A stretch of 64,000 nucleotides of DNA, from positions 496,001 through 560,000 of the forward strand of contig BCKZ01000008.1 of NCBI GenBank assembly GCA_001600815.1. Direction: 5' to 3'. The notes under the pieces were generated by a model that had not been told where the DNA came from, searched no databases, and worked only from the letters and a program-made list of their open reading frames with translations. The stretch's first letter is position 1, and every line of letters starts with the position of its first letter. This document shows, in pieces, positions 1 to 64,000 of the stretch. Both the position numbers and the translations under genes were made by a program. Source of the stretch: Alloascoidea hylecoeti. Its lineage: Eukaryota.

Positions 1-3000
1 CTTAAGGTAAATCTCTCCGCCTTTGAACTGAGGACAAAAGAATTAGAGAAACTATGCCAGAGAAATGTATTAGGATACAGAATATCTAATGAATTTATAT
101 TTTTTGGTGATGCTGAATTGTTGATTGCTTTTGTAAACACTAGTTTTGGCTGTCTAATTAGTAACGCTAACTACTCTATCATGAACATTACAATCCTAAA
201 TGGATCAGTAATCAGTAATGTTAATATTTTTACTGTTAGTTCTTTTTAATAATTACAGTTTTTGGCAGACTTATATTATAATCCAAGTATATTTTATAAA
301 AAATGGATATAAATACATTTATTTAAAATTTTAAAACTCATTTTAATTTAATTTATAATTAATTTTTGATATTTTTTTCCATTTTAATTATAAAACGCAG
401 CTGCAGTAGATGCCTACTATACTATTATTTATCTTATAATTTATAATTAAGATTAGAAATTAATATTAATATTCTACCCTAGTTATATAATTATATAAGT
501 TTATAACAATTAATAAAAAACGGTTATACAAACCATGATCCATGTAGACTATTACACTATTTTCAACTAAAACCTAGTTTAAGTTTGAAATTCTAATATT
601 CAAAACATGTATAATTAATATATTGAATTGATTACAAGATCAATTAATATTAAATAATAAAAATGATTGATAATTACTAATTAGCCATAAGTATTCTGTT
701 AATTATAAGTTTCCTATGGATAATAGAAGCATATATGTACATCGATATCGATGTTTTATAACGTTTTTCGTTTCATTGTTGAGATGAGTTATAAGTTATA
801 ATTATATAAGATTTATTATATATCAACATTCTGCTTCCAAACAATGCTAAACATTTTAAGTGATGTGAACATTAACCACATCATCTTTCTTCCTTTTATG
901 AGATAAATAAACATAATAAATAACAAGTCATTATATTAATATTATGAACATTAGAAAAAAAATTAAACACCCTCGCAGAAAATGTGGCCATACCACCAAA
1001 ATCATTTCCATTATATATTACAAAAGACAAAAGGTAGATGGATGGCAAGTCTACATCGTGTCGTTTCAAACTAAAATTTTTACTCTTCTGTCAAATTATT
1101 TGCCCTTATTTCTAGGCCTTTTCGCGGTAGTTAACGTTAGAAGTGGGCTTTTGCAAGTTTGCATATTCAACTTACTCTATTTAGATGAGTGTATGTATAT
1201 GTATACTGTTATATTTCCTTAAAAAGTAGTAGTGACGCGAACCGTAGAGTTATATCTATTATCATCCATCCAAACCCAAAGGTATATATATCGCACTTGT
1301 GTTTATCCATAATATTGATTTTTATATATTTTACACAAGCTTGACTAAAGTTTATTATATAAATATATGTAGATGGTATCAGATGGTTTCATAAGAGTAT
1401 AGTGTAACTAGTTTAAGGTTTTCTAATTGGTGAGTAATAATATCATGAATTTCACTATATTACATATTTTCCAGAATAATTTTCTCTTGAATGCTTAGCG
1501 GTATCACAATACATTTACCATGTTTACGCCGATCTCATGAAGAAACGCGGGTAAAAAACTATTCATCTATATGGTATACGTATAGGGCAGCCGAGTTCAT
1601 TATAGTATGATTTTACTGCACGGCCGGTGCAAAACAAAGAACTCAGTCACCACGAAAGTACCATACAGGTGAATTGATCACTATCCCTCCAGTTTCGGAG
1701 ATTGGCACGTCCGAAATTGACGTTATAAACATAGTACATGTACCGATTATAGCCGGTGTTGAACACGATACAAGTGAACCAGGTCAATGCAATAGTATCA
1801 AAATAGATTCAATATAGACCAATTATACAAACTAACTGATCTTTGGGTAACACCTTATTTACAGTTAAATTGGTAATAGTTTAGAGTTAACCAATAATAA
1901 GACTTGTTCAAATAAGCAAATAGACATGAGAACCTGACAATAGTTCTATTTTCCAATATAATAAGTAAATTTTTACAACTAATTTGTTATATAATTTGAC
2001 ATTGAGGACAACTTTTGTGGGATAATAGAATATACTCGAGATCCTATTATCATATATATATAGAAACTGGGAAAGGGTGGTCCACATATTTAAATAACAT
2101 GCATGATCGTATAATCATGACAAGCTGCACATGCAATTAGTTTAGAAAGCCAATTAACGTTGTAAGGGAAATAATTAGATTATATATACAAAGGGTTAAT
2201 AAGCACAATTTTAAATAAGGCACCTAAAAACTCCTGATATTCGGGTTATAGAGTAACTTATAATGTGTTTGGACAATGGTGGCTGATGGGATCTATATCG
2301 TAGACACACACGTAAATTTGTAGACTCCGTATTTTGTTTCTCCTCCACAATCCCTGAAAACGGTAATAAGTAGAAAAACTTAAAGCCTCTTGCATCAAGG
2401 AGCAAGGAGGCTAGAATTAAATGTTTCGAACAAAAATAATTGCCTTGATCGGAATACATCAATTTAAAAGATTATTAAAAAGAACGCTATTTAAGTTATA
2501 AATAATGATGGACACTCTTCGGCGATGATAAACAAAAAATACAAATTGTTACCAAAGGCTAATCATGATGAAACGATAAACCAGAAAAATATATGGTACA
2601 ACAGTCCCAAAATGCACCCATCACGAAGACAAACCCGAAAGAATTGCTGACAAATACTATTTTAATGAGAGAACAATAAAAATTAAAAGAATCTGGAAAC
2701 TTTAAAATATTATTATGAACTTGGACTGACTTTATTGTAAATTATGATCAATTATTTGGAATTACTTAATTAAGCTTAAGTCCTATTCACCAATTTACCC
2801 GCTTCTTTTTGTCTTCTGTTTTTTTTTTACTATGTATTGATATACCGTATCCCTTATCAACTCAATTCAATGAAACTGTCAAAGTTCGCTACATACTCTC
2901 GTATTGGAGGTTAAATCGGTACATTTCCTTTAGACTCTCATCCTTAATACTAAATAGAATATATGAGAACAGCAGAGCAATATCCTCTCTTTAAAATATC

Positions 3001-3114
3001 ACAAAAGATCTCCCGCAAAAAACACAAATGATCAACTTTTTTTGAACCTTAAAAGCCAGGCAATAAGGGACCTATTTTGAAATAAAAAAAATACTTCTAA
3101 CCCCTTCCAATTTC

Positions 3115-3232
3115 GGTCACGCCTATATCCAGAAGAAAGCACCGTTCCCCTCCTATCCAGTAGTTAAGCCGCTAAGAGCCACACAGAGTAATGTGGCGTG
3201 AGACCATACGTGAAACAGTGATGCTGTAATCT
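3115..3232 (+). rRNA. Dispersed 5S rRNA gene copy, probably degenerate
   Basis: GGTCACGCCTATATCCAGAAGAAAGCACCGTT...GTAGTTAAGC...TAAGAGCC...GACCATACGTGAAAC...GCTGTAATCT is colinear with yeast 5S rRNA over ~118 nt; two mismatches in helix I. Confidence 0.85.
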
Positions 3233-3588
3233 TATTGTATTTTTGTAGATTATGATTTTTCAAACTTTTTTAAAAATTAGCCCTATAAAAAAGGATTCAA
3301 AAAAATTACATAAAGAAAGCTTAAACGCGAGTTTACATAATCCATGAAAGGGGTTGGCTTCAGACTCTTTCAGTACGACCTCCAGGTTAACCCATTTTGA
3401 AAATAAATCGATATATCTGGTGTGGTTGGTACATTTGTCATATTTAGCATTGTTAACCATGATCTATAATAAATGCGCAGTATACGTTATTTCTTCTTTT
3501 TAATAAATCACTAGGCTCTATAAGATCTTACACAGGGCTATTTGCTAGCACTTATGACCTCATGTTTGTTATTTACTCAATATCAATA

Positions 3589-4244
3589 TAGTGACTCCAC
3601 TTAATTTAGGCCACTCTAAAAGGTAATTATCGACTTGGTTTGACACCCAAAGCTGTTCTATATCCTTGCATGTATTAATGGGTCATTACGGACTCAAACC
3701 GGAATCGGCGGTAATAAATAAAGAGAGATAAGAAATTAATATTGTTGTATTAAGCCTGCTTAGCTTCAAGGTGCCGATAATGATTTTTGAAAGACAAGCA
3801 AATAAAATTAGATTATGTAAATATAGGTAAGATAAGGTACGGCTTGTCTGTGGCTGAGTGTCATGGTGTCATGGGTGGGGAAGGCGAGAACAATCAAGCT
3901 TAAGAAAGATCCTATTGGACATAGAATCATCTCCTTATGCGATGATCCCGTACAAATCGTGGATGGTCACTGGTCAACCAGCTTTGGGGGATTTAAATGA
4001 AACGGTTAAGCTTAGAAGGGATCTCCACTCATTGTTGGGCGCGCCTGAACCAATTGGAGGATAGTGACCTAGCTATTTAACCAACAAGTTTAAGGGGGCT
4101 GAGGCAGTAAATACTGATCTCTGAGTTGGTAATCAACTGTTTGGGTGTCAAAAATCCCTTGCCGGTAATAATGTGGCCCAAAATTAGTTATGGGAAAGGC
4201 CAATAATTATTAGCCAAAAGGGCCGAAATTAAGAGGGATTACTG
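3589..4244. mobile_element. Non-autonomous Tc1/mariner-type element with imperfect TIRs
   Basis: Left TAGTGACTCCACTTAATTTAGGCC and right GGCCGAAATTAAGAGGGATTACTG; inner 13-bp inverted repeat TTTGACACCCAAA (3639) / TTTGGGTGTCAAA (4140); related TIRs near 41800-41928 and 45511. Confidence 0.6.
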
Positions 4245-5191
4245 GATCCTACATATACTAATATTACAAAATGTTAAAATATTCTATTTTTTTGAATCAT
4301 TTAATTAATATATTAAATGAATGGAATAGAGCGTGGTGATTATAAGATCATGACATATCTAGATCTCATTTAGATGAAGATGAAGATGAAGATATAAAAT
4401 TAATTTTCTTATATTTGCTTTCTGATTGATCAGGCTATACTTTGCTGTAGATACAAAATTCGTAGAGTTGTTAAGTTAGTTAAGTTTAAGGTGATGTAGG
4501 AGAGCTCGGGTCAAAAGCAAAACCAATTGGAAGATCAAAATCATATGATGTAGTTTACTTGAAATGATCTTGAATACGGTAATAATATTGAATATTACGA
4601 AGGTGGCGTGTATTATAATTCTCATTTCCATTTTTCATTTTTCATGATATAAAATATTTGAAATTCATTGTATGCAATACCTCTATTAATCTCAAGAATA
4701 AACTTTATTTAATAATTTGATTGGCTGGCTTGATCCCCTGCATAATTACTAAGATTTTCAAAATGGAGATCTCGGGTGTGTGTGTATTTCAGTAATAAAC
4801 AATGAATATTAGTTAATTGATTAATTAAAATCTCCTGATGATTAATATTCTGATTAAAATTTAACAAAAAAATAGATGAATTATATAATATTTATTGCTG
4901 ATCATTATTGATGCTTGTATATATTTTTTAAGTCAATTACAATTTAAGATTGGGATTTTCAAGCTTTAGATTTAAGTATTTAAGCTTAATATGAACAATA
5001 GAATAGAATAAAATAAAATATCAAAATATTTGAAAAAAATAAAAAAAATTAATTAATATTATAGCTGAGTGTTAAAACATAACTTTTCATAGTTTTTTAT
5101 ATATTAGAAAGTGGAATAATGGAATATAAACACAATAGTTTTTTAAACATAATTATTATAAATATGTAAGTAAGTAAATATCATAACATTT

Positions 5192-5263
5192 CAAAATCAA
5201 AATCAAAATCAAAATCAAAATCAAAATCAATAATCAAAAATCAAAAATCAAAAATCAAAAATC
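5192..5263. repeat. (TCAAAA)n/(TCAAAAA)n microsatellite
   Basis: Tandem TCAAAA-type units read directly. Confidence 0.9.
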
Positions 5264-5499
5264 ATTATATATGGTTATTATTATATATAAAGGATAGAAT
5301 TTTATATTCTCAGCAAGAAAAAAATAGCAAAAAAAAAATATATATATATATAAAATAAATAACGTTAACGTCAAACACATTCAACTTTTATATATTATCT
5401 TTTTTCAAATTAAATAAAAATAAAAATAAGAATAAAAATAAAAATATAAATATGAATTTAAATTTAAAATTAAATATTAAATTAATTAAAATTTTGATA

Positions 5500-6236
5500 T
5501 TAAATAGTATTTTTCCTCTTATTTTTATCATCATCAATTTGATCTAAACATAACCAACCATCATCAGCAACAACATAACATAAAGAAGAACCTAAAGTAC
5601 TTAAACTTTCAGCAACTCCAAACATTTCTTTAAATTTCTTTTGACAAGCAGTACTTGTAATTCTTTTATTTTGCAAATTTGATAATTCAGCAGAAATATA
5701 TTTCCATTTCGCTCTTTCACCTAATTCTAATAGATTTATTAATGCTTCGATATCATCAGGGTCCCATGAAGATATTAATGAATTTATTGTTAAATTTAAA
5801 TTATTATCTGATTGGTTGTTATTATTAGTTGAAGATTGTTGATCAGGGTTTATTGAAGAATTTGGATTTGATGACGAATTCATTTGTTGCTGCTGATCTA
5901 ATTTTTGATTGTGTTGATTTAATAGAGCATGATATCGATATTTGGCAGCTTGTGGAGAATCACAACATGCAATGTCCGAAATTTCTTCCCATGACTTTCC
6001 TTCATGTTTCAAGCGTAATATAGTTTCATCTTGTTGAGGAGAATATCTTCTTCTTCTTTTTTTATTGCTTGATTGAGAATTACTATCGATTGTGGTTGAA
6101 CTGCCTGGATCCTGTAGAGGAGAAGAATCTGATTTGTTGCTTGGGGAAAAAGAAGAGCTGTTCCGCTTTAAAGTATTTGTGGGAGGCATTCCCATTCCCA
6201 TGCCCATGCCCATGCCAATTCCCATACCTATCCCCA

Positions 6237-6268
<32 letters not shown>

Positions 6269-6564
6269 GGCTGGGAAATGGGAGGTTTGTTTGAATAATA
6301 AGAGTAGGGAGGGATGCCATTCATCCCCATTGTCTGCTGCTGTTGGGGTTGCTGCTGATGCTGAGGGTGCTGGGGGTACTGCTGGGGGGGTCTGTGCTGG
6401 CCCGGCTGCGGCTGCGGCTGGTAGGGCCCCGTGGCGGCGGTGGACACGGTGGTCGAGGGATAGCCGCCCAAGGCCTGGGGCTGCTGGAGGAAATTGAGTT
6501 GGCCATACAAGTCGTGGCTCTGCTGGTTTCGCTGTTGTTGCGGATAGATGGACGAATACTGCAT
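5500..6564 (-). CDS. Gln-rich Myb/SANT-like transcriptional regulator (possibly related to Candida adherence factor Aaf1)
   Basis: 354 aa; polyQ N-terminus, basic KKRRRR, Myb-like YSPQQDETILRLKHEGKSWEEIS...AAKYRY and second repeat WDPDDIEAL...KWKYISAEL...ACQKKF. Confidence 0.8.
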
Positions 6565-9399
6565 TATTATAAACCAAAGATTAAAAGTTTAATATTTTAT
6601 TTATATTTCAAATTTAAATCTAAATTTTAAAAGCTAAGTTTATAAATATAAATTATGAAAAGAAGGGAATTTGAGAATATTAATTATTTATATATTATTT
6701 TTTTATTTTTTAAATTTATTTTTATTTATTTTATTTATTCTGAATTTCTTTTTGATTTTAGAATTAATTACATGAAAAACGCAATTCCTGTTTTGTTAAT
6801 CAGCCATGCATAATATGTAATGCACCTTCCTCAGTTCGGCTAAATGTCCACAGAATGTGTTTCATGTTGGCCTGTTTCCATTGGCTGTCTGGCGATGTGA
6901 ATGCCTTTCACATCACAACTTTTAATGATCGGCCTTTATTATAATTGGCGTTTCAGGCGTATTTACCATTATGTAATGTGGATGTATGTCGTCCCACTTT
7001 TCATCCCCCGGCAACAAATCGATTACCTGTTTTCAGCACTGTTATGTCCGTAAATAATATCTATGCTACTCCGTGGGTCATCGTCCCTGGCAATCTCAAT
7101 AACAAATCGTGCTGGTGACCTTTGGTGCTCCACTGCTTCCGGTCCTCCGCCACCCTCAGGCCTCCTGAACTCGTATTTCTCCTAAATGTGAAGGCATGCA
7201 TCCTCCTGCAATGCACGCGCACAGGACCGAATAGAGAAGCCTCCCTCCCTGATCACCTGACAATCCTTCAATGTTCGCCTTCTAGATCTTCCAGATACTT
7301 TCGGATACTCCAAAACTGTGGCTTTCCTTCAAGCTTCAAATGTCAATGCTATAACACAATCATGTTGATTTATCATTTTTCACCACGTTTGTCAATTAAT
7401 AGTTAACCATTGATAATATAATAGAACCATTACTAATAATTATATGTCGATATTAATATTAATTATAATACAACTACCGATATTTCCATGTTCCAATAGC
7501 AAAGATTGTGATTATCCTAATTGTTATGAATGTTATGTAGAATTATAATATAAGAACAATACAATATAAACATTAAGATTTTAAGATTTAAAATATTGTT
7601 CCTGCTTTTATAATTATATTTAATTTTTGGTTTTACAATTTGCATTAATATTCATTGTCTTTATGTTTATGTTTATGTTTAAATCTCTTTTGACTTTTTT
7701 TATTAAGCTTAAATTGTATTGTAATAATAATTCAATAATCCATTAAAATTTTAAAATTTTAAAAAAAATTAAATTTCTTTCAAGACAATTGCAATGCAAA
7801 TTTAATACTTTAAAAAATCTGGGGTAAACATAAATCATAAACGGTATATATTTTATTATATTATATATTGAATAATTAATTTATTTATTTATAATTATAA
7901 CTTGACATCACTTATACTTATACACCAAAAAAATTAATATATTAAAAACATACACAATTTTAATAGGCTTGTCATTTTTGAATAAAATACCCATGCATTA
8001 TATTAATACTTCAACAATATATTAATACCATACAATTTCAATACAATAGAATTAGAAACAATTAATAGTAATTTAATACCTTTAAAATCACAATATTTTT
8101 CAATAAAAATATAATATTAATATAATTATTAACTAACTGTCAATTAATATATTAATTAAACATCACGATAACAATTTTAGAAATATTTTGCTATTTTAAA
8201 ACTTTAAACATATTTATATTAATTAGTTTTAAACATCTTTAATTTTTACATCTTTAATTTAATTCATTTCAACATTACAATAAAACAATACAATTACTAT
8301 TAATTATGTAAATGACAGATGTTAAATCTTAATAGATTATTATTAATATTCATTATTAATAGAAACAACGTTGTAGATTTCAAAATTTTATAATAAAATA
8401 TAAAATTCAACCACATACTTTTTTTGAAATTTAAATTATAAAAAGTATACTTATTATTATATTATATGATAAGCCACTTAACTGTACAGTACATGTAAGA
8501 TATATTAAATCAAGCTGTTAAGATTATTATTTATACAATAATTAGACTGATTAGATTAAAGGAATGAATTTATTATGATGGAAGTATTGTTAGGGATGAC
8601 CGTTGACGTGAGGGCATAACGGAGATAACTTACCAATGTGTAATTTTCAATATATATGCTCACAACAAAGATATTCTACCTAATGATAATAATTTTTTTT
8701 GGATTTTACAACTATAAAGGGAGATAAATAAAGAAGTTTGATCAATAATGATATTATTAAGTAAACTTTATAATTATTTGCATTCTATAGGTTAAGAACA
8801 ACAACCGTTCACACATAACCAACATTTTTTTAAAATTACCTATTTCCTATATTAAGCCTTATAACGATCATCTTAAGTGAAACACAGAAGAATCTGGTAG
8901 CAATTTTTTTTTTTTATAGATTTTACAACCGTTTGGTGTCGTTTAGTAGAGATGATTTTCTGAACGAACGGTTGTTAGCTCAAGTTGTTATCGATATCCA
9001 ACCTACCATATAGGTGTATGGTGGAGGAAAATCAAAAATTAAAACCCACTATAATCCTGTACTAAATATTATGTAGTTTTTTGGGGCCTTGAAAATGATT
9101 TAAATTTTATTTCTTTAATCATTTCCTTTACTGAATCTTTTATGATACAAAGGGCTTGAAACGATCGTCTTTAAATCTGTGGAAGACCTTTCATATTTAC
9201 AGGTAAATCGTCGATCAGGTTTTGATAAATAAGTTAATTTAAATATAAGTTTACAGCCGGGTCAAGATTAAACTGGCACTTTTCTTTCGGGTGCCTCCCA
9301 CTCTAATAGCTAATTTTAAGAACTCTTCTAAAAAAACCATGAATATGGAATATTCTCGGTTCATCTGAATGAATAGAACCATTGGAACAGAATGATATG

Positions 9400-9600
9400 G
9401 TCTAGATAGATTGAAGTGACTTGGGTTGTTTGTGATGGTGTTGTACGTGGTGAACGTTCGGTCACAACAGGATTTGAGTGTGGGAGTGTATGCTCTACGA
9501 CAGCTGATCGGCCATTTAAATTTCAAAATATCTATAGCATAAGGAAGTCTGGTTATGTAAGTCTTATGGTATCGACTGGAATTGAAAAAGTTGTCGTACT
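9400..9600 (+). mobile_element. Decayed Tc1-like transposase fragment
   Basis: VVRGERSV...PFKFQNIYSIRKSGYVSLMV resembles the SDES...SVMVWG region; DNA-level inverted similarity to 10325-10370. Confidence 0.45.
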
Positions 9601-10319
9601 TAATAAAGGTGGTTGGAGATACTGATACTCCATGGCTCTTAGCGTAACTGTCTATGACATTAAGAGGCTAATACTAAATACTAATTATAAAATGTCATTT
9701 TACATGGACTAATGGAGTATATTTTGAACTATTTTAAAACCACTTTATGGTCTTGTAGAGTACTCAGTAACTTAATTATAATCTTTCTATATTTATATGA
9801 AGTGATAACCAAAAAGTAAAGCGTCAGCGGTACGTGTTTAATTTATAGAGATAAGGGCGTTAATAAATAATAAGCTTGAAATGTCATTTTATATCAACTA
9901 ATTGAATCTCTAGAATTTAAAGAACATTATTCAGGAAGTTTAAGAATTTTTAGACTACTTAAAAGTCTCAATAATTGGTCAGAATATTGTCATTTTTATC
10001 TGGAATGGTATCTAAAAAGGCTTGCTACGAGTGAGCAGAACACCAAGCACTGAAAATGATTTTAGGCGCATTGATATCTATCCCAGTTGTTATAATGAAA
10101 GAGGCTGAAATACCACAATTATCAATCGAAGTGACTAGGAGAATAATGAGAACTTTAGGAAGATGGTAAGAGTAACTAAAAATAATCTACAAACAATAGG
10201 CACTTGGTGTCGAAAGAAAATCGGGCCTAATGAGAATTCTTGGCCAGCCCAAATAACCCATTTAGCAATATTCAAGGATAATAATACACCAACTGCTAAA
10301 TTACGGGTTTCCTTCCACA

Positions 10320-10990
10320 TTTCAGCACATGCTATAAGACTTACAAACTCAGACTTCCATATGCTATAAATATTTTTTGATTCAAAGACTTGGTGTGGCT
10401 GTTGTGGATCATATGCTTTTCCAGATCCGAGTCGTGTACAACCGAATACTCATTACTAAATATAACACCATCACAAATATCATGAGACTACTTCTATCTA
10501 TATGTAGAAAATACTACTATTCTATTAATTGAGTTCTTCTCATCCAGATATGACTATTTATATGCCAAAACTATTCCAAACTCATGGTTTCACAGAAGGC
10601 TTCTTAGGCGGTCTTTGATATTCTAATAGTGTACTTTCAAGCCTGCTCCTCAAAAGTATTCAAGAGGAAAGATTTTACAACTCTCAGAATGTGATTATCT
10701 GCTACATCAGTTAGTTCTGTAGGCTTTCTATATCTAGGAGATATTATTTTGGAATACATATGGGCAATTCTAAGCCTTCTGCTTATTTCAGAAATGGAGA
10801 AGTCATTTTACCTTATATTCCAAATTTTATTTGCAATTAGCTTAGTGGGATTTGAATGATTTTTAGAATTAGTATTACATGAAATCTCGCTTAACAGAAT
10901 TCTAAATATGATTTTATGTAGATTTGAAAAAAAGGGGTTGAGGGCTGTTGGAAAAAAGTGGCCAAAAATACCTCTGTTTACGTGACTGTA
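10320..10990 (-). mobile_element. Decayed Tc1-like transposase relic (N-terminal half)
   Basis: Frameshifted pieces FSISEISRRLRI (HTH-like), GKAYDPQ, KSEFVSLI; begins at TA-CAGT on the minus strand. Confidence 0.45.
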
Positions 10991-11812
10991 TATCTTACTG
11001 GTCGGCGTAGTCTACAGTGCCCTAGAGTCTAGAGTCTACCCTCAAAAATGATTGGGGACTTCCAATTATAAATTAATTATAATATTGATTTCGAAGATGA
11101 ATTAAAAAACTATTATTCTAAAAGAATATATATATTATTAATTATTGTCGTAAATCAACACTGGATGGTTCACTCTTTATTGTTAGCTGCCAGTTTGCCT
11201 TGTTAAGTTGGTTTTCCAGTTTTAATTCATCTCTCTTGATGTCTAAACATGCAATTATCTGTTGTTTGAGCCTGTCTAGCATTTCGAAAATAAGTTCTAT
11301 AGTAGCACGATCATTTGAATTAGGTTTAGTTTTAGCTTGGGTTGAATCATTGTAATCTGTCATTGTAATATATTAACTTTTGTAATGAATTTGATAATAA
11401 TGAATAATGAATGTCTACAATCAGTTTGTGGTTATAAGATATTATCTAATCTTAATAACCGACCTCGTTCCGTAATAATCGTACGTATGGAAGCTTTACA
11501 ATAATTGATTATAAATACTCAAGTATTGAAAAATACTAAAATATATATATTAAAAGTTAACTAAAGAACAAAAACATAAAAGAAGAAGATTGTTCATGTA
11601 TTTATATAAGAGGACAATAATGCCCGGGTAAAGGTAGTATGGTGCTCATGACATTTATGTTCAATATACTCTGTGTAGAATTATATTATATTAATTGCAA
11701 CTTCAAATATAATCATACCCAACTGACATATACACATATACCTATTTCAATAGTATATATTAAACAGCTTTAATAGCAAAATTTATTAGAAAGAAGTAAT
11801 GATTTATAATTT

Positions 11813-13114
11813 TTAATGTTTGAAACATGACTTTGCACCAGGAATCTGAAAACTACCCTTAACAATTGGCTCAATTCTAGCATCAACAGCCGAAGCCGAC
11901 ATATTAGCCTGTGCAATTGCAATCTGACCATTATCAAAATCGTAAACGACGTAAGCACTTTTTAGAAATGTATCTCCTAAAATAGCGAAAGGAAATGGAC
12001 TTCCCACAAGTCCGAAAATGCATTTATTTTCATCTTTAGTTAGATTATCAAGAATAGCATTATTATCAGAATATGGAACTTGAAAGTCGGAAAGCTTCAC
12101 CTTAATAACAAGAGATCCAAAAATGAAATCAATTGTTCTGGGATCTGATGGTGGAAAACACTCTATTATAGTAGGAATAGGCAATGGGAAAATTCCAAGG
12201 GATATTAAAATTGGTTCAACAATAACATATGGAAAGATAGAAATTGCTGTTCCAGAATCTAAAATGGCAGGTATAAGTGCTGGATATGTAATTCCATGTG
12301 CTGTGATAGCTCCCATTTGGACAGTTGAATAACTGACTATTTCTAGGAGGTTTGGAAACGAAACGAGATCACCGGTATATGCATTACTATCAACACCACC
12401 AAAAAGAATCGATCCATGTGTTGCGTCAGATCCATTCAAAAAAATGGAGTAGGCTCGGGCACCTATAATACCAGCATCAGACAAAGCAGAGATATAGCCA
12501 CGGTGAAGAAGATGCTCTCCACTTGTTATACTATTCAAATAAAATTCGTTTGCAAGACCAAGAATACTACGTTGCATTAGTGGTGTCGTAGTTGAAAATA
12601 ACCCCATGGTTAATCCGTTTAATGTCACTCCATTCACTGTCACATCGTCTTTCATCCATTGACCAGCTCCAACACCGCTGCCAAATGGCTCAACAAATAT
12701 AGGAGAGATACAGCGATATGAACTAGAATTAAAAGGATTAAAAGTTCCAGCATCCGGACAAAAATTAGCCCCTGTTTCCAGAATTATAAGCTCAGGAGAT
12801 CCAGTATCAACCAACACACCTAACTTTTGAGGGGGGGTTCCAATTTCAATATCAAGACTGTACCAGACACCTTTATTGGTGAGTGGGACGTTTAGAGTTT
12901 GAGTACCTGATGCATCTTTATAAGCTGCATTACCCAATAGAGAATTTTCAGGCACCGTTAGATTTTTCGAAATAGATTTGATTAATGAAGATGTTTCGTT
13001 TGCAAATTCACGGTTGAAATCCAAAAGGTGATAGCCAGGACCAGAATCTGAAATAACGGTTGAGATCAGCCCCAATAAAATAATAAATGAAATTAATTGT
13101 AATTTATTCTTCAT
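11813..13114 (-). CDS. Secreted A1 (pepsin/SAP/yapsin-like) aspartic protease
   Basis: Signal peptide; IGTPPQ, DTGS and DSGT motifs; ILGDTFLKSAYVVYD; no GPI tail; flap Tyr appears replaced by Phe (VEPFGSG). Confidence 0.95.
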   Translation of the reverse strand: MKNKLQLISFIILLGLISTVISDSGPGYHLLDFNREFANETSSLIKSISKNLTVPENSLLGNAAYKDASGTQTLNVPLTNKGVWYSLDIEIGTPPQKLGVLVDTGSPELIILETGANFCPDAGTFNPFNSSSYRCISPIFVEPFGSGVGAGQWMKDDVTVNGVTLNGLTMGLFSTTTPLMQRSILGLANEFYLNSITSGEHLLHRGYISALSDAGIIGARAYSIFLNGSDATHGSILFGGVDSNAYTGDLVSFPNLLEIVSYSTVQMGAITAHGITYPALIPAILDSGTAISIFPYVIVEPILISLGIFPLPIPTIIECFPPSDPRTIDFIFGSLVIKVKLSDFQVPYSDNNAILDNLTKDENKCIFGLVGSPFPFAILGDTFLKSAYVVYDFDNGQIAIAQANMSASAVDARIEPIVKGSFQIPGAKSCFKH

Positions 13115-13930
13115 TTTATGATTTGAAAATCTCCAGTTGATAATTGAAATTTATTAAACGTAATAGATTAATAAAAACACAATATTAATGTATATGGAAA
13201 CCTGGGTTATAACCTGTATTTATAATTTTACACGATTTCAATTTAATAATTCTAGCTAAAGCTATAGATATCTATATCTTTATTCACGATAAATCTTAGC
13301 TATATTCCTTAAGCTTATCATTAAGATCGCGAGTATATTAGCCACAATTAAAAGGTATTTAAGATTTAGGATTTATAGTTATACTCCCCTATGAACCAGG
13401 TCCTCAAAACAATTATTATGGCAGCAATATATATGATATCTATTTTTCTTTTATCTTTTGGGGACTATAAAATTAGGTTATATTTTTCATACAGTATAAT
13501 ATATAGATATCATGTTATTATATCTCAAGGGCTCGTATGTTTACGACAGATTGTAATCATTACTTTATTGTATTTTATCGCAGTGGAATGAACGCGAGCA
13601 ATCTGCCAATTGCAATTTTTTTCAATGACGAGGTTACCAGCTCCTTCCAAATAAAACAGATTTAATATTGTAATTGCAACATTTACATTTACGCAAAAAA
13701 AATATGATCGGTTTTACTTATATTACAATTGATCAATTCGGTTTATATCGATCAATTCTTGATATATCAACTTACAATCTCATTAAATATATTAGAATCT
13801 AAATATATAATAAATATATGTCTCTTTATTGCAAGTTATTGACATATATTAATTATGTTCTGGAGTCTATCGTTATAATAAATATCAAATAAACGCAACG
13901 ATAACCATAAATTGCGGACAGATAAATATT

Positions 13931-14120
13931 GTTCACTCGGCCGAACCGCTTATTAGATCGTATTCATTTCATTACGGTAAATCTATTAATGAAGGAACAT
14001 TCCTTCACCCGGCTGAATCACGTTTATTGGGTTACAAGACTGGGGAACAAAATTTATAAATCTATTAATTAATTATAAGGAACATTCCTTAACCCGGCCG
14101 AACCATGCTTTATTAGGATC
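13931..14120. promoter_or_regulatory. Three imperfect direct repeats in the divergent protease promoter
   Basis: TTCACTCGGCCGAACC-GCTTATTAG (13932), AAGGAACATTCCTTCACCCGGCTGAATC (13992), AAGGAACATTCCTTAACCCGGCCGAACC (14077). Confidence 0.6.
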
Positions 14121-14297
14121 ATGATAATAATGATAAGACTAAACTTAAGGAATATATCTAGGACTTCATGTGCATAGATATTCACTGTTAGGATTTCAAA
14201 TTGTAATATCATTTAAATATAAATATAGATTATCATCCAGGTTTAAGTACATTATTTCAAATTATAATTTTTTCACTCAAAAAGGGGAAGAAAAAAT

Positions 14298-15584
14298 ATG
14301 AAGAATCATTTTTCATGGATTGCTTTATTGTGGTTAATCTCAACCGTTATTTCAGATTCTGGTCCTGGTTTTCACCGATTGGAATTCTCTCGTAGAACAA
14401 CCAATGATACACCTGCAATTCTCCAAAATACTCGATTGAAAAACCAAACCTACCTTATAAATAGCATGAAAGATACTCTAATCGCTAGAGATTCAACTGG
14501 CTCAACTCCTCGAACCACTGGTGAGGTATTAATTAATGAAAGGTGTTGGTACCATCTTGAAATTGGAGTTGGAACTCCTCCCCAAAGGATGGGCCTTACA
14601 CTTGAAATTTTATCTGCTGATCTATTTCTCGTTTCACGCGATAATATTTTGGGGGGAGAGATTACAGTGGATGATGGGGATTATGATTCTAGGCGCTCTA
14701 GTACATATCGATTTGTGTCTCAATTTTTTGTAAACAATCTTTTTGGAAGTACACGAGGTGACTGGATTAAAGATGATGTGACATTCGATGGGCATACTCT
14801 TGAAGGATTCACTATGGGATTGAGCACACAAACTACCTGGCACCATGGGGTTTTAGGTCTTGCAGGCGAAGGCCCTCTGGCTGGTTTTGGAAGTAATGAA
14901 TTTTTGGGACATCGCACCTTTCCAACTGCCTTAGTGGATGCTAATATTACAGAATCCCGATCTTTCTCAATATTCTTGAATTCTACAGATGCCACTAAGG
15001 GATCAATCACTTTCGGTGGAATTGATGTAAATGCATATACCGGCCAACTAATTACACTTCCATTACTTGGGGGACCAGGTCTTTTGACTGTTGGTCTATC
15101 TACTGTTGGAACAGGTTCAATTTCAATTCCATATTTTCTGCCAGCAATTATAGAACCCACATCACCTTTTACTACCCTACCACCTCATATCGTTGAACCA
15201 CTTAAATTAGCTCTTGGTATTAATCATATTAATGTTATGGAGTGTATCCCACCAACTGATAAGAGAACAATTGATTTCAACTTTGGGTGTCTAACTATTA
15301 AGGTTAGGCTCTATGATATGGTAATAAAACCTCCCATTGATGCCGAGGTAATATTTGGCAACACATGTGTTTTTGGCATCGTTTCGAACATCATCACTGA
15401 TGGGCTCTCTCTTTTAGGGGATACATTTCTAAAGGCAGCTTATGTTGTATATGATTTGGATAATGGTCAGATTTCAATTGCACAGGCCAATCAGTCGGCC
15501 TTGGATACTGAATCTCGGATGTTAAAAATTCCTAAGGGGTGTGATCTCTTACCTGGTGCGAAAAGATGTCTTTACTATGAGTGA
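14298..15584 (+). CDS. Secreted A1 aspartic protease homolog, predicted catalytically inactive
   Basis: Intact 428-aa paralog (VGTPPQ, ITFGGID, LLGDTFLKAAYVVYD); DTGS site reads EILS and DSGT site reads EPTS. Confidence 0.92.
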   Translation: MKNHFSWIALLWLISTVISDSGPGFHRLEFSRRTTNDTPAILQNTRLKNQTYLINSMKDTLIARDSTGSTPRTTGEVLINERCWYHLEIGVGTPPQRMGLTLEILSADLFLVSRDNILGGEITVDDGDYDSRRSSTYRFVSQFFVNNLFGSTRGDWIKDDVTFDGHTLEGFTMGLSTQTTWHHGVLGLAGEGPLAGFGSNEFLGHRTFPTALVDANITESRSFSIFLNSTDATKGSITFGGIDVNAYTGQLITLPLLGGPGLLTVGLSTVGTGSISIPYFLPAIIEPTSPFTTLPPHIVEPLKLALGINHINVMECIPPTDKRTIDFNFGCLTIKVRLYDMVIKPPIDAEVIFGNTCVFGIVSNIITDGLSLLGDTFLKAAYVVYDLDNGQISIAQANQSALDTESRMLKIPKGCDLLPGAKRCLYYE

Positions 15585-17014
15585 TGCTTAAGCGCTTTTT
15601 TTCGCTTGTTGAAATGCTGTTTTTGTTTTCTTTTCGCAACTAGTAATTGAGCGATTGAACAGTCCTTCCTAGTCTTTGAAATCCAACAGGATATCTATAA
15701 TTATAGAAAAAATAATAATTCTTTTTTTAATATATATTGTGATAAAATCAATTTTGGAAATATGTGCATCTGATACGCTGTAACAATTCTCTTCAATCTT
15801 TCTCAACATTTCCCACCATCTCAACAGTTCAGATACTTCCGTACCTTATTTCCAACGCTTCAGACTACTTTGAAGATTCTGTCTCACCCAATTATGGGGA
15901 AATAGCAACTGCCGGTAATGGGCTAACGGCAATGAGTGAAAGATAATCGCCTACAAATGAAAGTAGAATAAATTGGAGTCAATATAACCTCAAATTTATA
16001 GCTATATAGGCATATATCAGTATAAATAACGTTAGGATACTCATAAAGTAGCATATTGAAAAAGTGAGCGCAGGAAAAAAATATTATACAATCCCTCTAA
16101 TTACAAACCACTCCAACTCTAATATGCATTAAGTTGAACAGATAAAGGATTACTCCTGCGCTTTTTAGTTCAGCTGGTTCAGCACAAAAAGGAGGATACC
16201 CCTTTGTGGAGATGCTTCATTTAGTTTGGTAATAATCAACTCATCTTTGAATTTATTTGCATCGTAATTTAAGGTCTGTGAGAGTTATGAGCTGCTGTGG
16301 TGTTTGTAGTCCATATTCCATGATTAATACTATTTAATAGCCATTTAATTGTGATATTACATTTTAGCTGTTGTAGCTGATAAGGTTTAGATCCATATCC
16401 TGAATCATGCAAGTGATCTCTATGAGTATACTCATACATGACATTACGTGTATTAATTATAATAATAAATGCAAACAATAATCTTCAATTCTTAAATAAT
16501 CTTAGAACACCATTTTTTTTTTAATGCTCCCTAGAATACTGTGAGACGCACCTGGCTTCCTTACAAAACATCTTGCACTGTAGAACATACAACCGCGTTA
16601 CAGGCCATAATGGTATCTTTGAATGATCATAAGGGTCTAATGAGAGTATTACAAAAAAGTACGACGAAAAGCACAGGACATTCGTCTCTTACGGTGTAAG
16701 GTATGATGTCGCTAGGAACTCTACGTGCTTATATGTAATCCGTTATAATACTTCTCTAGATATAAAAATACATCTATACATTAAAGTATAAACGAAGTGT
16801 AAAGTAGATATAATAGGAACAGTAAATAATGTGATTTGTAGTGTATGTTAGATGTCAAGATTGATGGTGATCGACAAGCAAGATGGGTCATCTCTGGGCC
16901 TAATGCATGTTGCAACCTAAAATAAACAAAATCTTAATTAAAACATTCTAAAGTAAATATAGTGAAATAAAATAAAATTCAGCTTCTCCATCTTTGTATC
17001 GCTAGACACAAATT

Positions 17015-17899
17015 CAATAGTTTATATGACTACCTTTTGCTTCTATAACTAGGTTTAGTCACTTAGGCATCGATTCTATGAGTTTGTCAAAATATGAATG
17101 ATTTATACTATCCCATAGCTCTGGGGGTACTTCTGAAGGGCATCTTCGAACTGTATCTACACCTCCTTTCGTGGCGGCGATTTCTTTGTTTTCTCAGCCC
17201 AATTTTGAGCTTATGCCACGCGTTTTCAATGGGATTTAGGCCTGGAGAGTTGGCAGGCCAAACTAGCTGATTAACCTGATATTCCTCCAAAATCTCTTCG
17301 GTATTTTTAGAATTGTGAATGGGTGCATTATCCCGAATAAACGGTATAGCTACTGGGTTTAACACTTCTTCTATGTATCTCTCAGAATTAATCGCACCAA
17401 CATTAACAGTTACCCATTGGGAACGTTTTTGACCCCAAGGGTTCCCCACACCATCACGGAGACATTTTTGGTTTTAAATCTTGGTACCATATACTTTGTA
17501 TTATACCTATCACCCATATTTTGGAAGCAATACTTGGGGGCTGTTGAGCCAACTTTTGAGATGGATGATTCATCAGAAAATATTACTTTCTTCCAATCAT
17601 CAATGGTAAAATGCAAATATTTCTTAGCGAACAAGAGTTGGTCAGCTTTGTGTTTCGCTTACACTTTTTTCCATTCATAATTGTGTTTCTTTACTGTACT
17701 CCGAACGGTGATAGGCCACTTCATATCTCCCCAAAGCAGCTAACTCTTAGACATTTTTTACAGTGCCATTTGTAACGTTTCCAGACGCGTCTTGCTGTAC
17801 TTGGATCAACACCTATAATTCTTGCAGTTTGACTATAATTTCTACCTTCATCGACCAATGAACAATCTGATACTTTTCTTCATCAGTTAACCTCCTCAT
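17015..17899 (-). mobile_element. Tc1 (DD34E) transposase pseudogene
   Basis: Frameshifted pieces MRRLTDEEK, HTH GRNYSQTARIIGVDPSTARRVWKRY, WKKVIFSDES, SVMVWG, DNAPIH...WPANSPGLNPIE (34 residues between D and E), FDKLIESMP, EAKGSHI. Confidence 0.92.
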
Positions 17900-18005
17900 A
17901 TGTATTTTGATTGGTCAAAAATTATTAAAGTTTGGATTAGATATTGTAAAATAAAGTTTATAAATAGTTTTAGGCATCGGGGAAAAAACAGTTGGGCAAT
18001 TGTAT

Positions 18006-19445
18006 GTATAGCACCAACGGTTAGCATACCACTTTTTTTTTTTTAAATACGAAGCAAATATGTGTGTATGTAATAATAATTTACATATAGATTAAGTCAC
18101 GGATTACCCTGTGGCTGTGATTGGTCAGTTTTGGGGGTGTCAGCATTCTTATAGGTTCCTTTGATCCCACAGGATACCTTATAAGAAATGATCTCTTTGG
18201 TTCTCACTATGCTTTGTCCGATTTATGATCGATAGTTTGGGTCACACCCGTGTGGGCACTCGATTTCTGGATGACGGATATTGACCCAGTCATTTGTGTT
18301 CCAGTCTAGTCGATTGTTTGTTGCTCTCAAATTTCTAATTTAGAGGTGGTAGTGAGGAACTGCTTGAGTGCATTCAGTCCTTATTTGGTGTTGATAAAAT
18401 CGGTGTAATTGAAACTTGATGTTCCGCTTTCCCTTCTCTGTTGGGTATATTTGTTGCAGTTTTCGATGAAGTGAAGTAATGTTTGTTCTTGTCCACAATC
18501 GCGACGTGTCGGTGGATGGTTAAAGTACTTTTGGGCGTATGCGAAGGTATAGACGTGTCCAGTTATGCATCTTATGAGATGCTTGCTACTCTTCTTTATG
18601 ATCTCTGTGAGTGGTGTTGGGTTTTGGATTATGAGTTCGGTAGAACGATCCAGTCGTTGATTGGTCATATATTATGTTCCATTTATGAATGATAGATTCT
18701 TCTATTCTTGTTTCTATTATCTTTATCTGTGCTTGTTTTTCAGATGTTGTTTGAGTTGCCCAGTTTCTAAATGTGTTCAGATCTGCCACTGGCGGGTTAG
18801 TGTCTAGTATCTTCTTCTGAGTGCTTTTTTTAAGTTCCTTCTATTGATTGTGGTGGTAAATTAAGAATAGCTTCCATAACTACTATGGGTGTGGTACGGA
18901 TGGTACCTAATATTTTTCTGAGTGCTTGGTTCTGGATGGTTTGTAGCTTTTGAAGTTGGTTTCCATGTCAGCAACCCACCAGTTTAAACAAAATTTTACA
19001 ATTAAAAAGGAAGCCGAAATTTCAAAGAATATTCAGGATCAGGAAGCATTTGTTGTGCCCCAGATAAATAACTTTTTTTCCATGCTGTTGTTGAGTACAT
19101 CTAGATACGTATTTTGAGAAAGTCAAGCAATCTGAAAACTTTTGACAAAACCACAAACGACCACTATATGAACAATAAATTGTTCAATAAATGTGATAAA
19201 CGGCATTAAGAGTTGTTAACATATTAGATTGTAGACTCCCTGTAAGCCTACAGAAGGTTCGTTTCGAACAGAGAAGTGGTGTTATACATATATGACTACG
19301 TTAGAGACTACGAGAGGGGTTATTTGTTTCCAAAGACAGCAGTAAACAGTTGAATCATATACATATATGTATATGCTGTTCATGAGTGATGAATTTAAAA
19401 TGCACAGTGTGCTGATCGTTGGTATGCTAACCGTTGGTGCTATAC
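18006..19445. mobile_element. Non-autonomous DNA element bounded by a perfect 26-bp inverted repeat, containing a LINE fragment
   Basis: GTATAGCACCAACGGTTAGCATACCA (18006-18031) is the exact reverse complement of 19420-19445. Confidence 0.8.
18033..18982 (-). mobile_element. 5'-truncated non-LTR retrotransposon (I/Tad/Jockey-group-like ORF2 C-terminus plus 3' UTR)
   Basis: LQKLQTIQNQALRKILGTIRTTPIVVMEAILNLPP (post-RT motif); RCITGH...CGQEQTLLHFIENCNKY (degenerate zinc knuckle); hairpin-rich 3' region; A12 tract at 18033-18044. Confidence 0.85.
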
Positions 19446-19559
19446 CTACCTATACCTATCATCTCTAGGGCCTTGTTACCCTACCAATACTTACAACGGA
19501 GAAGTTTCAAGAAAAGAGGGGGATATCAAAAAAGTAAGATGACGGGTAGCAATGCAATA

Positions 19560-19900
19560 CTATCAATTCAAGCTTTTAAGGATAATGTTCTTCAAAGGGA
19601 TAGTTTAGCAATCTCTATGCCGAAACACCAGGAGGAAAATCAAACGGAACAACTATGTGGGCCTACGAGTTTTCCACACCTAAAACCCTTTGGCACAAGC
19701 TCAAAATTGAAATAGTAAAGCAAAAGCACCACCTAAAATTAGATTGAATGCTGGTATCAAGAAGGCCTTGAATCATTTTCTGGAAGTATCACCAGAGTCA
19801 TGGGAAAGTCTAGATCAATCGTTGTTTGACAAGCTCATCGCATCCATACCAAAGGGATTAAATATGATTGTGGAAGAAAAAAGAGGGCATATAAACTACG
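19560..19900 (+). mobile_element. Tc1 transposase C-terminal relic, same family as 17015-17899
   Basis: LWHKLKIEIVKQK...SWESLDQSLFDKLIASIPKGLNMIVEEKRGHINY parallels the C-terminus of the 17-kb copy. Confidence 0.75.
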
Positions 19901-19959
19901 AAATGTGCCTCCAGTGACATTTAGACAAGCCAGGAAATGCTATTTATATTTTATTTATT

Positions 19960-21240
19960 AATATTTGCCTGGGAATTGGTATTTTAATGAAGATTTTATG
20001 TGTATATACTTCAGACAGATTGCAAGCGATGCCGGATTGACCGGTTCAACTTTCGTAGATAGAATTAGCTTAGCTATGGACGATCCGCATCAACAGATAG
20101 TGAGGTCCATTTTGTTATGCAAAAGAGATGGTGGTGTTGTTTCGTGGACTGGTTGATTAACCGACGCTATTCACCAGCCTTTACCCACCACCAAAAAACC
20201 ACCAAAAAACTCTATTACTACCTTTCACGCGCGTTATAATTGGGTGGCTACCTTTCTTAAGAGGAATCTGATGATTTCTATCAAAACAAACGGGGGACTA
20301 GACATATCGGTCTCTTGGTAGTAATAAATAGGATCTGAACTCTACACCTCACTTTGAGTGCATAAGCGCCGTAAGAACCTTCTTATCACCACTCTTAATC
20401 GTGAAGGGAAAAAAAGTTAAGAAAAAAAGGGTTTAATGGAAGATGTTATAAAGAAGTATATTTTGTAATAAAGTTAGCATTAATTCAAGTTCTGTTTAGA
20501 GTGATTCAAGAAAATCTTATTCAAACACCAGTCGCGGGAGACACCATCAGGTCATCAAAGATAGCCATTCTTCACTTATCTCGTGTTTTGTGATTGAAGC
20601 CTGCAATTTTAATGGATATTTACTGTTTATACACATTTGATTGATCCTGATATTGGACGTTACCTGTTTTGGTCCTTTGAAGTTAACGTTCCACGGGTTC
20701 AACATAAAGATCCTCTACACACCAAAATCAAGTCACCTACCGAAAAAAAGAGTTTTATACAGGCGATGATCTATACAATGAGCAAATGATTAACTCACTC
20801 GATGATCATTTAAGGGTCCAGGAAGACTGGTGTTGGCGGTTTAATCCGAGTATTGTGGTGAAGTCTGTTTTCATGGATACACCACCACCAGAAGATAATT
20901 TGTTTAAAATCAACGAAGAATATGAAAGAAGATTATCAAATGAGGATGTAACCATAGAGTTTTATTGGAAATTAGACAGTTTGAAGGGTGAAAAGGCTAT
21001 AAATAGGACATAGGCAGAGACATATGCTAGATGGAGAATTATAGAGAAACAACAAAAAATCAGTTCAATTTCCAGAGGTAATCACCCGGAGCTCTTTAAA
21101 AATAAGGTGAAACAATTAAGAAAGGGTAGGAGAGGCAAGGCCAAGTCTCTAAGAGAAAATACAGTGGCTAGTGATGTACAAGTAAGGAGTACACTTCTCG
21201 AGGTGAAAATGAACACCATTAACCCCCCTCGCTTTACAGT
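19960..21240 (+). mobile_element. Decayed pogo/Fot1-like transposase
   Basis: YNWVATFLKR (~20235), VIKDSHSS (~20555; cf. LDGHGSH) and LDVTCFGPLK (~20653; cf. PLDVGCFGPLK); outer boundaries approximate. Confidence 0.65.
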
Positions 21241-21609
21241 ACTTATGATATAAGCTAATACATTCGAACTAGGAGCTTCGTTAAGCTTTGAATTTTAATG
21301 TTGTTATATAGCATCGAAGATCAGCAAGCTTACAATTATGCCACAGTTTCTCTACCATTTGCAATTCAACCAATTTCAAGGAAAAGTCATTTTTCAAAAC
21401 TGATTATTTATGACTATAGTAGGTGACGAAAATTATAAACAGTTATCCCGAACACTATTAATTTTAAAGTTGCAGCTGGTTTACTTAGACTGTCCGGACT
21501 TCCTGAGTGCTAAAGTATGAACAGACTATTCATAATAAGATTCTCGATGAATAATCATAAAAGGAGTATTGTTTATTATTAAAATCAAAATCAAAACGCA
21601 ACAATTTGA

Positions 21610-22875
21610 TTAAAACACAGGAGGACACAATTGCGCACCAGGAACGCCATTCTCTTCTTTAGGAATTATTTTGATCTGGGAATCAATAGCCAAGGCAGAT
21701 TGATTAGCCTGAGCAAGTGAAATCTGCGCATTATCCAAATCATAAACAACATAAGCAGCTCTTAAAAATGAATCCCCCAAAATATTAATACCTGCATTTT
21801 TAACGTTTGAAGCGAGTCCAAAAATGCATTTATTAGGACTTCCAAGTATCTTCGATTGATCAAGAGGAAAACGAGTTTGAAAATCAGAAAGCTTAACCTT
21901 AATAGTTGCACATCCAAATTTGAAATCAATTGTTCTAGTGTCTGTTTCTGGAATACACTCAATAATATTAATGATAAATGGAATACCACCGATAGCCAAT
22001 ACAATTGGATCAACAATATAATCAGGTAGGTAAGTAATAGTGGTTCCACTATCTAAAACAGCCGGTTGTAAAAGCGGAAATTCCACTCCGTTCAGAGAAA
22101 CACTATTAAGAAATACACTCAATATTCCAATTCCCTCACCATATACTGGATGTGTGGTTAAATTACCAATATACGCGTTGCTATCAACACCTCCAAAAAT
22201 CAACGTTCCTTCGGTTGCTTTAGTGGAATTCAAGTAAAGAGAATAAGCACGGGATTCTGCGAGACCAGCATCAACCAAAGCAGTTGGATAATTATGGTAC
22301 GTTCCAATTTCTAAACTTCCGATACCCGCTATACAACTTTCTGGTGCCAGACCAATAACACCATGCCCTACTGTACTGAGTAGACCTAACCCAATAGTTA
22401 GATGATTCAGAGTTAGTCCGCCAATTTTTACATCTTCTTTAATCCAATGACCAAGTGCTCCTGAGCTATCGGCATAGAGGGCGGAAAAGAAAGGAGAAAC
22501 AAACTGATATGAACTAGACTTGAATTGATCGTAAAGCCCAGACGCAGTGCAGTTTTTGGGTGAACAGAAAAAAGCGCCTTCGGTTGCAATTACCCAGAAA
22601 TCAGCAGATCCAGTGTCAATATCAAGAATAAGCTTCTGAGGTGGTGTTCCAACTTCAACTTCAAGACCATACCAATTAACTTCATTTTGAACTCTACCTA
22701 TTACAGCATTAGCATCTCCGACAGCATCAGAGGTGGTAACATTTGTAGATGTATTTCTTTGTCTTGTTCCACGAGTGAAACTCACTTGGTGAGCACCAGG
22801 AACAACATCTGCAACGACCATTGAAAGCAAACCCAATGAAGCTACCAAGGTAATTAATCGATTCTTCATATGCAT
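21610..22875 (-). CDS. Secreted A1 aspartic protease
   Basis: Signal peptide; VGTPPQ, DTGSADFWV, flap Tyr (YADSS), DSGTT, ILGDSFLRAAYVVYD; no GPI tail. Confidence 0.96.
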   Translation of the reverse strand: MHMKNRLITLVASLGLLSMVVADVVPGAHQVSFTRGTRQRNTSTNVTTSDAVGDANAVIGRVQNEVNWYGLEVEVGTPPQKLILDIDTGSADFWVIATEGAFFCSPKNCTASGLYDQFKSSSYQFVSPFFSALYADSSGALGHWIKEDVKIGGLTLNHLTIGLGLLSTVGHGVIGLAPESCIAGIGSLEIGTYHNYPTALVDAGLAESRAYSLYLNSTKATEGTLIFGGVDSNAYIGNLTTHPVYGEGIGILSVFLNSVSLNGVEFPLLQPAVLDSGTTITYLPDYIVDPIVLAIGGIPFIINIIECIPETDTRTIDFKFGCATIKVKLSDFQTRFPLDQSKILGSPNKCIFGLASNVKNAGINILGDSFLRAAYVVYDLDNAQISLAQANQSALAIDSQIKIIPKEENGVPGAQLCPPVF

Positions 22876-25800
22876 TTTTGATACAAATATTTCCTATTTA
22901 AAATTATTTAAAATTGATCTATAGATCGCAAGAAAATTTGAAACAATGCAAACCCGGATTGTATCCTATATTTATATTCAGTTGAGTAAAGTCTGATCTG
23001 TATTTATTCATATTCATTAAAATTCCGTACGTATAGGTTTCTCCGAAGACTGATGCACAGATGTCATCCTCAATAAAGTTTAAACAAGATGTCTGCCACA
23101 TTCCTCATTTGATGGCACATATTTATAATATAGTCTTGTATGTCTAGTATTGGCTACTCATGAACGAGCTCGATCGTGAGGTTTTTGGTTAACTTTAGTT
23201 ATGCTTTATTATTGTTGTGTATAAACACAATTTAACTATTATCTTTGGAAAACGTGGTTAAAGTTAGTTATGGAGCACTCTATATGTATTGCCGTCATAA
23301 ATCTTTTTGGGATTTGAACTGAGATCAGTTATAATTAAATGAAAATATTCTTTTTTTATGTTTATCAAACTATTAATGGATTTAAGTTAGGGAAAGTTTT
23401 GAGATTTTAAAAGTAGGAATTTTATCTATTTAAATGTTATTAGTTATGAACTTATTTTTTTATGGGCTATGAAAATCTCAGCTTCTCATGCAAGTGAAAT
23501 GTGGGCCCCTTAGTTCATGGCCATATGCCCCATCCTAACAATATAGTTATGTCAGTAGATATAATTAGTTTCGTAACAACTGCGCACATATGTTTCATAT
23601 AAGTTATAGTTAAGTATTGATTTATTTTTATTGAAAAACATCTTCTAAATTCCTTCGGGAATTTCCCTAGATCGTAATTCGTAAATCGTAAATCGTGCCT
23701 AACCTAGCAGCATCATATTATTATATTTTTACTACATAATTAATCTTCATTATTTGAATAATTAAAAGGGCAAGAAAATTGTTAAATCATTTATAGACCC
23801 AAATAGTACCATGACCACCTCTTAAATATCAATTCAATCACAGATTACACAAATTTTATCAAAGCGGGAAAATACTTTGTATGAGAGAAAAGAAAGGTCG
23901 AGGTCTTCTCTCTTTAATTGTATCATTTACAGCGCATTAGGATTAATATTCACAGCTCAACCTCCCACATTCTACCACCCTTTTTGAATAGTTCACTCAC
24001 CGCCTTCGGCGTTTGAAATACAATGTTAGAGAAGATATTTGGCTCTATACCATAGAGGCACCTTTTCGGTATCCTAAAATTCGATTTACCTTCTTTTTTT
24101 GCATCCCCGTAGTTTTAATTAACCTAAATAAGGTTAATTTTTACCGATGAATCGGCGATGATTTTCACCTCTTCTCAATTGAGTCCAAATTCATGTAGGT
24201 AATAGGTAATATACAGCATACAATATGTTAATGCAAGACACTCCATCACTTCAATTCCCTCCTCTCCAAACCCCGATGATAATACATGAATAGAAGCATT
24301 AACTTGCATTAAGATTATCTTGGGTCCGAAACCTTCATTAAAAGTGTCTATGAAGAGAATACCGTTGCACGAGACTCACAATATTTGCTAACGCTAAGTT
24401 GTCGTACACACTTTCAGAAAGCGCCAAACGTGAAAAAACCTTAAGCGGATTCATTGGTGTTCTTCCATCTGTTTCTATATTCGTAATTTCTTAGTACTTT
24501 CGTAGTAATACGAGGGATTTTGACGTTTTTGATCACTCGAAGAACACCCAAAATGAAGCATTGTCATAGAAATCTCGCGAATGGAAAACTCAGAATTTTT
24601 CTTGTGCTGCACCTTCGAGTCTTTTTATCTTTGCATTCACTTGCCCACAAGGAATCTTTCCACAGTTGATTGTATATGATTAAACTTATACTTATGAGAT
24701 TAAGTTGAGCTACATAGTTTTTGAGGAACGAACACAACCGCATAAAACTTTAGGCATGATTATAATACATATAATATTATTATTATAGACTTATGCAATG
24801 TTAATTGTTTATTTATCCTCAATTGTATTTTAAATTTGAACTTAATTAATAGCCTCATACTATTGGATATATAGTCACATAGTTATATTAAAATTGTTTT
24901 TGTTATTACATAGTTACATATACACGTTCTTTTTATAATAAAACTTTACTATGCCTCAGAATAAATCCAAGGACATCAACCAACAAGAGCCCATAAGCCA
25001 ACACATACAATAAATACATATCTCCTTTCATTTTCGTAGTACATGTAAATAATGATATACCGGTATTATATATAGTGCCTAAAATGGTAAGACTTATTTA
25101 TATTCTTATTTAATTATAAGATCTGCTCAAGTTGGTTGGATTAGCACCAATATTAATATTACAGATATAGAAGCAATCAATCATATGTTCCGAGTTACAA
25201 CAGTAATAACCGGATTTTAAAAGTGGGTTTAGGTTTACCCATAATGAACTGTAGTTGAATCAGTTGGACTATTTTATTATTACTATCAAATATGTCAATT
25301 AATTTAGCATTGCAATTACAACGAATGCACAATTAATTGATCTGAATAGGAGAAGTTACTAATTATATTACTTAGTATTGATCCTAATACTCGTGTGTCG
25401 TATATGAGAATATTTATATAATCAAAATTATCAAATTATATTATTAAAGATTTAGAGGAAGGAAGTAACACAAAAGAAAGCTCTCGGATCGATTATGTAA
25501 TTCTATCCTAATCCAGAAAAATAGATATGAGTAAGGTGTTACCCTCACTTAGCTAGTAATTGTAATTGATATTAAATTTTAAATCCTCTTTCAAAGATCA
25601 CCACCGATATCGCAAGAGCTTCTTGTAGTTTCTTTGGTATGATTACTATGACACAGTATTACAATCAGATATACCAGCAACTGTGACGCATGGTAAACGT
25701 ATAGAATGTTTTATAGATAATGTTTTCAACTTTTCGTTGCTTCTAACCATATTTATAATTAATTATTGAGATGACCTAAACTTTAAAACAATATGATATT

Positions 25801-26717
25801 ATTGGAATTTCTGGTTCCTCGAGTTCTATGATCCAAAAATTCACGTACAGAGGTTCGATATCTTTTTTGTGGTGGAGTTCATAGCTTCATAGTAATTTAC
25901 ATATCTTCTCGAGATTCTCATTCCGCTGCTATACAAAATTTTCTTTTGAAGGAAAATAGCGCCAGTTATTAATATCAATTCAAATATTATAAGATATGTA
26001 TATGATGATGATGCAGCTATTTCATTTTTTCCGACTGTTCATGTTGTTTTATTGCCAATGTATATAATTTTCTTTATAAATAGGTTTTAGATTAAACTGT
26101 TGTACAGTGTTGTGGTTTAGCAGAGAAATTCAATCAAAAAATTATTGTAATTGGTTTTACCTTTGAATGAATGTGTGTTAAAGTTAAACTTTACTCAGGG
26201 ATAAAAGATGAACAATATTAATAAGGTGTGGAGTTTATGAGCGCACCCCTTTTCTCGTTACCATTTTGCAATTGGTCTTGATTCCAATGGGGAATTGAAG
26301 ACATTAGCTTTGAAAAATTAATTAGCGTCACCCAAGCGCGTTAGTAAAAGGTTGTGAAGAATATATTGGTTTATTGACAGAGCAACCATTAGGTGCTACG
26401 GCTGAGAAGTATTTCGCTGCATTGTGTTGTATTATTCTGCAATGCAGCATGGAGTTATTAAGCAAATAACATTAAAATAATTAATCAGTTACCACTAAAT
26501 TAATTAATAATAGTAGGAATTAAGTTAGAGATGCATCCGCGTGACGCTGCATACATCCAATCAAAGCGCATAAGTTTATCTTTGCAGGAATGAACCCTGA
26601 TATTTGCAGATCTCATTAATTTTATGAAACCTTTTTCGACTTCTTATATTTTTGCTTTACACGTACGGTCAAAAACAATTTTTGGAAACCAAAATAAATG
26701 AAAATAAAAACAAATAA

Positions 26718-28862
26718 ATGACAATAAAAATGAAAAGTTCATTGGCTAATAGGAAAACAAAATTCGATGTTTATGACTCTCAATCTACTCAACTTTGGAA
26801 GATGTATCAAAGAGCCAAAACAAGTCTACCTTATAGGGAAAGAATGGAAAATTTGACGTGGAGGATGATGGCTTTAAATATTATTAAATCCAGATCTAAA
26901 AAGAAGCCCAATAGTACCACCCAGAAAACCAATATTACTACTCTCACAAATGATAATATTAAAACAGATCCTTCTTCCGAAGACTTTGATTACGTTGCTC
27001 ACATTAAAAAAATAGGTAGTGAGAATTATCCATCTTCTAGCGTGAATAATAATACTCGTTCTTCGAATTTATCAAATTTATTCTCAACATCAACACCAAC
27101 ATCGACATCAACTTTGGTTAACTCGGGATTTCAATTTGCTCTAGATCCTATGGTGATTGAAGGGTTTGAACAACCTCCTTCAAATATAAATAATAATCAA
27201 TTTATATCGAATTCGAATGTAAACCCAATGAACATTTATTCTCCTTATCCGGATAAAGATGCCGATAAGGACATTTTAAATTATCCTAACAATAATCAGA
27301 ATCCTACTTATAATGGACTATCGAATAAATCTTCATCTTCAACAATAACATTAAATAACAATAATAATAGCAATATTAATATTAATAGTAATCCCTCTTC
27401 TCTTTCAAACTCGGCTCATTTTACAAATTTTGGCAGTATTGACTCAATGGGAGCACAATCTGATTGGGATACTACCCCTATACAATTATCAAAAAGTAAA
27501 TTTCTTCAACAACAGCAATCTTCAATGCTTTTCTCAAATATTGACCCACAAGTTATTGTTCAACAATTAAAACAAGGTAATCTTGATCAACAACCTCAAC
27601 AACTTTTAAATTTGAATGATGAAAATTTACTAGATAATATGAACTTAAATTTACCCTTATCGTTACCAATATCAACGATAGATATACCGTCTACACAGTT
27701 AACGACAACAAATACAATGAATTTTAATCGTCTGCAGACACAAATCCCAACCCCAATACATCAAATAACATTAGATTCTTTTAATTTACCAAATGATATA
27801 ATAATGTCTGATATTAATCAACCATCAGGAATTAATGAATCATCAAATATAAATATGAAAATAAATAATACAAATTCAAGTTCAGTATCTAGAAAAAATA
27901 GTATAATTTCTAAAAAATTGAGAAATCATTCAATTACAAAAATAAGATCAAATTCTTCAACAAATTTATTAACAAGAAAATCTATTTCTTCACAAACAAA
28001 AAATAGATTAAATTCATCATCATCATCACCAAATTTAAACCAAAATCAAAATAATTCAAATTCAAATTCACCAAATACATCAATAGACAAATCAATGCAA
28101 TCACCACCAACTGAATGCTATAATTGTCATACTACAACAACTCCATTATGGAGAAGGGATCCAGATGGCCAATCATTATGTAACGCATGTGGTTTATTTT
28201 TGAAATTACATGGCGTTGTTAGACCATTAAGTCTGAAAACTGATGTGGTTAAAAGACGTAATAGAGGTGGCAATAATAATAATTTAATTTCAACATCCTC
28301 TAATAATAACAATAATAAAGGGAATTTAATAAAAGGAAATAATCAAAGGAATGCTTCATTATCTATTGCTATAGCAAATATCAGTGGAAATGATAAATCT
28401 AATAGTAACAGTAATGTGATTATAAATAAAAGGAGAAATTCTTTAATCAAATCAAAAATTACATCAGCTACATTATCACCAATAACAAATGATTCAATAT
28501 TTTCTGTAACTTCTAATTCATTTGATTCATCAAAATCAAATTTTAATAATAATGGTAGTAATAATCCTTCTCCTCTAAGTATGATGTCACCTTCATCACT
28601 TTATCCTTATAATTATCAAAATAATAATTTGGATATAATTGGAGATTCGAATATCAATACAATTTCGAATTCGAATTCGATTACAAATGGAAATGGAAAT
28701 GGAAATTCAACATTCAAACAAAATAATAGCAAGAATAAGTATCATAGTAATGATAATGATAATAATGATACTGATATGAAAATTGATAAAAAATTTGAGA
28801 TAATTGATGAAGATATGGTAATGGATGGGAATAAATGGGATTGGTTAACAATGGCGTTATGA
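26718..28862 (+). CDS. GAT1: AreA/Gat1-type nitrogen-regulatory GATA transcription factor
   Basis: N-terminal LWKMY...[10 protein letters not shown] motif; GATA finger [14 protein letters not shown]...[31 protein letters not shown]-terminal WDWLTMAL like AreA. Confidence 0.93.
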
Positions 28863-29751
28863 TAATAGATTAATTAAAATTAAATTAAGTCCCTATAAAT
28901 ATTAAGTTTTATTGCAATCAATTGCAATTGGTATGTATTAAGTTTTTATGTCTTTTTTCGATTTTTAAATTTTGTTGTTTTATTTTGTTTTATTTTTTAT
29001 GTTTCATCTTATAACTACAAATATCGGAAACCTGCGATTGCTTTTTAGTTTGATCTGATTTTTGAAATCAGATATTATAGATGCTTTAATAGTTATTATA
29101 GATTAATAATGATATCAATTTTTCTGATAATTATAATATGATATAGATTTACATTACATGCAACCATATAGCGCTAGCTATACTGGTGTAGTTAATTTTG
29201 TTTCCAAATTTTCTTCGGCCCTTATGCATATGGCTTTTGTAATTGGTTTATAAAGTTTTCTTTTCTATTTTTATGCTGATAAGTTATATTATATTACGAT
29301 ACTGCACTTTGATTATGTATTCTTAAAGGGTATATAATCTATAAATTTCACATGAGGTATAGATCGTAATTTCTAATATTTTAAACAGGGTATACTTATA
29401 CATGTGTGTATAAAGGTTTAATTCTGAAATTCGATGTATGCAACTTGCCACAAGCTTACTGGTATCGATGCTCTTAGCTATAGACCGGGATAAATATATA
29501 ATTACTTAAATCTTTATCTATTGTCAGCAAAGGCTCTTATTAATCAATTTTCTGAAAATCATAATTCCTAAATCTCCAATAATTCCGAAGACTCAATAAG
29601 AGTCTGTATGTAATTTATTAATTGGTCCCATAATATCAACATCTACTGTGCCACTTGCATATTAATTAGTGTGGCGATCGATATTTGAATTCACTGCAAC
29701 TGGATTTTCATGTCAAACAACGGGTGATATACATTTATATCAATCTATTGT

Positions 29752-30060
29752 GATTATATTGGCTTCCTAAAGGAATGAGGGGAACACCAAACAATGCGAC
29801 GATATCTTTATATTTCTTTTTACTTTCCCTGACGATATTTTGTTTGTTCCTCATTCTTTTAACCTTATATTTGAGGTGGGAGGAAATCTCATTACCTAAC
29901 GAAACCTCACTTAGATAACAGTATGGTGAGTCACTGACCCAATGGTGACTTGCCATTCTAGAAAGAGTCAGGACTCTAGGCAGCATCAACTAAATAACTA
30001 CTGATTTTCTCACCATAAGCAACTTTAGTTGATGGCTTCTCGGCCAATGTGACTTTTTTT
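29752..30060 (+). ncRNA. Candidate structured RNA of unknown family (~300 nt)
   Basis: Closing stem TTATATTGGCT/GGCCAATGTGA enclosing five hairpins, followed by T7; see findings. Confidence 0.4.
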
Positions 30061-30119
30061 ATTTTAACTTTTCATATATTTTCCAATTAACTACTAGAAA
30101 CTATGTAAATTCTGAGGAA

Positions 30120-30845
30120 ATCTCTACTATATATAGTGAAATAAAACCCCCTTTTTCTATTCTTCTTATGTTTGTGTATTCTTGACACTCTTATTTCTTC
30201 TCTTCTCTTCTTATATTAGATTTTTTTTACTTTTTCAAGTTTTTAGATATTAGAATCCCCCAACCAATCTCATTTAATATTTGTGGTGTCCCTGCAAATC
30301 TAATATTTTTTCTAAGCTCTAGTGCCTTTTTGATAAAAGCCCCATTTTTTTCTATATTGTTTTCTTTTGTATTTATGATCAATAATTTGATCCCAATTCT
30401 TTCTCTTCCTAACATCATCTTCTTTAGTATTCTTATTGTTGGGCAATCTTCAAATAGATGTAATATGACGTCTTTACCTTGTTGACATAAACTACAAATA
30501 TCAGATTTTTGCCACCATTGTTTTGCATTTTTATTAAGATGTAGCATATGAGTAACATATCCCAAGCTGAGCAAATGTATCCATTGTGTCTCCTCAGGGT
30601 GTTCCTTATGTTTCTTTGATAAATCCCCACCATTTCTTCCAATTTTCATCTTTTAGTTCTGGAATTAACTGCATCCATTTGTTTGGTTTCAATATTATTT
30701 TGTTTTCATTTTTATCATTTCTGGCTTATTGATTTAATCGAGTATTTGGATATGTTTTCTTCTTCCATGTCTTTTGTTCTTTTTTCGATATCTTCTCCAA
30801 TTTTGTGCTTTGATTTGTCTTTTCGCCTCAACTAGGTTGATGAAC
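30120..30845 (-). mobile_element. 5'-truncated L1-clade-like non-LTR retrotransposon (ORF2 C-terminus)
   Basis: KPNKWMQLIPELKDENWKKWWGFI, then after a frameshift CSLCQQGKDVILHLFEDC (zf-RVT-like knuckle); stop at 30227 followed by a purine-rich 3' region. Confidence 0.75.
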
Positions 30846-30859
30846 CTGATAAAATATTG

Positions 30860-30931
30860 GGCCAAATGGCGCAATGGCAGCGCGTGGGATTGCAAGTCCT
30901 TAGGTTATCGGTTCGAATCCGGTTTTGGCCT
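30860..30931 (+). tRNA. tRNA-Cys(GCA), intronless
   Basis: Acceptor GGCCAAA/TTTGGCC plus T discriminator; A box TGGCGCAATGG; anticodon loop TTGCAAG; T-arm ATCGG-TTCGAAT-CCGGT; T7 terminator just downstream. Confidence 0.95.
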
Positions 30932-31065
30932 CATTTTTTTCCGTAATGAAAAAAAGAAAATTCGATCCTCTTCTGTGCAAACCTAGGGTCTGTGACTCTG
31001 TGGTTTTTCATTCATGCATTATTAATGTGAATATTTTGAAGGTAGAAGCCTGTATATGGGTGGGA

Positions 31066-31360
31066 CAGTAATGAGACCGGCGCCGCGCATCGGCAAAATT
31101 TTTGGCGTTCGATGCGTTTGGAAATCTTGAATTTTGGGGGCCGAGCTACTCGCCTCTAATTCGGCATATGTTTTTTTCTTTTTTGGGGCTCGTGTTTTTA
31201 CTAAACAGTATCATATAGATTTTCTGGATTATTCATGAGCTCTCTACGACTCCCCTATACGTTCGTCAGTCAAAATAAGTTTTGTGTTCGCCTCAATGTT
31301 CGCCAAAATGTGTGTGTTCGGTGTTCGCGACTCGGCGATGCGCGGCCTACTATAGGGGGT
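31066..31360. repeat. GC-rich inverted-repeat element, possible MITE
   Basis: GCCGCGCATCG (31082-31092) / CGATGCGCGGC (31336-31346); inner CCCCTATA/TATAGGGG; five GTTCG motifs in ~70 bp. Confidence 0.45.
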
Positions 31361-31900
31361 ACTATATATACATGTATAAATAAGCCTTATAGACCTATAA
31401 ATCAACCCATGATTACTAATTTTATACTTATTTTTACTTAATAAATAAAGAATAAAAACACAGTTAAATTTTCTTCTCAAAGTTAATGTTAATTAAAAGC
31501 TATAATGATGAACTTCATGTGAATACTTAATCAGATTATCTTTTATATGAAAGGAAATAAATTTACGTTTAATTTTAAGAATTAGTTAGCAAAATTATAT
31601 TAAATAAATCAAGATTTCTATCTTTAATAAATGTTATTTACCATTTAATTGGTCTTAAGCGAATAAATATTCATTCGAATCTGAAATATAAGCATAACTA
31701 AGGTCAGCTAGCTACACTAACATTAACATTGGGGTGGTCATATAACATTCTTTTAAAGGACGTGTCACTTCCACTTAGTGGTTATCAATAAACACTCACC
31801 TCAGTGTTCATATATATATATATATTTTAAAGACCCCCGATACTTTAGGATAGGGAATGGGTATGAGAATTCCCGAAAATAGTTTAACAACTCACAGGCA

Positions 31901-31961
31901 TAAATAAATAAATAAATAAATAATAAATAAATAAATAAATAATAAATAAATAAATAAATAA

Positions 31962-32053
<92 letters not shown>

Positions 32054-32067
32054 AAATAAATAAATAA

Positions 32068-32102
<35 letters not shown>
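31901..32102. repeat. (TAAA)n microsatellite, ~200 bp
   Basis: Near-perfect TAAA array with occasional TAA units. Confidence 0.98.
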
Positions 32103-32160
32103 GCTTTAGGCTTGGATATTAAACCCAGAACCTTTCAATCGAAAGCTTAAGATTTCATGA

Positions 32161-33978
32161 TCATAGATTTGTAATGGAATATTGCAACCGATCAATATAA
32201 CCTTTAGTCATTCCAAACGCCTTCATATTATCATCAATACACCATAATCCTACATCATCATTCATATCACTTGGTCTATATTCGTTGCAATAACATTTAA
32301 TCTCACCAAATTTATTATCGATAACCAATAAATTGCTCCCTCTATCATTTTTCATAACAAATGATATATATCTTTCATCTTTTGTCATTTTCCATCGTAA
32401 TGGTATAAAATAACTATAAAAGTTTTCTTGCTTAAAATCAGCAATTAAATTCGATTGAAATGGGTATATGAACCCCATTTTACCATTATACCACATATCC
32501 ATTGATATTCCAGTTGATAAGTATAAGTAATTACAAATAATATATGAAGGTTTCATGGAATTCATATTTAAAGGATCATTCATAATATTTGTCAACCAAA
32601 TTTGTTTCTCAGTTATAAAAAATAAATGAAAAGATGTTACAATAATTGAAACATTTCTTGATCCCGTTAAAAATGGACATGGTATATAACCAATTTTTTT
32701 ACCAAATCTTTTTGATAATATTGTACACCAATATTTTCCCTGAAATGAATTATAAGATAATATAAATAAATGATTATTATTAAAATGAAAACTTTTAATT
32801 TGCATTTGTGATTTATTATAACAAATTTTTGATTCCCATTTTAAACATGTCGATGATAAATTTAATTGATTTAAATTCATATTCATATGTAAATTTCTTG
32901 TTGATTTTATATTAAATTTATGATTATTTTCTTTTGATTTTGTTTCATAACAATATATTTTATCTCTTTTAGACGATGTAATATATATATTATCATTATC
33001 AATCTGAATAAATCCTGGTTCTTTTGGTAAGGATTTATCATTAAGATTATGAGTTGATATTGGTTCAAAGCACCATTCATCTACCAGATCATTTGCATTA
33101 TCATTATTTCCAAATTCATTACTAAGACTATGCGTGAGATTTTGTATAGACTGAATGGAGCCAATATGTTCAATAGGATAATGATAAAATGCTGCAACAA
33201 ATTCATCATTTATTGAAAGTCTAGGATTAACATTTCTTATATTCCATTTAACTACTTGTTGGAATTTATTATCTTGTTCTTGATTTATTTTTGATTTTCC
33301 TGTAGCTGTATGTAATGAAATAATATTACTATCTGATAATCCGATTGTTAAATCTCCTATTATTTCATTCCATGAGGTATCAAATCCAGTAGATTGACAA
33401 AATAAAACATCTTTAGGGAATATCAATTCCCCAAAATTAGAGTTACTACTATCATTAACATTAGTATTTTCATCATATGCATAAGGTTTATTAATTATAT
33501 GAGGACGCTCAAGATAATATTCATAAGCTTTTGTTTCATTTAATAAATTAAACCTCTTTGATTTTTCGATAACCTTTTTACCCCAATCAAGTGTATAATC
33601 ATAAGCATTTATTGTGTTTATAATATCATAGAAATATCGACAAGTTTTATATAAATTTGTTATATCTTCAAAAGATACATAACCGATAATATTGAAAATA
33701 ACTTCTAGTGGGAAATTAAGAAGATTTTTGCAAGTATCATATGAATCATAATCGACATCATACACATATGGATCTTCATATAACGGAAGAAAGCTACAGC
33801 CATTAATGGTATCATTATAATTTTCATTTAGAGGATAATTGTTTATACTCAAGCTTGGGCTTGGAATATGATCAATAGCAAACATTTTTATGATTCTTGA
33901 TATTGTATTGAAATCATGTGAAAGAAGGTTTAAATTTAGACATAATAGCTGATATTTATACCTATTACCTAAATCCAT
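32161..33978 (-). CDS. F-box domain protein
   Basis: LLNFPLEVIFNIIGYVSFEDITNLYKTCRYFYDII matches the F-box pattern; ~600 aa; start codon uncertain (first ATG at 33978). Confidence 0.8.
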   Translation of the reverse strand: MDLGNRYKYQLLCLNLNLLSHDFNTISRIIKMFAIDHIPSPSLSINNYPLNENYNDTINGCSFLPLYEDPYVYDVDYDSYDTCKNLLNFPLEVIFNIIGYVSFEDITNLYKTCRYFYDIINTINAYDYTLDWGKKVIEKSKRFNLLNETKAYEYYLERPHIINKPYAYDENTNVNDSSNSNFGELIFPKDVLFCQSTGFDTSWNEIIGDLTIGLSDSNIISLHTATGKSKINQEQDNKFQQVVKWNIRNVNPRLSINDEFVAAFYHYPIEHIGSIQSIQNLTHSLSNEFGNNDNANDLVDEWCFEPISTHNLNDKSLPKEPGFIQIDNDNIYITSSKRDKIYCYETKSKENNHKFNIKSTRNLHMNMNLNQLNLSSTCLKWESKICYNKSQMQIKSFHFNNNHLFILSYNSFQGKYWCTILSKRFGKKIGYIPCPFLTGSRNVSIIVTSFHLFFITEKQIWLTNIMNDPLNMNSMKPSYIICNYLYLSTGISMDMWYNGKMGFIYPFQSNLIADFKQENFYSYFIPLRWKMTKDERYISFVMKNDRGSNLLVIDNKFGEIKCYCNEYRPSDMNDDVGLWCIDDNMKAFGMTKGYIDRLQYSITNL

Positions 33979-34549
33979 ATCTAACAAGGAGATAAAGGTA
34001 AACCAAGGCTATCAGGCGATTTCATACTCACCTACTTATGATTGTGATGATCATGATGACTCGGACTCATTTTAATTATTTCTTTGTTTCCGCTGTACGG
34101 AATTCAGTTGAGTCATGTTTAAATTTTGAGTCAGCGGCGCCGCCGTATGGTCTGATAATTATAATCACTCTTTGTATTATGACTCAAGCCGTAAATAGCT
34201 TGCAATTGGTATTTCCCATTATTAAGTATGCATCTGCATATAAAAACAATACAACGATACCATCCGAATTCATGTATAGAATTTATATATTATAGTTCAC
34301 GTACCGATACTTTCGGAGCTAACAAAAGATATAAATAAAGCGCTATAGTATTGCCTGATTTTAGAGCCTATGGACAGCCTCCGAACTCGGAATGCCACTA
34401 CATTCCTTATTAGTACCTCCAGTAACATTAATATCAGATTCAAACTAGGAGCATCTTTAAATAAAATATAAATATTTGTTCCTGAACTTTTCACCGTGTC
34501 ACTGATTATGATTTCTCCAAAGTTAGATCTCCTATTTGATAGAAGTCAG

Positions 34550-35310
34550 CGTACATAAGAACCCAGTATACCAGTTGGACCAGAATTTTTATAATTACCT
34601 TCGATTCAATAATAATTCCATATTTTTTCAATATTTTTAAGTTTGATGCTTTTATATACTACAATCGATATTGAACCATTTACACTATAAACTGTTCAAA
34701 TAGGAACACTATTGGATGAATTAATAATAGTTGAATCTCCAATATTAGTAATATCCTTAACAATATTATTGTACCACCTACTGAACCAGTTGAAAGATCG
34801 TCTCGATGAAAACAATATATATCCTTTACAATCTTTATAACATCATTCATGATATTTCCAGGCTTAAAATTTCACAATCAGAAATTGAGAAGGTATTTCT
34901 TGTTGTATCTTTAAAATTCAAACTTGTAATAATTGATGATGCCATACCAAGACCACCAACATCACTTCATCTTTTTCCATCCTACCTTCTTGAACCATCG
35001 CCATCCATTAACTGACTAGAAGCTCCTCTGGCAATAATATCGGTACCGAAAACGAATACTAACGGGCCGGTCCATTCTGTAAAACTAAATGTGGTGGTTC
35101 CTTCAAAAGTGAGAGTAATTATACCCATTATTGAACTGGTCAGATCAGGAACACTCAGGTTAGAAACAAGAATATCAGTGCATTGATTCCCGATGCTTTC
35201 TACTTTGGAAAGTGAAAAACTAATTATTGTACGATAACTCTATTTGCTAGCTCTCCATCATTAAATGGAGCTGTTTCAGTCAATAGTATCAAGGGAAAGG
35301 AAAGTGACAT
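34550..35310 (-). pseudogene. Possible decayed cell-surface/secreted protein gene
   Basis: MSLSFPLILL start, then stop-interrupted Ser/Thr/Gly/Ile-rich frames (FEGTTTFSFTEWTGPLVFVFG). Confidence 0.25.
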
Positions 35311-35832
35311 ATTAATATGACTTATTAAATTTGTTGTAGTTAATTATGTGATAACAGATAGCAGTCTACCACGTTTTATCAACAGGTATTATGCAGATTT
35401 TATATAAACCTTATTTATGTGGCATATTGCTCCACAGTGTTTCAAAACTTCCATAGTATTTCAATTGCAATTATTATAACAGATCATGAGATTACTTTTG
35501 CGATGGGATTGACTAAATTTCAATATCCTTCTCTAGTCTTAATTAATATCACCATGGCTAATGATGAGAGTGGCATTATATATAGTCTCTATTCTCTTAT
35601 GAAGATTTTCTTATCGTTATACCTTTATAGATACTGCATAATGTTAACTTTAACTAATATAGTTGGCGTTCCCTATCCCGTAATAAAGATTTTTTAATCG
35701 CATTTGGAAGTTACAGCGATAGAAATAAAAAAACAGCAATATTTTTAAATAAAGAGGATTGGGCCCTCTTCCCCTCTCTTTTTCATCATTATAATTAATT
35801 ATTTCTATACTTTTTTTTAAAATAATTTCAAA

Positions 35833-37347
35833 ATGTTTATATTTACCCCTACTATTCAAAATCTACTCAATGATTATAAATATCTTCGCGAGAATAAATA
35901 TTTATCTGAATTTTTAACCACAAAATTTGCAGGTGATGAAAATATTTTTGAATGGTTTTTTGTTATTGATGGAATTAAGAATTCACCTCTTGCAAAAGGA
36001 CAATATTTTGGAAGTATTAGTTTCCCAAAAGACTATCCGAATCCAAGACGTCGACCAGTGGTTGTAATAATAACACCAAATGGTAGGGTGGTATCAATGG
36101 ATGATATTTGTTATCAAAGTGGGAATAAAAGCTATTGGACTCGGGAATTAACTATTAAAGAACTTATAACTGGGATTATTACTTATTTAACAAGTGATGG
36201 CTTGTCAAATGGTATTATTGAAACCACAGAAGCTCAGAAAATAACATATGCTGAAGAATCAAGGGCTTTTAATCAATTTATTCCTAAATTCAAAGAAATA
36301 TTTCCAGATATATATAAAGAATATGGAAATAACTTTGAAGAATTAACACTAATGGAGAAAGTTAGAAATAAAAATGATTTTAAACGATTAACAGAACATC
36401 ATTCTTTAGAAAAAATTAATGAAATACAAAATTCTTGGTTTTCTTCGACTTGGATCAAAAAGGAAAACACAAAGATGTTGTCGATATTGGTAGATTTTGA
36501 ATACAATGAGTTTTTAAAGGCTAGAAGCCAGTGGTTTAAGGAGTATGATAATAGAATAATATCTGTGTCTAAAGGGGATCAATTGGACTTGTTGAAATTG
36601 GCTCAAGAATTTAAGAAGGATGAAAATAAATCCTCTGCTTATGAAAAATGGTCAAGAGAATACGTACCATCACAATACAGAATGAGAGAATATGCAACAA
36701 GACACCGTGATAATATGATTAGACACAGATCAATCAATTATACAAACAGAGAATATGAAAGATCAATGAATTGTAATGTGTGCGAAAGACCGATGGGGCA
36801 TCATAATATCCACAGCAACACAACATATCAAAATCCACACAGAGAATTTGGCAGGCCAAATATAAGACAACAGAATCATAATTCACACGGCGGGAGATCA
36901 ATGATTCCTACACAAGGAAATGAGTTTGCAAAGCCAATAAATCAAAGTATACCAAGAGAAAGATCAGTGCATCATATTACACAAACAAAAACCGAAAGAC
37001 CAACGAATTATAAGAGAGACAACAGGAGGCCAATGGATTATGGACCACAAAACGAAAGATTAGTGGACAATAATATTAATCCATATGGCAAAAATTCAAT
37101 GTGTTATAATTCAGATAGCGAGGGAGAACTTGAGATTGATAGTAATTCATATCAAAAAAACGCATTAGATTATCAGACTATCAAAAAATATTTACAAGAA
37201 AACCAAGGACAGCGGGTTAGTGCTAGTGATGAAAGTAGCCATAGCCATAAAAGGGGTAGCGCTGAGCTTCGTTATCATTTTACAAACCTATTTTCGCGTG
37301 TTGAGTTTTTTTTTAAAAATGCAATAATTAAGCATAGTAATTTTTAA
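35833..37347 (+). CDS. Divergent Ubc6-like E2 ubiquitin-conjugating domain with long hydrophilic C-terminal extension
   Basis: ENIFEWFFVIDG...GQYFGSISFPKDYP...ITPNGR...IC (active-site Cys position)...YLTSD...FKEIFPD; no C-terminal transmembrane helix. Confidence 0.8.
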   Translation: MFIFTPTIQNLLNDYKYLRENKYLSEFLTTKFAGDENIFEWFFVIDGIKNSPLAKGQYFGSISFPKDYPNPRRRPVVVIITPNGRVVSMDDICYQSGNKSYWTRELTIKELITGIITYLTSDGLSNGIIETTEAQKITYAEESRAFNQFIPKFKEIFPDIYKEYGNNFEELTLMEKVRNKNDFKRLTEHHSLEKINEIQNSWFSSTWIKKENTKMLSILVDFEYNEFLKARSQWFKEYDNRIISVSKGDQLDLLKLAQEFKKDENKSSAYEKWSREYVPSQYRMREYATRHRDNMIRHRSINYTNREYERSMNCNVCERPMGHHNIHSNTTYQNPHREFGRPNIRQQNHNSHGGRSMIPTQGNEFAKPINQSIPRERSVHHITQTKTERPTNYKRDNRRPMDYGPQNERLVDNNINPYGKNSMCYNSDSEGELEIDSNSYQKNALDYQTIKKYLQENQGQRVSASDESSHSHKRGSAELRYHFTNLFSRVEFFFKNAIIKHSNF

Positions 37348-37626
37348 CGGTTAAAAGTATTGCTAATTATTAACTATAACTTATATTATATATATATTGG
37401 TAGTAGATATTTAAGGAGTTTAGAGCTATAACTAGCTAATATTAATTGTAATACAGCTTTAAAATTTAAATTTAATGTTATTGCGATTGGAGATCATGTA
37501 TAAATATTTAAATTGAGTTTTAAGCACCTTTTCATTTTTGTCACTTTCAATTATAATTAATATATTCCACTTCTTCAGTTTAATACTTCTGAAATCTCTC
37601 TCATCCTACCACGATTAACATTTTAA

Positions 37627-38820
37627 ATGTCAAGGAGCACATCAGGAGCATCGTCGCTTAAATCAGCACATGGCGATTGTGGTTCAGAGCTTCAATTAGA
37701 GACATCAAAAGAGCCGCCAGTTGCAACAAATGAAATTGTCAATGAATTGACACCTCTTTTATCACAAGCAGAGTCTCATCATTCGGGAATTTCAACGCCA
37801 TCAATTTCCTCTAATTTATCATCAGAATCAAATGTGAAATACACGACACTAAGAGATCCTACATTCGACCTTGAATCACAGTCTTTTTCAAAAGTCTCTG
37901 CAGGTAATGCTTCTATTCATTCACTTGCTTGTCACCATCAAACACCAAGGCCTTCCCAGACTTCTATCCCACCACCAGTAGTAATCCCTCCCGTCACTGG
38001 CTCATTTACTATTTTAGATCTAATTATATGGCTCCAAAATATTAACTTCTCCAATTCATCTGGTCCGGATGGCAGATGGCAATCTCTTACCATTAGTGTT
38101 TTTATAGTTCTTGCTTTTATTTGTAATATTTATTTTATTGGTTCAAACACAAAAGGAATAATGGATGCTTCAACATCATATCATATATCTCGTTTTGAAC
38201 TATTAGATTATAATAATAATGACTTTAACGCTGGAACTGGTTTGGTAACATTTGATGTTAAAATAGCAGGTGATATTACGGTGGATTATTCTGGAATTGA
38301 TAATAGATGTCAATATTTGAAATATAGTTGGAAATTTCTTACAAATAATATACTTAAATCGGTTTCAATTGACATCAATGAAGATATTAATATATTTAGT
38401 AAGATTGAAAATGATGCAAATTATCAAATGATTCATCTTGGTACTTTAAGTCATCCAACTTCATACATACCCGTTGCTTTACGAAATAATAGTACTTCTT
38501 TTTTCAAATTCAATGGATTGATTAAAACTTATCCGGATTCAGACGATTTTTTTAAAACCCTTCTTGACTTGTTATCACACGGTGAAGATTGGCCTACTAT
38601 GCTCATTATAGCCGAACTTAAGGGGAAGCGATATTTGTTTGATTGGCTGAATATGGGAGAGTATAGACAAATTTTCGAGACCAGAATTAGTTTAAGAAAA
38701 ATGTTGGGGAAAGAACTTTCAAGGGATATTATAGATAGGTATCACCATGGGAAGAAATCAAGTGTTTGGATAAATGATCAGGAGTTGGACGATGATAAAT
38801 TGTACATGTCACCAGTTTGA
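37627..38820 (+). CDS. Predicted membrane protein, possibly vacuolar (Tag1-like architecture)
   Basis: 397 aa; Ser-rich N-terminus with ELTPLL dileucine-type motif; hydrophobic LTISVFIVLAFICNIYFI; beta-rich C-terminal part. Confidence 0.7.
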   Translation: MSRSTSGASSLKSAHGDCGSELQLETSKEPPVATNEIVNELTPLLSQAESHHSGISTPSISSNLSSESNVKYTTLRDPTFDLESQSFSKVSAGNASIHSLACHHQTPRPSQTSIPPPVVIPPVTGSFTILDLIIWLQNINFSNSSGPDGRWQSLTISVFIVLAFICNIYFIGSNTKGIMDASTSYHISRFELLDYNNNDFNAGTGLVTFDVKIAGDITVDYSGIDNRCQYLKYSWKFLTNNILKSVSIDINEDINIFSKIENDANYQMIHLGTLSHPTSYIPVALRNNSTSFFKFNGLIKTYPDSDDFFKTLLDLLSHGEDWPTMLIIAELKGKRYLFDWLNMGEYRQIFETRISLRKMLGKELSRDIIDRYHHGKKSSVWINDQELDDDKLYMSPV

Positions 38821-39710
38821 TTTTCTATCGTTCATTGATATTTATTGTACTCAATAATTAACTGTTACAATTGTATACTGATATGGGGAAAAAGTTCAAT
38901 CCAATTAACTATAAGATATATATAAGAATTAGATAAAATATTAAAAAAATGTGAAATGTATCCCTTCATCGACATTCAGAACCTATTAACAGGATTTCCA
39001 AACTTCCTATTCAGGACGAAATAAATTCTTCTCCAAAGCCAATATAGATAAAGTTATGATCTTGTCATAAGTTTGGCAACAAGTAAACATTAAAAATTCG
39101 TATAACTTGCCGTGGCATTGCTTTGTTTACTTTTTGATTGGAGAAGAAAGGAGTCCAACTTGGTGGAAAATTTACTGCTTTTATATTAGATGTTTGGAGG
39201 TTTTGGAGATGATAAAATAAGGGCTACGGTATTAGGGCTATAACGCATGGTGTGACTGCGTATATATCAGTGTATATATCAGCACGCATCCTTTGAATTT
39301 AGTTTGTTTTGTGTATCACACCTAGAAAGTTATTATTCATCAATAGTAAGATTCTTGAAACATTATAAAGTAAGTGATGAAAACTATACAACTGTTCTAA
39401 TGATGATTAAAGTGGAGATGATGTGATTATTTGGAGTCGTTCAAATAATATCTCAATATAACAATGTGATTTTTCATCAAAAGACAAAGATCCTTAGAAT
39501 AATAGATATTAAACGACGAAATATCAACAAGCATTTAAACATTCAAAATAAATGAATGAAACCCCAATTATAGTTATGAGCAATGAAGTTCAATCAATCA
39601 TTTTAACTCAGACGATATGTACTAGAGCTCAAAATATCATACATCCTCTACCTACTTTATTTATCAATTGATATTATTGGGATCATAAACTAACTTATGA
39701 ATTAGACAAA

Positions 39711-39944
39711 ATGGCTCACGAAAAAGTTTGGTACTCTCACCCAAGGAACTACGGTAAAGGATCCCGTCAATGGTAAGTGATAAATCAATATGTGTTAAAT
39801 TAAGTCATTCAATTTATTAACATTTTCTCTCATAGTCGTGTCACTGCTACATCCACCGGTGTTATCAGAAAATATGGAATTAATCTTGGAAGACAATCTT
39901 TCCGTGAAAAAGCTGCCGATATTGGTTTCCACAAATACCGATAA
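39711..39944 (+). CDS. RPS29: 40S ribosomal protein uS14/S29 (exons 39711-39772, 39836-39944), lacking three zinc ligands
   Basis: GTAAGT...TATTAAC...TAG intron; spliced 56 aa [56 protein letters not shown]. Confidence 0.95.
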
Positions 39945-40709
39945 ATTATTTGCTCTTGTTCAAATTTACAAGTAAACATTTTGTTCAATTATTGCTTAAA
40001 GTGTTTAGTATAATATAATTTTCTTCAAATCTCACAAGTGTGTTGCAACAATTAAGTGCTTTTGTAAATGTAATTTTTTTGAAAATAAGTATTGAACCCA
40101 ATGATAAATAGCTTCCTTATCATGATGTTTCAATATAGTTGATTTCCAATCCCCATCCTCATTTATCATGATTATAATTACGTAGTAGGAAAGTTACGCT
40201 CAACTATTTTCGCAACAATAAATAAGTCTTATTGTTATTAATGTTAATGGACTCGTTTATATGTGATAATAAGTCAATAGCTTCTTTGTATGTTAAAATA
40301 AACTCCTTCAGATAATTAATTGTAATCATGCTACAAATGGCTGTAATAACTCTACGGTACAGCTGGACAACGTTTCAATTTCAGAATTTGTTATTCTCAT
40401 GGGAAAACCAACTATTATAAACTAAAAATTTAGATTATTTGTACGACTGAAGCGGGTCCAGACATATGTATTGCTTGCTATTTATGCATTTCGTTTGCTT
40501 AAATTGGAATCTGCATCTCGTATTTCTGCCCTGTTGTGCTTCTAGATCTTCTAATTGGCCAGCTATGAGAACAGTTGTGTAGAGTCGCATTTAAAGATTA
40601 TTCTTCTCCAAAAATTCATCTCAGATAGATTCAAATACCTATCATTGAAAGAGTTTCAATTTCATTTTTCTTATTTTATTTATAATTACTTGTTAATACA
40701 TTCTTAAAT

Positions 40710-41303
40710 ATGAGGTTTTCATTCGCTGCTCTTGCATTACTTCCTTTTGGTGTTATGGCTACTCCACCTGCATGCTTACTTGCTTGTATCGCCCAAGTCA
40801 CAAAACCAGGACCTTGCAAATCTATCGAAGATTACGACTGCGTTTGTTCCGGAACGTCTGCGAATAATATTGCTGACTGCTTAAACTCGAAATGTCCTAA
40901 TGGTAATGAACCCGCTGCTTTAAGTGCCTTTAAATCATCTTGTTCAGAACGAGGAAAAGACATTAATCTCAATATTGTTTCAAGCGGTTCTGTTTCTTCA
41001 ATCACTTCTGGACCTTCATCTCCATCTTCGAACATTGACTCAGATGCTATAACCTCAAGTTCAGATCAAGATACTATAGCTGTAGATTCGGCATCATCTA
41101 CCGAGTCAGTTCTAACAACACCAGCTGGGTCTGTGGCAGAATCTAGTAAAGCCGTTACTTCTACTACAGTTGCATCTCCATTACAGTCTCCTGTGACAAT
41201 CGCTGCTTCAGGAACAGGTATTATTGAAGGTGCTGCTACCAGACCATCAGGATCAAAATCAATTGAAGCCCTTATTGTTGCTTTGGCGGTCTTTTTATTA
41301 TAA
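40710..41303 (+). CDS. CCW14: CFEM-domain GPI-anchored cell wall protein (Ccw14/Ssr1-like)
   Basis: Signal peptide, TPPACLLAC...8-Cys domain ending SAFKSSCSE, Ser/Thr stalk, hydrophobic C-terminus. Confidence 0.88.
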   Translation: MRFSFAALALLPFGVMATPPACLLACIAQVTKPGPCKSIEDYDCVCSGTSANNIADCLNSKCPNGNEPAALSAFKSSCSERGKDINLNIVSSGSVSSITSGPSSPSSNIDSDAITSSSDQDTIAVDSASSTESVLTTPAGSVAESSKAVTSTTVASPLQSPVTIAASGTGIIEGAATRPSGSKSIEALIVALAVFLL

Positions 41304-41797
41304 AATTAAAATGTAAAAATATATACATTTAAGAAATAAAGGTAAATAAATAATATACCAAATGATATTATATAGTTGGTTATTAATAAAAAGTGTTTTA
41401 AATTCATGCTCATTATATATTCCATTAAAAATAAGCGGAAAATTTAAATTTGACCATGAAATACTTATGAATGCGTAGATTTACTGAATACTTCATTTAT
41501 ATAAGATCTCATATCGTCCCTAATATACATGTATTAACAGGTGTAAGATTTCATGTTGTTGCTATTTAAATTCGCTAACAGGAAAAGGAATTAACCAAGG
41601 TATATGTTGGAACCACTGATTACATAGATTTACTTCTAAGTTTATATATATAGATATCTTTCGGAGTATATGCTCATCTCATTATACCCTCCAATTCCAA
41701 ATTATTTATTTCCCTTGAATACTTCTAACGCACTCGAAATTAGCCATGGTAGTCGAAAATTTAAACATTTGTAAGAGTGAGGTAAACGAGCGTCTAA

Positions 41798-41928
41798 ATA
41801 AATTCACTTAATTTCGGCCGAGTTTGGCACGCGAAATTGTTCCATATCCCTGCATATTAATTATAATCGGTAATAATGTTAGCGAAAAAAACAACTATGG
41901 GGGTGGCCTTTTTTAAGTGGAATCACTG
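41798..41928. mobile_element. ~130-bp MITE, same TIR family as 3589-4244
   Basis: ATTCACTTAATTTCGGCC ... GGCCTTTTTTAAGTGGAATCACTG followed by TA; shares internal CGGTAATAATGT with the 3589-4244 copy. Confidence 0.55.
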
Positions 41929-42462
41929 TAACATTAAACTTTACTAATATTATATAAAATTACACATGCCATGTTAGAGATATCTAATTGGTCTGTAATT
42001 GAAACAGATCTGACTTTAAGGTAATTAGAATTATAATTCATTCAGACATCTTCGATCTCTAGCAATCATAATCTTTACTATCATGATGTTTCATTAGCTT
42101 CAGTTCGCCAAAAAAAAAACTTTTTGAAAAATTGAAATGATATACCGTGTTATTTATAACCTATTTAACACTTTTAATGTTTCACTTTCAGATATATTAG
42201 AAATTTTATTTGAACGTTTTAAGAAACATTATCAGAATTTGAACTATTGTTGACCATATTTAATTTATTCAATCCATAGCGGGATAGATAGCTCTCTTTG
42301 TTAATGTCATGAGAGGGTACAAAATTACATTTACTTGCAGGTTTATCTAACTTCATCATAAAAATAAAATTCATGTATAAATAAATAAATAAATAAAAAG
42401 ATCTGATATCGATGAAAATTCTAAAATTAAAATCTTTGATTTTAAAAGAATGTAAGATTTAA

Positions 42463-43866
42463 TTAAGCGACAGAAGCACATAAAGCAGCACCAACACCAG
42501 ATCCATCTTTTGCAATTCTAATATTAATTCTTTTTTCACCAGAAACACCAATTCTATTAATTAATTTTAAAGCTTCTTGGACATTTTCATGAAATCCAGG
42601 ATAATATTGAATAACACTTCCATCAGCACCAATATCAATTAAATCATGTTTTTCTAAAGAATTTGTTTTAATAACTATACCAGCTAAAGGTATTGAAGAT
42701 AAATAAGCAGCTCTTTTTGAGATTGCTTTAACAAGAATTTTAATTGCTTTTCTTTCTTCAACAGTTGTAGGTAAATGAATTGATTGATTAAATAATAATG
42801 AAGTAATTATTTGATCAGTTGAATCATCAACTTCAATTAATGCTAAATTTGAAGAATCTAATGTCCATGGTTTGAAGAATTTTTCACCCATATCATCAAC
42901 ATTTTGAAAAATTAATTTTTCTTTATATAAATCAACTAAAGCTTGTCTTAATGTTTCACCTAAAAACATACCACTTATTCTTTTTTCAAACATATGAAAT
43001 TTTGGATTTGGAGTTAATTTATCAATTGCTTCATCATATTTTGTATTTGGTAAATATTTTAAATCATTATCAAATGAACCCCATTCAGTATTAATAACCA
43101 TTCCTTTTGTATTTTCTGGTATTGAATCCTTTGATAATTTTTTAATGTTTTCAATATCTTCCATGTAACAACCATTTGTACCTGTCCCAAATATACTACC
43201 AATCAAAGTATAACCATCTTCAGGTGTTGTTGAATAAGCACGGGACATTAATGTTCCAACAGTATCATTAACTAGAGCACTAACAATACAAGGAACCAAT
43301 TTTTTATCCAATTGATCTTGTAATAGTTTAACAACATCTTGATTAACAGTATCATCAATACTAAAAGATTTTGTCCAACGTAATAAAGTTCCTTTATTTA
43401 AAGCAGTTTGATTAACCGGGAAACTAAAAGTAAAACCAAGTTTTAATTTTTCATTACCCTCTTTAATTGAAGAAAATTGATCAGAATGATGTTGTTGTAC
43501 AAAAATTAAAATTTTTTCAGCAAAAAATTCAAATAATTGAGTTGAAGTACCAGCAAATAAATCTTTTGGTACTGGATGTTTAACATGAGTCATATGGAAA
43601 GTATTATCACCATTTAATGTTACTGAACATACTCTAAAATTTGTACCACCAAGGTCAACAGCTAAAAATAAACCTTTTTCTTTACCAGTTGGTATATCAG
43701 TTACGAAACTTGGAATCATCGGTAATCCACGTTTATTGGAGTTTGAACGAAGACCTTCATTCGCCTGAAATATAAAATGATCAACACATTTGTTGAGAAG
43801 TTCAGGAGATACCTCGAAACCTTTGGCTATCTCGGTGGCTCTATCAATTAAAGAAGATTTCGTCAT
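42463..43866 (-). CDS. GLK1: Glucokinase (hexokinase family)
   Basis: GLPMIPSFVT, DLGGTNFRVCSV, LGFTFSFP, VNDTVG, GTGTNG, INTEWG, DGSGVGAALCA; N-terminus resembles Glk1 more than Hxk. Confidence 0.9.
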   Translation of the reverse strand: MTKSSLIDRATEIAKGFEVSPELLNKCVDHFIFQANEGLRSNSNKRGLPMIPSFVTDIPTGKEKGLFLAVDLGGTNFRVCSVTLNGDNTFHMTHVKHPVPKDLFAGTSTQLFEFFAEKILIFVQQHHSDQFSSIKEGNEKLKLGFTFSFPVNQTALNKGTLLRWTKSFSIDDTVNQDVVKLLQDQLDKKLVPCIVSALVNDTVGTLMSRAYSTTPEDGYTLIGSIFGTGTNGCYMEDIENIKKLSKDSIPENTKGMVINTEWGSFDNDLKYLPNTKYDEAIDKLTPNPKFHMFEKRISGMFLGETLRQALVDLYKEKLIFQNVDDMGEKFFKPWTLDSSNLALIEVDDSTDQIITSLLFNQSIHLPTTVEERKAIKILVKAISKRAAYLSSIPLAGIVIKTNSLEKHDLIDIGADGSVIQYYPGFHENVQEALKLINRIGVSGEKRINIRIAKDGSGVGAALCASVA

Positions 43867-45510
43867 TTATGTGTGTTAGTGATAAGAAATTTAGATATAG
43901 GAAATAAATTCAAAGGAAGATGGGGCAGAAATGAGTTAATTTATACTCCCATTTTAAGTTGAACATCTTTTGCAAATTTCATTGACTTTTAGAAACAATG
44001 AGATTATTAATAATTATTTATAGAAATGAAGATTTGTTTTGTAGTTTTGAAGAGGATAAAAGAATATATTAAATAATTATGTATAGAGTGCTTATAATTA
44101 TAATACAATCGATGAAGTAAACAGATAACGTCAGGTGGTAGGTATAACTAACCTCCCATTATAATTACTTGGGAACGTCACCGAATGTCACAAATGTAAC
44201 CGTTCCAATTGAAAATCCAAACACTCTTCGCTCAGTAAGCTAATGTATACGCAACCAGATGATAATAATGATACATATATATCTAGTAGGAAATCCAAAT
44301 GAGCATCAATTACAGGAGTACACCCTCCAATCATTGCTCATTAAAGGTCCTTTTGTATAAAATAAAAAACAGTTGAACATTAATGCTAGCACTGGTGCGG
44401 GTGATTGTCAAAACAGGATTGGTTTATTGCATCCGATGGGTGCCGCAATTACGTCTGGCTCGATGTTTAACTCAATACTAGGTTGTCTAAATTGCCTTCT
44501 AGTATATTGTATTGAGATCATTTTTTGAGGGTGGTCGGTTGGTGGGATCTGTTATATGAATGATATATAACACTTAATTGCGGCCAGATGATGCACTAAT
44601 GTTCGGCGAGATTTTTGAATACCTCATAATTAATACAATATATTAGGCCTATAGAAGCAAGTACACGGAATGTTATAATGAAAATGAAATTACAAACTCT
44701 ATCAAGAATGCAGGATCGAAGATACGATAATCAATAACTTCACCAAAAATGAAGAACTCTCTCCAATGTCTACTATAACGACTCTTCTTTGTTCTTTTCT
44801 TTGATGATAGCTTGATAACGTGTTGTACCATATATCAAAGATTTCACCTGCATAGACCAAAAACTTGATATACTAATATCTTTATTCAAAATGTCCTAAC
44901 TAATTAAAAATGATTATAAGATCCTCCTAGGAAAACTACAGAAACTTTATATTCCAGAAATTTGGTATGATTTCATACGAGTTTGGGTCTCTCTTGATTA
45001 TATTCAGCCATTCATTAATGGAAAGACATGCAGAAGATATGTCATAGTGAATAATTTCCCAATGTAGTATACCTTACGCAAGTGACATATAAATATCAAT
45101 ATACATGTAGTATGCTTACCCTATTGAGCGCCAGAAAATCATTATAGGAACAGATAAGGAAATTCTAAATTTATTCATATCATAGTAATCTACATTTATT
45201 TTTAATCCATATTATATAGCGATTAGTCTAATATTGAATTATGTTTGAGTCAGTTTGACCACGGGCCGTTGTAAGATATTTTATAGATCAGTGCCCAAAC
45301 TTCTTCCAAGTAAGGTGATAACACAACTGCAATTGCAAATATGTAATATGATTAATTATTATCCCAAACTAGAAAAAGTATATATATATATATATATATA
45401 AAGACGCATGAGTATTAACTGTGAATCTGTGATGAAGCTTAAGTGCTTAAGATTCAATCAGTAGTGTGTGGTTGAAATCATAAACCTGGCCGAACATTTG
45501 TGCATTAATT

Positions 45511-45534
45511 GGCCTAAATTAAGTGGAATGACTG
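45511..45534. mobile_element. Solo TIR of the CAGTGATTCCACTTAATTT(A/C)GGCC family
   Basis: GGCCTAAATTAAGTGGAATGACTG followed by TA. Confidence 0.5.
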
Positions 45535-46078
45535 TATTAAAGGCCCATATATCGATACCCTCCGAAAGCGAAAACCACCTCCTACAACAATTTACTAGAT
45601 TATAAACCATTAATACCGCTTTGAATCCCACCTTGACTAGCTTGGAGCAAGAACTGGGAACCGTCAATGTTAAGAGACATACCAAGCTACATATAACTTA
45701 TATATTTAGGCAAATGGCATGCGATACTTAAAAATAGACTTAACGAATATTTATTCATGACGATGCATGGAAGTATCATAATCAAGAAATAAAAGTTTAT
45801 TCAAAATATAGTAGTTACAGCAAGTTCAGTTGATATCTTCATTTGTATTTATCAGTGTTATCATCCAACTAAATGAATGTATTATTTAATCAAATATAAG
45901 TTATATATATCAGTTTTATTTTCCTATTCCTATTCTTTTACCCTATAATAATTGTGATGTTAAATATCATATTTTTCTTCCATCTAAACGTAAACGTCTC
46001 TAATACCATGCATTTTAAAAAGTAATACCAAATGATATCAAATTAAATAAATTGTTCCTTTTTTTACTTTTGATAATT

Positions 46079-48635
46079 TCAAGTGTCAATAGGAGATCCT
46101 AATTTTTTTGCTCCACTGTTTTCTGCAGCTGCTGATTTAGCTTCTGAATTGATACTATCTAAATCTTGAATTCCTGAAACTGATTTAAGAGGTTTGTATC
46201 TTGCTTTCGGTAAAGGTTGAGAAGTAATTGAAGATCGACGATTTAAAGAAACTGGTGATGATGATACATCTTCACCTGAATTGTTTTTATTGTTAACATT
46301 GGTATCATAAAGTTGCACTGGTACTGGTGATGGAAGTTTCGTATCAATATTCGGAAGGTTTGGGGGAGGAGCAGAACGTCCATGTAATCCCTTACCTAAC
46401 ATACTTGAGCCTGAACGAGATCCTGATCTGACTTGAGAACTCGATGGATTTCTCAATGATGACGATCGAGATGAAGAATTTTGTCGCTTAAGAGCTTTAA
46501 AAATTGTATCACGATAAGTTATAAGGTCCGAAATTAAACGCGATACATGACGATCACCCAAAGTTAAATTTGATTGAACTTTTGGTCTAAGGATACATCC
46601 TGATAATTCTTGAGAAATTCGAGTTTTAAAATCTAAATGCGGTGGTTTTATTGATGATGTGGGTGATGAAACTTTTGTATTATCATCCGAAGGTGTATTA
46701 ATAATACTTATTAATCTTGCAAAATGTCGAGTTATAACATCTAAAGTTGCAATATTACATTTTGATAAACCACTTAATGTATTTTGAATTGCTGATAAAC
46801 GTAAAGATATTTGATCAAATTCATTATTTGTACTATTATTATCACCACTTGAAACAATACTATTATTACCATATTGTTTATAAATTGATTTAAAAACATC
46901 ATATAAATTACTTGGTATAACAGACTCTGGTAATTCTAAAAGATATAATTTTAAAACACTTGCAATGACAGATGGTTCACAATCAGATAAAATTTCTCTT
47001 TTCATAATTGGACCAGGAATATTTAATTTTTTTCTTAATTCATGAGTTGATTTTAATTTAACTTGTGTAATCCAAATTAATTGACGAATTTCATCATTTT
47101 CCATAATTGGATAAATTGAATCCATATAACTTAATATACCAGATATAATTAATGGTACTTTTTTATTATCAACACGACAACGAGCCTCAAGATCAACACC
47201 AAATACTTGAGAATCTGAAGATTTATAATAATTATCATATAATATAACTTTTGGTGTATAAGAACCAGTTTTATAATTATCTAATAAGAAATTTAAATCA
47301 TTTAATGGATTAATTGTTTCTTGATATAAAATTAATTTTTCAACAACTGATGATAAACTTTGAATTTTATTACTTATTGCTGCTGAAAAATCAAGAGTTG
47401 TTTTTTTTAATGCTTTTAAACGATCTAATTCACATTTCTCCATAAATGATAAATGATCAATTATTGTTTCTTCAAGAGTACATCTTAAATCATCAAGATT
47501 AATTACATCAGTTTCATATTTTTGTTCAAGAGCTTTTAATTCTCTTGCATGTTTTTGTAATGGAGTTTCATTTAGATTTGCTGTGTTGCTTATACCAATC
47601 ATTTCACCTAAGTAATCCCCAACTGTACCACCAGTTGATCCATTGGTTGCTTCTGATTTAGTTAAACCAGCTTCGAAGAATGATTGTGGTTTCCATTGAT
47701 AATGTAAGATTGAACTATTACCAAAAGTACTCCCCACTTGACCAACTAATCGAATATAACCTAAAGTAACCAAGTCTTGGCCAAATACTTCGGCTGATCT
47801 TACCTTTTGGATTCCGAGTTTGTGTTGCAACCAATCAACAATTTCAGAACCTGTTGATACATTATTATAAGTACCCAAAATAGGGACTTTAAAATCAGCT
47901 TGAGGAATCTCATTTAACATTGCTTCAAATAAACCTTTTCTATGTTTCTTATCAAATTCAATAGAACCAATTGTAACAATATCTTTATTATAATCATCTT
48001 CATCTTGAATTGCATCTGATTTTTCACTAGGTTGAGGACTTTTTTCATTATTATTATTTGATTCAGATTGAAGATTTGAAGAATTTAATTCAGCTTCAGG
48101 ATCTTCAAATTTATTCTTTTCTTCTTCAAATATTCTACATTTATTAAAATATTTATTTCTTGTTTTTTCAGTTTCAGAAACAACTTTTTCATAATTTTTT
48201 AATGAAACTTTTAATTTAGTATTTGAAAAATCAACTCTATCTCTATGATCTTTTGACCATTGATTAAATGGTTCAATAATCATTGTTTTAATATTATTTG
48301 ATAATTGGATATGAAAATCACCTTCTGATACCATTTCAGAAGTAATTCCTTCAAAGGCTCGTTTTAAAGTAGCACCATCGTCGGCACCAAACCCATTAGG
48401 ACGAATGGTGATAGTTGATCCTAATGAAGTGCCATAACGAAATTCAGATTCCATACGTGATTGATAAAACGATAGGAATTCATCATTTTCGATACAACCT
48501 TGGTAGAGTTTGTCATATAGGATCTTAAGACCTTTGAGAAAAGAGTTAGAAATTGAACAGCAAAACTTCACATTTGAAAGGATACTTACCAGTTGAATAA
48601 TCTGGAGTCCAAAAACTTTCCGAAAAAGAAGGCAT
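46079..48635 (-). CDS. RGD2: F-BAR/DEP/RhoGAP protein (exons 48635-48590, 48531-46079)
   Basis: Spliced N-terminus MPSFSESFWTPDYSTGLKILY (58-nt GTAAGT...CTAAC...AAG intron); DEP-like STGSEIVDWL; RhoGAP VFGVDL...ASVLKLYLLELP. Confidence 0.9.
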
Positions 48636-49264
48636 TTTTTAAGTATTCTCAGGAGGTTAGATAATAAGATGTCATATTGAATCTTAATATTGCCCTGGAC
48701 GGCCGGGTGACTCCTTCCATGTGCTGTTAAGATATTTATAGAAAATGTGCTCCTCCGAAGACATTTATTAATATGCTATTTACTGAAATTTGTATGACAC
48801 ATGCCGTTGTAGAAAGCGGTTGTCAGAAGATTTATTGATAGATATATCATCATATAAGTGTACATCTTTGCAGAGCTAAAAATACATTAATATTCGATTT
48901 ATCTTAGGAAACTGAAAAAAGCATACCAATTTCGGAGTTTTGTATCAGTTTATCGTATATTTTATAGGCTATGCCTGTTTTGTACAGTTTATTAATATAA
49001 TGCTAACACAAAAAGAATGTCACAAAAGCACACAAACAGAAATTGGATCTGTTTTATAATATGTTTCATCAGCTTCTTTTTGTCACAAGTTTCTTTCTGG
49101 AACACCTTTGCTGAAGGCGTGTTTCTTAAAATTAATATTAAGCCTGTTAACATGTTTGTTACTTTCCGGTTGCCGTAATATAATTTTATATATATCTCTG
49201 TAAACTTGTCTTTCTTTTGAATCCGTTTCTTCAATTGTTATCTTTCAATATTTATTTATATAAG

Positions 49265-50824
49265 ATGCAGTTACATTTACGTTCATTACTGTTTATTTCT
49301 TTATTCTCAAGCCTAAGGCTGGCCTTATGTTTTGATATCTTAGATACGGATCTCTCATTGCCTGATCTTTCAAAATTAGATTCAAATACTGCGATTAATC
49401 AAATATCATCATCTGCAAAACAATGGCAATTCAGTGGAGATTTTAGTTTTAAACAAAATGCAATTTCATTAAATATGGGTTCTCCAAATCAAAGATCTTT
49501 ATTATTCAATTCAAAACCAAATAATTATGATTCTTATACATTAGATTTAGAAATAATTCATAAAATAAATCCAAATAATAAAAATCATGGCTTTGGAATT
49601 TGGATTTCTGATGAAGAAAATTTAAAAACTGCTCCATTAACCCCAGATGTTAAAAATACAATATTTTCTGGTCCTTCACAATGGAATGGTATATTAATGC
49701 TTTTAGATTCCGATAATAATTTAAAAACCTATACAAATGATGGTTCTATAAGATATGATTCACTTGGTTCTTTGGAATTATCAAAACAATCTTTAACTAC
49801 CGATTGTAAAGTTGATGGTATTAACAAGGATAGTAATAGTATCAAAATTAGTTATGGAAGTAAATTCTTGAGAATTGAAGTTGATGGTAAAGTATGTGGG
49901 TTTTATAATTCAATTTATTTAAAGAAAGGTTTACATTTTGCAGTTTCAAGTTATAGTGGCAATGGTCATGTTGGAGCTGAATATGGTATTAAAGGTATTA
50001 AATTCTTTGGTTCTGAAAAAGATGAAGAAGAGAAAAAACAAGAAGAAAAAGTAATAGAAGAAAAAGTGAAAGAAAGAGAAGAACAACAAAAAGAAGTTCC
50101 ACTTCATGTATTTCAACCATCTATTGGAACACCAAAATCACGAGTTGTTCCAAATGATGCCAAACCAATTGCTAATGGAAGAAAAATGCCTGAGCTTTAT
50201 GATCTTACTTCGGTTGACCTTGATGTTTATCCACCACCTGCTAAACTTCATCAGGCCTTGGCTAAACTTCCTGAATTAGAGATTGCTTTATACTCTCAGC
50301 ATGATGATATTTCTTTACAACCTCAATTACAAGCTTTACAAAAACAAATTAATGAAATCATGGGATTAATTCCAAACAATGCAAATGGTAATTCAAATTC
50401 AAATTCAAATGAAATGGGTAATGCTGAAAGAATTAAAGAACTTAAACCAATGATTGAAACGCTTTTTATGAAAGATCGCCAAAATATAGTAGCCATTGAA
50501 AATTCATCTAAAAAAATTGAAAAACAAAATAATATGATTGTTGAATTAAATAATAAAATTATAAAATTACAAGCACAAACAAAACAAAATACCGATCAAT
50601 TAAATACATTGCAAAGGAAACAATTAGAATTAGAACGTGCTACGAGAAATTCAGTTGAAACTGTTTATAATAGTAATGATTTAAAACGTAATAGTGGTGC
50701 TTTCGATACATTTGGAAATGATTTAATATTTTGGATTTTATTTGTTGTTGGTGGTTGTGTTGGAGGTTTAAGTGTTATGTTTTATAAAATGAGAAAAGAA
50801 GTTAAGAAAATGAAAATGTATTAA
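49265..50824 (+). CDS. L-type lectin ER-Golgi cargo receptor (Emp46/Emp47-like)
   Basis: Signal peptide from ATG 49265; lectin-like HGFGIW...FSGPSQWNGI; coiled coil; transmembrane helix; C-terminal KMKMY (KxKxx). Confidence 0.8.
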   Translation: MQLHLRSLLFISLFSSLRLALCFDILDTDLSLPDLSKLDSNTAINQISSSAKQWQFSGDFSFKQNAISLNMGSPNQRSLLFNSKPNNYDSYTLDLEIIHKINPNNKNHGFGIWISDEENLKTAPLTPDVKNTIFSGPSQWNGILMLLDSDNNLKTYTNDGSIRYDSLGSLELSKQSLTTDCKVDGINKDSNSIKISYGSKFLRIEVDGKVCGFYNSIYLKKGLHFAVSSYSGNGHVGAEYGIKGIKFFGSEKDEEEKKQEEKVIEEKVKEREEQQKEVPLHVFQPSIGTPKSRVVPNDAKPIANGRKMPELYDLTSVDLDVYPPPAKLHQALAKLPELEIALYSQHDDISLQPQLQALQKQINEIMGLIPNNANGNSNSNSNEMGNAERIKELKPMIETLFMKDRQNIVAIENSSKKIEKQNNMIVELNNKIIKLQAQTKQNTDQLNTLQRKQLELERATRNSVETVYNSNDLKRNSGAFDTFGNDLIFWILFVVGGCVGGLSVMFYKMRKEVKKMKMY

Positions 50825-52444
50825 AATTTCAAAATTACTTTTTATTAAAAAACACATAGCATTGTTAATTACTTTAAATTCATACATATTATTTCTTTTA
50901 ATTTTTCTTTTTCAATTCTTATTAGTTGTATTAACTTAAGTTATATAAGTTTTAAACATAAATATATTTATTTATATAGTGAATTGGCTTGTTGTGTAAA
51001 ACTTTACATATATGGGCGCTAACCAACTGTTACTCATTATTATTATTAATTATTCTAGTATTTTTACAATTCGTTAGTAGAACTTCTCCATAACAGACGG
51101 ATACGTTTTTATAATTCTCTTAATAAAACTATATGATCTCTCGAAGATAACGTATATCAAATAGTGAAAAATGATTAAGGTTTGGAAGAGATATTCTTGA
51201 TTGAAGCTTATCAAGAGGTTGATATTCGAAAATGAGCACAAAAGTATTAGATGTGCCTATACGTAGATTATTCTCTGATTTGAAATTGTAAAATTGACAA
51301 TAATAATGAATAACTTCGAATGAAAAACAATATTATTAAACTAAAAACGAATAAATTCTAATAACAGCCTGTAATTATTAAAAAAAAATGCAGAAAGTAA
51401 ATCTGGAGGTTTACCAATTTCCTCCCTCAATTGAAATGGAAAAAGTGGCAACATAACATTCCAAAGTTGTAATCGTGCAGTTAAATTAGGTAGAATGCTT
51501 TGTGGAATTACCATTTGTTAAATATTACTGGACTGAACCACCAGGAACCGGCTCCAAAGCACATATAGCAGAGACAAAAAGCCTATATTCAATGCCTAAA
51601 GTAAATGGTATTGATGGAAAATTTTCATTGGAAACTAGACAGCGCAAGTTTGAAGTAGTAGTCAGTGTTATTAGCTACATCGTTCGTTAGTCACTTTCAA
51701 GAAATCAGATAATCAAGTTTCTGGTCTAAACAAGTGAAATCTATAATCTCAACAAGTTACCGTTCGAGCTGAGAGCCAGACAAGTAGTGAAGACTGACAC
51801 GTTTGAGAGAGTTCTTCATCTTTGGTTGAGTTAATAATTATTGAGTTTCCAACTATAGAGACATTCTTGTTATTTGTTTCCCAGTGCATGGTCCCGGAAC
51901 ATAATCACTGAAGATTACGGGTTCAATTACAAGCCAATCACATCACACTCAATCAACAATATCCAGTTACAAGCTTAAGGAAGTAAGCTTAGAAAGAAGA
52001 AAGAAGATAAAAGATTCTTACAGCAACAAAATTAACTGCTGATTGTGGATAAATAGAATTAAAAGCATAAAAAATAGATATTTTAATGGGTAAATATTAA
52101 AAAAAAAGAAAAAACAATTAATGTTATTATTATCAATGTTACGATTGCAATATTGATTTGATCTTATTATAAAATAGAAGGATCACTTTAATTTCAACTT
52201 AATTAATAAATTATTGTTATTATTAAATTATTTATTCCATATTTGTATAATCAAAATCAATCATCTTATCTATCAACTCTAACATTTATATATATACGTA
52301 GATTTTAAGATCCGATATAATAGTAGTATAAGCTGTTTGTTTGTTTTGGGTTATAGTTGTAATTGAGGTTTCATACACTTAATTGAGAGTGGTAATTTGA
52401 ATGTCATATGAATAGCAATGCAGAATTTCAGAAAGAGTTTACAT

Positions 52445-52775
52445 TTAACTCTTTCTTAACTGCCACCAACAGGCAAAGAATGGGATACCGAAACCAACAC
52501 CTTTTAATAAAAGTTAGATTAAATTCAACATCATAGAAAAAAAAGAAGCAATATTAATCATAAAAGAACATACCGAAGAAACCAAAGTGAACTAACCAAT
52601 ATGGAATAAATCTTCTATTATGAACTTTGAAAGGTAAATTTGTATAAACACCGTCATCGAAATGTTCAGCTTTGACAAGAGAACGAGTGTTGAATGCACG
52701 TCTACCAGTTCCTACTGGTTTAATGGCTTTAGCTGCCTTGGACACCTGTAAAACAGATCTTCTTGCTGCAAACAT
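52445..52775 (-). CDS. COX8: Cytochrome c oxidase subunit VIIc (exons 52775-52574, 52500-52445)
   Basis: Mitochondrial presequence; HFDDGVYTNLPFKVHNRR...HFGFFG/VGFGIPFFACWWQLRKS; GTATGT...CTAAC...AAG intron. Confidence 0.9.
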
Positions 52776-53517
52776 TTTTTGATTTTTGATGGAGGAAAAG
52801 AAAAATTGAACTGTCGATTGGTTGAATTCTTTGAAACACCCATTGATTTTCATTGCACGTGCCTCAACTGAAACCCGGATTATTTTAGTGGAACATTCCG
52901 GGAAAGAAACACCCCAAAAAGTCAGACTGATTCAATTTTTTACGAAAGCAACACTTTTCCTAAAAAGGATCAGGTGTAAGAGTAATATTTTGGGTGACTA
53001 TACCCGTTTGATTGACTTTCTCATCTGACTTTATTGAGATAGAAGCCTTGTATATCTGACTTAAAAGGACCATTGTTCAATCAGGTTACACGAAATTAAA
53101 AAAAGAAGTGGCCATGTATCGAAAATGTACCATACTTGTAAGTTATACGATACTTTTCTTCTAAATTCGCATCTCAGAGTAACTTCATATATTTGTTAAT
53201 TTCCAGATCTGTTTCTGGTTAATCTCGGCAAGTAAGCTCGCACCATTCGACAAACCCCATGATATTCATAATTTAGTTGGATTAATTGGCATAGCTTTAC
53301 AGATTCATCGGATCAAAATATTAACAATTTATTGTAAGGAATTGATTTTAACTAAATAGACTAAGCAACAGGAAAGAAAAATTGAAATACGATTGAATTA
53401 TGTTCAGTTACACAAAAAGAAGTTTATTATCACATAAATATATTCATCATATGTACTTAATCATAATCATAATCATAAGCGTTTTGTTTTAAATTTAAAT
53501 ATATAATTGTAGACTGT

Positions 53518-53873
53518 TTATTTTTTGTTAAGAGAATCAGAAACATAGTCAGCGGCCTCAGCAACTTTTCCTTTAGCTGTTTCTAAGTAAGCACTAGCTT
53601 GGTCAGCAAAGGATTTTTGTTCTGTAGATGCGTTATCAGCACCCTTTTGAAGTGAACCTTTGTCACTTTCTGGTTGAATATTTTTGCCAAATTTGTCAAG
53701 GTAGTCTGTTCCCTTCTCTTGAGCCTTTTCTAATGTATTCTTTTGAGAATCTGGCTTGAGGACTTCAGAAGCTTTATCTGAGAAACCTTTTCTTCCGACT
53801 ATATTGAGAATATTTGATTAGAATCCCATGCATAGAGGTATTTGAATACATATCACAACTTACCGTCTGACAT
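53518..53873 (-). CDS. HSP12: 12-kDa heat shock protein (exons 53873-53864, 53798-53518)
   Basis: Spliced MSDVGRKGFSDKASEVLKPDSQK...SFADQASAYLETAK...AADYVS; GTAAGT...CTAAT...TAG intron. Confidence 0.92.
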
Positions 53874-56800
53874 TGTTGATTTATAGTAGATTTAATAGAA
53901 ATAAAGAGGTGTAATAATTTATTGCCAGAATAATACTGATACAGAATAATACAAAGAATGGGAGAAATGATAGCCTTATATAGTTCACAATTGTAAGTTG
54001 ATCATTGGTAATGATGTAGCAATTGCCACAAATATCAAATGTCAATTGCAAATATAACTCGATAGCTTTAGCTAATCATATTGGAAAGTTTAAACCATTG
54101 TTTGCTACTCAATCTAATTTGTATGCTTTAGGTAATGCAGTAGCTATATAAAAAAATGATCAACTATATTATACAGACATTGTATATGGATGGGGATTAA
54201 TGCTGGTGTATGTATAATGTTATCATTGTTGCAACCAAAAATCTTACTGTACCACGACGTATTAGCCGTATCATTTTTCAATCCAACAGCAATCACACAC
54301 ACAGCGATGTAAGCTACAATGAATTATGAAACTGTTAATATTTTACCAATTGGAAAGGCCATTATGAGCAACAAATCTAAAATATCAGAATGTTGATCCC
54401 AAAAAGACACTTACAAATAATTGTTTACGTGATTAACTACCATAACACATTTTGGGATGATACTTTCAATTCACTTTGCCACCATCTAGATGGTTGCTAC
54501 TCCATAGTTTCCATGGTGTTCTTATTTGTTTAATCTCGAATATTTCTTCTAATCAATTGTGTTATCAAATAAAGTTAACATAACCAGTAAGATATCATTA
54601 TATTATTAAATTAGAAGAGTTAGGAATGGAAGAATCCTAACATTAATTTTTCTGTATTACTACATACATGCTATATTGCAAGTAATTATAGATGTTATAT
54701 CAATCCAGTACCAATCACTCAGAGTCATAATTAGGAAGTATAAGTTATAGATTTACATTTACTTTAAATAAAGCTTATGTTGAATGTACTACAAGCAATG
54801 GAGGATGCCTTATGACGTATTAAGAGGCCATATAAGATCCTATTAAATATATACAAAATTTGGTTGCTGTATCTAAATTTATATTAAGATCAAGTTTAAG
54901 GTGTCATATTAACACCAGCCGATAATAATCATGAGATATGCGTTAAAACTGTTCACACTTGAGCAGTCGATGAGGGGTTGTGCAACTTTTTGGCTTAACC
55001 GGTATCAAACTAGGCGCTATCATGTTAAACAAACTTCAGGATATTAATATAATAATTATGAGAGATTTAAAAATACATAGCATTAAATTATATAATGAAT
55101 TTCATTAATATAATATCCAGATCTAATATAAGATATCTTACACAGATTATGATCATGTTTAAAATGATAACATATTTAAAGTTAACGTTAATGATAAATT
55201 TAAAGACTATATTATGAGCAGCATCTAGACTTTCAAAATGAATATTCATTATACAACCTATGGTTAGACCTTAGAAGAAGAAGTATCGTCCACGAATCTT
55301 GATACAATTGTAAGTCTCTGAGGTAGAATGTTTATCAACTGTTAGTACTAAAGACATGATCCTTTACGAATAACAGTTGTAGGTAGAACATTCAGTCACT
55401 GCAAGTATAAGATCTTGGTACTCTTCTAGCAGCTGTACCAATCGGCTTCTTTGGCCTTGAGATTGATTTTATTTCCCCATTATACAAAGAACGATCACAT
55501 TTTTTACGCTGCGGTATTTAAGCACTTTGCCGAAGGTTGTTTCGTATTTCCAGGTAAATCACTGATCAGGTTCTAATCTGATAATTGAGCAAAATTCCTC
55601 CATAGGTTGTTCACCTCCTCCATAGGTTGGCTGCCTCATCTTTTGCCGCTGTTACCACAAGCTCTGTGATTAATCTCAAACGTTCATCATGGGTGGCTTT
55701 ATGAAGCGGCACTTAACCTTCTAGAACCCTTTCATTCTTATCCAGAATGTTTTCCTTATCCTGTAGCTTGTTAAGGAGTATCTATGACTATGGTGGGTAT
55801 ATGGTACTACATGTATAAAGTTTATGCCCCTTGATCTAAAGCTAGATGTGATATTCTATTTACTTAAGGCTAACTAAAAGAGCAAGAAAATCATCCTCCT
55901 CGCACACATAGATTACACTTTTACGGTCTTGAATTAAAGAGTTTTTGCCATTGTGGGGAGTGGTGGGTGATTAAACAGAAATTAAGATATCCAGAGGTGT
56001 ATTTTCCGTTCCTCGAAGATTGCACCCTCGCTAACGATTGCACCCTCCCGAAGAAACCTACAAAGCGCACCGGCAGTAAATTATTATCTGTCATTAATCC
56101 GATGACTTTTCCCACATCACAATTAATTATTTTGATCGGACTTGCGATATTTCATCATATTTGTCTTATTTAATTGCATGCTTCTGGAATACTATAGCTT
56201 GAAATTTATTATTTTATCATGATCAATTATAATTAGGTGTTGAATCTTTATAATGATCGATATCTCAATTGCAATTAATTTGCAAAATATATATATTCTG
56301 TTCGATATTGATTAATAATTTTATATTATATGATCATGATTTATGAGTCATGAGTGAAATGTTTTGATATACATATATTGCAAATCTTGCAATTGCTAAC
56401 TGGAACTGTTTATAATCTATATAGGTTTATATAGTACATACTATAAGTTATAAATTTCGGCCTATAATAAATATTAATATAGCAATATATATGGATCATG
56501 ATTCATGACCATTCGATATCCTATAAAATATCCGACCCCACACAAAAATACACAACTAATAATTATGAGATCTCATACCGAGCAAGGGATAATCTTGATT
56601 CTTGATTAATAACAGAGTAAAGTATGAAACCCGGATCAATTGCTAATTAATATATCCATGGTTGCATTTTGGCCTTTCAGCAAATTTTCCGAGTGATTGT
56701 GTAACTTTTTGTTCATTTCCCTCTTTTCGTATTAAAAATCTATTAATCACCGATTCACCATCTATTAATTATGCATAATAAATTTCTTTTTTATTTCATT

Positions 56801-56914
56801 TATCCGCGGTACTGGCAATGGCAACCGAGATCGGTTAGAGTTTCTCAAGCTTGATAATATTGATAATTTGATATCATTGGATCATAAATTTCTTAATTAT
56901 GTCACTATTTTATA

Positions 56915-56985
56915 TACCCGGGTAATACCCCGTCGCATATCCCACGGGGTATACGTATGAAACCGAAACTGCGGAGGGATATAAA
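56915..56985 (+). promoter_or_regulatory. Xylose reductase proximal promoter: GC palindromes, Mig1/CreA-like box and TATA
   Basis: TACCCGGGTA; ATACCCCGT-N10-ACGGGGTAT; GCGGAG (SYGGRG) at 56971; TATAAA at 56980. Confidence 0.45.
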
Positions 56986-57105
56986 TTCGAAAATCGTGTG
57001 ATTTTTTCTTTCATCTTCTTCTTTCAGACCTTCACCAATTGGAATTAAAACTCTAGATCTTAAGACACTTATATTCTATTTTCTAATATCGTGACGTGAA
57101 TTAAA

Positions 57106-58086
57106 ATGGCAGCAAAAGCATACCTAGGACCCTATTTAACATTAAACAATGGTTTAAAGATGCCCCAGATTGGCTTTGGTGCTTGGAAAGTTCCAACCGA
57201 TAGTGCTCCTACTACAATTTACAATGCTATTAAAGAAGGATACCGATTAATTGATGGGGCTCAAGACTATGCAAATGAACAAGAAGTCGGTGAGGGTGTA
57301 AGAAGGGCAATCAAAGACGGATTGGTTAAAAGAGAAGAGTTATTTATTACAACCAAGATTTGGAATACTTTCCATGAACCAAAACATGCCATTGAATCGG
57401 CAAAGAGATCCTTGAAAGATTGGGGTTTAGAATATTTTGATTTGGTTTTAATTCATTTCCCGATTGCTCAAAAATATGTTGATCCAGCTGAACGTTACCC
57501 ACCTGGATTATTCACAGATGAAACTGCTAAAAGGATTGATTTGGAACCTGTTCCATTATCAGCTACTTGGGGTGCTTTGGAAACGTTGGTAGAATCCGGT
57601 TTAACTAAAAGTATCGGGGTTTCTAACTACGCTGCACCATTGGTTGCAGATTTATTATCTTATTCAAAGATCAAGCCTTCGGTTTTACAAATTGAACATC
57701 ATCCATATTTAACTCAACCAAGATTGGTAGAATTTGCTCAGAAAAATGGAATTGCAATTACTGCATACTCAACATTTGGCCCTCAATCATTCCTTGAATT
57801 AGGTCATGCGGTTGCTCATTCTACTCCAAAAGTTTTGGAACATGAAACTATTACCAAAATTGCGTCAAAACATGGCAAATCTCCAGCACAAGTTGTTTTA
57901 AGATGGGTGACACAAAGAGGAATTGCAGTTATTCCCAAATCAAATAATATTAATAGATTAAGAGATAACTTGACAGTTTATGACTTTGACTTGACAGAAG
58001 AAGAATTGAAGGCGATTGGAGATTTGAATATAAATTTGAGATTTAATGATCCTTATTCCTGGCCAACTGTCCCCATTTTTGATTAA
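57106..58086 (+). CDS. XYL1: NAD(P)H-dependent aldose/xylose reductase (AKR2B)
   Basis: [43 protein letters not shown]...R, LRFNDP. Confidence 0.93.
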
Positions 58087-58287
58087 GAAAAATGATATAG
58101 CATTAGTTAAGTATTATTAGTAATACATTAGTAATATAAACATGTGATCACATTTTCTGCAACCAAAGGGGCTGGACGTCCAGGAAACCAAATTTTGCTT
58201 TTTTGTTTATCTCTAAATCTTCGCGACTCCTGTCATAAATAAATAACATTTCTATCATTTTATAATTGCTTAAAAAACTGCTCCCTC

Positions 58288-59646
58288 ATGCCTGCGGAAC
58301 CGTCTACACCTCCTATGACATGTCACACCCAAATTGACGCGACAAATCCATTGGAAAAATCTTTTGGAGATCTCGACGCGTCGTCTTTCTCGCTATCATT
58401 TTCTAAGTTGGACAATATCATCATCCCCAAAACATCACCTTCAAGAAAAAGAAAGTTAGATGATAGAGATAATGAAAAATTCCTCTCAATATTACCGCTC
58501 ACTCCTTCAACCTCTAAAAAGAACAAGGGTAGAGCAATAATAATTCCTGTTTCGCCTTGTTCTCCAAATTCCCACCATTCTCTCCTAACTCCAACAAAGA
58601 CCCCAGGCAACAGAAAAAAGATCACCGATGCAATTCCATTATCCAATCCAAAATCGAAATCTTCTGCTGGTAGAGTGCTATTTAGTGTTGCACCTACCAC
58701 TGTTGGTACTGGAAGAAAACATCGAAAAGCAAGTCTTTCAATCGAACAGAAACATCAGCAGGAACAATTACACGAACAATCGTTGATCAATCAATCCGAA
58801 TTAGATACTCAGACACCACCATCATCGCCTATTTCATCGAGAATAAGAGAAAATGTTGTTAAATCCGAAAAATTATTATTTAATGAAGATGAATTCAATG
58901 AAACATCATCACCCTCTGTCTCCAATTCCTTTAAAACTTTGGATGAAACCGACACGATCTCATCTACAAATATCACGCATCTTACACCCGTTTCTAAAAT
59001 TGTATCTCCTGATTTTGTGTTACATTCTGATTTCAAGAAAATTCATGGACGATCTCCTATATCTAAGTGTGAGTCTAAAATCGATATTAATTTTGATTCT
59101 GATTCCGATTTTGAAGATGATGGTACTGCCAAAGAACAAAAATTTATAAAAAACCCATTTATTAAGGAATCAACTGCAACCTTATCTTTAACTCCTAAAA
59201 CAACAGTTAAAACGCTGAACATTTCTACACCACAAAAATCAAAGAAAAATCATAGTCCTGGAGTTGTATTTGTTTGCAAAGGAAAGAAAGTTAGAAGATA
59301 TGATATTGATTTATCAAGTTATAAACCAAAGAAACTTTTTGCTGGCTTGAAATCTGTAGAATTAAAAAAGTCTATTGATAGTTCTGATGAATTTGATGAT
59401 GATAGTGATTCTTCTTCTCCAACCTTAATTTCATCACCGACGCCAACGAAACCTCGTGAATATAAAAGAAATAGAACATCGAAGCGTTTAAGGTTTGATG
59501 TATTCAATGATGAAGAGAATAGCACTCATCGTGGTGATATAGCGACTATTTTAGATTCGGAAGAGGAAACGGATCGTGAAACACAAGCAGAAACTAGAGA
59601 ATATTTCAACAATGTTCGAACTCGAAGGAGTATATTAAAGAAATGA
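58288..59646 (+). CDS. Disordered protein rich in S/T-P sites, possibly a Sic1/Rum1-like CDK inhibitor
   Basis: 452 aa; many TP/SP sites (LLTPTKTP, TPQK); GVVFVCKGKKVRR and KPKKLF segments. Confidence 0.6.
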   Translation: MPAEPSTPPMTCHTQIDATNPLEKSFGDLDASSFSLSFSKLDNIIIPKTSPSRKRKLDDRDNEKFLSILPLTPSTSKKNKGRAIIIPVSPCSPNSHHSLLTPTKTPGNRKKITDAIPLSNPKSKSSAGRVLFSVAPTTVGTGRKHRKASLSIEQKHQQEQLHEQSLINQSELDTQTPPSSPISSRIRENVVKSEKLLFNEDEFNETSSPSVSNSFKTLDETDTISSTNITHLTPVSKIVSPDFVLHSDFKKIHGRSPISKCESKIDINFDSDSDFEDDGTAKEQKFIKNPFIKESTATLSLTPKTTVKTLNISTPQKSKKNHSPGVVFVCKGKKVRRYDIDLSSYKPKKLFAGLKSVELKKSIDSSDEFDDDSDSSSPTLISSPTPTKPREYKRNRTSKRLRFDVFNDEENSTHRGDIATILDSEEETDRETQAETREYFNNVRTRRSILKK

Positions 59647-60795
59647 TGTTGGTTATTATGGTTATAATTATTAGATTACATTATAAAAGGGATTGATTTA
59701 AATCAAAATTTACACTCTATTTTATTTTATTCAACTTGACTATTTTTTTCAATTTTCCTCACTTTCGGATCCGGTATATTTTTTCTCCCTTGTTGAATGC
59801 CGAATTATTAACAAGAGTACAGTACATTATAATTATTATCTATTCATTCATTCATTCATTTCATTTTATTATTGGTTATTATGGCTGTTCTGTATTAATG
59901 AGTCAAGTAGTTGTTTCTTGAATTTCTTTTTGTGTTTTCCAATTGCTAGATACTGATTTTTTAAATTGCTTAAATAGCTATCTACTAATGATTTTGTGAT
60001 ATCGATATCATTAATTAGTAGTAAAATCCAATTTCCTTGACTTTAGTTTTTGTGTTTTTTGTTATTATTTAACTACATTTTTCGTGATTGTCTTTCCTAC
60101 ATATTATGTATACTTTAAAATAACATTTTCTATTTTCTATAAGATAGCATAATGCTCTTCTCTTCTAAATAATTTAATACATGGGAAATTTGAATTAAGA
60201 TCCGTACAGTGTTATTGATGTGCTCAAATTTACGCGTGCGGTATAGTATATTATAATTATGGGCATCACATATTATCCGTCTCATTATACCGATCTCTAG
60301 AAAAATTAAAAGACAAGTTTCAACCATCACATCATTATAATATTTAGCAAATAAATCAGATCCAAATTTTAAAAGATTGATCTCTTTTGAACTGATTATT
60401 ATGGTTTGTTTCCACGACTAATTATAATTAATATATCTAATTGAAGGTTTCGGGACGTATGACAACAATACACAACAATTACCGGCAGATCCAGAAACTT
60501 CACCGAATCTTCATACTACATTTATTCTACCGGAGTTTTCTATTTACTCATAATGGCGGAACATATTATGTACTCAATCATTACATTGGCACAAACCTTC
60601 GTTTCATGATTTTAATACAAATAATAACGGAAAAATACAAAAGATGATATGATATGATTATTGAAGAAGGTCAGTATAAAAGAAACTGATTGTTTTGATG
60701 TTTTCCATATCATCTTTCTATTGATATTCAATATTTGCAATATTAAAAAGATTTTTAATTGAAAAACTCATACAATTCAAACAAACTGTTCAACA

Positions 60796-61773
60796 ATGCC
60801 AGGCTACCCAGGAGATTACCTTACTTTTCACGATGGAACCAAGTTCCCTCAAATGGGGTTTGGTACTTGGAAGATTTCTCTAGAAGATACAGCTGATGTT
60901 GTCTATTCTGCAATCAAAGAAGGCTACAGACACATTGATTGCGCACAAGACTATGCAAATGAAAAACAAGTTGGTGAAGGTGTAAGAAGAGCAATTAAAG
61001 ATGGAATTGTTACAAGAAAAGAATTATTTTTAACTTCGAAACTTTGGAATACTTTCCATTCCCCGGAAAATGTTGTTAAGTTTTGTAAGAAGTCATTGGC
61101 TGATTGGGGTGTTGATTATTTCGATTTATTTTTGGTTCATTTCCCAATTGCTCAAAAATATGTTGATCCATCTGAACGTTATCCACCTGGTTTATTTACA
61201 GATGAGGCTGCCCAAAAGATTGAATTGGAGCCAGTCCCAATTTATAAAACTTGGGCTGCTTTTGAATCATTGGTTGATCAAGGTCTTGTTAAGAATATTG
61301 GTCTTTCAAACTTTACGGTTGCGCTTGTTAATGATCTATTAACTTACGCAAGAATTAAACCAGCTTTATGGCAAATTGAACATCATCCATACTTAACACA
61401 ATTAAATACAGTTAAATATGGTCAAAGTCAAGGAATAGTTATGCTTGGTTATTCTACATTTGGCCCCAGATCTTATGAAGAATTAGACAGGAATGATGAA
61501 GTTAGAGAAATTCCAAGTGTTTTAAAACATCCAGTTGTTGAAAAAATAGCTAAAGCACATAATGTTTCAGCTGCTTTGGTTATCTTAAGATGGGTCACAC
61601 AAAGAGGTATTGCATGTATTCCAAAGACTGTATTCCCAAATGAGTTAAAGGAAAATTTGAAAGCTTTCACTTTTAATTTAACTGAAGACGAAATAAAGGA
61701 AATTAACAAGTTAGATAGACATGCTAGATTTAACAATCCAATTGATTGGCCAACTGTTCCAATTTTCGATTAG
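60796..61773 (+). CDS. Second aldose/xylose reductase paralog (AKR2B)
   Basis: Same AKR motifs (DCAQDY, SKLWN, LVHFP) and identical C-terminus WPTVPIFD; cofactor loop reads IPKTVFPNE. Confidence 0.93.
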   Translation: MPGYPGDYLTFHDGTKFPQMGFGTWKISLEDTADVVYSAIKEGYRHIDCAQDYANEKQVGEGVRRAIKDGIVTRKELFLTSKLWNTFHSPENVVKFCKKSLADWGVDYFDLFLVHFPIAQKYVDPSERYPPGLFTDEAAQKIELEPVPIYKTWAAFESLVDQGLVKNIGLSNFTVALVNDLLTYARIKPALWQIEHHPYLTQLNTVKYGQSQGIVMLGYSTFGPRSYEELDRNDEVREIPSVLKHPVVEKIAKAHNVSAALVILRWVTQRGIACIPKTVFPNELKENLKAFTFNLTEDEIKEINKLDRHARFNNPIDWPTVPIFD

Positions 61774-62834
61774 AATGTTTTAAACTTATGTTTAGGAATC
61801 AAATTATCATATCCGATTAATTGGGTTTGTAATGAAGATTGATGAAAAAAAATAGAGCAAATATCACACTTTATACAGTTTTTTATTGTTAGTTAGTGTA
61901 GGTGAAAATATGATTATATTTGACAATTAATTGTAAACGTGATTTATTAGAACTGTAATACTTGAAGCTCCGGTAAACATGTGGACATCCTAATTATGCA
62001 TACCGTTATAATCACAATCATTTAAATTTTACCATAATATTGTTTACAATGAGCTTAAGCTTAAGACGGAATTTCAGCGATCAACATCAGCAGTAGCTGC
62101 AAGTTGGGACGGACCAATGTTGGCACAAGAAAGAGTAATCATTTTCACACCCTAAAATTGTTCAACTGTATGAATTGAACTTGAAAAAAACATATACATT
62201 ACTATGGAAGTTTATAATGTAGCATTTTATGTTGAATTGTGAGAGATTGTGTGCCTTTACCTATGAAACACCAGAAAAGAACAAGTGTCGTTATAGGAAC
62301 CAATATGATAAATATATTTCAGAATTCAAATGAACATTGGTCTACTTAGGACTATTTAAGTGATATTGAATCAGGCCTTTCCCGAAGCATTACGAAAGGA
62401 CCAAATGGACATTATCAAAACAACCAGAGAAGTATTATATGTACATCAATTCGGGATCTTATACGACCGATCACGAATGTTCCCTGGACTATCAATAGAG
62501 GGTATGAAGCCAAGGATAAAAGCAACGTTATGTATGTTTGAAGTAACAATTCTATGATCTGGAATTACATCTACTCAGAAGCGCGTATATTTCAGACTGA
62601 CTCAATCTTCATTATTTTGGTCAAACATTACTCATAAGTTATTATTAATTTATCTAGTCTGTATAAATTTAATACTCCTTTTTTTCTCTTACTTGTCTTC
62701 TTCCATTCATCTCGCACATTCATTATTCATTCATCTTTTTTGAATTGATTGTGACCTTCGTGCCGAAATATTATTTCAATTTTTCAGTTGACACTTTTTT
62801 TCATCTTTGGATCTCATTGCTTTAATCCCCAACA

Positions 62835-64000
62835 ATGTCTTTTCAAAATCCATTCAATACTTATTACTCAACACCTTTATCATCATCATCATCGATTGGA
62901 CACAATGGATATGAAGTATCCCTTTCTTTTGTTTCCGGTATTCCGGACATCAATATTATCTCGGATTCACAACTAAGGGTATTATTCAGCAGGATGCTTA
63001 AGCGTGATATGACCACAAAAGAAAAGGCCTTAAAAGAATTAAAATCATTTCTTGATACAACTTCTGAATCGGAATCTAACCAGCGTTTTGATTCTTTGGT
63101 TTTAATACCCTGGATACAACTATACCCCAAGCTATCCCTAGAAGTGTCTAGAAATGTCCGTGTATTATCCCACGAAATTCAGGGCTTACTGTGTAAGATC
63201 AAAGGGAAAAAATTTAAAAGTTACTTAAAGGATTCGATCGGTTCTTGGATTGCTGGAACATACGATACCGACAATATTGTTTCAAAAGCTGCTTCTAACA
63301 GTTTGGATCAATGCTTCTCAACACCTCAAAAAAAGGACGGATTATTAATAGTGTTTCATACAGTATTATTACTATTTGTTGAAAATGCCATCTCTAATGA
63401 AACACAAACAACTTTGAGCGATGAAAGATATATCGGCAAACCTGAATCTGAAGCAAAACTTAATAGGTTGATGACTTCGGCCGTCTCTATATTTTCAAAA
63501 CTAGTAAAAGTACATTTGATAAAGGGCTCTAAGATAAATAGTGAACAGCATGAGCTTTATGCTAACATCATTCAATCCTCCAAGATTTGGGACTTTTTAG
63601 CTTCTTCTGATTCAAATCTTTCAAAAGCAACACTTGAACTTCTTAACTCATTATTAAATATACATGATTCAAACTTTTCTTTTATTGATCAAGTATTGGA
63701 GAAAATAGCAGCTATACTTTTACAAAAACGGTTAAAACTTTCCACATCAATCAAGATGGCTCCTATTGTTATCCCTACCTTAAAGTCTCTCTATGCTCTC
63801 GAGAAACGGTTACCTACCATATGGTCAATAACTTTACCTGGGAAGAAGAAGAACTCACCTGTTAAATGTTTTCTAGATTTTGTATCAATAGGTAGTTGCT
63901 ATGCGCGGTCAGATTACTGGATAAATTTGGATAGAGTACTGAATACGCTACCAAATGAAGATTTCGATAAATACTTGGATTCTCTGTGGAAAGGTGTAAC
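62835..64000 (+). CDS. RKR1: Ribosome quality-control E3 ligase Ltn1/listerin, 5' part (runs off window)
   Basis: Frame from ATG 62835: GHNGYEVSLSF...LKRDMTTKEKALKEL...WIQLYPKLSLEVSRNVR...LSDERY. Confidence 0.9.
   Translation, partial: MSFQNPFNTYYSTPLSSSSSIGHNGYEVSLSFVSGIPDINIISDSQLRVLFSRMLKRDMTTKEKALKELKSFLDTTSESESNQRFDSLVLIPWIQLYPKLSLEVSRNVRVLSHEIQGLLCKIKGKKFKSYLKDSIGSWIAGTYDTDNIVSKAASNSLDQCFSTPQKKDGLLIVFHTVLLLFVENAISNETQTTLSDERYIGKPESEAKLNRLMTSAVSIFSKLVKVHLIKGSKINSEQHELYANIIQSSKIWDFLASSDSNLSKATLELLNSLLNIHDSNFSFIDQVLEKIAAILLQKRLKLSTSIKMAPIVIPTLKSLYALEKRLPTIWSITLPGKKKNSPVKCFLDFVSIGSCYARSDYWINLDRVLNTLPNEDFDKYLDSLWKGV

Follow-up and report, generated by a model that had tools for sequence, protein, structure and literature searches.

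The gene at positions 39711-39944 of the window, i.e., the whole 64,000-nucleotide stretch of DNA that was analyzed, is, judging by its sequence, the gene for the small-subunit ribosomal protein uS14 (Rps29), and three of the four cysteines of the zinc knuckle that is typical of this family are replaced in its product. This loss of ligands is real but ordinary. We estimate a probability of roughly 0.8 that the gene is the constitutive, main, zinc-free copy of cytosolic uS14 and not a conditional substitute; this reading follows from the codon bias of the gene, from the precedents in K. lactis and S. pombe, and from the fact that nothing hints at control by zinc. A broader observation is that, in a fungal-biased sample of uS14 proteins, about one in five has no four-Cys site, with at least two ligands lost at once and the first cysteine always kept, a pattern that may deserve a short comparative study.

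Direct reading and splicing of the window sequence yield a gene of two exons with a coding sequence of 171 nt, which translates into 56 amino acids and a stop codon (Table 1). The tblastn alignment of six fungal S29 queries to this locus begins at 39711. Codon 21 is split by the intron (TG|T) and encodes the first ligand, Cys. The four ligand positions read C, T, G, S, i.e., the protein does not match the CxxC...CxxC pattern of the four-Cys knuckle, and there is no intervening His, Asp, Glu or further Cys in residues 21 to 42. The sequence-only reading had called a spliced 56-aa uS14 with C24T, C39G and C42S, and all of these residue calls are correct. Exon 2 alone (35 aa, codons 22-56) matches the Pfam family PF00253 (Ribosomal_S14) with 28.6 bits, above the curated cut-off of 27 (E 1.2e-6); for the full-length relatives P0264, P0056 and P0005, the scores are 45-50 bits.

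Table 1. Coordinates of the uS14/RPS29 gene, its zinc-ligand codons and other features of the window
Feature	Position	Strand	Description
Exon 1 of uS14/RPS29	39711-39772	+	ATG to TG (first two bases) of codon 21, Cys; sequence reading
Intron of uS14/RPS29	39773-39835	+	63 nt, phase 2 within the Cys21 codon; GTAAGT 5' site, TAG 3' site
Intron branch-like site	39815-39821	+	TATTAAC; sequence reading
Exon 2 of uS14/RPS29	39836-39944	+	Third base of the Cys21 codon, codons 22-56, TAA stop
Codon 24 of uS14	39843-39845	+	ACT (Thr), second zinc-ligand position; sequence reading
Codon 39 of uS14	39888-39890	+	GGA (Gly), third zinc-ligand position; sequence reading
Codon 42 of uS14	39897-39899	+	TCT (Ser), fourth zinc-ligand position; sequence reading
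TTAGGG hexamer	39232-39237		Single occurrence, about 480 nt upstream of the uS14 start
Zap1-type match nearest to uS14	39320		2 mismatches
CFEM protein gene	40710-41303	+	197 aa, PF05730
Glucokinase gene	42463-43866	-	
Aspartyl protease gene	11813-13114	-	PF00026
Aspartyl protease gene	14298-15584	+	PF00026
Aspartyl protease gene	21610-22875	-	PF00026
GATA-type regulator gene	26718-28862	+	714 aa, PF00320 and PF08550
Aldo/keto reductase gene	57106-58086	+	PF00248
ORF between the reductase genes	58288-59646		452 aa
Aldo/keto reductase gene	60796-61773	+	PF00248

Several other genes of the window were recognized along the way. A stretch of 11 kb holds three genes for eukaryotic aspartyl proteases (E 4e-38 to 9e-59), which represent a local protease family, and two paralogous aldo/keto reductase genes flank an ORF. 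The GATA-type protein has an AreA-like N-terminal motif and is probably a nitrogen catabolite regulator.

The zinc ligands were then surveyed across the family. In the profile search, 120 of 2126 matches were listed and, together with P0001, classified by a regular expression; among these 121 proteins, 91 are four-Cys, 25 have lost ligands and five did not match the pattern, four of which proved to be four-Cys by eye, the fifth having a mispredicted N-terminus. The ligand-losing (Cys-poor) proteins among the matches listed include those of S. pombe (C, T, S, S) and K. marxianus (C, S, D, S); in Zygotorulaspora mrakii and Nadsonia, the ligand positions are C, T, C, S. Cluster look-ups added K. 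lactis (RS29_KLULA in Swiss-Prot; C, S, D, S), Yarrowia lipolytica (C, T, C, S) and further Cys-poor forms from Cercospora, Fulvia, Zasmidium and others. The best 150 representatives from a library of 1.8 billion proteins comprise 130 four-Cys and 16 Cys-poor forms as well as four that did not match the pattern and are four-Cys by eye; one representative, P0302, has Gly at position 39. At least one ligand is missing in 20 of the 80 metagenome uS14 loci, several of which resemble protist forms, a share that is biased upward because the DNA patterns used for these loci accepted S, V or C at position 42. Seven proteins were found with a 46-aa ORF of the window, which includes exon 2, as the query; six of them have lost ligands, and the window's own protein is absent from these seven matches in the large database.

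Pooling of all distinct knuckle regions (n = 170) resulted in 136 four-Cys and 34 Cys-poor knuckles, and it should be noted that such frequencies of ligand loss are biased upward, given that five of the six rows of the query alignment were themselves Cys-poor. Among the 34 Cys-poor knuckles, two ligands are gone in 10 and three in 24, with no case of a single loss. All 34 retain Cys21 but not Cys24, and Cys is missing from position 39 in 29 knuckles and from position 42 in 29. Because 34 of the 170 knuckles in the family are also without the four-Cys site, this knuckle is typical of uS14 but does not define membership. Decay of the zinc site looks recurrent and stereotyped across fungi and other eukaryotes, and the retention of Cys21 may reflect a role in packing or in contacts with rRNA.

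The same searches captured a distinct group of Dothideomycete S29 proteins (P0004, P0028, P0036, P0040, P0050, P0061, P0064, P0067, P0070, P0076, P0077, P0100, P0112 and P0243-P0249) that are 58 amino acids long, have a lysine-rich insertion of two residues in the knuckle loop and, in most cases, the ligand positions C, T, S, A. Other Dothideomycetes captured by these searches have an ordinary four-Cys S29 of 56 amino acids; a genome with both forms would harbour a true C-plus/C-minus pair.

The glucokinase gene of the window helps to place the host. Its product has one relative at 72% identity, and the best named relatives, at 50-57%, are those of the budding yeasts [Candida] boidinii, Pichia californica, Komagataella, Kuraishia, Pachysolen and Ogataea; this makes the host a budding yeast that has no near relative among those named. 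The Pichiales-type yeasts that are nearest by glucokinase (53-57%) have a four-Cys S29, as found for Komagataella (P0010), [Candida] arabinofermentans (P0012) and Brettanomyces (P0041). Since these nearest named relatives are four-Cys, the loss in the window is not explained by mere descent from a known Cys-poor clade.

Outside the ligand positions, the window uS14 is conserved to the same degree as the four-Cys forms are with each other. It is 80% identical to the S29 of Nadsonia (P0005) over all 56 residues and 71-77% identical to the next fourteen fungal proteins, so that gapless identity to the top 15 of the 59 S29 proteins of 56 amino acids is 71-80%, with alignment from end to end. When the ligand columns are left out, mean identity to the 52 four-Cys forms of this length is 72%, compared to 73% among those forms themselves. 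The rare residues of the window protein, relative to the 59 relatives, are at positions 5, 24, 26-28, 30, 36, 39 and 42, i.e., mostly in the former zinc knuckle. In these relatives, position 24 is Cys in 52 and Thr in six, position 39 is Cys in 55 and Gly in none, and position 42 is Cys in 54 and Ser in five.

The codons of the gene carry a strong bias. Among two-fold Y-ending codons, nine of 13 end in C in uS14, while in 14 long window ORFs the figure is 290 of 1842 (Fisher p 2.6e-5). This is the pattern expected for a highly expressed gene in a genome of 31% G+C, with 13 informative codons at hand, and the uS14 gene is probably highly expressed, as suggested by its codon bias. The sequence-only reading had described the protein as well conserved and unlike a pseudogene, and the figures for identity and codon usage bear this out.

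An intron in phase 2 within the Cys21 codon was also found in all four of the loci inspected among the 80 metagenome loci fetched, two of which are Cys-poor (L006 and L070) and two four-Cys (L024 and L032). Because this intron is common to Cys-poor and four-Cys fungal loci, its position is old and conserved. The loci L006 and L070 are the best of the 80, with an identity in exon 2 to the window of only 77%, which is too far diverged for dN/dS to be meaningful.

The segment 39500-40150 was compared to contigs from three DNA runs, each of a different study, and there were no differing letters. Two of these runs are from one coded organism ("organism A") and one is from a wood-decay metagenome; the window itself may derive from any of them, and hence at most two are independent. 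In the wood-decay run (X1), the segment is on a contig of 3975 nt, again with no differences, and this run is possibly the window's own source.

The alternative that survives best holds that a four-Cys RPS29 resides elsewhere in the genome and that the window copy substitutes for it when zinc is scarce, as with RpsNB and RpsN in B. subtilis. We regard this as unlikely. If it were true, the bacterial S14 switch that is controlled by Zur would have an equivalent in a eukaryote, and the ligand loss does parallel the bacterial C-minus forms: in B. subtilis, the zinc-binding uS14 is replaced by a zinc-independent uS14 (PMC11508205, PMC13090322). Gene pairs for zinc-coordinating and zinc-free ribosomal proteins are also mentioned for Encephalitozoon cuniculi (PMC8807834). 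However, a strong codon bias suits a main, highly expressed copy rather than a conditional one, and nothing in the window points to a partner or to regulation by zinc. Using tblastn with the six S29 queries, we detected a single RPS29 locus and no second copy in the 64-kb window. The neighbours of uS14 are a CFEM protein, the glucokinase and an unnamed ORF, i.e., none of them is zinc-related; the CFEM protein, encoded just downstream, looks secreted (E 2.3e-11), with a Ser/Thr-rich tail and a hydrophobic C-terminus.

No zinc-response motif was recognized in the promoter either, although the Zap1 consensus used here is that of S. cerevisiae and may not fit the host. With this consensus, there are 29 matches in the window at two or fewer mismatches versus 31.9 expected, i.e., no enrichment, and no match near the gene is better than the nearest one, at two mismatches (Table 1); the same reservation about the fit of the consensus to the host applies to both results. 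Bacterial C-minus S14 is the long form of the protein, whereas the window gene keeps the short form of 56 amino acids, which also speaks against a substitute of the bacterial kind. A single TTAGGG hexamer upstream of the gene, which we take to resemble the Tbf1 sites in ribosomal protein promoters of non-Saccharomyces yeasts, could be due to chance, as any one hexamer could.

The number of uS14 genes in other yeasts bears on the same question. In Table 2 of PMC11508205, a single gene is entered for K. lactis, for C. albicans and for S. pombe, but two for S. cerevisiae. Going by these entries, a one-Cys uS14 is the sole copy available to the ribosomes of K. lactis and S. pombe, which speaks against a zinc-sparing paralog. 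The sequence-only reading had offered two models, a zinc-sparing paralog and a lineage-wide switch to a zinc-free protein; the second, in the form of a constitutive protein, fits the data better, whereas the first finds no support in the window, with neither a second copy nor zinc regulation.

Another possibility, which we consider very improbable, is that a remodelled metal site persists, built from Cys21 together with hydroxyls, backbone or rRNA groups. The retention of Cys21 in all 34 Cys-poor forms suggests that this residue has some role. Nevertheless, zinc is bound poorly or not at all by Thr, Gly and Ser, the stretch from 21 to 42 offers no His, Asp, Glu or second Cys, and position 39 is occupied by S, D, K, N or G in the Cys-poor forms, a variation that does not suit a conserved ligand. 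Given that Cys21 stands alone, with Thr, Gly and Ser at the other ligand positions and no substitute residue between them, a tetrahedral zinc site is not plausible.

Finally, a pseudogene or silent copy, or a mistake of sequencing or assembly in the Cys codons, is hardly credible. In its favour are the three altered ligand positions in one small gene and the absence of the stretch from the RNA runs listed; the one metatranscriptome compared (X8) likewise placed nothing on it, which is uninformative on expression. However, the frame is open with canonical splice signals and an intron position common to other fungi, similar substitutions exist in the working ribosomes of K. lactis and S. pombe, and the letter-for-letter agreement of the contigs of the three DNA runs, the non-ligand conservation equal to that among four-Cys forms and the strong codon bias together make both decay and error very unlikely.

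Under the preferred reading, a constitutive and zinc-free uS14, the absence of zinc would follow from the nature of the ligand residues. To judge from the one-Cys chains of K. lactis and S. pombe, the 56-aa protein would still occupy the uS14 site of the 40S head, and its shape would presumably be held without zinc, as in those chains, by contacts with 18S rRNA and neighbouring proteins. By analogy with the same chains, we infer that the protein is incorporated into 40S ribosomes; constitutive expression and the status of main copy are likewise inferred for the window gene.

The sequence-only reading knew of no described fungal example of such a protein. This does not hold for the sequences and structures: Cys-poor uS14 is in public records and in the solved ribosomes of K. 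lactis and S. pombe, and the fungal novelty is further undercut by Yarrowia lipolytica, Nadsonia, Zygotorulaspora, K. marxianus and many Dothideomycetes. Since two model yeasts with solved ribosomes are already Cys-poor, a claim to the first fungal C-minus ribosomal protein falls. The loss of zinc ribbons in bacterial ribosomal proteins was reportedly described by Makarova, Ponomarev and Koonin in 2001. Full-text literature searches found no paper that describes Cys-poor fungal uS14, and the stereotyped decay of the zinc site, with Cys24 lost and Cys21 kept, was not found described in the literature searched. PMC13090322, drawing on six model species, lists the CxxC motifs of Rps29 as retained across diverse eukaryotes and mentions only the bacterial C-plus/C-minus pair. 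Thus, Cys-poor uS14 is plain to see in databases and PDB entries and, as far as our searches reach, little discussed. The window gene adds one more yeast to the eukaryotes whose uS14 probably does without zinc, and K. lactis and S. pombe are ready natural controls for the role of zinc in Rps29.

Among known systems, one parallel is the bacterial C-minus S14, such as RpsNB/YhzA of B. subtilis, which is under Zur. It belongs to the same family (PF00253) and has similarly lost the zinc-binding cysteines; however, the bacterial forms are zinc-regulated, conditional paralogs that exist beside a C-plus copy, whereas no partner, regulatory motif or extension was found in the window. Among yeasts, the S29 of Nadsonia fulvescens (P0005) is the closest full-length relative found, and it shares Thr24 and Ser42 with the window protein, as does that of Yarrowia lipolytica (P0268). 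Both keep Cys39, and have therefore lost two of the four ligands compared to three in the window.

The uS14 of S. pombe (P0056), which is identical to the chain in PDB entries 9AXT, 9AXV and 9RVU, has 56 amino acids, the same Thr24 and Ser42, and an overall identity of 71%; it differs by Ser39 instead of Gly and at residues 22-23, and belongs to a distant lineage (Taphrinomycotina). The best PDB matches of exon 2 are the uS14 chains of K. lactis (17 + 4 entries, E 5e-12; RS29_KLULA, P0264; 3J80, 3J81, 3JAM, 3JAP, 6FYX, 6FYY, 5IT7, 6GSM and others). This protein, too, has 56 amino acids, keeps Cys21 as its sole ligand cysteine and is modelled in solved 40S/80S particles, but the replacements at 24, 39 and 42 are S, D, S rather than T, G, S, and the knuckle loop is unlike that of the window protein at 26-28 and 30. 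The losses in K. lactis and in the window are probably independent, because four-Cys relatives (Lachancea, Saccharomyces) lie between them, a judgement made from these relatives. With Cys21 kept and positions 24, 39 and 42 all non-Cys, as in P0264 and P0056, the window uS14 is of the one-Cys yeast type.
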